This document shows, piece by piece, positions 1-64,000 of a stretch of DNA of 64,000 bases. The stretch spans positions 26,536,001 through 26,600,000 of the forward strand of contig OX597822.1 in the NCBI GenBank assembly GCA_951406725.2, written 5' to 3'. The notes under the pieces were generated by a model, which was not told where the DNA came from, searched no databases, and was given only the letters and a program-made list of their open reading frames with translations. The translations under genes and the position numbers were made by a program. Origin of the DNA: Octopus vulgaris. Taxonomy: Eukaryota. Position 1 is the stretch's first letter; each line of letters opens with the position of its first letter.

Positions 1-782
1 GGCAGTGCCGTCCAGTGACCACACACACACACACACACCTTAACGATGGACATGACTCCACACAAGCAAAGCCTCTGCAAGAAAGGATAATTAAGGTCCC
101 TTTAGAGAATGTGGACACTGTGTTGGCCACAGGAAGGGGAAAAAAACTTGTAGATTTGAAGAGGTGTTTCTCGAAGACATTTTGTTTTTCATAACACCGT
201 GGTGAATTCTCGTGATGAATTTAGTAATCAATCATGGCTAGCCGGTTAATCATTTTTTGAACGTGATATCAACATTGATTAATAATTTTAATCACGAACT
301 TCAAAGAGAAATCGAAATTATTTCACAGTTGGTGAGTTCGATAAATGCTTAGACAATCGATGTCGTGGAAATCTCAGATATACATGAAAATGTTCAACGT
401 TTTTACTTTCAAATAATAGATTGCACTTGGATACTGCAATCACATTTAATTCCAATCAATAAATGTATATAAAAAAAACCTCTTAAAGATTATTGATAAT
501 TTACAGATTCGATTTTCTGATTTCATTGCAGTCATAGGTGCATCCACTTTTATCTAACTCATTTATGAATCTAGATGTAAAAGTAACTACTTCTCAAATA
601 GAGGCGTTGGGTGGTTGATATAACCCTTCTTTTCTAGTTGTTCTCATATCAAGGAGACTTTGAGGTTGCGCGTATTGACAATAATCACTATAAGTTTCAT
701 CAGGGTTTCCAAATATTTTGTTTACCACATCAGGAATGTACATTCAGTTAGTTAATGTTATATAAGTTAGTCAATGTTGTAA

Positions 783-1015
783 AGGCGGCGAGCTGGCAGA
801 AACGTTAGCACGCTGGGCGAAATGCTTTGTGGTATTTCGTCTGCCGTTACGTTCTGAGTTCAAATTCCGCCGAGGTCGACTTTGCCTTTCATCCTTTCGG
901 GGTCGATAAATTAAGTACCAGTTACGCACTGGGGTCGATATAATCGACTTAATCCGTTTGTCTATCCTTGTTTGTCCCCTCTGTGTTTAGCCCCTTGTGG
1001 GTAGTAAAGAAATAA
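783..1015 (+). mobile_element. tRNA-derived SINE, group A (GGCGGCGAGCTGGCAGAA head, Tx1-like tail)
   Basis: A-box TGGCAGAAACGTTAG, B-box GAGTTCAAATTCC, central GCCTTTCATCCTTTCGGGGTCGATAAA. Imperfect TSD GTYAATGTTGT. Many copies in the window. Confidence 0.9.
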
Positions 1016-1119
1016 GTTAATGTTGTATAAGTGGTACAGGGTATATGAATCATCGTATATACTGGGTATATGTTGATTGATACTACTTATTAAGACCTGT
1101 GAATAGGAAAGGAAAAGAG

Positions 1120-1243
1120 AGCCTAGTAAGCCTAGTACTTATTCTATCGGGCTCTTTTGCCGAACCGCTAAGAAACGATGACGTAAACACACCAGCAACG
1201 GTTGTTAATCGATGTTGGGGGGACAAACAGACACAGACAGACA

Positions 1244-1335
<92 letters not shown>

Positions 1336-1500
1336 TATATACGTCGGGCTTCTTTCAGTTTCCGTCTACCACATCCACTCACAAGGCTTTGGTCGACCCG
1401 AGGCTATAGTAGAAGACACTTGCCCAAAGTACCACGCAATGGGACTGAACCCGGAACCATGTGGTTGGTAAACAAGCTACTTACCACACGGCCACTCCTA
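1120..1500 (-). mobile_element. tRNA-derived CORE-like SINE, group B, with internal (TA)n(TG)n
   Basis: Head GGAGTGGCCGTGTGGTAAG...GGTTCAGTCCC and CORE-like TTGGGCAAGTGTCTTCT; homologous to 14364, 16375, 54680 and 61960. Confidence 0.88.
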
Positions 1501-1662
1501 CGCCTCTATTCTATTTCTAAAAATAGAGAAAAGAAAAAAACGATCGGAAAGCCCACATCGGACAGCGTAATGGCCGATATAGAGAAAGACGGGGTGGTTC
1601 ATAGTTGGAATACTTTTAAGCATAAATCTGCTGGATCAGGGGCTGGCAGGAAGTAAAATACG

Positions 1663-1933
1663 CCATCATCATCTTTGTCGACATTGTCATTATTGTCATC
1701 TTCCTCCTCGGCATAATCATCATCCTCATCGCCGTCGTCGCCTCATAATCGTCATCGTCATCATCATTGACGTCATTGTCATCTTCATCGTCCTCTTTGT
1801 CACCGTCTCCATCGTTGTCATCATGATCATCGTCATCATCATCGCCGACATCATCATCATCATCCTCAGCAGCAGCAGCAACAGCAGCAGTGTCGTCATC
1901 GTTGTCGTCGTCGTAGTCATCACCATCATCGTG

Positions 1934-1979
<46 letters not shown>

Positions 1980-2073
1980 CCATCATCTTCATCATCATCA
2001 TAACAATATCATCATCATCATCATCACCACCACCACCACCGCCAACATAACCACTTCGATCATCATTATCGTG

Positions 2074-2107
<34 letters not shown>

Positions 2108-2180
2108 CCACTACCACCACCAACACCACCACCACCACCACCACCACCACCACCAACATGACCTTCGATTGTCGTCATCG

Positions 2181-2211
<31 letters not shown>

Positions 2212-2412
2212 ATCATCATCAACGTTGTCGTCGCCGTTCTCCTCTTCATCATCGTCGTCGTCATCGTCATAGCAGTCGTAGTCATCATAGCCATCATCAT
2301 CATCATAGCTGTCGTAATCATGATAGTTACCATCATCACCATCACCATCATCGTAGTTGTCGCCATTATCATCCAGCAACACCATCATTATCATTAACAA
2401 CAATAACAAACG
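1663..2412. repeat. Compound (CAT)n/(CAC)n/(CGT)n trinucleotide tract
   Basis: Seen directly; source of the poly-D/M/H pseudo-ORFs. Confidence 0.95.
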
Positions 2413-2549
2413 ATAATTAAGCACTTATAATAAGGTTTTCTATTGCTTGGCATCCTTAACTTAATTCATCTCTTTTGTGTTATCGTTATTTCCCAATCCT
2501 TTCTTCCAAAGACACACACACACACACACACACGCACACACACACACGC

Positions 2550-2598
<49 letters not shown>

Positions 2599-3013
2599 AT
2601 CTTATACAAGCTAAATGCATTTTTTTCTCCTTTCTTAATTTCGGTGTTGTAGTTGTCTGGCGGGTGACTTGATATGAAATCGTTATGTTGAATCTAAGGC
2701 AATTAAACCGTAGAAGAACCATTTTAGTAATCTAAAAACACACAAAAAAAGGTGAATATAACAGTTTTTATATGATTCTTCTACGATGTAATTGCTTTAT
2801 TGCAATGTGTTTTTGAAAAAAAAAGAAAAGAAAAACAAACAACAAAAGAAAAAAACCCCAAGGAAGTGAATATACAAAATATCAATAGAAGAAACAATAC
2901 AACTTGAAACGAGATCTTTATAAAAAAAGAGAGATTATCACAATAGCAGGTCCGTTGCATTTGATTTTCTGGTTTCCGTTTATTATTTCATTTCATTACG
3001 CAAACACACACTC

Positions 3014-3489
<476 letters not shown>

Positions 3490-3730
3490 GGGTTGATATT
3501 GCCGAAATGCATGAAATTAAACAACAAATAGCTTACAAACTACAGAATTTTCTCAAGAAAGCCAAGAGAAAAAGATGTTTTATGTAACACATTCGACCAG
3601 TATACACACACACATTCATTGCCTTTCATTCGTGTGTTTGTGTATCTATATATGTGCGCGAGTGTGTCACTGTTGAAGTCGCCCGGGCAACTTATTTGTG
3701 TATATATTGGCTTACTGGTACAGAGTATTT

Positions 3731-4298
3731 AAGGCGGCGATCTGGCAGAATCATTAGCACGCCGGGCGAAATGCGTAGCCGTATTTCGTCTGCCGTTACG
3801 TTCTGAGTTCAAATTCCGCCGAGGTCGACTTTGCCTTTCATCCCTTTCAGGGTCGATAAATTAAGTACCACTTACGCACTGGGGTCGATATAATCGACTT
3901 AATCCGTTTGTCTGTCCTCTCTGTGTTTAGTCCCTGGTGGGTAGTAAAGAAATAGGTATTTTGTCTGCCGCTACGTTCTGAGTTCAAATTCCAACAGATC
4001 GACTTTGCCTTTCATCCTTTCGGGGTCGATTAAATAAGCACCAGTTACGCACTGGAGTCGATATAATCGACTTAATCCGTCTGTCTGTCCTTGTTTGTCC
4101 TCTCTGTGTTTAGTAAAGAAATAGATATTTCGTCTGCCTCTACGTTCTGAGTTCAAATTCCACCGAGGTCGACTTTGCCTTTCATCCTTTCGGGGTCGAT
4201 TAAATAAGTACCAGTTACGTGCTGGGGTCGATGTAATCAACTTAATCCGTTTGTCTGTCCTCTCTGTGTTTAGCCCCTTGTGGGTAGTAAAGAAATAA
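3731..4298 (+). mobile_element. Trimeric group A SINE (one full unit plus two head-truncated tandem units)
   Basis: Units start near 3731, 3955 and 4124; a single TSD GTACAGAGT at 3718-3726 and 4299-4307. Confidence 0.9.
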
Positions 4299-4481
4299 GT
4301 ACAGAGTGATTGGAAACTGTAAATAAGGTGCAAGTTTCGAGTACTTGTCGGTAACTTTCTTTTTCTCCTCGTCTTCTAATAGTAATTACTCAACTTTCTA
4401 GGCTCTTCTCACAGCTATCCTGTGTTAAAAAATTATACGGGTGTTTAAAAAATTTTCATTCAATAAATAATAAATTTACTT

Positions 4482-4650
4482 TTTTTATGCGTCCTTTTCA
4501 AGCTTAGCCAGGCTCATGGGCCCGGTTTCTCGGTTTCTGTGGCGTGTGTGTTCCCCCCAGCTGGACGGGACGCCAGTCCATCGCAGCGTTACTCAAGAAA
4601 CAGGAAGAAAGAGTGAGAAAAAGTTGGGACGAAAGAGTACAACAGGGGAC
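4482..4650 (-). mobile_element. Group C SINE 3' fragment (tail type with GCGATGGACTGGCGTCCCGTCCAG)
   Basis: Homologous to 21160-21300 and 21465-21551. Confidence 0.8.
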
Positions 4651-4856
4651 GCTGTGAATGGCAATGAATATTTAAATTTGCGAGAAATTGGAGTTAAAAA
4701 ATTCAAGAAAATTGAAAAATCAAAATTATAGGCAATTTCTTAGAACATGAATTTATAAAAATATTTCCAGACGGTCAACCCTTTAAAAGTTTAGTACTTT
4801 TAGTAATTGTTACATACCTAATTAATAAGCAGTTTTCTCCATTATAGTATATATAG

Positions 4857-5638
<782 letters not shown>

Positions 5639-6420
5639 GCTTTTGTATTCGTTGCTGCAGTTGCATGCATCTCCTTTAATATTGTCCAATATACCGTTAC
5701 AAATACATTATACAGCGCACCTATGAAAAATATACACGCCGCATGTGAAGTATTTAATATGAATCAAATGAATAATCACTCACACTACAATGGATGAACG
5801 CTTTTAAAAAAGATACAAAAGGATAATGTTTAAAACAGAACACAAATTGCATAATACCAAAGGATAATTAACGTAAGTAATATACTACAAAAACACTTAA
5901 GTCGTATACAATAATAATATTGTATACGACTTGAGATGTTTTGCTAGCCTTAAAGTCTGTTGTCCTCTTTGACAATTATATATCATATGTGCATGTGTGT
6001 GAGTGTGTTTGCGTGTATGTATTCGTGCGGGGGTATGTGTGGGCGTGTGTGTGTGCGTACGTGTAAGTGTGTGTTTGCTTATGTGTGTGTGCTTGTGTGT
6101 GTGTATGTGTGTGTGTGTGTGTATGTGTGTGCGTGCGTGTATGTGTGTGTGTGTGTGAGGCGCTGTGGATATTTGTTCCAGCTTTTTGTTGATTTCAAAC
6201 CTTGCTGACGTCAGCTTTTCCTTTTATACTCTACAAAACAACACATTTCTATTCAGTGTCTAAAATACAATACTTTATGTTATATTTTCTCTTATCGTCA
6301 CTATTCATAGACGTTCAATAGGTAACAGCTAAGTGTCGATTTGATATAATTTTCACTAAAAAGTTTTACTAAAATACGTGCATACAGGCGGTCATGCAAG
6401 AATACATTCATAAACACACT

Positions 6421-6452
<32 letters not shown>

Positions 6453-6502
6453 CATATATATACATATACATATATACATATACATATATATATATACATA
6501 CA

Positions 6503-6594
<92 letters not shown>

Positions 6595-6695
6595 TTTAAT
6601 TTTCTCCTGGTTTGCGGAATTAATGTTATTTTGCGGTTGAAGCTTTGGCTGTTATTTCTAGTGGGTGAATGGCCTATTATGGCCGTTCCTTGATT

Positions 6696-6724
<29 letters not shown>

Positions 6725-6731
<7 letters not shown>

Positions 6732-6951
6732 TGGTTATATGATTATATGAATATCACTATGGACTCCGTGTGGGCAGTCATCTAAAAGTTTTTGTTCATC
6801 ATGATGCTGACATAAGTTCCTTGTTTTTCCTGATGAGAAGGCGGCATAATGCACCCTTTATTCCTTCGGAATTGAGAATATGCAGTCTTCGAAACATATG
6901 TCGAGAATAAAGGAATTTTGTTAAATCGTCGTTCGACTCCATTCTTTCATT

Positions 6952-6955
<4 letters not shown>
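6725..6955 (+). mobile_element. Hammerhead-bearing non-coding element (family 1) between (TA)n tracts, Penelope pLTR/retrozyme-like
   Basis: Flanked on both sides by (TA)n and contains the hammerhead at 6825-6907. Confidence 0.7.
6825..6907 (+). ncRNA. Minimal type-I hammerhead ribozyme motif
   Basis: TTTTC-CTGATGA-GAAGGCGGCATA...TATGCAGTCTTC-GAAAC-ATAT-GTC-GAGAA. Stem II pairs 11/12 and stem III is the palindrome ACATATGT. Confidence 0.85.
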
Positions 6956-7030
<75 letters not shown>

Positions 7031-7063
7031 GAATATATATATACCAATCGTACTTTTATATCA

Positions 7064-8566
7064 TACACTAGCGGCGTTGCTCCGGATTAAGTAGCATAAT
7101 TGGTGAGTCGCGAAATCCTCAAATCGTGATATTTCACGGTTCCTCGGTGGTAATTTTTCGCATGCAAATATATGTGGTAGTCGTCTGTTCCATATGGAAG
7201 AAACAATGGATACATCGAGGGATCACGGGATCGATGTAACTCTGCAATTCTCAAACCACCTTGTTTCAACTAAAGAACAATATCCCTGTTTCTGTAGGTT
7301 TATTTGACATTAAAATTGCAGCTTCAGCCCCTGTTGGTGTATTAAAACGCCGAGCATGTTCTCCCTTGAAACGCTTATTTTCCCGAAGTTGATGGTAAAT
7401 TTGACCTTGGATTCTTAAAGATGGATTCTAACCTTGGACAGATGCATCTTTGTGACCAAAACTGGTCATAGCAAACAGAAAGTTTGTACTCCCTGAGCCA
7501 TGACAAAAAGTGTTCGCTGAATTGACTTTCCCCAGTGAACAGTTCTTGAAATAACTGAGGCAGCAGTGGAAATGGATCCAGTGTAACCATTCCATTTCCA
7601 CAAAACATTCCTGGTGATTCTCCAGTAAATTTCTTAGCACCACACTGACAGAGTTTGGTCCTTTCTCCAATTGTAGCCTTGTTACATGGGTCATTTTTGT
7701 CATACAGTAGTGCAGAACCTTTAGCATTTTGAATCTCGCGTTGTCTTAAATTTTTATACCCGTTTCTATCAGCAATCAAACGCTGTTGTCTCTCTTCTTC
7801 AGATTCATTTCTCCTTACAACTGTATGGCGAAATAAATCTTGCTCCTGTCTTTCTTGACGCTCACCGAAGGTTTCATTTGTTTGCCTCTGTCTAGAAAGT
7901 CGTTCGTCCCTTGCACCACATCTTTCAGATTGGCGAGACACTCTTTGACTTTGGTTTTGCCTAGAAAGTCGTTCTTCCCTTGCATCACAACTTTCAGATT
8001 GGCGACGAAGCTTCACCCTTTGTGCATGTGGAATATTTGATCAAGTGGACTTCCTTTTCCGTGGCATAATGGGTGTCTCAAGAAAAATTAAGAAAAAGAA
8101 AATGTTAAAAAAGAAGAGGTGTTCATTAATAACTTTTTTGCTATAACTCTAGTGATGTTTTGTCATAGATAAAATATGTAAATTTGTAGAATTTTTCTAT
8201 AAACGAGAGGTAATTTTGTTGTTTTGCGTTAAATAATAGAAAACCCCCGTGATAATAGAGGTTCAAGTACTAAAGTTATGGGCTTCCAAAATTTGCAATA
8301 CATTAGGATTTCTTAATATTATTGAAATTTGCTGGTATTTTGGAAATAGGCATAATTTCTGTTCATTTACCTACAGTTCAAATTTCATTTAAATCAATTG
8401 GAAAAATTTTTCAGTGGGGAGCATGATCAAAATGAAATATACTTATAAAAGTAACCTGGTTAATGTAGTTTCAGAATATATATGGTTATGAGGGTCTATC
8501 TCTCAAGCCCAAGGAGGAGTTCGATAACAAGCAGACAGACAGAGGTTACAACATTATATGTATAGA
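7064..8566 (-). mobile_element. Internally deleted Helitron/Helentron-type element with the Rep N-terminal region
   Basis: Pseudo-ORF has coiled repeats, CQCGAKKFTGESPGMFCGNG, FAMTSFG, RIQGQIYH and IAELHRSRDPSMYPLFLPYG, typical of the RepHel N-terminus. Ends resemble ACTAGC..CGGCGTTGC and CAGACAGACAGA..TTATATGTATAGA. Confidence 0.82.
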
Positions 8567-8583
8567 CACATGCATACATATAC

Positions 8584-8616
<33 letters not shown>

Positions 8617-8659
8617 TGTATGTATGTATGTATGTATGTATGTATGTATATATATATAT

Positions 8660-9004
8660 TATTTCCTCATTCTACATTGAGAGAAGAAAGAGATGGACGC
8701 TTCAATTCTATGCTGCTGCCGCATTATGTCGTACGCGAATGAGAGGATTTGCATCCCCAACCAAGAATTTTTGATGTAACACATGTCCTTGTGGAAGCTG
8801 TTGTGCGCGGCTGAAGAAGGCCACAGACATACATTATGCATTGTTATAAATCTGTCTAATAAAGGCCCGAAACATATGTACCGCTGAATCCTTCGCATCA
8901 TGTTTTTATTTTGATCAATTTACTCCACCACCTACACCACTAAACGGTATACACAGGTGCTTATAATTATCAAGTACTCACCCCGAATTTCTATACTCAA
9001 CTCA

Positions 9005-9006
<2 letters not shown>
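8660..9006 (+). mobile_element. Hammerhead-bearing non-coding element (family 2) between TA-type microsatellites
   Basis: Bounded by (TATG)n/(TA)n on the left and (TA)n on the right; contains the hammerhead at 8807-8884. Confidence 0.7.
8807..8884 (+). ncRNA. Minimal type-I hammerhead ribozyme motif
   Basis: GCGG-CTGAAGA-aGGCC-ACAGA...TCTGT...GGCCc-GAAAC-ATAT-GTA-CCGC. Stem I is GCGG/CCGC, stem III is the palindrome ACATATGT, and the first stem II pair is an A.C mismatch. Confidence 0.8.
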
Positions 9007-9047
<41 letters not shown>

Positions 9048-9939
9048 TCCATACATATATATAATAAACATACATACATACATACATACACAAATGAGAG
9101 AGCAACGTCACGCACAGCATACTATTCAGGTCACCAAGAATAGCACAAACGATTATGTCAAAAGAAATATTACCTATGCATTGCATTTTGCTCTTTCTGT
9201 GGATTTCAAATAAGTCATTGATGCCGGTAAGCAACTACAATGACATCCTTATTTATTCAGTGCATTAATTTGCTTTGTGATCGTTTTGATAACGCGTTAC
9301 TAGGAATATGGGGGAAAAGAGACGTTGTCCTAAAACTTCGTGACAATATGAAGAGGGTGAGTGAGACCGAGATCATATGATCTCTATCTACTCAGTTTTC
9401 GCTTATCTATGTACATGCCAAAATGGGTTTCACTCTGAAATTTCGTTTAGTCAGAGCGTAAACAATTTCCGTCGTGCCCAGATTTTTAATCAGACTATTT
9501 GTATTTCCTATTTTCTAATAATACTCCAGCCACTTGCAACTATGTCATGATTCATTTCATTATTATGCAATTGCCATGTACATCAAAATAAATAGATAAA
9601 TAAGTTAATAAATAAAGATACGTTTTTGACTCATACAGTCATCTGAGAGATAGTACCAACAAAAAAAGTCGACAGAAGAATTAAGCATACTTCAAAACAA
9701 TTTTAATGATATATATGTGTGAATGATCTCAAGATCATTCACACGGGAGAATTTCTGGATGTCAGGTCTTTTTGTAACTGCCATCAAGTAATCCTGCTTG
9801 GAAAGTGGTGAGTAAATAGTTTTCCCCAGGACAGCGTACGGCGTTCTGACAGGAATTACTAGTTAGAGTTCTCCATAAACACCTCATCAAAGTAATACCT
9901 CTCGTAGCGAGGAAGAATATCTTTGATACTGATAGATAT

Positions 9940-10229
9940 CACCGTGATCAGATGTTGCTACACATCGCTGGTCACAATGCGCTTCGCGCTGTTTTAGCCT
10001 TCAAATGGCGCCATCCCGCAGGCTAAGCGAGCAGGCCAACAGAAGAAAGGGCGAGAGAAAGTTGTGGCGAAAGAGCACAGCAGGGATCGCCACCACCCAC
10101 TGCTAGAGCATCGTGGAGCTTTAGGTGTTTTTGCTCAATAAACACTCACAACTCCTGGTCTGGGAATCGAAACCGCGATCCTACGACCGCGAGTCCGCTG
10201 CCCTAACCACTGGGCCATTGCGCCTCCAC
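9940..10229 (-). mobile_element. Group C SINE (tRNA-Arg-like head GTGGAGGCGCAATGGCCCAGTGG), distinct tail type
   Basis: 12-bp TSD ACTGATAGATAT at 9928-9939 and 10230-10241. Confidence 0.9.
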
Positions 10230-11279
10230 ACTGATAGATATGGCGGAAAGGAGACTTTCCTCATGTAAATAATCTAATCTAGCCAAAAACAAAAATGCAG
10301 CCCAATCAAATACGCTCAGTTATACCAATAGAGCTCTCAGGCTTTATAAGTGACCAACTCCATATTTGATACTATCAAAAAGAACAATGGTTCATGATAT
10401 ATGTGGATTCCTAAATGCCTAAACTCTTTAGTAATGGAAGGCAAGGTTTATGATATCCGAGGAATATCATCTTCTTCCATCATCTTTTTCTTGTTCTTTA
10501 TGAAGTTCAGGCTTTCGGCAGGCGAAGAGAAAAGACTTCAGGCATAAATGCTATTTACAACTGGTTTAGTTACAGGAAAGGTGAAGGGTGCTGCTCACAG
10601 CTACCATCTTAAGCTCCGAATAGTGTGGGCGCATTGCCTCTGGAGATAGATAGGCAGAAAGAGCTGCCTGTGTTGGTGTTCAGCCAATGCTGCTGTCTAA
10701 TGGCGCCAAAAGAGAAAAGACAGAACTGAATCGATTTTCCGTCTACATCGTTCCCATCGCGAGCCTCGTTGTTATCTCGCGCATGGCAAATGGATGCAGG
10801 TGAGGTATCGCTCCAGTCTCGGAGATGGCAATGGCTGCCGCGAGATGTCATCCAATATGGCGCTGGCTGTTTGTGCCGCTATAACTCCTTGCACGGATAA
10901 TATGAAATATTTAGATAGATATCCAGGAAAACTGATAGAAAATAAACTAGTGAAGATGCTAACCCAATGTACAAAAGGAGTAAGTCCGAAGATGAAGAAC
11001 TTCTAACCAAGATACCAACTGAGAAACGACGAGGAAGTTCAGATTGACAACAATTGGGTCATACTTTACCGATCACTGTCGCTAAACGACCTTGACTCAC
11101 GCATGAATGTCGAACTCTCTCACCTATTCTATGCATTTAAATATGTGTAACATGTGCTACAAAGGATCTGTCACCGCTGTGTATGGTCTTCAAAAACAAA
11201 ACACGAACAATGAAAGTACCCGAGGCCTAGATGGGAAAGTACGGGAAAGCAACAATGATTTGTTTAAACTTCTCATTTT

Positions 11280-11342
<63 letters not shown>

Positions 11343-11708
11343 AGATAGGGGTTGAAAATTCAACCCACCATGGGATAATATATATCCAATATACTGCTAG
11401 ATAGGTACCCAACAAAAATAATACATAGATGTTAAAAATTGTCAAGCAATCAGTTCATCTATTGTATTAAATGGGTAAAGGTAATAATATTACCGTAAAT
11501 TAATACTACAAAATTAGAGAATGGAGAAACATACTTAAATCAGTAAAACATCAACTATCCGATGATACTCAATCCATACTTTAATACACCATTACATATG
11601 AGTAAAGGCAATATATAAAATGAAATGAGATATACAGTAATAGTAAAAGTAAAAAGATAAAGAGATATAAGTAAAAAATTTCAAATATAATATGCAAATA
11701 AATCAAAA

Positions 11709-11816
11709 CTGACAGCTGTTTCGGCAGTGAGGACAGTCATACCTCATTTAACCTATAAGCCATAAAGGCAGGTATAAATGAGGCATTAACAAGGATGCCC
11801 CACGGCCTCTTCAGAG
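11709..11816 (-). ncRNA. Hammerhead ribozyme motif (mirror copy of 12716-12823)
   Basis: Reverse complement in the left arm of the palindrome. Confidence 0.7.
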
Positions 11817-12154
11817 AATTAAATTAAATTTGTTATAATAGTGAAAAATATTATATAATCATATACATATAAATATAAAAATATAAAAATGTAAAATATA
11901 AAAACTTATATATCATAATGCTACACTTATATAATATAATACACATTTGTACAAAAAGGAAGGTAAACAGAACAATATAAAACAAAATATATAACAGTGT
12001 ATATATTAATATTAATAAGTACCGATATTATACATATTTGGCTAATAGTTTTTTTTATAAAAAAAGGCTAACACATATGGAGATGAAAAATAATAATTAA
12101 ATCCGTGGTACAGTTCATAAAATTCTAAAGCTATAAAAGTTAATAAAAATTACT

Positions 12155-12201
<47 letters not shown>

Positions 12202-12331
12202 TAATAATAATAAAAAAATACTAAAAATAGATACAGTTAAGTTAGCACCAAGTCCATCCTTTCAAGCTTGAAAGGATGGACTTGGTGCTAACTTAACTGT
12301 ATCTATTTTTAGTATTTTTTTATTATTATTA

Positions 12332-12378
<47 letters not shown>

Positions 12379-12715
12379 AGTAATTTTTATTAACTTTTAT
12401 AGCTTTAGAATTTTATGAACTGTACCACGGATTTAATTATTATTTTTCATCTCCATATGTGTTAGCCTTTTTTTATAAAAAAACTATTAGCCAAATATGT
12501 ATAATATCGGTACTTATTAATATTAATATATACACTGTTATATATTTTGTTTTATATTGTTCTGTTTACCTTCCTTTTTGTACAAATGTGTATTATATTA
12601 TATAAGTGTAGCATTATGATATATAAGTTTTTATATTTTACATTTTTATATTTTTATATTTATATGTATATGATTATATAATATTTTTCACTATTATAAC
12701 AAATTTAATTTAATT

Positions 12716-12823
12716 CTCTGAAGAGGCCGTGGGGCATCCTTGTTAATGCCTCATTTATACCTGCCTTTATGGCTTATAGGTTAAATGAGGTATGACTGTC
12801 CTCACTGCCGAAACAGCTGTCAG
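12716..12823 (+). ncRNA. Hammerhead ribozyme motif with long stem II
   Basis: CT-CTGAAGA-GGC.GTGGGG...GCCTCATTTA...TAAATGAGGT...CCTCAC.GCC-GAAAC-AGCT-GTC-AG. Stem III is the palindrome ACAGCTGT; stem I is only about 2 bp. Confidence 0.7.
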
Positions 12824-13025
12824 TTTTGATTTATTTGCATATTATATTTGAAATTTTTTACTTATATCTCTTTATCTTTTTACTTTTACTATTACTGTAT
12901 ATCTCATTTCATTTTATATATTGCCTTTACTCATATGTAATGGTGTATTAAAGTATGGATTGAGTATCATCGGATAGTTGATGTTTTACTGATTTAAGTA
13001 TGTTTCTCCATTCTCTAATTTTGTA

Positions 13026-13080
<55 letters not shown>

Positions 13081-13082
<2 letters not shown>

Positions 13083-14250
13083 GGGTGCGTAAGGTATTTG
13101 AAGACATACCTTTTTGGGTCATTGCTGTATTTTTGGCTTACTCAGTATATCTTTGTTTCAGAAAATAATAATGGCAGACCCTCAGCTTACTCAAGAAGTG
13201 AAGAGGCATGCTGTCATTGTGGTTATAAAGGCTGAGTATAGATATTTAGAAATATCTCGATTTTTAAAAGTTGCCAGATCTTTCGTCTACAAAGTTTGTA
13301 AGTAGCTAGAGACTGAAGATGGAAATGTATCACTAGTATCAAAGCATAAAAAGCATTCTAAACACTCTGAAATCATCAGAATACTTGAATTTATCTAGCA
13401 AGTTCAACAGACCGTTGATTACAATCCCAGAAAGTGTATGAGGCCGATTGCAAAAAATCTCCATGTGTCAGAAGGAACAGTCAGAAAAGTTGTCCACGAA
13501 GATATCAGATATAAGTTTTATATAATGAGGAAAGGACAATTTATCAGAAAAAGCAAAAGAAAGTCACTACAACGGATCTAAAAGGCTCTTAAACAAACTG
13601 AAAAATCCAGAAGATGTGATTTGATTTTTCTCAAACGAGAAAAACTTCGACCAAAATCAAAAAGTTAACAGAAGAAATGACAGATGGTTATGTGCAGATC
13701 CTTCTGAAGTTCCAAGTGTTATGCACACAAAATTTCATGTAACTGTCATGGTTTTAGGGGTTGTCTACATTGAGGTCCTGGAAATAATTGTTAAGTCTTG
13801 GATAGACAATGTATGCAATGGAAGGGCATATGTGTTTCAGTAAGGCTCTGCACTATCACACATGGCTCCAGTAACACAGGAATGCATGGCTGAAATTTTT
13901 CATGATCACATAACCTCCTAATTTCTCAAACCATTGGATTATTACATGTGGAGCGTTGTTGAGAGAGAGGTCAATGAACATGCCCATAACAGCAAAGATT
14001 CTTTAAAAGCTGCCACAGTCAGAGTAATGTCCGAAATGGACCAGAACCACTTGATTCGAGCATGTACATGATTTAGATCTCCTATAGAAGCAGTTGCTGA
14101 AGCTGAGGGTAGCTTTATTAAATAACATTATAGAAAAGAAGGTTTATTTTTATCCTCATAGCATTTAGTGATAAATAAAGTTATTATCTGTTATTATATA
14201 GCTGTTTTTTTTATAAGCATAAATTTGTCCTCAAATATTTTACGCACCCT
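13081..14250 (+). mobile_element. Tc1/mariner superfamily transposon, maT/DD37D-like, defective
   Basis: ~26-bp TIRs (CAGGGTGCGTAAGGTATTTGAAGACA / TGTCCTCAAATATTTTACGCACCCTC) enclosing a broken transposase. Confidence 0.88.
13171..14123 (+). pseudogene. Transposase pseudogene
   Basis: MADPQLTQEVKRHAVIV..., FFSNEKNF, NRRNDRW, VMVLGVV, YVFQ*GSALSH, PLDYYMWSVVE, IEAVAEAEGSFIK*; several stops and frameshifts. Confidence 0.85.
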
Positions 14251-14287
14251 CCTGCATGTGTTTGTGTGTGTGTGTGTATATGTGCGC

Positions 14288-14363
<76 letters not shown>

Positions 14364-14371
<8 letters not shown>

Positions 14372-14515
14372 TAAGTAGCTTGCTTACCAGCCACATGGTT
14401 CGGGATCCATTCCCACTTCGTGGCACTTTCGGCAAGTGTCTTCTACTATAGCCTCGGGCCGACCAAAGCCTTGTGAGTGGATTTGGTAGGCAGAAACTGA
14501 AAGAAGCCTGTCGTA

Positions 14516-14582
<67 letters not shown>

Positions 14583-14740
14583 TTGTGCCCTAACATCGCT
14601 TGACAACCGATGGTGTTCGGTTCGGCAAAAGAGATCGATGCAATAAGTACTAGGCTTACAAAGAATAAGTCCTGGGGTCGATTATCTCGATGGTGGTCCA
14701 GCTTGGCCGCAGTCAAATGATTGAAACAAGTAAAAGAGTA
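14364..14740 (+). mobile_element. Group B CORE-like SINE
   Basis: Homologous to 1120-1500; tail GGTCCAGCTTGGCCGCAGTCAAATGATTGAAACAAG. Confidence 0.85.
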
Positions 14741-14932
14741 AAATCATATATATATATACATATATATTTGTTTTGCAAGATTTTTTATATGAAATCTTGT
14801 GTTGAAACAGATATTGTTGTATTTAGGAATAGTCATTTTGCCAGTTTAGCCAATAAAAACACACCCACTATATATTTGGTGTTACTTTGCTTCAGCGTCA
14901 TTCACTTTTTACATTAATCTTAATCTTATTTC

Positions 14933-14976
14933 GACCAGAGTTCTTTCGTCACACTCCTGTGACCTCATCAGTGGTC
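14933..14976 (-). ncRNA. Minimal hammerhead ribozyme motif (mirror copy, intact 5-bp stem I)
   Basis: Minus strand reads GACCA-CTGATGA-GGTCACAGGAGTGTGAC-GAAAGAACTC-TGGTC. Confidence 0.75.
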
Positions 14977-15283
14977 CTTTGCTTTCTTCTTTCTTATTTG
15001 CGTGTTTCTCCCTACTAACGGTCAGCCATTTTGCATTTTGTATTCCTATTGTATGTGTCTTCATTTGCGCATGCGTATACCTCTATGTGTGTTTATATTT
15101 AGTTAGTGTGTGTGTGGGGGGAGTGCCTGTAATATTTGTATCTCCTGTTTATATACACATATAATAGGAATACAAAATACAAAATGGCTGACTGTTAGTA
15201 AGGAGAGACAGGCAAATAAGAAAGAAGAAGTAAGGAGAGACAGGCAAATAAGAAAGGAGAGACAGGCAAATAAGAAAGTAAAG

Positions 15284-15327
15284 GACCACTGATGAGGTCA
15301 CAGGAGTGTGACGAAAGAACTCTGGCC
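15284..15327 (+). ncRNA. Minimal hammerhead ribozyme motif
   Basis: GACCA-CTGATGA-g-GTCAC-AGGAGT-GTGAC-GAAAG-AA-CTC-TGGCC. Confidence 0.75.
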
Positions 15328-15439
15328 GAAATAAGATTAAGATTAATGTAAAAAGTGAATGCCGCTGAAGCAAAGTAACACCAAATATATAGTGGGTGTG
15401 TTTTTGTTGGCTAAACTGGCAAAATGACTATTCCTAAAT

Positions 15440-15483
<44 letters not shown>

Positions 15484-15484
15484 C

Positions 15485-16130
15485 ATACTAACTTAAAATT
15501 CACACTCCGTGCAGACTTTGAGGCTAGCTCCTGCACAGGGCTAATTGGGCCTGTGGCCCAAAACTAAAGAGAAATACTAAAGCATTTATTGATATCCTAT
15601 CACCTCAGATTTACATCACAAAGTATCACATTTGGAGAATTTCGTATCATTGTGACATTTGGAGGTCAATGTAAAGCAGCAGGATAAACAATATTCATAA
15701 TTTTACCATTTGGTGTGAGTATAAAGAGATTGTTGCCATTTCCAGCTCTGGAACAACCAACATAGGAGCTGACCATGGGAAAAAAGCACTGCTGCCAGAG
15801 GTGAAGTCCAACAATTTTGAGTGATTGTCCCTGACTCTTGTTAATTGACATTACAAAACTAACTCTTACTGGAGAGTGAAGACTCTTGAATTTAAAGGGC
15901 ATGTCTGCTGGAGTCAGTGGAATTCTTGAAATAAGCACATTTTCTCCCTTTCCTTGTCCAGTGAGGATTGTTGCTTTTAAAAGATGTGAATGGATTTGCC
16001 TGATAATCAGTCTTGTTCCATTGCACAGCTTTGGGAGAATCAGATATCTCAAAAGCATGATTGTAAATCCTTTCTTCAATGTCAGTTTGTGAGAGGGTAT
16101 TCCAGGAGGATCCAAAGAGTTAAGAAATGT
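15485..16130 (-). mobile_element. Helitron/Helentron PIF1 helicase C-terminus and terminus
   Basis: PPGIPSHKLTLK, PKLCNGTRL, MSINKSQGQSL, (SHGQL)YVGCSR and NIVYP are PIF1/RepHel motifs; frameshifted. Confidence 0.9.
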
Positions 16131-16151
16131 AGTAGTTATTATTATTATTGA

Positions 16152-16197
<46 letters not shown>

Positions 16198-16374
16198 ATA
16201 AGGGTAAATAATTATTAATTTTAAAATCAACAATTATTACTAGTAGTTTTCGGTATGAAAATATAACCATTATCGGTAGGAACTTTTACAAAAAGTTCTT
16301 TATATATATATATTTATATATATATATATATATATACTTGGAAATGGATGCGTGGCGTTCAATTAAATAATAAT

Positions 16375-16727
16375 TACTCTTTTACTTGTTTCAGTCATGT
16401 GGCCATGCGGGAGCACCGCCTTTAGTCGAGTAAATCTATCGATCTCTTTTGCCAAACCGCTAAGTTGCGGGGACGTAAACACACCAGCATCGGTTGTCAA
16501 GCGATGTTGGGGGGACAAACACAGACATACAAACATATACACACACATACATATATACATATATACGACGGGCTTCTTTCAGTTTCCGTCTACCAAATCC
16601 ACTCACAAGGCTTTGGTCGGCCCGGGGCTATAGTAGAAGACACTTGCCGAAGGTGCCACGCAGTGGGACTTAACCCGGAACCATGTGGCTGGTAAGCAAG
16701 CTACTTACCACACAGCCACTCCTATGC
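16375..16727 (-). mobile_element. Group B CORE-like SINE
   Basis: Near full-length homolog of 61960-62340. Confidence 0.88.
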
Positions 16728-17123
16728 CTATAATAATATAAATAATATATATATATAAATTCTGTGTAAACAACATGAAGTACGAAAACAAACGAGTTAA
16801 ATATGCAAACAAGGAAAGGAAAAGATGGAAAACAGGACAAGTAAACAAAGAACGACCCTTCATCAGTTGTCGGCTGTCTATCTATTCCTCCTTTCGAGCA
16901 TTCAAAGACAATATAAGTCTCCGAAGAAAGTTGCTTCCATAAATTCCAAAATAGAATTTTGGATAGAGAAAACAGAGATTCGTAAAAGTACGAATCTCTG
17001 TTTTTTTTCCTTTTTCAATTTTGCATTGGTTTTCACTTCTTTACTATCAATCCATAAAAGCATTTTCCTTATTTCCATCCATGCACAATAATCTATGTTC
17101 TTTGTGGCCATTAACTTTTAATT

Positions 17124-17452
17124 ATGGCTCAGTGGTTAGAGCGTCGGACTCACAATTATGAAGTAGTGAGTTCGATTCCTTGACCGTGCGGTGTTTTGTG
17201 TTCTTGAGCAAGACACTTTATTTCACTTTGCTCCAGTTCAATCAGCTGTAGAAATGAAATACATTTCGTGGTGCCAAGCTGTATTATCGGCCTTTGCCTT
17301 TCGCTTAGATAACATCAGTGGCGTGGAGGCTGGGGGCTGGTATGCATGGGCGACTACTGGTCTTCCATAAACAACCTTTCCCGGACTTGTGCCACGGAGG
17401 GTAACTTCCTATGTGCAATGCCATGGTCATTCATGACAGAATGGGGCCTCTA
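17124..17452 (+). mobile_element. tRNA-derived SINE, further family (partial second copy at 43388-43606)
   Basis: A-box TGGCTCAGTGG, B-box GAGTTCGATTCC; body shared with 43388-43606. Confidence 0.8.
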
Positions 17453-17519
17453 TCCTTACACTTTATACGTCAATATAAAAATGAATATTTTATATTAAAA
17501 TTGTTTAATAATTTCTACA

Positions 17520-17745
17520 TCTACTTCGCCCCAACTTTCTCACACTCTTTCTTCCTGTTTCTTGTCCCCGACTTCCTACGCAACCGCTGAGCCTGGATGC
17601 GCATTCATCCATCCGTCGATGCTCTCGGTGTCGGGTGTTGACCTGCTTTCTCTTCTGCGGGTCTTATGAATAGCAAAGGACCACGTTTCGGACTTCTCCC
17701 AAGAGGACGAAAACCGCTTCACTCAACAAACAAGCAGCAACAACA
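17520..17745 (+). mobile_element. Group C SINE fragment with yet another tail type
   Basis: CAACTTTCTCACACTCTTTCTTCCTGTTTCTTG shared with group C, then a unique tail ending in (CAA)n. Confidence 0.55.
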
Positions 17746-18249
17746 ACAATAATTTGCTGAGATAACGATATAAGGTTTTTATATTAGAAAAAATATATAT
17801 TAAACTGAGATATAACGTTCATGTTTAAAAACGCTTCGACCAAGAATCGAAACCATAACTTAATACTTTTAGCAACTTACACGCATCTACATATGCCCAA
17901 GTTAAACAAGCATTTTTATGTATTTAACTTCTGCACATAACTTATAAAAGTATAGATCAGATTTTCTCTCACTAGTTTGCGATATTTCTTTTCTTCTGTT
18001 ATTATAATTTTTGTTGTTTGCCTTTAATATAATCATTTCTCATACTTTACCACGTAGTTAGACATAGAAATAGAGTTAACCTTTGCAACTGTCGCATCCA
18101 TTACCATCACAACAATCACCAGCAACATCTCTATCACATACTCATCAACTATTCACATTTGTCACTATTTCGTTGCCGTTTCTAAATTTTTATCAAAAAG
18201 TCTACTGTCATCCGTACTCGTATGTGAATGCAGTCAACAATTATTCTTT

Positions 18250-19130
18250 TACAAGACTACCCGTGACCCGTTAGGTCATCGGGAAAGTCTGAGTTTCCCA
18301 ACAACGGAATTTTGTTTCGTAAGCTTTTTTTTTTCTTTTCCAGGTTATTTCGCATGTCTTCAACAGATATGACATCGAAATCACGCGTAAACAGCGCCTT
18401 TCCCCAGAAAAGAATAGATTTTGCTGCTATTTCTTGCACGCCCTGCTACCACGTAACAGGTATTTCGGGTCCTTTATCGCAAATAGCTGCTACATGGTAG
18501 CAGGGCGTGCTAGAAATATCAGCCAAATCTTTGGAGGTGAGATACGTTGAATACACTCGAAAAATACCTATGAAAAAAAAATTAATTCACACCGAGGTTA
18601 CGTACGAGTCTTTTACGAAATATTTACCGTATTTCTAAAGTTATTTTCACTTTAAAATATTTTTTTAAATACGCCCCCTAAAATTTTGTAATGGTATTCA
18701 CTTGAAAATAATTTTTTAAAAAAACCATTAAAATATTGTCTGTTTAAAGGAAGCTAAAATATAAATACTGTACAAACAACTTAAATTTTTGAGATCACAC
18801 CCACTTAAAAATAATTCTAAATGATTAAAATATTATGTTTAACAAAAGCGAAAATAGAAATAGTTATTGTAAAAAAAACAAATCGTACTTTTTCGTTGTT
18901 AAGTCACTGTGTCTAAATGAAAAGTTAGAGTTTCTTCCCTTTCAGATGAAGTTATATTCGGAATATTTTCCCATTATGCACCGTTTTGGGTACTTATACC
19001 CCGAATATCTCAATAACTAGTGGTCCGATTTACGCGAAACTTGTTTTATTCCGTTTGTATTAACATTTCAGGGGAAACTTAATTCATAGTATTTTCCTAT
19101 TATGCGCCAGTTTGGCTGTGTAACATTGCA
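18250..19130. mobile_element. Probable non-autonomous DNA element (HINE/Helentron-like) with an internal hairpin
   Basis: Starts ACAAGA plus hairpin CCCGTGACC-cgtta-GGTCATCGGG; boundaries uncertain. Confidence 0.4.
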
Positions 19131-20133
19131 GATAAGCAAGCAGGCAAGGTTGCTTATTTTATTAATATATCATTCAACCACGGTAGTGGTTGAATATATT
19201 CTTAAGCCCACCATTTCGTCAATCGCAGCAGCTTCCAAGCTTCACCACTACATCAATTCTCAACTAAATTGCAAACTGTTAACAGTTTTAAAGAGGACAC
19301 TGCTCAGCTATACTTTGGCATAAATAGTTTGAGATTTGGTTCAGTAGAAAAGAAGTTACATAAAGATATGTGAGGTCTAAAGATGGGCAATAAGGCACCT
19401 ATTCCTCTTCAATTAACATAATTTTTTTTATTTTAAAATAAAAGTATACTTTTCTTAGGCTTAAATGATAGAAAAATGGATGAGGAATTCTGAATCGTTA
19501 GTCTCATAGAATAAAAATTAGTAGAAAAAAGTTATGAGGTGAAATGTCATGAAATTTATTGTCAGTGAGGAAGCATCAAGTAACGCCCCAAGCAATAATG
19601 TTAAGATAAGAATATATTTCTAAAATGAATGCTTACGTCACAGCGCGGTGAGTTAGCAGAAACGTTAACTCGCTGTAATAACTTGTCCTGTACTTTTCCA
19701 GGTTTATAATCTCAAGAATATTACTTTTCGTGCCCGCATTTTTCCATGTAATCCATGATTTTAGATTGGGTACGTCTATTCTCATTTATCGCTGATTCAC
19801 TCAATACTGATCCTGGATAACACGGTACACTCAACTGTGAACTGTGTTGCGCTTATCACGAATTTATCCGCGATAACACAGGTCAGCGATCAGTTAAAGA
19901 TTCTGATTGAACTACGTAAATGACAAAATCAGCAGATTTACTCGAAATGCACACTGAAAAGTTGTTCGGAATGGCAACTTTCAAAAGTGGTAACGAAAAA
20001 CAAGCGATGAATAGAAGAAACTTTTCGCGTACAAACTTGAGTTCAAAAGGAATTGAAGAGACTTTTAATTACATTTTTTTTTTAAAAAGCGATAACATTT
20101 TTGCATCTCAAGATTCAAATGAAGAGTGAAATA

Positions 20134-20447
20134 GTGGGTTGACTAAAAAGTTCGCTCGAATTTTGCCTATACTAAACTTCAACACTGATAAATAGCTAAC
20201 TTCACTTTTTCCCTTGAAGTATCAAGTATCTAACACTCATTAGATATTTAATACTTCAACGCAGTTCTACGTGAATTTGTGATAAGACTGGTTGTATTTT
20301 ACGTGCTTGGAATCACTCTGAAAATGGAGAACGAAAGTGAATATTATCGACACCTTATACTCTTTTTAAACGGTAAATTGCTTCGTGTTTGAAAGTCGTA
20401 TCTTAATTTCGCTTTAAAAAAATTAACGGACTTTTTGGCCAATCCAA
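20134..20447 (+). mobile_element. Internally deleted mariner (MITE)
   Basis: TIRs TGGGTTGACTAAAAAGTTCG / CGGACTTTTTGGCCAATCCA, TA on the left; residual MENESEYYRHLILF resembles a mariner N-terminus. Confidence 0.75.
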
Positions 20448-21159
20448 CACAAATGTTATGACAAATTTGTAGAACTTCTTGACATGTTATCGGTAAGTTT
20501 ATGAAGAAAAGGAAAAGCGGTGTTGCAAACAAACAACTATTGAAGAGTTTGAATTTCTGAAGAAAAGAAAATTACCAAATCTGCTGAAAACACGACCGAC
20601 AAAAATTTATTGTGATTATTAATTAAAGTTAATTAAAGATTTAACAAAAAATAATGTTTACTTTTATTTTTCACGATATTTTGTTGTTTAAATTTGAGTA
20701 TAAAGATGTTAACTGTAATTCGTATATAATTTCATTGGCTTCTTTCTTCCATCTTTCAATTGTATTTCTATTTAAAACCACATTTCTTCAGTTGCTTGTC
20801 TTTTTATATATATATTTTTTCATTTTTCATGTGTAGTAAATGGTTCAAAAAGGAAAACTACATTTCTTCGTGATCGTAATTTGAACTCCTTCCAATGAAT
20901 TTTTACTTCCCGATTTTCCGATTAAATTAATTAATATCAGCTGATACGTTGCCTTCAGTAGCTGACGTGTCTTTTCAGCAGCAATCACACAAAAGTTAAA
21001 TCTTGTGAACGCAAGTTCAAAGAACTATCACGAAGAAATGTTTTCCTTTTAGGAGAGAATCGCTACTAAATTTCCATAAATAATTTCACGGTCACATTGG
21101 ATAATTCATATCTAGCGGCAACATCATTAACTAACACCCAAGTCACTGTGTGAAAGGGG

Positions 21160-21449
21160 TTTTTTTTCTCGCCCTTTTCAAGCCTAGCCAAGCTCATGGG
21201 CCCTGTTTCCCCCAGCTGGACGGGACGCCAGGCCATCGCAGCGTTGCTCAAGAAACAGGAAGAGAGAGTGAGAAAAAGTTGTGGCGAAAGAGTACAACAG
21301 GGGTCACCATCACCCCCTGCCGGAGCCTCGTGGAGCTTTTTTAAGTGTTTTCGCTCAATAAACACACACAACGCCCGGTCCGGGAACCGAAACCGCGATC
21401 TCCCAACCGCGAGTCCGCTGCTCTAACCACTGGGCCACTGCGCCTCCAC
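21160..21449 (-). mobile_element. Group C SINE (additional tail fragment at 21465-21551)
   Basis: tRNA-like head at 21380-21449; tail as at 4482. Confidence 0.88.
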
Positions 21450-21552
21450 AAAACGATAAACGTCGACCAGGTTCATGGGCCCGGTTTCCGGTTTCTGTGG
21501 CGTATGTGTTCCTCCAAGCTGGACGGGACGCCAGTCCACCGCAGCGTTACTG

Positions 21553-22310
21553 AAAGAGTATTACTTTTACATTAAAAACTATTGTAGCCAACATCAATGG
21601 TAGCCTTTGCAGGCACTTCCAGGAAACAGTCATACCCACAGACACTGGTGTGGATTAGGAAATTGTAATTTACCGTATTTTAACGTGTATAAGGAATCCG
21701 TTTTTGTCAAAAATTAGGTTTAAAAAATATGGGCGTTTCTCATACATGGATAATATTATAATCCCTTACAAAACCTTTTTTCTAAATTTTAAGCCCCCAA
21801 AATTAGGAGGTTCCTTATACATGTTAAAATACGGTACTTTCCTGCAAAATTTTAAAGTTTCTTAAAGCCTCCAGACAACCACCACTCAGACCTCAGTCAA
21901 AGAAAATTATCCTTAATAAGAATGTTGCGTAATTTAGACCTACTGCAGCTATGCAATGGCACAAGATTAATGGCTAAGAAGCTTATGCTACATGTCATAA
22001 GGACTAACATTCTTCTCAGTTGGTGGGTTGAAGAAAAGGATGCAATTAATACCAGAATTCCACTCAGAATTCCAGCAGATATGCTCTTTTGAATTACAAG
22101 ACTTCAATTTTCAGCATCCCGAAGCGTTGCTGTGTCAATCAATTAATCCCAACGATAAATATTGACAATTATTGGACTTCATCTTGAAGAATGCTGCGTT
22201 GTTCATGGCTAATTTTATGTCAAGTTCTCAAGAATTGGAAATCTCCATAATTTCTCTATTTATGAACCTGATGGTAACAACTAAAAACAAGAAATATTAT
22301 AATTCTTGAG
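21553..22310 (+). mobile_element. Decayed Helitron PIF1 helicase fragment interrupted by a MITE
   Basis: MLRNLDLLQLCNGTRLMAKKL, RIPL, AVSIN*SQ, IIGLHL, HG*FYV motifs. Confidence 0.78.
21673..21834. mobile_element. pogo/Tc2-type MITE
   Basis: TIRs CCGTATTTTAACRTGTATAAGGAA with a TA TSD on both sides. Confidence 0.88.
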
Positions 22311-23393
22311 TTTATATGATATTAGATCTGTACCCTATCATAGCCATTGAGCTATTTTCCAGAGACATGTCTACCAAGATGTAATCTTTTGCTACACTGG
22401 AACTGATAAATAAGACTGAGGTTACTCTCTTATATGCATTTACGAGATGTAACCGATAGTGATATAACTGGGTAAAGTTTGGCCAGCTTTGCTTTTCCCC
22501 TTCAATCTATGCTGTTAGTCCTCGATACACGCATGAACGAACAGTTCATCATTTCGGAAACTCAAAGCTTTTCATTGCTTTCGCAAAGAATGAAAAGAAA
22601 TTCATGAAATGATCTTTCCAAATCAAACATACATTCACAGCTTTGCACTCACAATCAATATTTTCCATTTAAAACCGGACAAAATGGCGGATTTGATTAT
22701 TTATTTATTGCCCTATGTTTGGACCGGTCTGGTGTCATGTGTATACCATAGAAAGGCAAAAATGAACTTTCAATATATTGATTTGGTTAACAAATAAAAT
22801 TCATTCCAATCTAATTGATTCTATCGTATCAGTAAAACACTCAGACTCTAACGGAAAGAAAGAGCGCTTCAAAATTTTAAGACTCAGTTCAGGGTCTTAT
22901 GGAAGACAACAAATGCACCTAACGGTCTCCAGTGCCATTTATGGTAACCTTCCAGAATGTTCAAGAAATCCCAAAGGTTGTGATAGGGTACAGTTCTAAT
23001 ATCATGTAAAGAGGGAGCTCATGGCAAGTCTTCATATAATTCCTTTATTGCTGCATATATTGCTCCTGGTCAGTTCCGATGCTTGGGTTATAGAAAGTGT
23101 CTCTGGTCCTCTCATTTTATGAAAAAAAGATTTTATTTTCTGCACTCTAGTTTCTTATTTATCAGATAATTTTAACCTCTAAATCTTTCGAAAATAAGGA
23201 TAAAATATCATGTTCAACAATAGCTTCAAATGAAATATATACGATTGTTTTCGCTTTCAATTAATCTTACATTCTTATTTAATATCCTTCTATTAGATAA
23301 ATATAATTTACACAATAAAATTACGAAATATACTATTAATATTGGTTTCAAAATTTGACACAAGGCCAGCAATTTTAAAGCATTGGTTTAGTA

Positions 23394-23734
23394 CAGGGTT
23401 TCTCTATCATTATTTATCGACGGACCCCTTTGAATACTGTTTTATTCTAGTGGAACCCCATAGTCATAGCAACTAATTTTATTGAAATTTCTTTCAAAAT
23501 TCCTATTTTGTTTTCCACACATTAACTTGTGTAGGTTGAACAATGTAAAATGTTAAAGAAAGAAACCTAGCTATTTCTTGCAAAACATACCAATAAATAC
23601 ATCTAAAACAAAATTTTTTCAGGGGCCCTTAAAATACTATTGTGGACCCTCAAATTACTATTTTGTTGCATGGACCCCCAAAAATCTTATATGGACTCTC
23701 AGGGGCCATATAAACCCCGGTTGAGAACCAACTG
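23394..23734. mobile_element. hAT (Charlie-like) MITE nested in a minus-strand group A SINE (~23335-23900)
   Basis: Ends CAGGGTTTCTC / GAGAACCAACTG, internal GGACCCC repeats; SINE sequence resumes on both sides. Confidence 0.7.
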
Positions 23735-23914
23735 GGTTAGTCGATTACATTGACCCCAGTGTTTCACTGGTACTTACTTTATCGACTCGAAAAGATAAAA
23801 GGCAAAGTTGATCCCAGCGGCATTTGAACTCAGAACGTAAAGTTGGACGAAATGCTGCTAAGCAGTTTACTCGTGTGCCAACGATTCTGCCCGCTCGCTG
23901 CTTTAAATATACAA

Positions 23915-24140
23915 TTAATATTGGTTTCAAATTTTGGCACAAGGCCAGTATTTTCGGAGAAGTGGGTGAGCCGATTACACTGCCCCACCCCCAGCACATA
24001 ACAAGTACATATTTCATCGACCTCGAAAGGATAAAAGGTGAAGTCGGCCTCAACTGAATTTGAACTCAGAACGTAAAAACGGATGAAATGCAGCTAAGTA
24101 TTTTTCCTGGCGTATTAACGATTCTGATGTCTCGTCACCT
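23915..24140 (-). mobile_element. Group A SINE, (ATT)-tail subtype, diverged
   Basis: Homology to group A. Confidence 0.75.
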
Positions 24141-24586
24141 TAAATACAATTAGCATTGAATGTCTGTGTATATAAGGTGGCTGGCGCAATATTTACCAGG
24201 GTACCCGATATCATTTAAGCAAACAATGCAACCAAATGACAGAAGACATAATTCTCTATATCAAGTGACCAGTAACAGCCGTGTATGTGTGCTTGGCGCA
24301 ACAGGAAGTTGTCTAACAAACATATCAGCTAAATCAGCTATCTGCATCTGGCTTTTTTTTTTGTGAGATTAATGGCAACACTGCTACACATTTCACGTAT
24401 GTTACCAGGAGACCCGCCTTAAGTATTCATGCCTGTTCAGTATCGACATCGGACTTACTTGGCAAGTGACTTGAATTAGGTTTGTGTGTCGAAAGTGAAA
24501 TAATGATCTCAAGGAAGTGTTTTGATATCCAATCAAAGCACACACACACACACACACACACACTCTCTCTCTCTCACACACACTCA

Positions 24587-24682
<96 letters not shown>

Positions 24683-25246
24683 TACATACACACACACACA
24701 CGTCGCTACATTCACTTTTGTTTTATTTCTTAATAATGTTGTAATACTATAGAGCTTCAAAAGTATTAGCATCGTGACAAGCTGGCCGTATCGTTATACA
24801 ATACATTGCAGTATTTCTGTTAGCTTTTAAACGCTCTGAGTTCAAACTACGTCGAGACCAATTTTGCCTTATATCCTTTTGTGTAATATCATTTTAAGTC
24901 ATTGGTACGCTGGACAGTTGCTCGGAAGCCTTACAGGTCTAGAGGCCCAATTTAGATCTACGAATGCTGCGATCTGCTGACACTAGATAAGTACTATAGG
25001 GCCTTGTGCAATGGTTTGCCCAGAGGTCTATAATACTGCTAAGATGGCCTTGCTTTTGAGGTTGATAAAATAAAGCTCCAGTCAAGTACAAGGGTCGATT
25101 GCCGTGACTTTGTCTTTTGTTGTTTCGAGGTCGATAAAGTAAAGTACCAGTCAAGTATTGGTACCGATAAAATCGGAGGTAGCGTCTAATCCCTTCCACT
25201 CAAAACTACTGGCTTTGTGTCTAAATGAGAAACAATTATTAAACAC

Positions 25247-25652
25247 GGTTTGAACAGCAATTTTTAAAAATAATTTCCACGTAACTAAACCCTTTTAAAC
25301 TTCGTATACTGGTAGAATGTGTTTATAAAACATCTTTTTCTCTTGGCTTTATTGAGAAAATTCTATGGTTTGTAGGATATTTGTTGTTTTTTTCTTCAAT
25401 TTCTGCAATTTCAACCAATCAATGACGTCTAATTGAGGTGAAAACATTCGGTGCCGTATGAATATGTCCCTCGTTTAAAAAACAGATTGGGTTTATTTAC
25501 ATTTCTGAAGAAAAAGATCCCCTTCCCCCCACCCCTAACCCTAACCCTAAAACAGATTGAAATGCAATAGATCGATACTAGGGTCATAATTATGGGTGAC
25601 AATTTCATATGATACCGCTAGAAAAAACTGCCGTTCAGACCGAAAAGATCCC
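25247..25652. mobile_element. TIR DNA element with internal (CCCTAA)n, copy 1
   Basis: Right TIR AAAAAACTGCCGTTCAGACCGAAAAGATCCC, left TIR truncated; homologous to 35367-35797 and a fragment at ~3495-3605. Confidence 0.82.
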
Positions 25653-26384
25653 AATTATTTCTTTTTCAAAACCACCATAAATGCTAACTCACTTTAAAAC
25701 TTCAGCTAGTGTGCAGTAAGGAAAACAACTTATCTAACTAACCGCACTTGTCGCTTTCTATTTTATTTATTTTTTAATACAGTCTACTGTTTTAACTCTT
25801 GCCAAAGTAAACTTCTCTCACCAGCAGTCGTCTCATATTCTAGTCGTTATATTTAAATGCTACTAGTCAGTCTGCCACTTAAATTAGAGATTTTTTTTTC
25901 CTTCTTTCCAGCCATTTTGTTGTTGAGCGCGTTAACTGCGTCCTACTCTGTTATTAAATACTGTTTTTACGTCTTATGTTTGTTTCCTTCTATTTTTACG
26001 CTGAGAGTATAACGATGGTCTTGAACAATATTACCCTTCTCTTCCCCAGACTTCTGCTAATAATCTGGAAATAAGCTGAGAGATAGTTTCTTTTGGAACT
26101 CCCATGCTATCAATGTTTTCTTTCTTCTGCTATGCACACCGAACATTAACCTGCTTTCATATCGCCCAGTTCTTCCTGCCATGCCGCTCCAGTTGAGGAA
26201 ACCTCATCATCTGAAATGCAAACCAAAAATGTATTAACGAGGGCGTCCCAGTCTATGCGGTCGTTCGTAGCTATCAAGGGACTCTCCTATAATCGGTGAT
26301 TTTCCCCTTCTCCCAAATAGGGCTCTGCAAGGTAGCAGCGCATGTATGTTTTGAGATGTGGCTTGGTGAACTGCAAAAATAATC

Positions 26385-26570
26385 GCTTTAAATTTTGAAG
26401 GGAGGAGGTTAGTCGATTATATCGACTTCAGTACTTGATTGATACTTTATTTTATCGACCCGAAAGGATGAAAGGAATAGTTGATCGCGGTGGGATTTGA
26501 ACTCAAGACGTAAATAACTGAAAGAAATTCCGCTAAGCATTTGCCCAGCTCGCTAACGTTTCTGCCAGTA
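26385..26570 (-). mobile_element. Group A SINE, diverged
   Basis: Homology to group A. Confidence 0.75.
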
Positions 26571-27445
26571 CACAGGCTAATAAATAAAAACAACCCGCGG
26601 TATTCACTCTGACGCGATAAATACTTCACCACTTTGCTGGCATGTAAGCTGGAAATATAATAAAATCATGTTTTAAAAAAATATTTAAAATTCTAAATAT
26701 AAAATCTTGACAACTATATTTCATTTATTTCATATTATATTGCTTAATTATATTTATTGGCTAAAATATATAATATCGTTTTTAACACATTTCAAAACAT
26801 TTTTGTGCAAAGTGTACCAAAATATTTTTATTTGCTTTAAAGTATTCTGCGAATATAAAAATGGTGTGGGAACCACTGTTCCTTGCAGTCTTCGTAAACA
26901 AACGAATGAATCTTTATAAGTGGACACTTTGAGCTCATAAGGGAACCTTTCTCTATGACCAGTCGAAGCCAACGACTGTGTAATCACTCGATTTATTTTG
27001 CTAGAAATAGTTGTTGAATTTCTGTCAAGTCTCACTAGCAGGGTGGCATTTTCCTTTTTCATTTTTCTGGTATTAGCAATCCACCCGCATGTGGCTGTCT
27101 TTATGAGTCTTCCCAGGTATCCAGTTCGATATCCAGCAGTGCTTTTTCTAACGGCAGCAATCCATGTGTCATGGTTTCTTCTCCTCGTCCATCCAGCGGT
27201 TTGTCTTTCTGCCTACGTGTCTTTAAAGACACTGCCGTTTGTCGCCTTCAACCCATTAAATTGCTTTAAGTTTAATTTTCATCCTTCTCTTTGAGGGTTA
27301 CTTGGATGCTTTTTCTAGAAGATCGAAAGTCGAACAATTAAATAGAATCTCCCTTCATTAGTTCTAGAATTGATTACAGGGTCTTACCTTGGTCACGAGA
27401 TTTATTGGTGTAATACACTGGGAGAGTCGATTGAAGTATCTACGC

Positions 27446-27735
27446 CAGTGCTACTCAAAGTGGTGGTCCACGGACCGCTGACGGCCCGCGAGCCATCAGC
27501 TGCCGGTACGCAGCGAGTTTCCAGAAAAGAAAGAAACATAAAATGCTTATGTAATACTGTATTATTTGTTTACAGAATAAATATAAGATAAAAAAATTGT
27601 CAACTTTTATTATATTCATTATATATATTGTTTCCGGTATAGATTAATATTACTAAGAAATATTACCGATCTCTGGCACATTGGGGAAAAAAAAAAACTG
27701 CCGGTACGCCATATCAGAAAGTTTGAGAAGCACTG
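27446..27735. mobile_element. hAT (Charlie-like) MITE
   Basis: TIRs CAGTGCTACTCAAA / TTTGAGAAGCACTG; perfect 8-bp TSD ATCTACGC. Confidence 0.92.
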
Positions 27736-28007
27736 ATCTACGCAATATCCAAGTGTTCCAAGCAACGATGAAAGACGGAGCAATCTAGGAAGTATCTGAG
27801 CCCCGAAATATTGTAATAAAAAGTGCTAAGAGCGTTGTCTTAATCTTTAGAAAAGTCTCTTTATGTTATGTATTCAAATCTCGTCAGTGTCAAAGATGAG
27901 AATTAAATACATAACATAAAGAGACAGTTCGGTGCATTAGTGCTTCAGTCATCTCCATTGTTCTACAAATCCACATTATTATTATTGTTGTTATGCTGTG
28001 GCTGATA

Positions 28008-28228
28008 AGGCGGTGAACTGGCAGAATCGTTAGCACGTCGAGCAAAATGTTTAGCGGTATTTCTCCCGTCTTTACGTTTTGAGTTCAAATTCCATCGAGG
28101 TCGACTTTGCCTTTCATCCTTTAGGGGTCAATAAATGACGTACCAGTTGAGTACTGGGGTCGATGAGATCGACTGTTTCCCTCCCCAGGAAATCCAAGCC
28201 TTGTGCTTATAGTAGAAAAGATTATTAT
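28008..28228 (+). mobile_element. Group A SINE, (ATT)-tail subtype
   Basis: Flanked by the direct repeat TTATGCTGTGGCTG; A and B boxes present. Confidence 0.85.
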
Positions 28229-28699
28229 GCTGTGGCTGGTGATGCTCAGTATGCACCGAGTCTACAAAATCTGCAGGTATAAAATGATATTACCCTTTGT
28301 CAGACGCGTTTTTTCACCGCTCTTCTTTTTAGCAGAGCTACAATCCTGAGTCGAGCGTAGATCAAAATTAGGCACTTGACATTCAGAATGTTGCTGGGCG
28401 CTGACAGTCATTTATATAGATTGTGAAACGTCAACCTTTGTATACTGTATAACATTCTATAAAAGCTTTGTGACCAGCATGAGCAATTACAGTATCAAGA
28501 GACGTCGATGCAGATAATTAGGCAGCCATTCCAAGGTTTATGGATAGCTTCCATAAATCTCTGGCCTTGTAGCACAACTGGGAAGGCACCTTTCGGGTAT
28601 CCTGATAAATGATTATCTCCAAGTCAAGGGTGATACCCTCCTAGTTTTTTTCTTTTCTCGTTTCTCATCTTCCTTATATACTCGCACAAAGAACTGGCA

Positions 28700-30400
28700 A
28701 TATAAATGCACGTAGTTAGGGAAGCAGGAGTTCTTAACAACCACAGCTCACTGTATCTAGATGTGGTAGAGACGTAGGTTTCTGAGATGCACTCGCTCCT
28801 CATCATTCAAATTAATTATGAAATTTATGCCTTGTTCGACTGGTTTAGATCGAATAGCATAACAGTGCTGTTTTGGAAAGGTCTGGATCTATAGTTAAAT
28901 ACAAACTCCCTAAACCCGAATTGATAAATTGGTGGTACTGAATGTGAACAGTGGGGCGGGTGGTGCCTTCAAATTAGTGGAAGCGTACAGTCCTGTAGGA
29001 GCTGGGAAATCGGATTTCTTTAGATCTAGACATGTTCGTTGAAATATCTCGCTCACTAGGTAGGGATGGTGGGCGATTGGAATAGAATCATAAACGCACA
29101 CAGGGAATGTGTACTCAAGCGTTTCCAGTTATTTGACATGTATAATCTGGAGTTCTGTAATGCACCAATATGAATTTAGACAAATCGTAGCGGCTCATCT
29201 CAGTTGGAATTTTGTCAAGTTACCGATAGTTTCTGTCATTGTTGGCTGATAAGTATAGCGTAAGCAGTTCGGAGATTCGGGTGGTTGGCTACACGGACCA
29301 TAAACTCGTGATCTGAACTGTTAATTTAACAGATAGGGATCCGGTTACTGGGAGATGAAAGCGTCATTTCCAGCTCGAAAATTTTGGGGGAATCGCGTTA
29401 ACATACTAATTAAACAGGAATTAATAGATGTCATCAACAACAGACTGTATGTCTCGCTAAATAAGCATATGTTAGTTTTAGCAAAGTAGCGACATAGAAA
29501 GATGGAGTAGAGGAGGAGCTAGCAAATTGATTAGGGGAGGTGTGCAGAAAAGTACCGTGAACGACAAGATACAGGCGAAAATTCTCTTGACAGTATTTCT
29601 TTGAAGCTAAACGTAAATTATTCCTTGTTAGTTCTAGGGAAGGTGCGCTGAAACATAAGAGTACAGAAGCTGTTCGATAGACTTGGTTGTGGAAGCGCAG
29701 CGTGACAACAGAAGCACATTTCGATGTCTGATAAACTACACTGATGCACACAGTCTGGTTCTAAGAGTATGTCAATGGTTTCTCAGCAGCACTTTGCTGA
29801 ACTTATCGTGAGGAGCGACAAACTTGAGCCGGCGATCAACAATGATGTCCGTTTCGACTGTCTGCCATAAATCAGAGACACAGCATACCGAAAGATAATT
29901 TCAGCCGTCGGAGTGGCGGGCCTATTCAGCCTCTGTACAAGAGATAAATTGCCAAAACTTGATGGTCTACTCTACAACCTATATTATCACATGCCAGATT
30001 TAGTCGCTCGTCCTGGGTAAACCGGTGATGTTACTTAGAAAGGATCCGATTAAGGGGCTTGTAATAAACAGCGTCAGCCCCTTAACATTGTTAAACGTAG
30101 ACTTGGGCAAAGGTGCTCGCCAAGATGTTGGTACTAGCCGTCAGATGCAGACGGATATGCACAAATTTGTGCGAACCGCAGCGAGTCTCGTCATCGTAAC
30201 CTTCATGCGATGCTTAGTAAAAGAAATTGGGAATAGATCTGGTGAGGCTCAGATCAATTTGAATCAATCAAAAGTTTACAACCATCGGAACTTGTCAACT
30301 GTCCTTAGAACAGTCAGTTTTAGTCCCATCTTCAGAGACTAGATCGTTGTAAAGTATAGTGGAATTTTTTTAGGGTAGCCGTTTTTTGCATCACGCACTT
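28700..30400 (+). mobile_element. Old Tx1/L1-clade LINE ORF2 remnant (APE endonuclease plus RT start)
   Basis: LVVLNVNSGAGGAFKLVEAYSP, GDWN, DGLLYNLY, LLRKDPIKG..SPLTLLNVDL, INLNQSKV; many lesions and fuzzy ends. Confidence 0.72.
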
Positions 30401-30967
30401 AGTCCATTAAAGATGCCTCATCTCCCTTTTCCTGTAAATTTTGATACTGGTACCATTATAGCAAAGGTTTACATCTCATTTGAAACGCACTGTCTACACA
30501 CGCAGATGTCAGGGTGTCAGACTCGTTAGAATTTGGAGTATCAATAGATTATGTGGGCGCACATTATCCGGAGCAAGTTGGTCATGCCCCTCTTAACAAT
30601 GAGCAAAATAACACAGTGCAAAAAAAATGTATGAAGAAAAGTAATTTAATTGTACAGTGAAATATCAATATTAGACATGAACAAAAAGAAAATATTTTTA
30701 ACAACCAAAAATGCCAATTTGTATGTCTCAAGTGGACACGTAAACAGCAACATTGATAAATTCGTACACTGTTCAGTAAATGAAAGCAATAGCATTGCAT
30801 AATAGCAGCACTATCGCTAGCGTACAAAACAGCGCAGAATATTCGAATATGAATCATTTCCAAAAGAAAGAGGCAATAAGGAAACAAAGTGCTTCGCCGA
30901 AACGAGCAAAAAGGGGGAAAAATAAGACAGTCGCTTAAAAAAAAAGCCAACGGACGGGACTTCACTT

Positions 30968-31084
<117 letters not shown>

Positions 31085-31272
31085 CAGCTAAAAAGTTTAA
31101 AAGTTGTGTCAAATGTAGAAGAAATCGTCTCCGTCGTTTTCACTAGTTTATTCATTTGAGTCTCAGTACTTGGGGCAGAGAAATACAAGAGTAGCAGTAA
31201 AAGGTATAAATAACGACGTTGACCCCTGTCTTCTTGTCATCTTTGTATCGCAGATGATCAGTGTAGGAATGG

Positions 31273-33120
31273 TTTTATTATTACCCACAAGGGGCGAACA
31301 TAGAGGGGACAATACAACCTGATTTGGGGTCAGATTATCGGATGGGATTACACAAAAGGTGAATTTAAAAATTTACAAAAATGACAAAATAGCAAAAAAT
31401 CGAATGAAGAACAGACCGGAAGACATTACGGATGGAGTGGGAGCGGGTTTATCTCGGACCCCACGAGCCCGCCTCCCCACTGATACTTTGGTTTCGTCTA
31501 GTTTTACATTTATGTGGTATCATCCACTCGCAACTTTCGTGCTACATCTTTCCATCGTTCTTCGTACACTCTCTTAGTCAGGCATTTTCTCTCCAGCCCT
31601 ATCTTCCTTTTCAGGTGAAAGATGAAGTAATTCATCAAACCAGAGCCGGAGATGAACTCGTCTTCCATATCACCTCTTTCGCAATTGCTACTACAACGAG
31701 AAAACAATTTTTACCTTCTTTCGCGAGGAAATCTGGTGGGTCAATTTTTATAATAGACTCAGTCGACAGCTGTACTCTTCGTGTGCTTGACAACAGCTGT
31801 TCGGCATAAACCCACACCTCAGACACGACCGAACAATGAACAATAGCGTGCGGGACGGTTTCCCTATCCCGCCTGCATCTTGGACATATCGGACTGTCTT
31901 GGCCACCGTGCCTTGCGAGTTTATCCCGAACAGGTAGAGCTCCTCTGTAGCATTGCCATGCCAGAGACTTCTGGAAGTTGTCCAGTGTCTTCGGCTCGAA
32001 CGTACGTCGGAACAGACTGGCCAGCTGATTATCGTCGAGACCTAGGGTTTCCCCCAAGGTATCTTCACATTCCGCCTCTACCAACCCTCTATAGAAGAAT
32101 GAGGTTGACCCCCCACCGCAGGCGTTGCCCGAGCGACGGAATAGCAGGAGAGCCTTGCGACACTCCGTGTACCATGTGCCCAGTTTCGATCTACGATTCA
32201 GCCAGGTTTCCCATCCACCGAAACTAGTGAACTTAGGAAACATCGGTTTTGCTAGCGGAGACCACACCCGTTAACCTTCCAGGTAGAGCCACAGATGTCT
32301 TAACCTCAGCGCATGTCTACGCATCATCAGCCAAGGAATCCCTAGCCCACCCTTTAACGGTTGTTGACAGCAAGTAGAGCGTTTCACAAGTGGTTTCCCG
32401 CCCTTCCACAAGAAGTAGAAGAGCTGTCTTTCCAACTTGATCATCTACAAATCAGGGCAAGGAACGACGGAAAGGCGGTAGGTGATAACCGATGCGATAA
32501 ACACATTGGCTACCTCCGCCCTCCCTTTCAGGGATAGCCACTGCCAAGACCAGGTCTTGGTTACTGCAGCCACCCTGCTCGATACCTCGCCCCAATTCTT
32601 CTCTATTTGGAGGTCTGGACCGAACCAAACCCCTAGCAACTTAATCGGACCCTCCGTCCAACGTCCCACGACGCTGTCAGGAGGCATCGACTTGCCTCTC
32701 CAGGTGCCGAGTTGCAAGCCAACTGACTTTTCACGATTAACTTTTGCTCCTGCCACCGTCTCGTAAGCCTCTATGGCCTCGCCTACCCTCTGTAGGTGAT
32801 CCATTTCGGTTACGATGATGGTGATGTCATCTGCGTACGCTGACACCAATTTTCCACAACCTGGCTGTCTCGGAATGCCGCTCAGTTTTCGCAGTAATGG
32901 CTCAAGAGCCACCACGTACAAAAGCGGGGAGAGCGGACACCCTTGACGAACCGAGCGCTTGATGTTGAACGGTTTCGACAAGAAGCCGTTCACCCGAACT
33001 GCCGAGTCGATGTTGTCGTAAATTTGGATAATCCACCTGAGGAAGCCAAGGCCCAGCCCGAACTGTGCCAGGGCAGATACCAGGTAGCGATGGTCGACCC
33101 TATCGAATGCTTTAGATTGA
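31273..33120 (-). mobile_element. 5'-truncated Tx1/L1-clade LINE (RT, CCHC finger, 3' UTR)
   Basis: QSKAFDRVDH, SVRQGCPLSPLLY, SAYADD, KLLGVWF, CPRC..ETVPHAIVHC; stops and frameshifts; 3' tail at 31273-31312. Confidence 0.93.
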
Positions 33121-33297
33121 TTGTTACTCTCAAGAAAGAAGTTACAAATAATGGGAGGTGGTGAGAGCAACAATAGCAGCGCACTCCACAATTTATGTAA
33201 CCTGCTTTTGTAATGCCCCTTTCATCCGATGCCCCCGTGGCAGATAATATAGATCATCATTATCATCATCATCATCATCAACAACAACAACAACATT

Positions 33298-33470
33298 GGT
33301 ATTCGCCTCAGATCTTTATGTTCTGAGTGCAAATATAGCTGAGGTCGCCTTTTATCCTTTCGGGGTTGATTAAATAAGTACCTGTAAAGCACTGAGGCCA
33401 ATGTAATCGACTTGTCCCTTCCCACTAAATTTCAGACCTTGTGTCTTTAGTAGAAAGGATTATTATTATT
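33298..33470 (+). mobile_element. Group A SINE, partial, (ATT)-tail subtype
   Basis: Homology to group A. Confidence 0.75.
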
Positions 33471-34351
33471 GTTGCTTTTGCACAGCTTCTTGTGCTGGCG
33501 ATGTACTACAGCATCAGATGTTCACTACCAGTGAACTAAGGTAACACCCCTTATTTTTCGAGCACCTTCCGGAGTATTCGAGCGGTTCCAAGCAGTGCTG
33601 TTTTCTGCAAGTACTCCACCTTTATTGTAGCCCCTATTTGTTCCACATACTTTTCGAGATTTTTGCACACTGTTTCCAGGGCTCCGACAATTATTGGTAC
33701 TACTGCTAACTTTTTCATCGACCACAACTACTTAACATCCCAAGCTAACCTGTCATATCTCTCGACTTTTCTTTCTTCCTTATCGCATACCTTGTTGCCA
33801 GCTGGGCATGCTATATCTATGATCCAGCATAGTTTGTTTTCTTTCTCAATTAAGACTATATCTGGCTTCCTATTTTCTATCTCATGGTCGCACTGAATCA
33901 TAAAGTCCCATTGGATCTTTGCATTTCTATTTTCGACAATGCTTTCAGGTTTGTGGTCGTACCAATTTTTTGCTCTGTCAAGTCCATACTTTTTGCAAAG
34001 TCATATCAATGAGGCGGCATGTTTTTTGCCTGAAGTCTTTTACTATGATGTCTGGCCTATTCGCGTCTCTCTTTCTGTCAGTTTGAATAGTGAAGTTCCA
34101 AAGGAGTGAGATGTGGTCATTTTCTAGCACTGGAGGTGGTTTGTGTTCCCACCAGTTTTTATCATGGGGCAAGTCCAGGCTTTTGCAAATTACCCAGTGA
34201 ATATATTGTGCAGGTCTATCATGCCTGTTGAGATACTCTGTAGGCGCAAGAAGACTGCACTTGGAGACAACATGATCAATGGTTTCATTTTGTTGTTGAC
34301 ATACACGACATGTTGGGCTACTGCCGTTCTTTAATATGTTGGCCTGGTAGC
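33471..34351 (-). mobile_element. Chimeric R4/Dong-clade fragments (two different families joined at ~34000) in (TAA)n
   Basis: 34351-34001 reads CRVC..ETIDHVVSKC..YLNRHD..ANRPDIIV..LIDMT. 34000-33550 reads LCKKYGL..WYDHKP..RKPDIV..IIDIACP..LQKTALLGTARILRKVL. Confidence 0.85.
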
Positions 34352-34394
<43 letters not shown>

Positions 34395-34471
34395 CATTAT
34401 TATTATTATTATCATTATTATTATTATAATTATCATTATTATCATTATTATTATTATCATTATTATTATCA

Positions 34472-34515
<44 letters not shown>

Positions 34516-34516
34516 T

Positions 34517-34731
34517 AGGCGGCGAGCTGACAGGATCGTTAGCGCGCTGGGCAAAAATGCTTAGCGGCATTTTGTCCGTCGCTACGTTCTGAATTCAAAT
34601 TCCGCCTAGGTCGTCTTAGCCTTTCTTCCTTTCGGGGTCGATAAATTAAGTACCAGTGAAATAATGGGGTCGATATAATCGACTAGTCCCTTTCTCCAAA
34701 ATGTCAAGCCTTGTGCCTTTAGTACAAAGGA

Positions 34732-34815
<84 letters not shown>
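34517..34815 (+). mobile_element. Group A SINE with a long (ATT)n tail
   Basis: Full head with A and B boxes. Confidence 0.88.
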
Positions 34816-34818
<3 letters not shown>

Positions 34819-35366
34819 AATCTACCCATCTGCGATGGAGGCATAAAATGGGGGACCGAAGTCATAACAGCAGTATGTATTGAGAAATGTGTAAATGGAC
34901 TTGATAGATTACTGGGTGACGTCTTAGAAAAAACACATAATTGTTGGTGATACAGCATTCTATTGCAGCTATATGACATGTATTTCGTCTAAGTGACATG
35001 TGATGACGATTCACTCACGAACTGAAACAGGCTCCCAGCCTCTGTATCATGAATGGTTATGTGGACCACTCCTAACGAAAGCCTAAGCTTCCTTCGACCA
35101 CTACATAAAAAATATTAAGAAGAAAAACGTTATTTAGATATACTTTTATTTTAGTTGTTTACACTATTTTACGCCTGTTTATACTCTTATACATTCAAAG
35201 TTCATAAATTTCCTTATTTAAATTATGAATCATTCTTTTCGATAATATCAATACGATTACAAAACTTCTTTGTAGACGATATTTTCTGTTTGGTCGACAC
35301 TTTGAGTGAATGACGTCGCCCACTAATACCGAAAGATTGTCTAAATTATCAGTCAAGTACTGGGTG

Positions 35367-35797
35367 GGGATCTTTTCGTTTTGAACGGCAGTTTTTTAAA
35401 ATAATTTCTAGGTAACTAAAAAATTTTAAACTTCGTATACTGGTAGAATGTGTTTATAAAACATCTTTTTCTCTTGGCTTTATTGAGAATTTTCTCAAGT
35501 TTGTAAGATATTTGTTGTTTTTTTTTCTTCAATTTCTGCAATTTCAACCAATCAATGACGTGTATTGAGGTAAAAAACATTCTGTACCGTATGAATATGT
35601 CCCTCGTTTAAGAAACAGATTGGGTTTATTTACATTTCTGAAGAAAAAAAAGATCCCCTTCCCCCCACCCCTAACCCTAACTAAACCTAAATTTAAAATA
35701 GATTGAAATGCAATAGATCGATACTAGGGTCATAATTATGGGTGACAATTTCATATGATACCGCTAGAAAAAACTGCCGTTCAAACCGAAAAGATCC
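35367..35797. mobile_element. TIR DNA element with internal CCCTAA repeats, copy 2
   Basis: ~30-bp TIRs GGATCTTTTCGKTTTGAACGGCAGTTTTTT. Confidence 0.88.
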
Positions 35798-36260
35798 TCG
35801 CCTACTAATACCGAAAGATTGCCTAAATGATCAGTCAAGTACTGGGTCGTTATAATCGATTAATCCCTCCTTAGAATTCGTTGCCTCATGTGTCTATGCT
35901 AGAAACGATTTCTTTAGTTATGTCCCCTTTACGTTCTGAGTCTAAATCACTGAGTTTAACTTAAATGTTTTTCATTTGTTCGAGATCGATAAAATAAGTA
36001 CTAGTAATGTACTCATATCGATTTGATGACTATGCTCTTCTTTCTATAAATAACTGTGGTCGTATGTCACGTGTCAGAGTTCGTAGAACAGCGAACAAAA
36101 AAAAATAGTACCAAGAAGATTGCAGTTGTTATTTTCTAGTTAATCGAATCGTTTAAACTCCCGCCGCAGTTAAATTTTCCATCCTTCTAGAGTCAATAAA
36201 ATAACTAGTAACAAAAGTTTTGTGGCTATATTACAAATGAATACTAGTTGAATCGACAGT

Positions 36261-36649
36261 GGAATGGAAGCACTCCGTCGATTACGACGACGAGGGTTCC
36301 GGTTGATCCGAATCAACGGAACAGCCTGCTCGTGAAATTAACGTGTAAGTGGCTGAGCACTCCACAGACACGTGTACCCTTAACGTAGTTCTCGGGGATA
36401 TTCAGAGTGACACAGAGAGTGACAAGGCCGGCCCTTTGAAATACAGGTACAACAGAAACAGGAAGTAAGAGTGAGAGAAAGTTGTGGTGAAAAAGTACAG
36501 CAGGGATCACCACCATCCCCTGCCGGAGCCACGTGGAGCTTTAGGTGTTTTCGCTCAATAAACACTCACAACGCCCGGTCTGGGAATCGAAACCGCGATC
36601 CTATGACCGCAAGTCCGCTGCCCTAACCACTGGGCCATTGCGCCTCCAC
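36261..36649 (-). mobile_element. Group C SINE, full length
   Basis: TSD AATCGACAGT; near-identical to 51931-52316. Confidence 0.92.
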
Positions 36650-36944
36650 ATTAAATCGACAGTAACTGACCACACGGTGGATTTTCAGAATAGCTTAATT
36701 AATTAATTAATTAATTAATAAATTAATAAATTTATTTATTTATATTCCCATGTTTCCTTCCCACAGCGGGAATTACGATTCTGAAAGTTTTTTTTGTGTT
36801 TTTTTTCAAAATGTCCAATGGTTTAAAAATGCTTTTACCGCCCCTACCTAATTCCTTGCACTTTTCCATCCTCACGAAGGAGTGAAAGCTATCCCGAAAC
36901 TATGATGACCATTCTTGCATTTCTGAAATAAATATATAATGCAA

Positions 36945-37300
36945 GCATGGCTGTGTGATAAGAAATTTGCTTCCCAACCGCATGGTTCCGGGTTCAGTCC
37001 CACTGTGTGTCACCTACCAGAGCCTTGTGAGTGGATTTGGTAGACGGAAACTGAAAGAAGCCTGTCGTATATATATGCATGTACATAGATATGTGTGTCT
37101 TTGTCCCCCCTCCCATCACCGCTTGACAACCGGTGTTAGTGCGTCTGCACTAGTAACTTAGCAGTTCGGTTAAAATGACCGATAGAATAATTGCTATGTT
37201 TTAAAAAATAAGTCCTGCCGTCGATTAGTTTAACTAAAACTTTTCAGTGCGATGCTCCAGCATGGCTGCAGCTAAATGACTGGAACAAGTAAAAGAATAA
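36945..37300 (+). mobile_element. Group B SINE, diverged
   Basis: Homology to group B. Confidence 0.78.
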
Positions 37301-37769
37301 GACAATATAACAATAAATGAAAATAATAAATGAAAATAATAAAATAATAATAAATAATGAAAAAGTTGTGACCCTGGGACAAAGTAAAAAAACCCAACTC
37401 CACCCCGCTAGTAAAATACAATTAAAGACTAACTTTTTTAAACGAGTCGCGGAAGTTTCCTTCCTGAAACGATTCGATTGACTAGAAACAACAACTGCCA
37501 TCTTCCTAGTTTCATAAACGGAAGGACACATTAAACAGTGTGATCCTAGAAACATTACTGTCTGTAAACAAAATCAGGGTTGTCATGGTCGGAAAGCCTT
37601 TGATCATAAGTCTGCTCAATGAAGGTTATAAAATCTGACACTAATAAACATTAGCTTTATTTTTGTTTCCTTTTTTATCTATCAGGCATTACTTCTCCCA
37701 CTATGACCACAGTCGTACATTATTCCCGCCTGTTTAGTATCGTAACTACTATATCCTTTCTTTCATTTA

Positions 37770-37856
<87 letters not shown>

Positions 37857-38278
37857 TTGTCTGTCATCGTTTACTACCTTCAATATATTTGCTTGTCAGT
37901 GCGTGTGCGTAAATCATAGGAACCCCCTACCGTTTTCTTAAAGTACCTAGCACTTGCAGGTATCTTCGATGCGACTCCGTCTGCTACTTTCCATTATTTT
38001 CGCGACACGCCTCTTCTCGCCAAATAAGTTTGTTGTCGGTTGTTTGTTGTGATCTCTTCTTTCTTCACTCACACGCAAGCACATATTCGCGCGCACACAC
38101 AAACACACACATGTAACCCACACACACATATACACACACACGTATAGATATAGACACACACACACCTGTCTTCTTTTTACCTTCTTTCACTTCTCAAATT
38201 TTTCCCAAGTACGAGCGCGCGCATGCAGACCCAAACACACACACACACATTTACACACATCCATCCACATATATACAT

Positions 38279-38530
38279 TAAGTACATGCGTATAATATTT
38301 ATACATAAACAAAAATATCTACAATATACATATGTGTGTGTATATCTTTCGTTCTCTCTCTATACACACATCTATACAGTGAGGTGTGTGTATGTGTATA
38401 TACATAAAGTACATGCATATATATTTATATATAAACAAAAAATATCTACAATATACATGTGTGCGTGTATATCTCTCGTTCAATTTATACACACACACAT
38501 CTATATAGTGAGGTGTGTGTATATACATAT
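38279..38530. repeat. Two ~125-bp tandem units upstream of the ACER3-like ATG
   Basis: AAGTACATGC...AAAATATCTACAATATACAT...AGTGAGGTGTGTGTAT occurs twice. Confidence 0.8.
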
Positions 38531-38649
38531 CGTATCTGTTCCGCAAGTCTTAACGCCTTCGTTCCTGCCTCACTCTTTCATTTATCTCCCTCTCTCGTAC
38601 TCTTTACTATCGTTTCTCCTCATCCTTCTGCTTTTTTTTTTTTATTATC

Positions 38650-39300
38650 TCTCTCTATCTCCCTGACCGTCTTTCTCCTTCTCCTTCTCCGCGGTTCTCC
38701 TACTCCTCCTCCTCTACCTCCTCCTCCATCGTATAACAACGCTTAAGATCCACGCTCTCTCAAGTTGTTGAGCTTCGCGCAGTATTTTGTCGTGGTGTTG
38801 GCATGGCTCCTCCGTATGGCACGGATACCGCTTCAGGCTATTGGGGGACAGTTACCTCGACAATCGATTGGTGTGAAGAGAATTATGTCGTAACTGAGTA
38901 CATTGCAGAATTCTGTAAGTAATCATTAATTTATAAACCCGGAGCTAACGTACCACCTACCTCTATTACCACTAACAACAAAACAAAACGAGCAACTACG
39001 ATTGATCGACACCCTCCTTCATCATGATTTAATATTAATAATAATAATATATATATATACATATTATTATTTTTTTTTTGTATAAAAAGCTTGACATATT
39101 TTCTTGTGGTTCGAAGATGTTGTGAGGGTGATGAAGTAGACGAAGCAAGTGGCATGTTGTGTTGTTCTTGCATTTCACGAAAAATATCAGCCACATACCT
39201 GAAGCGAAATTGGCTCCGAGTGTCGGACTCCTCTTGCCGGAAGTTTGCCTCTCACCGTGTTCATTAACGATAAAAATAAATAATAACGATGTTGTTGATG
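38650..39300. promoter_or_regulatory. CpG-retaining promoter/first-exon region of the ACER3-like gene, with an ETS-type CCGGAAGT at 39237-39244
   Basis: Unique-looking, CpG-rich sequence around the ATG. Motif seen directly; function inferred. Confidence 0.45.
38803..38914 (+). CDS. ACER3: Alkaline ceramidase (ACER3/aPHC-like), first coding exon
   Basis: ATG at 38803 reads [37 protein letters not shown], matching the alkaline ceramidase N-terminal motif GYWG..TST.DWCE.NY....IAEFWN. It is followed by T|GTAAGT, a perfect donor in phase 1 within the Trp codon. I found no exon 2 (expected GG AAY AC..) in the window. Confidence 0.93.
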
Positions 39301-40768
39301 TTGTGATGGAGGTGAGGGTTTATTAGTAATGATAATCGTTATAATTTCTTAATTAGTCACGAAGACTCGGATGTTATATTGCGGAAACGGGAGTAGATAG
39401 TTATGAAGTTCATGTTTTGTGTTTTTCCCTTAAAAGTAGGTAGCGACCTGGAGGGAAGTTAAACGGATCTGGTTGCAAGGCAAGCAAGAAAACTACCTGC
39501 TGAGTACTTACGGCACCCGCCTTCCTTACTGATTCTAAACGATAATGGTGGGAGTTTTAATAGTAATGGTAAATGGTTATGATGATAATAAAAATTCCAC
39601 AATAATTCAGTCCAGATCTCAGGAGGAGGTTGGAAGCTGAAGTAATGGTTATTTTATTGTTACATATCGAGTGCAGCAAACAAATGTTGAAATGTCCGGT
39701 TTCATCCATTCATTTTTCAGCAGACACCAACTAATTGAGGGAGCCTTAACGTAGTTACTCAACTGCTAGGAATAGCAGCCAAATCTTTTCCGGACGCATT
39801 GGACATTTCCCAAAATAAACATCGGACGGAATAGTTCTCTCTGATCATGTTTGCTTATTCAAGGCTGACCCGACGTCCAAGTATCTGATAAATGCATATA
39901 TAAGACCAGTGTATTCCTGGTTTCTCCCTCGTGGTTCTGTGTTAATTTTATTTGGATACTATGCATTCTTATGTATAAATGTGTGTATTTATGTATACAC
40001 ATATGTACGAATTTCTGCATGTATGTGTATTAGATATTTATCCAGTAATTTCTGCAAACAAACTGATATGTCAGTCAATGTTTAGTATTTTCGCGGTTCG
40101 TGTCAAATCCTTACATAGTGTGTATGTGTGGGTCCTTCCGTCTGCGTGTGTGACATTCGTATGTAAACAAACAAAACAGGTTGACAATAGAGATTTACTC
40201 TAATTCCATCCAAGAATCCGCGTGGAATCATCGTAGTATTTTTCAGTTTTATTAACACTATTAGAATTATTATTACCATTATTGCAATAAACAAAATAAA
40301 CATTTGATATGCCATTGTAAATAAGTAGATATACGTTCGCATATTTGTATGCAAGCGAATTCATATGCACAGAATTGTTGTAAATATAAACCAAGTGCTT
40401 CCCCATTTTATATCGTATAGTTGATTACATGACTGGATGCTATTTATATTACTAAATATAGGTAGATATCATGCATTTTGAATACGTTAGCAAATAACAA
40501 AACAAATACAACGGTCACAACCCAGATGCTTGGTGACAAGCAGTAACATTTCATGAATAAATATATAATGTTTGAGGATCATGGAATGCTGTGATGTCTC
40601 TTGTTGATCCCATCAGATACCTCTCTCTAAGCAACATCGTAATTCACTGCTGGTTTCGTATCAGTTTCATTCATCCTCCCATCTTTCGTTACTTTCTTCG
40701 TTCATGGGCATTTCCATAGTCAGTGTCTTTTATTCTCTCACTCTTAAAGCAATCTATCTATCTATCTG

Positions 40769-40873
<105 letters not shown>

Positions 40874-41563
40874 TTAGATAGATAAATAGATTTTTGTACG
40901 CGTATGTATGCGTGTGTGAGGGTGGTTGTTTGTGTATGTGTGTGTGAGAGTAGGTGTTTGTGTATGCGTGTGTGTGTAACTGTGTGCATGCGTCTGTGGG
41001 TTGCTGTGTGTGTGTATGCATTTGAGTAGATGGTTGTGTGTATGCGTACGTGCGTGGGTGGTTGTGTATGTCTGAACGTAGGTGGCTGATTGTGTGAGTG
41101 TGTGTGAGAGTGGTTGAATGTGTTTATAAGCGGGTGACAGTGTATCCATGTGTTTGTGTTTGGGGGTGTTGCACTGGCGGCTGTGTGTGTGTATTTATGT
41201 ATACGTGGTCTGTGTGGTATAATATTTTTACATTAGTTTCGCAATTATGCACGTGGTTCCGGGTTCGATCCCATGACACAGTACATAAACAAGCTCCTGT
41301 TCCTCTATTGCTTCGAGTTCACCAATAGTACCTTGTGGATTGAATTTAGCAGACGGAAACTATGCTGAAGCATGTATGTTTGTGTCTCTCTGTATTCACG
41401 CTTACACCGATTTAACTCTCAGTATTGTTGTTTATGTCGTATCACTGTGTCTCGTAACTTAGCTGTTTTAAAAACTGAATTCGATAAGACAAGCAAGTTT
41501 GACTGTAACACGTAAAAGCGCTTCTCCAGTTTGACCACAGCCCAGTAATTTTTATACGAGTAG

Positions 41564-41608
<45 letters not shown>

Positions 41609-41636
41609 ACACACACACGCACACACACACACACAC

Positions 41637-41694
<58 letters not shown>

Positions 41695-41757
41695 GTGTGT
41701 GTGTGTGTGTGTGTATATATGTATATGTGTGTGTGTGTGTGTGTATGTATATATATA

Positions 41758-42780
41758 AATCCTTAAATCCTTAAAAATGTTTCAGCCCGAAAGCTGCAGT
41801 CATGCTGGGGCACCTCCGTTGATCGTGCTACACTAGTATGTGAAACCACCTCTGATACGTGGCACTTGGTCAACAAGGGAGTTCGACGCCGCTGCCCGCA
41901 TCTGTGTTTCCTGCCGAGAGGTAGGTTCATCTGGAACCTCTGACAAGAAGAGATCAAGTTTTGTTTTAAAGAAATCCACATCCAGACCATGCAGGTCTCT
42001 CAGGCATTTAGGAAGGATATTGAAGAACTGTGGTCCCCTGAAACCCAAGCTGTTGTAGTATCTGGTCCTGTATTTTGATGGTGATGTTGGGATCTTTGTC
42101 ACCATGCAGTGGCGCCCTGTTCTGCTGTTGCGGTAACTTTCAATGCCAAAATTTAGGATAAGGCCCTCCAGGATTTTCCAGATGTATATCACTGCATATC
42201 TTTCCTGCCTTCGCTCCAGGGAGAAGAGTTTTAATACTTTCAGTCTTTCCCAGTAGCTGATATGTTGCATTGAGACGATCTGCTTAGTGTAGCTTCCTTG
42301 GATTGCTTCAAGTTCTGCTGTTAACTTTATATTGTGTGGTGACCATAGTTGGGAGCAGTAGTCCAAGCGGCTGAGGATGAATGTTTTCCAAAGGACCATC
42401 AGTGTCTCCTTCTCTCTTGTTCTGAAAGTTTGGAGGATCTATCCAGCTAGCCGTCTGCATTTTATTACCAAATTGGCAATATGCACTTGAAAAGATGTAT
42501 CATTGCTCATGTCAGTGCCCCGGGCCAGTGTATCCGGTCTGCATGTCGTTCAGCTTTGTGTGCCAGTAGCACAGGGCTTGGAACTTCCCTGCATTAAACT
42601 GCATGTTGTTGTCCTCAGCTCACCTGTATATTGTATCCAACTCCCATTGCAGATGTGCAATATTTCCAGAGTTTTGTTTTGTCTGAGAGACTTTTGTGTC
42701 ATCTGTATAGCTAGCAAGGGTGGTCATCTTAGCAACTGAGGGCATGTCTGAAAGGGCCACTATGAACAGCAGTAGCCCTA
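41758..42780 (-). mobile_element. 5'-truncated CR1-clade LINE (RT C-terminus and 3' UTR)
   Basis: SYTDDTK, SRLDYCSQLWSP, SYWERLKVLKLFSLERR, FKTKLD; tail ends in (TTTAAGGA)2. Confidence 0.9.
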
Positions 42781-43073
42781 CTTGTTATTTGTGTTTCCTT
42801 GGAGGTGGCTCCATTGGCCACCACTGCCTGCCTTCTATATATATATATATATATAGTTATCTTTCAGAGAATGTATATCAAAGCTGAAAATTTTTTCAAC
42901 AATTTCCATTGTTTTTTTTTTATATTTCTTTATTTGTTTCAGCAGAATCGCTTATGTTTATTTTTTTGTGTGTATGTATAACACATACATACACAAATAT
43001 ACTTACATGCACATAAACCCATAGACATACACATAAATGCATAAACATAAGTGATTCCTTTCCTGAAAGATAA

Positions 43074-43108
<35 letters not shown>

Positions 43109-44491
43109 TAAACTCAACTCTCTCTTAGTACACAACTGAAACTCCAAGAAAATTTGCTAATTTGTGTTAAAGAATTATCATTAAAGAAAGTTTCTACTAT
43201 ATCTAAAATGCATCCTTGCTTTTCAGTGTAGAGTTACAGCATTTAAATAGATCTTTAGATTTAATAAAACTTATTCTTTTACTTAAATTATATTTCTGTT
43301 TCTTCCTGATTCTCTTATTTCTACTTTTAGCTGAATATAAATGATAAAACTGATGTATATATATATATATAGTTTTGCTCCAGTACACTCAGCTGTAGAA
43401 ATGTGTTGAAACGTCACTGGTACCAAGCTGTGTTGTTGGATAACATTGGCGACATGGAGAGGGGGAGGCTGATATGCATAGGTGACTTCTGGTCTTCCAT
43501 AAACAACCTTACCCAGACTTGTGCCTTGGAGGGTAACTTTCTTGGTGCAATCCCATAGTCTTTCACAGGTGCAATCCCATGGTCTTTCATGACCGAAGAG
43601 GGTCTTTTATCTCTATATATAAGGTTTTAAAGAGTTTTGCTTGGTGCTATAATAATTTAACCCTTTAGCAATCAGATTTCTTTGTCAAATGTATTGCTTA
43701 TTTATTTACATTATTTTGAATTAATCTTGCATTATCTCTTAGCTTTGAGATTTGAATGATGTGAATGTTATTTTTTGAATGACATTGTAGGTTAGGTGTG
43801 AGAGGCTGGATCTGGCCTGTTTGGACTTAAAATAAATAGCATATTTTGGCTGCTTAAGGCCAGTTTAAATTCTAAAGGGGTAAAAAGTGATGGTTTTGTT
43901 ATCTGGCAACCCTCCAATCCAGATAGGAGTGTTCTGTATATGTGGGGGTGCTGAAAAGACACTTGCTTTAAGGGGGTAGTAAAAAGCAGGTTGGAGGCCC
44001 AATCTTCTGAGTTCAGCGCTCATGATTTCTTCTCATGTCCTTTCACTTCTACAAGTACCTTGCACTTGGATCATTCAGCCCTTATTTACTAAACTCTTCT
44101 CCTTCATATGCATCATGTCTGAACAATTTTTCCTTTCCTCATTTCCTCCTAGCCATCACACCAGTGTATCCTCCAAGCTGTGTGTTTGTGTGTGCTCCTG
44201 TTTTACAGCTAATACATGAGCAACAAAACAAGTACACCCCTATTTTTCTAGATGAAGATACTGGGGCAGCTGTGTGGTAAGAAGCTTACTTTACAACCAC
44301 ATGGTGCTGAGTTCAGTTCACTGCATTGCACCTTGAGCAAGTGTCTTCTACTATAGCCTCGGATCAACCAAACATATATATATACATACACACTCATATA
44401 TAAATACACACATACATATGTGTTTGTGTGTGCGTCTGTATGTGTATATATGTGTTTGTACATATATATATATATATACACTCACACACAT

Positions 44492-44539
<48 letters not shown>

Positions 44540-44569
44540 TCATTATATATATATATATATATATAGGCA

Positions 44570-44932
44570 CACATCGAGCGTGATTGTTACCTGCGTTGCC
44601 TTATTGGCACTTGTGCTGGTGGCATGTGAAAAAGCATTTGAGCGAGGTCGTTGCCAGTGCTGCTGGACTGGCTCCTGTGCAGGTGGCACATAAAAAGCAG
44701 CATTTGAGCGTGACCGTTGCCAGTACCGCCTGACTGGCCCATGTGCCGGTGGCATGTAAAATCACCCACTACACTCACGGAGTGGTTGGCATTAGGAAGG
44801 GCATCCAGTTGTAGAAACTCTGCCAGATCAGATTGGAGTCTGGTGCAGCCATCTGGTTTGCCAGACCTCAGTCAAATCATCCAACCCATGCTAGCATGGA
44901 AAGTGGATGTTAAACGATGATGATGATGATGA
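44570..44932 (+). mobile_element. RTE-like LINE 3' UTR with internal tandem units and a (GAT)n tail
   Basis: GGAAGGGCATCCAG...CCAACCCATGCTAGCATGG...(GAT)n; related copies at ~49410, 53030, 53510, 57530, 57965, 59270 and 60715. Confidence 0.7.
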
Positions 44933-44984
44933 CACACATACATACACACACACATACATACATACATATATAATATATATATTA

Positions 44985-45930
44985 ATTTGGTGTCTCTTTA
45001 ATTTCTTTTTTCGAGTGTCTTCTTTTGCTCTAGTAGCAAGCACTTCAAGATAATACAGCAATGTCAGTCTTTGGGGATGACACCTCCTTATACTACATGA
45101 TTGGTTAAGCAGGCAACTAGCATGTAACCTACTTTACCTGAGATTTTTTACAGCGTCTTATAGCTGTCTTTGCCTGGTTAAGCTGCTTTTCCTGGCCTCA
45201 TGTCACTAATAGTGCTTTTGATCATATAGTACATAGTTGTCAGTTTCAATAACTGGTCTGTTCCTTGGGTCTACATGGAGTAGCCCCTCTCTCTCTTACA
45301 CCTCCCTAGTCAACAACACTATGTAATAACATTTCTATTTATTTTTCTTCTCCATATCAGTTAAAGCAAGTGCAATGCTGTCATTATGTATACACTTCTC
45401 ACCAGTGTCAGCTTAACCAACACCAACATACTTCTTTGCTGTTTAAAACAACCGTACATCTCAGATCCTTATGTCACACAATATTAGCAAATCTCTAGCT
45501 TGCAATTTCCCTATTTGCTAAGTATACCAGATATCCCACATCATGTTTAGCTATCCGATATTGTTCCTTGCCACCCATTTTCTTTCATTCGTTTCAGGCC
45601 AGTCTTTTAGCTTTTTAAGTACTGTTTACTATTCTGCCAACCTGTCACCTTCTGCCTGGCTGAATCATTGCTCCATCCATAGATCTGATGTGTGACTCAC
45701 ACTATTTTGTCTGTTAGAAACTCCCAACTGTTTTAAATGTTATAAGATCATGCCTACGCATCATTCTTGTCATACACACCACATAGTGCATCTTTGAACC
45801 TACATTTGGCCAGTGGTATTTCAGCATTGATATTTTCTTTTCCCAAATTCTCTTGTATTTCTGTCTTGAGTTGACACAACTATCAGTTTGTTCCATTTCC
45901 AGGTGAATATGACATCTTTCTTGCTCATTC
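44985..45930 (-). mobile_element. Decayed RTE-clade LINE ORF fragment
   Basis: Remnants resembling MRPGKA..., GVIPKD(W) and the NYRGIKL region at the RT start; heavily mutated. Confidence 0.55.
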
Positions 45931-47494
45931 AACCTGATTAGTAGACAAATAAATGGCTTACAACATAGGCACCTGAGATGCCAAGTGATGCTGTGAAACT
46001 AGGTGATGAATTGTAGGCCATAGTGGGATTTGAACTTAGAATGCAAAGAACTGGAACAAATACCACAAAACAAATCGTCTCATGATCTTCCAGTTCCCCT
46101 ATTTTACTCACCTAGATTGCTATTTTTTTTATTGATCTCAGAAGGATGAAAAGGAAAGTTAACCTCAACAGGATTTGAACTCAGAACACAGTGAGAACAA
46201 ATACCAGGTAGCATTGTACCTGATTCCCTAACAATTCTGCCAAATTGTTACAAAGATAGGAGGAGGGCATAGAGAGAAACTTAACATGATAGGTGAGAGA
46301 CACCTATATCTAAACAGTATACGTCCCAGCCTTCTTCACAACCATCATTTTTATGTCAGTTTTGCTATGCTTCCATGGATGGTATGGGTTTTCTCCAGTA
46401 GAGCATGTTGCCATTCATTGCTGTCCTTTGTGCTTTTCTTCATAAGGTTCAGCTTCTTGAGAACAGTCTTCAACAGTTTGTTCCATGTCTTTCTAATTCT
46501 CCCACTTCTACATTTTCCCCTCTGCTTCAAGTGCTCAGCAATTCTTTATGCAATTCATATCTGCTATGTGTATCACATAACTGTGCAGTCCTCTCTCTAT
46601 TGCACATTATATTTGGTTCCAAATTTATCCAGCTTTTCTCTTGCCTCATTAGTGCTCTGTCATTCATGTTCATTAATATCGCATACCCAGCAGTTCATGT
46701 TTACCTCATTTCTTTTCAGTCATCACATACCCTCCTTGTTCAAAGCTCATATCTTGCTATCTATCATGCAACATTGCATTTTGTACACAAGCATCTTATA
46801 CTTTTTCCTTTACAATGCAAAGTACTTTGTTGCTAGCAGTTCTCTGAACTTTTACCACCTTGTTGTTACTATGGCTACCATGATTCCTTTGCTCGTTAGA
46901 TTGTCTAGGGAACAAAAGCAATTAATTACATTTTGGTAACTTTCCTGGTATTTTAATGAGTATATTTTACATGCACTCTTAGCACTGACTGAATTCAAAT
47001 AAAGTATTCCCCAAAAGGGCTTTAATACATTCCCAGAGTAAATAGAACATAGAAGGAAATACTGCTAAAATCGTGAAGCATGTTATGTAATAACAGGCTA
47101 ATCAGATATGAGATAATAATTCAAAGTAAATGACTCTGAAAAGGGCTTTTGTGCATTCCCAAAGAATATTACCCTCAGGGGTGCTAGTGTTGGTATATTC
47201 ACGAATAAGTGGATCTATTGTTTAGGAAAAAAATACTATTTACTTATTTAAGGGTTGTACTGAATAAATTGCGAAAATAACTCCAACAGTTCAAATACTA
47301 AGAAATAAGCATACTCAATTTCATTTTTACTAAATAATTTAGGAAAATGAATGGGTTATTTCCCTTGGTTATATATAAGGATCCCTTCCAGTGACGAATG
47401 GTTGGTTTTTAGAACTAAATATATTAGATATATATAAGGATCCCTTTTCAACAATCTGAGTATGCCATGAGGTTTCCAGATATGAGTTCTATTC

Positions 47495-47884
47495 ACATGT
47501 GGTGTGGTATGGTGGTGTGTGGTGTGGTGGTGTTGGGGTGTGAGGGAGGTAAGAGTGGGGGAAGTAAGGGTGAGGTGTAAGCGATGGGGTGGGATGGGAT
47601 GTATAGGGATGGTGGGGTAACGAGGGAGGTGGTGACGATAAAGGGAGAAGGTGGAAGGGAGAAAGTGGGTAGGAGTGAAGAGGGGAAGTAGGTGTCAGAG
47701 CAAGAGAGGAGAGGTGGATGGGAGGAAGTAGGTGTAAGAGGAAGAGAGGAGAGAGAAGGAGGGTTAGATGGAGAGGGGAGGAGATTTGAGCCCATGTGGT
47801 GCAAAAGTGTGAAGAGAGAAGATCAATCCCTGTTCATGGTGAAGATGGGAGTCCAGATAGCCCCTGTGCAAGGACAATCTCAAC
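47495..47884 (-). mobile_element. Possible Penelope-like GIY-YIG ORF C-terminus plus pyrimidine-rich 3' UTR
   Basis: Minus strand [31 protein letters not shown] resembles the PLE C-terminal R..EQ..IF.L.T..P.GLN motif. Confidence 0.5.
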
Positions 47885-47945
47885 ATATACATGCACATAT
47901 ATAATTATAAATTTACATCTCTTTATATATGTTATGTATGTGTAT

Positions 47946-48041
<96 letters not shown>

Positions 48042-48126
48042 TTCGAGACAAAACCACTATTTTGCAAAACAAACAAGGAAAGACTTAATCAATACATAAA
48101 AATTTTAATATAAAATAAATAAACCG

Positions 48127-48170
48127 CCACTACAATCGTTTCATGTCTTCAAATGACATTCGTCAGGTGG
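48127..48170 (-). ncRNA. Minimal hammerhead ribozyme motif (mirror copy)
   Basis: Exact reverse complement of 48341-48384. Confidence 0.88.
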
Positions 48171-48340
48171 ATTTCCGATCTTCTAATCAGTTTTAATTTA
48201 TTAATTAGCATTGCACAAAAAAATAATAATGACCTGTATATATCAAATTACATACAGGCATATATATATATATACATACATACATACTTGTGTGTGTGTG
48301 TTTGTTTTTGCTAATTAAAACTGATTAGAAGATCGTAAAT

Positions 48341-48384
48341 CCACCTGACGAATGTCATTTGAAGACATGAAACGATTGTAGTGG
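48341..48384 (+). ncRNA. Minimal type-I hammerhead ribozyme motif
   Basis: CCAC-CTGACGA-ATGTC-ATTTGAA-GACAT-GAAAC-GATT-GTA-GTGG; all three stems are Watson-Crick. Confidence 0.88.
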
Positions 48385-48562
48385 CGGTTTATTTATTTTA
48401 TATTAAAATTTTTATGTATTGATTAAGTCTTTCCTTGTTTGTTTTGCAAAATAGTGGTTTTGTCTCAAATTAATATTATATAATATTTTACTATAAAATT
48501 GGATTTAATCCTAAATCTGATTTTTTTCCCTGTAAATTTGGATTTATTCCCTAATATTTATT

Positions 48563-48604
<42 letters not shown>

Positions 48605-49660
48605 AAAACAAACACACACACACACAAGTATGTATGTATGTATATATATATATATATATATGCCTGTATGTAATTTGATGTATACAGGTCATTATTATTT
48701 TTTTGTGCAATGCTAAATTTATATCACAATAGGTCCTCTAAATGTGTTTAGATTAATCTATGGAGAGCAGAAGTGAAAGACGACTTAACATTTTAAAATA
48801 GATTTATTCTCAAATGGTTAATTTTTATCTTGTCTTCTGTCATTGCATACACAGCTTAGATGTGATTCCAGAGTTCTTGAAATGTATCTTGCAGCTGCTT
48901 TTCAATTCTAACTTGAATTATATTAATTATTGTTGCATGCACATCTTCTATAGTTTAGTTGAATACGCGGTAGTCGTTAAATGTCCACCTAAAGTAAAGG
49001 TGAAGCTACTTTTAAATATAATATTTGAATTTTATTATTGCACATTGATTTTATAAAATGATCCTATATATGTATAGATATATCCATGTGTCTGGGTATC
49101 TGTATATCCATGGATATCTTCTATCATTACCGGTTTCATTCATGTAACTGCAGCTATGCTGGGGCACCACCTTGCCTAGTCAAACCCTTCAATTTTTTTA
49201 AAACCTAGTTCTTATTCTATCAATCCCTTTTACTAAACTGCTAGGTTACAGGTAAATCTACTCAAAAGGTTTTGGTTGGCTGAGGCTATAGAAGAAGAGA
49301 CTTTCCCAAGGTTCCACACAGTGGGACTGAACCCAGAATCATGTGGTTGGGAAGTGAGGTTCTTACCACACTGTGACACCTGTGCCTATATGCATGCATA
49401 TGGTTATAATCATCATCATCGTCTTCATCAACATTTAGTGTCTGTTTTCCATACTCTCATGGGTTGGGCAGCTTGGCAGGAATTGGCAAGGCAAGGACCT
49501 TCACTGGGTTCCATAGCCTCTTTTGGCTCAGTTTCTACAGCTGGATGCCCTTCCTAATGACAGCCACTTAACAGAGTGTGCTTTTTATGTGGCACCATCA
49601 CGAGTGCCTTTTATGTGGCACCAGCACCAGTACTTTTTATATAGCATGACCACCACACCT

Positions 49661-49890
49661 ATTTCTTTATTACCCACAAGGGGCTAAACATAGAGGGGAC
49701 AAACAAGGACAGACATAGGTATTAAGTCGATTACATCGACCCCAGTACGTAACTGGTACTTAATTTATCGACCCCGAAAGGATGAAAAGTAAAGTCGACC
49801 TCGGCGGAATTTGAACTCACAACATAACGGCAGACGAAATACTGCTAAGCATCTCGCTTGACGTGCTAACGTTTCTGCCAGCTCTCCACC
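49661..49890 (-). mobile_element. Group A SINE, Tx1-tail subtype
   Basis: Homology to 783-1015. Confidence 0.88.
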
Positions 49891-50451
49891 AGTGTTCTTT
49901 ACATGGTACCTTGGTTTCTGCATATCAATTCTGTTGTAGTGGGTGGGTCTTCTTGAATACAGTAATGTGTTGCATATCTTGGTCACAGATATACATTTAA
50001 ATGCATGTACATTTATATGCATAGACAGCTGTATATGTGTGCATGTATATGCAAAAATATTTATACATGTATATGCATGTAAACGTGTATTTATTTTCAT
50101 GTGTATAAAGTCATCATCAGCACATCTATATTTACATGCTTGTATGGGTTAGGGTAGTATGCATTGAGACAGATTTTCTGTAGTTAGATGCTCTTTGTAT
50201 CACCAACCTTCATCCGTTTTCAAGCTGAATAATATTTACCCATGACTTGGCATGTTTCCACAGCAGATTAGAATTGAATCAGACCGCATGTATGATGGTG
50301 GTGTTTATTTACAACTATTATATGATGTCAAGACAGAGAGATAGATACAAATACAAACTCACACATACACACAGATATACAGTCACACACATAGACATGT
50401 GTATATATATATATATATATACACACATATAATATATACATGTATATATAT

Positions 50452-50633
50452 TCTTTTATTTGTTTCATTTGACTGTGGCTATGCTGGAGTACTGCCTCTA
50501 GTCGACCCCAGAGCTTATTCTTTGTAAGCCTGTTTTTATTCTATTGGCCTCATTTGCCGAACCGCTAAGTTACGGGGATGTAAATGCACCAACATCAGTT
50601 GTCAAGTGATGGTGGGGGAACAAACACAGATGC

Positions 50634-50686
<53 letters not shown>

Positions 50687-50826
50687 CACATGAAAGGGTT
50701 CTTTTAGTTTCCGTCTATCAAATCCACTCACAAGTCTTTGGTCAGCCCAAGGTGCCACACAGTGGGATTGAATCTGGAACCATATGTGGTTGCAAAGCAA
50801 GCTTCTTACCACATAGCCATTCCTGC
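50452..50826 (-). mobile_element. Group B SINE, CpG-decayed
   Basis: Homology to group B. Confidence 0.8.
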
Positions 50827-50827
50827 A

Positions 50828-50873
<46 letters not shown>

Positions 50874-51930
50874 TTTAAATGCTAGCTTTTATAAGTTTCA
50901 TTCCTCTGAAAATACAATGGTCGACAAGCTTTTATATAGTGTACCATGTATTTTTCAGAGGTGGTGCTCCAGCTTGGCCACAGTCAAATGACTGAAACAA
51001 ATAAAAGAATATATATACATGTAATTTTTCACATTTAAATCCTAGAACAGCACCCTATAACCCTATTTGTGTGGGTGGGTGGGTGCTCAATACTTCAATG
51101 AATGAATTTCACATGTTCCACTTTTTTTTTTAACTTTGCTCTCAGAAACGTTATCAGAATATAGCTTACTTATGTATTTTTTCTCTCTTTATACAGATAA
51201 TATATTTTCATTAGTGAAAGTAATATACACTTATTTAAAATACAATAGTACTACACCATCTCTCCATATTCAGAAGAATATTTTTAATGAAATTATATTT
51301 AATTTGAAAAAAAAAAAAATAAAATAATGCACACTTTATATAATTCAATTAAAAATGTGTACAGTTTCTTTAGTTTATGTAACAGGTAAAGAGAAATATG
51401 TAACAGTATCATGTAAATAGTTATTCTACTGGTTATGTTACATTTTTATTTTTATAAAAAATAGTCTGAAAGAATCTCTAATTGTTGCTTCAAGCTACAA
51501 TTTGAAATGTAACCTTCATGCATTTTCAAAATCTGGCTTGTTTTCTAAAAGTTGCTCTAAATTAATTTCACTTAAGTGTTTTGCTTTTAGATAAGATCTT
51601 TGTTGTTTATACCCATTCTACAGTACAGATACCTCTTTTTCATTGCCTGAACTGTGAATTCCTTACTGTCTTCATAGATGACTTTTGAAGTTACTAGCTT
51701 GCAATAAATTCTGGATATCATCTGATCCTTTTCTTGAAATCTCACTTCTTTGTACAACATTATGCAAAATGCTTTGGTGAGTAGGGTTGGACATGCATTT
51801 TACTCTGGAGTTTCTTAAGGTTATTTAGGTGAGGGGCTCATTATTAGCTTATAATAAATTCAGAATATCATCTGATCAACCTTTTCAAATCTCATTTCCT
51901 GTGCTATTTTTGCTAGGGTATTGTTGATTA

Positions 51931-52316
51931 GTGGAGGCGCAATGGCCCAGTGGTTAGGGCAGCGGACTCGCGGTCGTAGGATCGCGGTTTCGATTCCCAA
52001 ACTGGGCGTTGTGAGTGTTTATTGAGCGAAAACACCTAAAGGTCCACGAGGCTCCGGCAGGGGATGGTGGTGATCCCTGCTGTACTCTTTCACCACAACT
52101 TTCTCTCACTCTTACTTCCTGTTTCTGTTGTACCTGTATTTCAAAGGGCCGGCCTTGTCACTCTCTGTGTCACGCTGAATATCCCCGAGAATTACGTTAA
52201 GGGTACACGTGTCTGTGGAGTGCTCAGCCACTTACACGTTAATTTCACGAGCAGGCTGTTCCGTTGATTCGGATCAACCGGAACCCTCGTCGTCGTAACC
52301 GATGGAGTGCTTCCAT
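51931..52316 (+). mobile_element. Group C SINE, full length
   Basis: 11-bp TSD ATTGTTGATTA; A-box TGGCCCAGTGG and B-box GGTTTCGATTCC. Confidence 0.93.
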
Positions 52317-54205
52317 AATTGTTGATTAAAGCAGTGAAATGGCAGAATAGTTAGCATGTCAGACAAAATGCACAGTGGCATTTCTTTTGGTTCTTTACAT
52401 TCTGAGTTCAAATCTTGCTAAGGTCAACTTTTCCTTTCACTCCTTCAGTGTTGATAAAATAAAGTACCAGTCAAGTACTGGGGCTGATTGATATGATTGT
52501 CTTAAACACTGCAATGAACAGGTATCTTGTTCAAGGGATTCTGTGATCTCTGCCATTTATATGCTATAGAAAATGGGTTGCCTGCTTTATGAGTCTGAAG
52601 AAAAAAATATGGTGTTAACAAACCTTTGGATATGGTTGCTAGGTGATTGAACATATAGTGGAGTCTTAGCAACTAGGTTCAAGAAAAAGCAAGGTCAGAG
52701 CTGAAGGCTTGAAAAAACAAAATGTTGATTTAGATACTTTCATCTATTCTATGATCTTCCTTAACTGCATTCACAGTGTTTGCCAAACCCCAGTGAAACA
52801 AATATGTTTAAGTTTTTCCAAGACATCTTTAATGCTTTCTCTTAACCTCATAAATATTAAAAAATTCTTTGTTGGATTGATGTTTGTCACCAGTCAGTTG
52901 CAATCATTTGATTTAAAGATCTCTTAAGATAACATGCCTTGAAAACAGAAATAACTCCTGTGATCCTATGCTGATGTAGTGAAGCTGTGTTTGATATAAT
53001 AAAAATAAACTTCAGTAGTTATGCATTATAACATCGTTTAAGGTCTGTTTTCTGCGCTAGCACGGGTTGGACGGTTCAACCGGGGTCTGGGAAGCCAGGA
53101 GGCTGCACCAGGCTCCAGTCTGATCTGGCAGTGTTTCTACAGCTGGATGCCCTTCCTAACACCAACCACTCCGTTAGTGTAGTGGGTGCTTTTTACGTGC
53201 CACTGGCACAGGTGCCAGGGGAGTCTGGCAGTGGCCACGATCGGTTGGTACTTTTAACGTGCCACCAGCACGGAAGCCAGTCAAGGTGGCGCTGGCTTCG
53301 GCCACACACACACACACATATATATATATATTTTGTGTGTGTGTGAATCAAGATTTGAAGGAGCACCTGGACGAATACTTTATTTTATTGACTTTCAAAC
53401 AATCAGAGTGAAAGTTGACCTTAGTGCAGAAAGCTGGAATAATATTGCACTCTACACTCTAATTATTTATAATTACAGTTTATAATTATTTGTAATTACA
53501 TCATTATTATCTTTATCTATCAACCGTTTTCTATGCTGGCATGGATTGGACAGTTTGACAATCTCCATTGTCTACTTTGGTATGGTTTCTTCTTAATGCC
53601 AACCACTTTCCAGTGTGTACTGGGTGCTTTTTATGTGACAGCAGCACTGGTGCTTTTTACATGGCACCAGCACCAGTGGGGTCACCAAGTAACTTGCAAG
53701 AGAAAGACCCCTTGGCTGGGAGAGGAAGTGGAACTAAAGAAGGTGACTTTGTGCTGGTTGGGAAGTTAAAGTATAATAGAGGGATAAAGATAGAAATCTT
53801 GCTATAGAGGAGATTCTTGGCTACTCCAGTTGGAAAAGAAAGGAGAAGGTGAGGTAGAGTTAGAGGAAAAGATAGATAAACAGAAAGAGAGAGAGGGAGA
53901 AATAGATGGTGTTGGACATGCATCAAGACATACCTACAAGGTACAGCGGTGGGAATATATGTGGTACAAAGGGGATAGAGGGAGTTGTAAGGGGGATATG
54001 ATTAGAGATCGGAAAGAATTGACGGTAGCAAGTGATAGTAAGAGAAATTGGAATGGGTGGATGGGGGTATGAAGGATATGTGAAGACATGGAGAGTGCGT
54101 AGGTGGGCAAATGAGTGAGTGGAGGGGTTTACTATGAGTGGTGATCATGGATGGTGAGAGGCGTCATAGACTGGAGGAAAGACTTGACAGAATAAACAGA
54201 GAGTT

Positions 54206-54237
<32 letters not shown>

Positions 54238-54269
54238 AGGGTGCCATGGTCATAAAGAACATGCCTGTA

Positions 54270-54610
54270 TGTAAGCCTATGATTTCACTTAGCTTGATGT
54301 GTCTTCTCAAGAACAGCAAATTGCCAGAAGTTACAGTCCCTTGTCATATTCTCTGTGAGGCTCAACATCTGAAGATCATTTCCCACCACTTTGTCCCACA
54401 TCTTCCTGGGTCTATCTTTTCCACAGATTTCCTCCACAATTGAAGATTAGCACTTTTTTATGTAGCTATCCTCATCCATACACATCATATGTCCATATCA
54501 GCACAGACTTCTTATACCCAATTTTTCTCTCGAAACACTTAACACATTCTCTCATACATGCATGCTGACATTGCACATCTAGCAGAGCATGTTGACTTCA
54601 TTTCTTACAA
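54270..54610 (-). mobile_element. RTE-clade LINE ORF C-terminal fragment
   Basis: YGHMMCMDEDSYIKK..GKDRPRKMWDKVV..DLQMLSL..TRD..WQFAVLEKT. Confidence 0.72.
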
Positions 54611-54679
54611 TATATAATTAGCCCTAGGATCTAATTTCATTTCTTGCAATAATGATTTGCCATGGGACCTAATAACCTA

Positions 54680-55020
54680 TTCTTTTATTTGTTTCAGTCA
54701 TTTGACTGTGACCATGCTGGAGTATTGCCTTTAGTCGAACAAATCGACCCCCAGGACTTATTCTTTGTAAGCCTAGTACTTATTCTGTTGGTCTCTTTTG
54801 CCGAACCGCTAAGTTACGGGGATGTAAACACCAACATTGGTTGTCAAGTGATGGTGGGGGGACAAACACACACACACGTATACACGATGGGCTTCTTTCA
54901 GTTTCCATCTACCAAATCCACTCACAAGGCTATAGTCGGCACGAGGCTATAGTAGAAGACACTTGCCCAAGCCGGAACCATGTGGTTCATAAGCAAGCTA
55001 CTTATGACATAGCCACGCCT
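54680..55020 (-). mobile_element. Group B SINE
   Basis: Homology to group B. Confidence 0.85.
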
Positions 55021-55399
55021 TTGCAAAATAATTTATAATGAAACTGAGAAAAATGAAAGTCTACATATTTTAAGAAATTCTTTTATTCATTTATTTATTA
55101 TTTTTTCTTTTAATGCCTATTGTGACTCGGCCATATTGCAGTTGCTTTTATACTCTTGTGTTAACTTGTCATGCAAGTAACTTGTAAATGAAAAAAAATG
55201 TGAAACAGTCCTGCATATCTCATACCCACCCATATTTAACCTTTAGTCAACTCAGGTTACAGATTTCTCTTCCATGTGCCTTTGAGAAAAAACTAATGAC
55301 ATTTGTTCTCATTATGGGTAGAATTCCAATTGCTCAACAAAAAGAAAAAAAAATCATTTTCGCTCTCTTTGTATTAAAAATATTAGCTTGCACTTTGCT

Positions 55400-55845
55400 A
55401 TTTAATGTATATATGTGTATGTATGTATGTATGTAGATGTGCATATTTGCACATGCATGTGTGTTTATGTATGTATATGTGCATATGGGCGTGTACACTT
55501 ATGTGTATATGTATAGTATGTATGTATGAATAACCTGTTACATGTTTATTTTTAATCCTAATTAATGAAATCTCAAAATAGTATTTACTCAACAAGTCGA
55601 TATTTATTGTATTGTCCTGTGTAGTTTGTTGAATCCAGTTATTAATTAAATGATCTTTTGTGTGCTGCCTTTCACCTTTTCATTCATGTATTTTTCAATA
55701 TATAGATATATATATATATATATATATGCAAACATATATTTGTATGTTTGTATATATGTGTGTGTATGTATGTATATATATATATATATATATATATACA
55801 TAATACATACAAGCTTACATGCATGCTTGTATGTATGTATATGTA

Positions 55846-55894
<49 letters not shown>

Positions 55895-56432
55895 CTGTAT
55901 GTGTATGTATATATGTATGTCTGTATGTGTATGTATATATGTATGTCTGTATGTGTATGTATATATGTATTTATGTATGTATGTCTGTATGTGTATGTAT
56001 ATATGTATTTATGTATGTATATATCTATGTGCGTATGTATATATGTATTTATGTATGTATATATCTATGTGCGTATGTATATATGTATGTATATATCTGT
56101 GTATGTATATATATATGTATGTATATATGTGTGTATGTATATATATATGTATGTATATATCTGTGTATGTATATATATGTATGTATATAGGTATGTATGT
56201 ATATATATGTATGTATATAGGTATGTATGTTTATGTATATGTATGCATATATATATATGCATATGTATATATATATATGCATATATATATGCATATGTAT
56301 ATATATGTATATGTATGCATATGTATGTGTATGTATGCATGTTTGTATATGTATGTATATATATATATATGTATATGTATGCACATGTATATGTATGTAT
56401 GTATATATATGTGTGTGTGTGTGTGTGTATAT
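55400..56432. repeat. Alternating purine-pyrimidine (TA/TG/TATG) microsatellite mosaic
   Basis: Seen directly; source of the YIYI/CVCV pseudo-ORFs. Confidence 0.95.
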
Positions 56433-56963
56433 AACATCCTATACAGGTTTATTTTTTAACCCAATTCTATGCAATGTAGTCTTTTGCACTTTCATTGGTT
56501 TAAATTCTCTCATAACCCGTTTTGTGTTATTTGCCGTTGGTGGTTATTTCAAATATATCACATCCCTTCTCTCTCTTTCTACTCTCTCTCAATTTATCTC
56601 TCTATTACTTCTCTCTTCCATGTTCCCTCTTTCTCTCTCTCTCTCTCTCTCTCTCACTCTAAATCTGCTTCACTTTGCTTTCTTTAATTTTTCTACCGCA
56701 CAGTCTCTATTTCTCAATTATCTTCCTATGTCTTTTGCCTCATCTTCCATTTACTTTCCTATTTCATTTCTCTCCATCTTTCTCCATCTCTCTCTGTCTC
56801 TCTCTTTTTTTAGTTTTCTATCTGTTTATCTGTCTTTCTCTCATTGTTCTCTTCTGTGTCTTTGCTTGCCTTCCTCTCTATGTCCTTCTTCTCTCTTTAT
56901 TCATTTCCCTTCTGTATCTCTTCTTTCTCCCATCTCTATATACTATGTATATGCATCATATTC

Positions 56964-57016
<53 letters not shown>

Positions 57017-57085
57017 AAAATTTATATATAAATATATATATAATTTATAAAAAGCTTTTTCTCGAAAAATTTTTTATCCTATATC

Positions 57086-57126
<41 letters not shown>

Positions 57127-58546
57127 TGTGTCTACATATTTTAGTAATTATAGCTATCATACAAGAATACTATAAACATGCAAGCATGTTATGGTAATTA
57201 GAATGTGAGGTAGATTTGACTCAGAGGCATCCTTTAACAGTTTTGTTTTTGACCCATATAAGTAGAAACTAGAGAACTTTAACAGGTAGTGCTGACGGTG
57301 GGAGTGGTTGTGGCAGATGATGATGTGATGGAGTTTGGCTTTTATATTTTTATACAGCTTCTCAATAGAAAATAATGCTGTGGGGGGAAACTTTTTGGAT
57401 ATTTAAAAAAAACATTCTTCTCCATGAATGTTTGTGTTTGTGTGTGCACATGTTCTGCATGTGCATGTGTGTGTATGATGGCTGTAATTACTAGTATATA
57501 TGGACACATAGACATATATATATATATATCAACATCGTCATCATTGTTTAATGTCTGCTTTCCATGCTGGTATGGGTTGGACGGTTTGACTGAGGGCTGG
57601 CAATCTAGAAGGCTGCACCAGGCTGCAATCTGATCTGACAAAGTTTCTCCAGCTGGATGCCCGACCTAATGTCAATCACTCCAAGAGCATGAAGGCCAGT
57701 CAGGTGGTACTGGTATTGACCATGCTCAAACGGTGCCTTTCACATGCCGCCAGCACAGGAGCCAGTCAAGCAGCACTGGCAACAATCACACTCAAATGGT
57801 CCTTTTAATGTTCCACTGGCACGGGTGCCAATCAGACGCTATTGTCATCAGCCACAACAATGTTTTCACTTGTCTCAACAGGTCTTCACAAGCACACTTT
57901 ATTGCCCAATGATTGAAGGGTACACTTAAATGAGCTGGTTATGCTGCACTGGCATAGGCCATGGATCATCATCATCATTTAATGTCCGTTGTCCATACTG
58001 TATGGGCTGGATGGTTTGACCAAGGCTGGTAAGCTGAGGGGCTGCACCAGATTCCAGTCTGATTTGGCATTTCAGAGAATGTTCTGGGTTCTTTTCCCCT
58101 GCTAACAGCACTGGTGAGGTCACCAAGTACCTGCATGACAAGATCCACAAATTGAGTGGGATATAGTACTGAGGGATATGAAAGTATTATGGAAAGACAG
58201 GAGCAAGTATCTTGCTGAAGAGTTGAATACATAGCTTCCCCATCTGGGAAGAAAGCAAGAGAAAGAATTGTGAAGGCAAGTTATAAGATAAATATGAGAG
58301 AGAGAAATAGGACAGAGGATTAGAAAAGGTGGGTGGATAGGTAAGTGCACTAGAATGAAATTAGTGGGTCAAATGATCTGAGATCGAGGACTGAGTTGGA
58401 TGTAGGGCATATCAGTTTTTGGAGAGGGAGCCGAAGAAAGGAAATAAGAGTGGATCTGGGAGGAAGAGGTGGTGATAACAGGGGACTGTAGTAGGGATAC
58501 AATATCAATACCTGAGTGAAATAAACACATATATTCATGCATAATT

Positions 58547-58592
<46 letters not shown>

Positions 58593-58808
58593 TTGCAAAA
58601 TTATGTACACTTACATGCATAATCACACTGGCAGCATGCTACAGTGTATGCACACACACACATGCACGTACACATGTGCACATGCACACAGACAGAGAGA
58701 GAGACAGACAGACAGACTGAGGATTCTTTAAGCTTCTGTCTACCAAATCCATTTGTAATGCTTTAACTGAATCCAAAATCACATAGTTTGTAAGTGAATA
58801 TCTTAACC

Positions 58809-58856
<48 letters not shown>

Positions 58857-59475
58857 CTTTTATCTTACTTGTTTAGTTTGTTTTCTATGGAAACATAGTA
58901 TTTGAAGCGCCAAGCATTATTAGTGGTTGCCATGGAAAGGTTATTCTTTCTGTTGTCTCTCCTTGAAATGGAGCACTAAGAAAAAATTGAAATTTGAGCA
59001 CTAAGAAAAAACAAAAAGAAGTTTGGGAGATGGTGGTAGGTCATGCTTGAATTAGACCTTTTCTCGCTGCCGTTTATTGGTTTCTTTTCAGAATGACCAC
59101 TAGCCTAGATTAACTCTAAGAGATAATTAAGATTAATTTATTGCTCCGCCATTTAGGTTATTATCTTCTAAAAGCCATTAATTTCTTCAATAAGATTTCA
59201 TTTTCTTGCTGATTTGAGACCATTGGGAGAATGAGTGTGTGTTTGTGTGTATGTTTGAGTTTCTGTTTGCATGTCTGTCTGTCTTGATGTCATGTGATAG
59301 TTGTGAACAGACAACACCATGATACACATGGTTCTGGTCAATTCTAATCTTCTGTGGAAACATATCTGGCCATGGGGAAATATTATCTTACTTGGAATCA
59401 GATGAGGGTTGGTGACAGGAAGCACATCCGGTTGTAGTAAATCTGCTTTCATGGATCCGGTCTGATCCATGCAAG

Positions 59476-59965
59476 CACTAGCGGAGCTAGGGGCAGAAGA
59501 CGGTAGGGGCGGTCTGCCCCAGGTGGCACTTTTAAAGGGGCAGCACTTTTCATCCTGTTATAAGCTATAAGCCAGACTAGATTATATTGAAATAGTATGG
59601 TATGTGATAATTCCTGATATTATAATAAAAATATTTCTTTCTTATTACACACAAGGGGCTAAACATAGAGGGGACAGACAAACGGATTAAGTTGATTACA
59701 TTGACTCCAGTGCGTAACTGGTACTTAATTTATCGACCCCGAAAGGATGAAAGGCAAAGTTGACCTCGGCGGAATTTGAACTCAGAACATAGCAATGGGC
59801 GAAATACTGCGAAGCACTTCGCCCTGCATACTAACGTCTCTGCCAGCTTGCATTGGAAATGCACGACTTTTGGGTCTGCTATAGGCAATATGTGTCTTTT
59901 GTGAGGTCCGGGGGTGCCAAATGAAAGTGCTGCCCCAAGCGGCATACATTCTAGCTATGCCAGTG
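59476..59965. mobile_element. hAT (Tip100-like) MITE containing a group A SINE (59633-59850, minus strand), itself inside an RTE-tail copy
   Basis: TIRs CACTAGCGGAGCTAG / CTAGCTATGCCAGTG; 8-bp TSD CATGCAAG/CATGGAAG. Confidence 0.8.
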
Positions 59966-60018
59966 CATGGAAGTGTGGGAAAGTAGAAATTAATATAATA
60001 ATGAAAATGAACGTGCGC

Positions 60019-60049
<31 letters not shown>

Positions 60050-60162
60050 CGTGCGTGTGTGTGTTTATGTTGTCTTGACATTGTGAAATAGTTGTAAATG
60101 TGTGTTATTGTCATACAAGTGGTGTCATACATTTCCCATCTTCTGTGAAAGCAAACCAAATC

Positions 60163-60712
60163 CAGTGCTGGATTAACTTTTAAGCAAAATAAGCACTTGC
60201 TTAGGCACTGCAGAAATGGTAAATGGTTTACAGCACAAAAGAAATCACTTTAAACTTGCTAAAATAAACATTATTGAATGTGCCTTTCCAAATGCAGACA
60301 TTGCTGTTTGTGTTTCGAATATTTATGGTCTCAAATTGCTCAGCTGAGCATCTATTTTCTCAGTTGTAATATATTATATTTCCCATCAGAACAACTATGC
60401 AACAAGGTAGGCTGGTTGCCTTATCTTCACTTTATTTAGAAGCAGATCTGTTACATAAGATAAATTCTGATGATCTGATCGTAGACTTTGCAATTACAAA
60501 AAAAAAAAAAAAAAGTAGGAGAAAACTTTTCAAATATGAATAAAGTGGAAATATACAAAAATAACCATTATTTTCCATCTTATTGTTTTGTTTCATTTTG
60601 AAAAATAATTTATTTTTTGGTCTTTTATTATTCATATTTTGAATTACATATATATGGGGGCACCAAAATCTTTTAACTTCTTTGGACCTCTGTGGGTCTT
60701 AATCTGACCCTG
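60163..60712. mobile_element. hAT-like MITE
   Basis: Imperfect TIRs CAGTGCTGGATTAA / TTAATCTGACCCTG. Confidence 0.6.
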
Positions 60713-61959
60713 GTCCAGTCATAGGGAAATATTACCTTCTATGAAGCAGGTGAATGTTGGCAGCAGGAGGGGCATCCAACTGTTGAAAATCTGCTTTAAT
60801 GAATTCTGTCTGACCTATGCAAGCATGCAAATAGTGGACAATTGATGCTGCTGCTGCTGCTGATGATGATGATGGTGCTAGTAATTAAATAACTTGCTTT
60901 TTGTTGAAAGCACACTTGAAGGCTTATCCCGAATATCCTTCACAGAATTGTTTTCATTATACAAATATAAAATGTCCATCAGTTTGGATTGAGCTGTATT
61001 GTCTTTTTTTCCCTATTATTATCAGCATTCTATGCATGGTAATCCTTTATACTTATTGTTAAGCATGTCTTAACATCTAGGTCTGAAAACACAGCTAAAA
61101 AACATTCAGTTTGTTTTAATGTTGGGCAAGTTCAATGACTAGGATCACCTGATGACTAATTTTCTTCAATAGAATGGTCTGACAGTGTGGTTCTAGTATA
61201 AATAAAATCTACTGTATGTATATAGTATGTATATATTACTCCCATAGAGAAAAATCTATTGTTTTAATTTCTCATTTACAGCAAAATCATATGATTTAAA
61301 TTGTGATAATAGAAGCTGAGTGAAACTATGTTATTTTCTCATCTGTAGAACAAAACAAAGGCTGCTCCACCACATCACCACATGTTACATGCCATTTGGT
61401 TAACACTGGAAGTCATTGTAAGGTTTCTAATTCATGAAAGAATTGGAAAATTGGAAATGAAAAATTGACACGTTTATCCTTTTCACGATGCCATTAAAGA
61501 CACACGACTATAAAAGAAGCTCTCTCACTAGTTTAGTTAATTAATACATGTTATTAATGAATGCAAATTAGTAACAGTAGCGCTGGTTGTTCATAGCTTT
61601 ATTCTCAAGTAATCTGCTGTCTCTCGCAGTTTCTCTGTAGACTTTATGAAGTAAATATTCTTGGTGAGGGCAGTTGTCTTCTATTGTAGTGTCTCACTGA
61701 CCAATGTCTTACCAGCGGAACCAGTAGATGGAAACTGTAAGGAAGCTTGCTGTATGTTTTTGTGTGTGTATTCACATGTATATGTTTGTGTGAATGTTTC
61801 TGTTCCACTTCTGTTGAACACTAAGTGAAAAATGGTGACATTATGTTGACATTCCCTCTTAAAAATTTGCCCTTTAGCTCTGTGCTGTTGAGATCAAGTA
61901 AACACAAATCCTTTTAACTTGCGAAACAAGTAAGAATTAGTGATGGTGAGGACATCTTT

Positions 61960-62340
61960 TACCCTTTTATCTTGTTTCAGTCATTTGTTTGTGGCCATGT
62001 TGGAGCACTGCCTTTAGTCGAGCAAATCGACCCCAGGACTTATTCTTTGTAAGCCTAGTACTTATTTTAACGGTCTCTTTGGCTGAACCGCTAAGTTACA
62101 GGGATGTAAACACACCAGCATCAGTTGTCAAGCGATGTTGGGGGGGACAAGCACAGACACACAAACATATATACATATATACGACGGGCTTCTTTCAGTT
62201 TCCGTCTACCAAATCCACTCACAAGGCTTTGGTCAGCCCGAGGCTATAGTAGAAGACACTTGCCCAAGGTACCACGCAGTGGGACTGAACCCGGAACCAT
62301 GTAGTTCGTAAGCAAGCTACTTGCCACACAGCCATTCCTG
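61960..62340 (-). mobile_element. Group B CORE-like SINE, full length
   Basis: Homology to group B. Confidence 0.9.
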
Positions 62341-63374
62341 ACTATAAAATAAAATCTTTGTAATAAATATTAATCTAACTCATGCTAACATGGGTAAACA
62401 AAACATAACATGAGTGATTGAGCTATATACATACATACATACATATATACATATATACATTAACTTAACTTAACTTAACTAACTTAACATGTATATAGTA
62501 GCTGCTTTCTCGTATATAAGCAAAGCCATTACTAGAAAGGTTCATTGAAATGAATCATTGATGATGCAGTGTGAGGCCATTAAATGACTCTTGAGCAAGG
62601 CCACAGATTTTCACATTCTATTGCATAATGCTCATGAGAGATCGGTAGCCACTAGACACATTTTTTTTATCTCCTTGTTTCTCTCTTTGTTTCTTTCTGT
62701 GTTCCTTTCTGTGAGCTTCCAGTGAGGGCTTAGCTGGCCAACACTTTGGAGTCACTGTCAACAATATTCTTGTTTAAGAATAATGAATATCTATGTAGTG
62801 TGTGTATACAATGGGCTTCTACACAGTTTCCGGCTATCAAATTCACTCACAAGACCTTAGTCAGCCTGATGCTACAGCACAAGACACTTGCCCAAGATGC
62901 TGTGCAGAGAGATTGAACCGAAAACTATGTGGTTACAAAGCAGCCTTCTTGACTACACGGCCATGCCTAATTGTGTTTAACGCCTTTATTAACCGTTTTA
63001 TTACAATATTTCTGTCAAGATATGCTACCTTTGATTCAATTAATTTTGAAAAATAATGAAAAATTCATTGAAATAACTTCATTATCAAGTTGGGATCTGG
63101 AACATAAATTAACAGAATATTTTTTGATGGACTGTTTTAATTTTAGATCATTTAAAACAATGAATTTGAATCATAAAACTAAGGGCTGTCTCTGGCAGGT
63201 TGATATCAAAAGGGTTAAAATACTCACTCTTAGAGCAGTAAAAACTCCCTCATATGAAACAAACCCAACACCAATACTACTCTGTTTAACCCCTCCATTC
63301 TACTAAATTACCAATGTTCTATGATGTATTTGTTCTACAGTCATATTTTTTTACCACTAACTTTTACTTGGATA

Positions 63375-63860
63375 TTGATCTCCACTTCTCTCTCTTTCTC
63401 TCTCTCCTCCCAACTTCATTTCTCTATTGACCCTTTCCTCTCTTTGTCTCTCTCTCTCCCCTCTCTCTTGCTCCTGTTTTCTCTTTAGTCTTTCTCTTTT
63501 GCTGTGCTCCCCTCTGCTGCTTTTTCTCTTGCCTCTCTTTTTATTTCTCTTGTTCCTCTCTGCTTTTCCTTTCCCGCTCTCTTTCTCTTAATTCTCTCTT
63601 TCATTCCCCTGTTTCTCTTTCTCTTCTCTCGGTCTTTCTCATCCTCCTCTCCCACTTTCTCTCTCTCTTGCCTGTCTTTTCCTTTCTCTTACTCCTCCCT
63701 TTTTTGCTTCTGGCCTCTTTCTTTCTCTTCTCTCTTTTTCTCTGTCTTTCTTGCCCTTTCTCTCCCTCATATTCTCTCTTGCCCAGCATCATCCTTTTTC
63801 TTCTGCTTCTCTGTTGTCCTTCCCCACTTGTCTCTTTATCGCCCTATCTCTCCTTAAAAT
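63375..63860. repeat. CT-rich polypyrimidine low-complexity tract
   Basis: Seen directly. Confidence 0.85.
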
Positions 63861-63912
63861 TGTACTGATTAAAGCTAATTTCAAAACCACTCCCACCTGC
63901 TTCCTACCTATT

Positions 63913-63950
<38 letters not shown>

Positions 63951-64000
63951 AGTTCTAATGTTTTGTTTATTTGTATTTTGAAATAATAGAAATGCAATTT

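What the first reader, a model, noticed from the sequence alone, without database searches (positions are those of the whole stretch)
11339..13029. ~1.5 kb spacer-less near-perfect palindrome carrying two mirror-image hammerheads
Seen: arms of ~760 bp meet at ...TTTCAAG|CTTGAAA... with no spacer and only one indel that I noticed. The left side extends ~165 bp further and both ends are in (TA)n. Long perfect palindromes are normally unstable, so this is either a very young insertion made by fold-back synthesis or an assembly artefact. If transcribed it would form a 760-bp dsRNA, a potential ADAR or siRNA substrate (inference). Stem I of this hammerhead is weak, so it may be inactive.
Basis: partly seen in the sequence, partly recalled or inferred. 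Interest (0 to 1): 0.75.

Follow-up and report, generated by a model that had tools for sequence, protein, structure and literature searches.

The report
Young head-to-head Penelope-type retroelement insertion
The 1.5-kb palindrome is two mirror-image copies of the end of an abundant repeat carrying a predicted self-cutting (hammerhead) RNA motif, most likely pasted recently into a TA repeat by a Penelope-type jumping gene; the layout is well known, although its 165-base folded tail is longer than usual.

Summary
Observation confirmed: arms 11503-12266 and 12267-13029 (764/763 nt) meet with no spacer and differ only by one base in an A-run; the left side runs 165 nt further; (TA)n lies on both sides. 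Each arm holds a type I hammerhead with full core, palindromic stem III, 2-bp stem I and an 85-nt stem II. The sequence is a high-copy repeat of one animal species (20 of 24 listed runs, 8 studies). The family continues past the centre in 4 of 4 runs, and the right arm ends at a family-wide end joined to (TA)n in 3 of 4 runs, which a read fold-back would not produce. This is the published layout of Penelope-like elements: 5'-truncated copy, adjacent inverted copy, one-sided tail, (TA)n target, hammerhead. Two more such pairs lie in the window. The centre junction itself was not seen in reads, no ORF was found, and transcription of this locus is unshown. The weak stem I is a family trait, also seen in Drosophila virilis Penelope. 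Ordinary; modest interest for the 165-nt five-hairpin tail.

The parts
11283..11337 (.). (TA)n microsatellite, left part of the likely target site
11338..11502 (-). 165-nt one-sided 3' tail between the family's short end (11503) and long end (about 11338-11341); predicted five hairpins (11494-11480, 11469-11419, 11415-11394, 11387-11373, 11371-11345)
   Evidence: fold -41.4 kcal/mol, z -3.96, 0 of 200 shuffles as good; hairpin limits and 3 of 3 listed family substitutions at unpaired sites; long end joined to (TA)n in run X19
11503..12266 (-). Left arm: 5'-truncated copy of the repeat's 3' region (AT-rich, 22.5% GC, no ORF over about 50 codons, includes an (ATT)n tract)
11711..11814 (-). Type I hammerhead motif, left arm (predicted cut after the GUC at 11711)
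12260..12273 (.). Zero-spacer junction 12266|12267; a copy-specific truncation point, since the family continues past it; lies at the axis of a short latent hairpin (TTTC ... GAAA, 6-7-nt loop) of the family sequence
   Evidence: background rate 1.4-5.7%, post hoc
12267..13029 (+). Right arm: inverted copy ending at the family's short end, directly in (TA)n through a TAT overlap
   Evidence: same end joined to (AT)n in runs X1, X19, X2
12718..12821 (+). Type I hammerhead motif, right arm: core 12718-12724, stem II 12725-12809 (85 nt), GAAA 12810-12813, palindromic stem III 12813-12820, cleavage triplet ending 12821
13027..13079 (.). (TA)n microsatellite, right part of the likely target site

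Best explanation
This is likely a real and very recent insertion of the 3' end of a high-copy, hammerhead-bearing repeat, likely made by the reverse transcriptase and GIY-YIG endonuclease of a Penelope-like element (PLE) in a (TA)n run. Shown: the geometry, the motif, the high copy number, the two family-wide ends joined to (TA)n, and that the centre is a truncation point. Inferred mechanism (committed, about 0.5 of the mechanism weight): the PLE protein nicks both strands of the TA run; one nick primes reverse transcription at the long end of the RNA and the other at the short end 165 nt upstream, each via a TAT/TA overlap; both cDNAs copy the same RNA molecule to the same stopping point and are joined there, giving two identical head-to-head arms, no spacer, one long and one short end. 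The palindrome is a by-product with no role of its own. Because the arms point away from the centre, any read-through RNA meets the antisense arm first and would bury the hammerhead in a 763-bp duplex; the two hammerheads are never on one strand, so they cannot form the cis-dimer that such minimal motifs are reported to need.
For: Layout matches PMC8557442 (passages): 5'-truncated copies, adjacent inverted 5'-truncated copy, one-sided tail, (TA)n targets, HHR in pLTRs; and PMC3846280 (passages): head-to-head arrangement with palindromes at the junction. Motif fits the metazoan PLE consensus in the supplement of PMC4209133 except for the missing unpaired base before helix II and the long helix II. 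In vitro a PLE protein cuts and extends both target strands and starts reverse transcription at two internal RNA sites that bound the tail (PMC11167929, parts 1-2 of 4). 20 of 24 listed runs, 8 studies, one species label, hold 62-88% of 97 sampled words. 1381 contigs of run X1 lie on 953 nt with a spread of identities (582 at 99+, 457 at 95-99, 291 at 90-95, 51 lower). Loose ends of (AT)n at 11503 in X1 (3 contigs), X19 (9), X2 (2) and at 11341 in X19 (7). Contigs run past the centre in 4 of 4 runs, by up to 52 nt, and the loose ends printed at 12265 (X1, X19, X20) are non-mirror sequence. Both arms share the letter at 10 of 10 variable arm positions, including sites where 96-100% of family depth has another letter (11911, 11976). 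3 of 3 inverted hammerhead pairs in the window have one short and one long end in (TA)n. Different sequences flank the two TA runs, a mariner-like element on the right.
Against: No RT/GIY-YIG ORF is present in the element or was found in the window by a motif scan, and no genome is held, so the link to a PLE protein is by layout and motif only. The tail is 165 nt, against 30-40 bp in the papers read. No read or contig was seen crossing the centre as a mirror, and none bridges both flanks; the contigs available could not show either. Rfam finds no hammerhead; the active fold costs 5.2 kcal/mol over the minimum. Arm identity may be inflated by assembly polishing. The coincidence of the junction with a latent hairpin fits fold-back at least as well as twin priming. 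X1 may be the source sample and is not independent.
Confidence: 0.75

Rival explanations
1. Same kind of insertion, but the mirror arm was made by fold-back self-priming: a single cDNA primed at the long end stalled just past the centre, folded on the latent TTTC/GAAA hairpin, copied itself, and was resolved at the short end.
For: The junction sits at (or within half a base of) the axis of a 4-bp stem with a 6-7-nt loop in the family sequence (loose ends); such a hairpin lies at 1.4-5.7% of positions of the element. PMC3846280 proposes self-priming for PLE junction palindromes; PMC8557442 attributes the tail to endonuclease resolution. Identical arms follow naturally.
Against: Observed centre is a perfect palindrome, so the loop would have had to be corrected at two positions. 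The model needs an extra step to stop exactly at the family's short end. The hairpin observation is post hoc, single, and the continuation was printed only for a variant with A at 12266.
Confidence: 0.3
2. Assembly or long-read fold-back artefact (or a chimera of two copies).
For: Zero spacer and near-perfect identity are typical of fold-back reads and polishing; the single indel is in a homopolymer; no read evidence for the centre was obtained.
Against: A fold-back read mirrors the DNA continuously and would repeat the 165-nt tail, the TA run and the left flank; instead the right arm stops at a family-wide end seen in three studies and enters a different flank. Two older, diverged pairs with the same design lie in the window.
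Confidence: 0.12
3. The repeat is a non-coding retrozyme (tandem hammerhead repeat with circular RNA) riding on PLE enzymes rather than the 3' end of a coding PLE.
For: No ORF in 929 nt; type I HHR with palindromic stem III; earlier notes on this genome describe such retrozymes (unchecked); runs guessed to be RNA hold the family.
Against: No internal direct repeat in 929 nt and the family continues at least 30 nt further, so a monomer would exceed about 960 nt, against about 170-400 nt for metazoan retrozymes (PMC7229834, passages).
Confidence: 0.2
4. A purpose-built dsRNA or siRNA source, or a foldback/MITE DNA transposon.
For: A read-through RNA would form a very stable duplex (predicted -1184 kcal/mol).
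Against: Ends are asymmetric, the family runs on past the centre, the copy is very young, and the letter changes in the RNA-like run X2 are the same ones seen in DNA runs.
Confidence: 0.04

Closest known systems
Inverted 5'-truncated insertions of endonuclease-positive Penelope-like elements (Penelope/Poseidon, Neptune, Hydra, Naiad; PMC8557442 passages, PMC3846280 passages)
   Same: 5'-truncated direct copy with adjacent inverted copy head to head, one-sided tail, (TA)n target without visible TSD, hammerhead near the 3' end, dispersed high copy number.
   Different: Tail 165 nt and strongly folded, against 30-40 bp; arms 763 nt, longer than the roughly 180-220-bp inverted pLTRs of the rotifer families; no ORF seen, so clade not assigned (Naiads are reported to lack canonical hammerheads, which argues against Naiad).
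Minimal and D. virilis-type PLE hammerheads (PMC4209133, parts 1-2 of 4 and supplement passages)
   Same: Type I, full core, G10.1-C11.1 pair, short palindromic helix III, U-rich 5' and AU-rich 3' flanks, 2-bp helix I as in D. virilis Penelope.
   Different: Helix II is 85 nt with internal loops, against 6-8 bp; no unpaired base between position 9 and 10.1.
PAc Poseidon element of Anolis (PMC11167929, parts 1-2 of 4)
   Same: Two fixed 3' ends bounding a tail, AT-rich target, stem-loop structure at the start sites, hammerhead upstream.
   Different: There the tail is 30-40 nt inside the ORF start; here 165 nt, five predicted hairpins, no ORF start evident.
Metazoan non-LTR retrozymes (PMC7229834 passages; bioRxiv 10.64898/2026.07.22.740005 part 1 of 5)
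   Same: Non-coding as far as seen, type I hammerhead, AT-rich, linked to PLEs.
   Different: No tandem units within 929 nt; unit would be more than twice the reported size; circles not tested.

Membership tests
EN+ Penelope-like element | Single ORF with PLE-type RT and GIY-YIG endonuclease | not testable with these tools
   Copy is truncated before any ORF; no genome held; motif scan of the window found none; collection scans gave only chance 19-21-nt matches.
EN+ Penelope-like element | Type I hammerhead in the terminal repeat | tested here: met
   Motif and fold; compared with consensus. Not matched by Rfam.
EN+ Penelope-like element | 5' truncation with adjacent inverted copy, head to head | tested here: met
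EN+ Penelope-like element | Optional tail at one end only, reflecting two fixed 3' ends | tested here: met
   Short end 11503 and long end about 11341, each joined to (TA)n in run contigs. Length 165 nt lies outside the 30-40 bp described.
EN+ Penelope-like element | (TA)n / AT-rich target | tested here: met
EN+ Penelope-like element | Target-site duplication | tested here: inconclusive
   Both ends are in (TA)n, where a TSD cannot be told.
EN+ Penelope-like element | Self-cleavage of the hammerhead | not testable with these tools
   Needs an in vitro assay.
Non-LTR retrozyme | Tandem monomers of about 170-400 nt, each with a hammerhead | tested here: not met
   No internal direct repeat in 929 nt; size range from PMC7229834.
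Non-LTR retrozyme | Abundant linear and circular monomer RNAs | not testable with these tools
   Only contigs of runs guessed to be RNA were available.
MITE / foldback DNA transposon | Symmetric terminal inverted repeats bounding a fixed unit | tested here: not met
   Ends differ by 165 nt; the family continues past the centre.

The most novel reading that the evidence does not exclude
This family marks its two reverse-transcription start sites with a 165-nt, five-hairpin RNA module instead of a 30-40-nt tail, and its insertions are made by twin priming on one RNA with the two cDNAs joined at latent micro-hairpins; young copies such as this one would be a genomic read-out that separates twin priming from fold-back self-priming, an unsettled step of Penelope-type transposition, and the 85-nt stem II may stand in for the missing stem I contacts of the ribozyme.
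Probability: 0.2. Interest if true: 0.5.

Novelty: new member of a known kind. Interest (0 to 1): 0.2.

Why it matters
As a locus it is ordinary retroelement debris. Its value is as a clean, nearly unmutated record of one insertion: how PLEs make head-to-head copies is stated as open in PMC8557442 and PMC3846280, and a family with two fixed ends 165 nt apart and identifiable junctions lets twin priming and fold-back be tested by counting. Young perfect palindromes of this size could also be a source of long dsRNA if a host transcript reads through them, which is not shown here.

Tried and rejected
Own-genome search: none held. Rfam: nothing at gathering threshold; at E<=10 only miRNA-hairpin matches to the palindrome centre and TA runs, below gathering score and explained by the symmetry. 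Collection scans for relatives with the upstream ORF: metagenomes 0 and 2 loci, GTDB genomes 3, viral contigs 1; all six are isolated 12-21-nt chance matches. No listed holder is on record as RNA: no RNA holder listed, no evidence either way on expression. The letter changes in X2 (guessed RNA) recur in DNA runs, so no editing signal, but contigs drop rare variants. One search gave no cover at the centre; one search listed no strand-changing joint, but short dead-end branches are often dropped from such contigs and X1 and X19 were read only to about 80% and 76%, so this is no evidence of absence. Two X19 contigs end 15 nt past the centre, the length a mirror branch would have, but their letters are not shown: inconclusive. 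A SECIS-like reading of the long stem II was considered by eye and dropped (no AUGA/AA/GA arrangement; motif recalled). Naiad membership is disfavoured (canonical core present); two 12-nt motifs of the element were not found in the one supplement file of PMC8557442 held as text (one strand only). Earlier-finding look-ups by place and sequence returned nothing for this family. Left flank as Helitron rests on a recalled peptide resemblance; Pfam gave no match for it.

Full report
Observation. The palindrome is as described. The arms are 11503-12266 and 12267-13029, meet with no spacer, and differ by one base in an A-run and no substitution. The left side carries 165 nt more (11338-11502); (TA)n runs lie at 11283-11337 and 13027-13079. 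Zero substitutions in 763 sites bound the divergence at 0.4%, subject to possible homogenising by assembly polishing.

The hammerhead. Each arm has one type I motif pointing outward: 12718-12821 on + and 11711-11814 on -. It has the full core, an 85-nt stem II closed by G-C, a palindromic stem III (ACAGCUGU, which can pair between molecules at -12.5 kcal/mol), a GUC triplet and a 2-bp stem I followed by a U-U loop and four further pairs; the active fold costs 5.2 kcal/mol over the minimum. The domain folds better than shuffles (z -3.66). Rfam does not recognise it. Family variation respects the fold: the one listed substitution in the motif (11733) turns a G-U into a G-C pair and the three listed insertions lie in or next to the apical loops. 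No variant at 5% or more is listed in stem I in four runs, and a 318-nt contig of X2 spans the motif with its two differences outside it, so the weak stem I is the family form. A 2-bp helix I with palindromic helix III is what PMC4209133 reports for D. virilis Penelope, and it reports low activity and dimer dependence for PLE hammerheads (parts 1-2 of 4 read; supplement passages; one supplement file was not searchable and might hold long helix II cases). Activity is untested here.

What the repeat is. 20 of 24 listed runs from 8 studies, all under one species label, hold 62-88% of the 97 sampled words. Laid on the left arm, four runs give 1381, 466, 2426 and 73 contigs with a wide identity spread: a dispersed, high-copy family; single contigs reach depth 5000 beside others at 14-65 in X1, which suggests hundreds of copies or more but is no count. 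Two family-wide ends join (TA)n: 11503 (X1 3 contigs, X19 9, X2 2; not among the rows shown for X15, 136 rows were not shown) and about 11341 (X19, 7 contigs). On the other side the family runs on past the centre in 4 of 4 runs, and the printed continuation (X1, X19, X20) is not a mirror. So the left arm plus tail is a 5'-truncated copy ending at the long end, and the right arm is an inverted copy ending at the short end. There is no ORF in the 929 nt and no internal direct repeat.

Real or artefact. A fold-back read copies whatever lies before the turn, so it would mirror the tail, the TA run and the left flank. Here the mirror stops exactly at a family-wide end and passes into (TA)n and then a different flank, a mariner-like element with terminal repeats at 13081 and about 14250 (weak Pfam HTH_Tnp_Tc3_2, E 0.004, below cut-off). 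Both arms share the same letter at all 10 arm positions listed as variable, including two where 96-100% of family depth differs, so they come from one template, or were merged by polishing. Against: I saw no read across the centre and none from flank to flank, and X1 may be the source sample. I put artefact at about 0.12.

Context. Two older inverted pairs with outward-facing hammerhead-like motifs lie at 14811-15449 and 48029-48553, and a single-arm stub with a 54-nt stem II at 6830-6902 (their folds alone are not significant, z -1.4 to +0.6, and my strict scan missed the two pairs, which I read by eye). All 3 inverted pairs have one short and one long end in (TA)n, with tails of about 43, 83 and 165 nt, and each short end finishes in TAT. 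Earlier notes on this genome report the same layout and a near-strict short/long rule; they are unchecked notes and only my three cases are evidence.

Mechanism. PMC8557442 describes inverted 5'-truncated copies next to the 5' end, a 30-40-bp one-sided tail and (TA)n targets for PLEs (passages); PMC3846280 describes head-to-head junction palindromes and proposes self-priming (passages); PMC11167929 shows in vitro that a PLE protein cuts and extends both target strands and starts at two internal sites that bound the tail (parts 1-2 of 4). I commit to twin priming on one RNA: one nick primes at the long end, the other at the short end, both cDNAs stop at the same base and are joined. That gives identical arms, no spacer and the long/short rule in one step; all of it is inferred. 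The rival is fold-back of one cDNA. In its favour, the junction sits at the axis of a 4-bp stem (TTTC with GAAA, 6-7-nt loop) in the family sequence; such hairpins lie at 1.4-5.7% of positions in the element depending on the loop sizes allowed. This is one post hoc case, the continuation was printed only for a variant with A at 12266, and the observed centre is perfect rather than looped.

The tail. The 165 nt between the two ends fold into five hairpins (-41.4 kcal/mol, z -3.96, 0 of 200 shuffles), the last ending 7 nt from the long end; 3 of 3 listed family substitutions there are at unpaired sites (about 0.07 by chance). It is likely the RNA signal read by the PLE protein (inference). It is four to five times longer than the tails in the papers read; my searches returned no description of this family, but they cover open-licence papers only and Repbase/Dfam could not be searched.

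Consequences. A read-through RNA from either side meets the antisense arm first; the hammerhead region would pair at -220 kcal/mol against -41 for its own fold, so it would be silenced, and a 763-bp duplex would be a plausible ADAR or Dicer substrate (established knowledge; ADAR papers seen as listings only). Nothing here shows that this locus is transcribed or edited.

Verdict. Real sequence feature, most likely a genuine young insertion with the standard Penelope-type layout: a new member of a known kind, membership by layout and motif with the ORF untested. Interest 0.2; the long folded tail, the 85-nt stem II and the junction-hairpin coincidence are the leads worth a count across the genome.

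Noticed in passing
window 14770-15481: Older head-to-head pair (arms 14811-14992 / 15268-15449, 97%) with outward hammerhead-like motifs, a tail of about 43 nt on the left and (TA)n at both ends.
   Followed up: partly
window 47924-48716: Head-to-head pair (48029-48198 / 48313-48482, 99%) with a compact hammerhead motif near 48345, tail of about 83 nt on the right, then (TA)n and a further inverted piece 48602-48716 matching 48205-48311 (92%): a nested double inversion.
   Followed up: partly
window 6728-6951: Single-arm stub between two (TA)n runs with a type I hammerhead (6830-6902, +): 5-bp stem I, palindromic stem III, 54-nt stem II; a second long-stem-II family unrelated in sequence to the focal one.
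   Followed up: partly
window 13081-14250: Decayed Tc1/mariner-like transposon with terminal inverted repeats directly right of the TA run.
   Followed up: partly
window 15666-16190 (-), 7375-8040 (-), about 11000-11200 (+): Helitron-like debris: Pif1 2B domain at 15666-16187 (Pfam E 4e-13); the other two by recalled resemblance only, no Pfam match.
   Followed up: partly
window 11911 and 11976: This copy's letters are carried by notable depth in run X1 but by next to none in X15, X19 and X2, a hint of a recently expanded subfamily in the source population; summed depth is no copy count.
   Followed up: no
window 11345-11371: Other family members replace the loop of the last tail hairpin by a different sequence while keeping a GGGTT/AACCC-type stem (loose ends at 11361-11362 in X1, X19, X2), suggesting a conserved terminal stem.
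   Followed up: no
window 13010-13026 (+) and mirror: The short end lies 3 nt after a CTAAT...TAG stretch resembling a branch point and 3' splice site; PLE 5' regions are known to hold introns. Speculative.
   Followed up: no
window 31635-33221 (-), 33978-34514 (-), 41833-42438 (-): Fragments of non-LTR retrotransposon ORFs (RT-like reading frames; zf-RVT E 1e-4 for 33978-34514).
   Followed up: no
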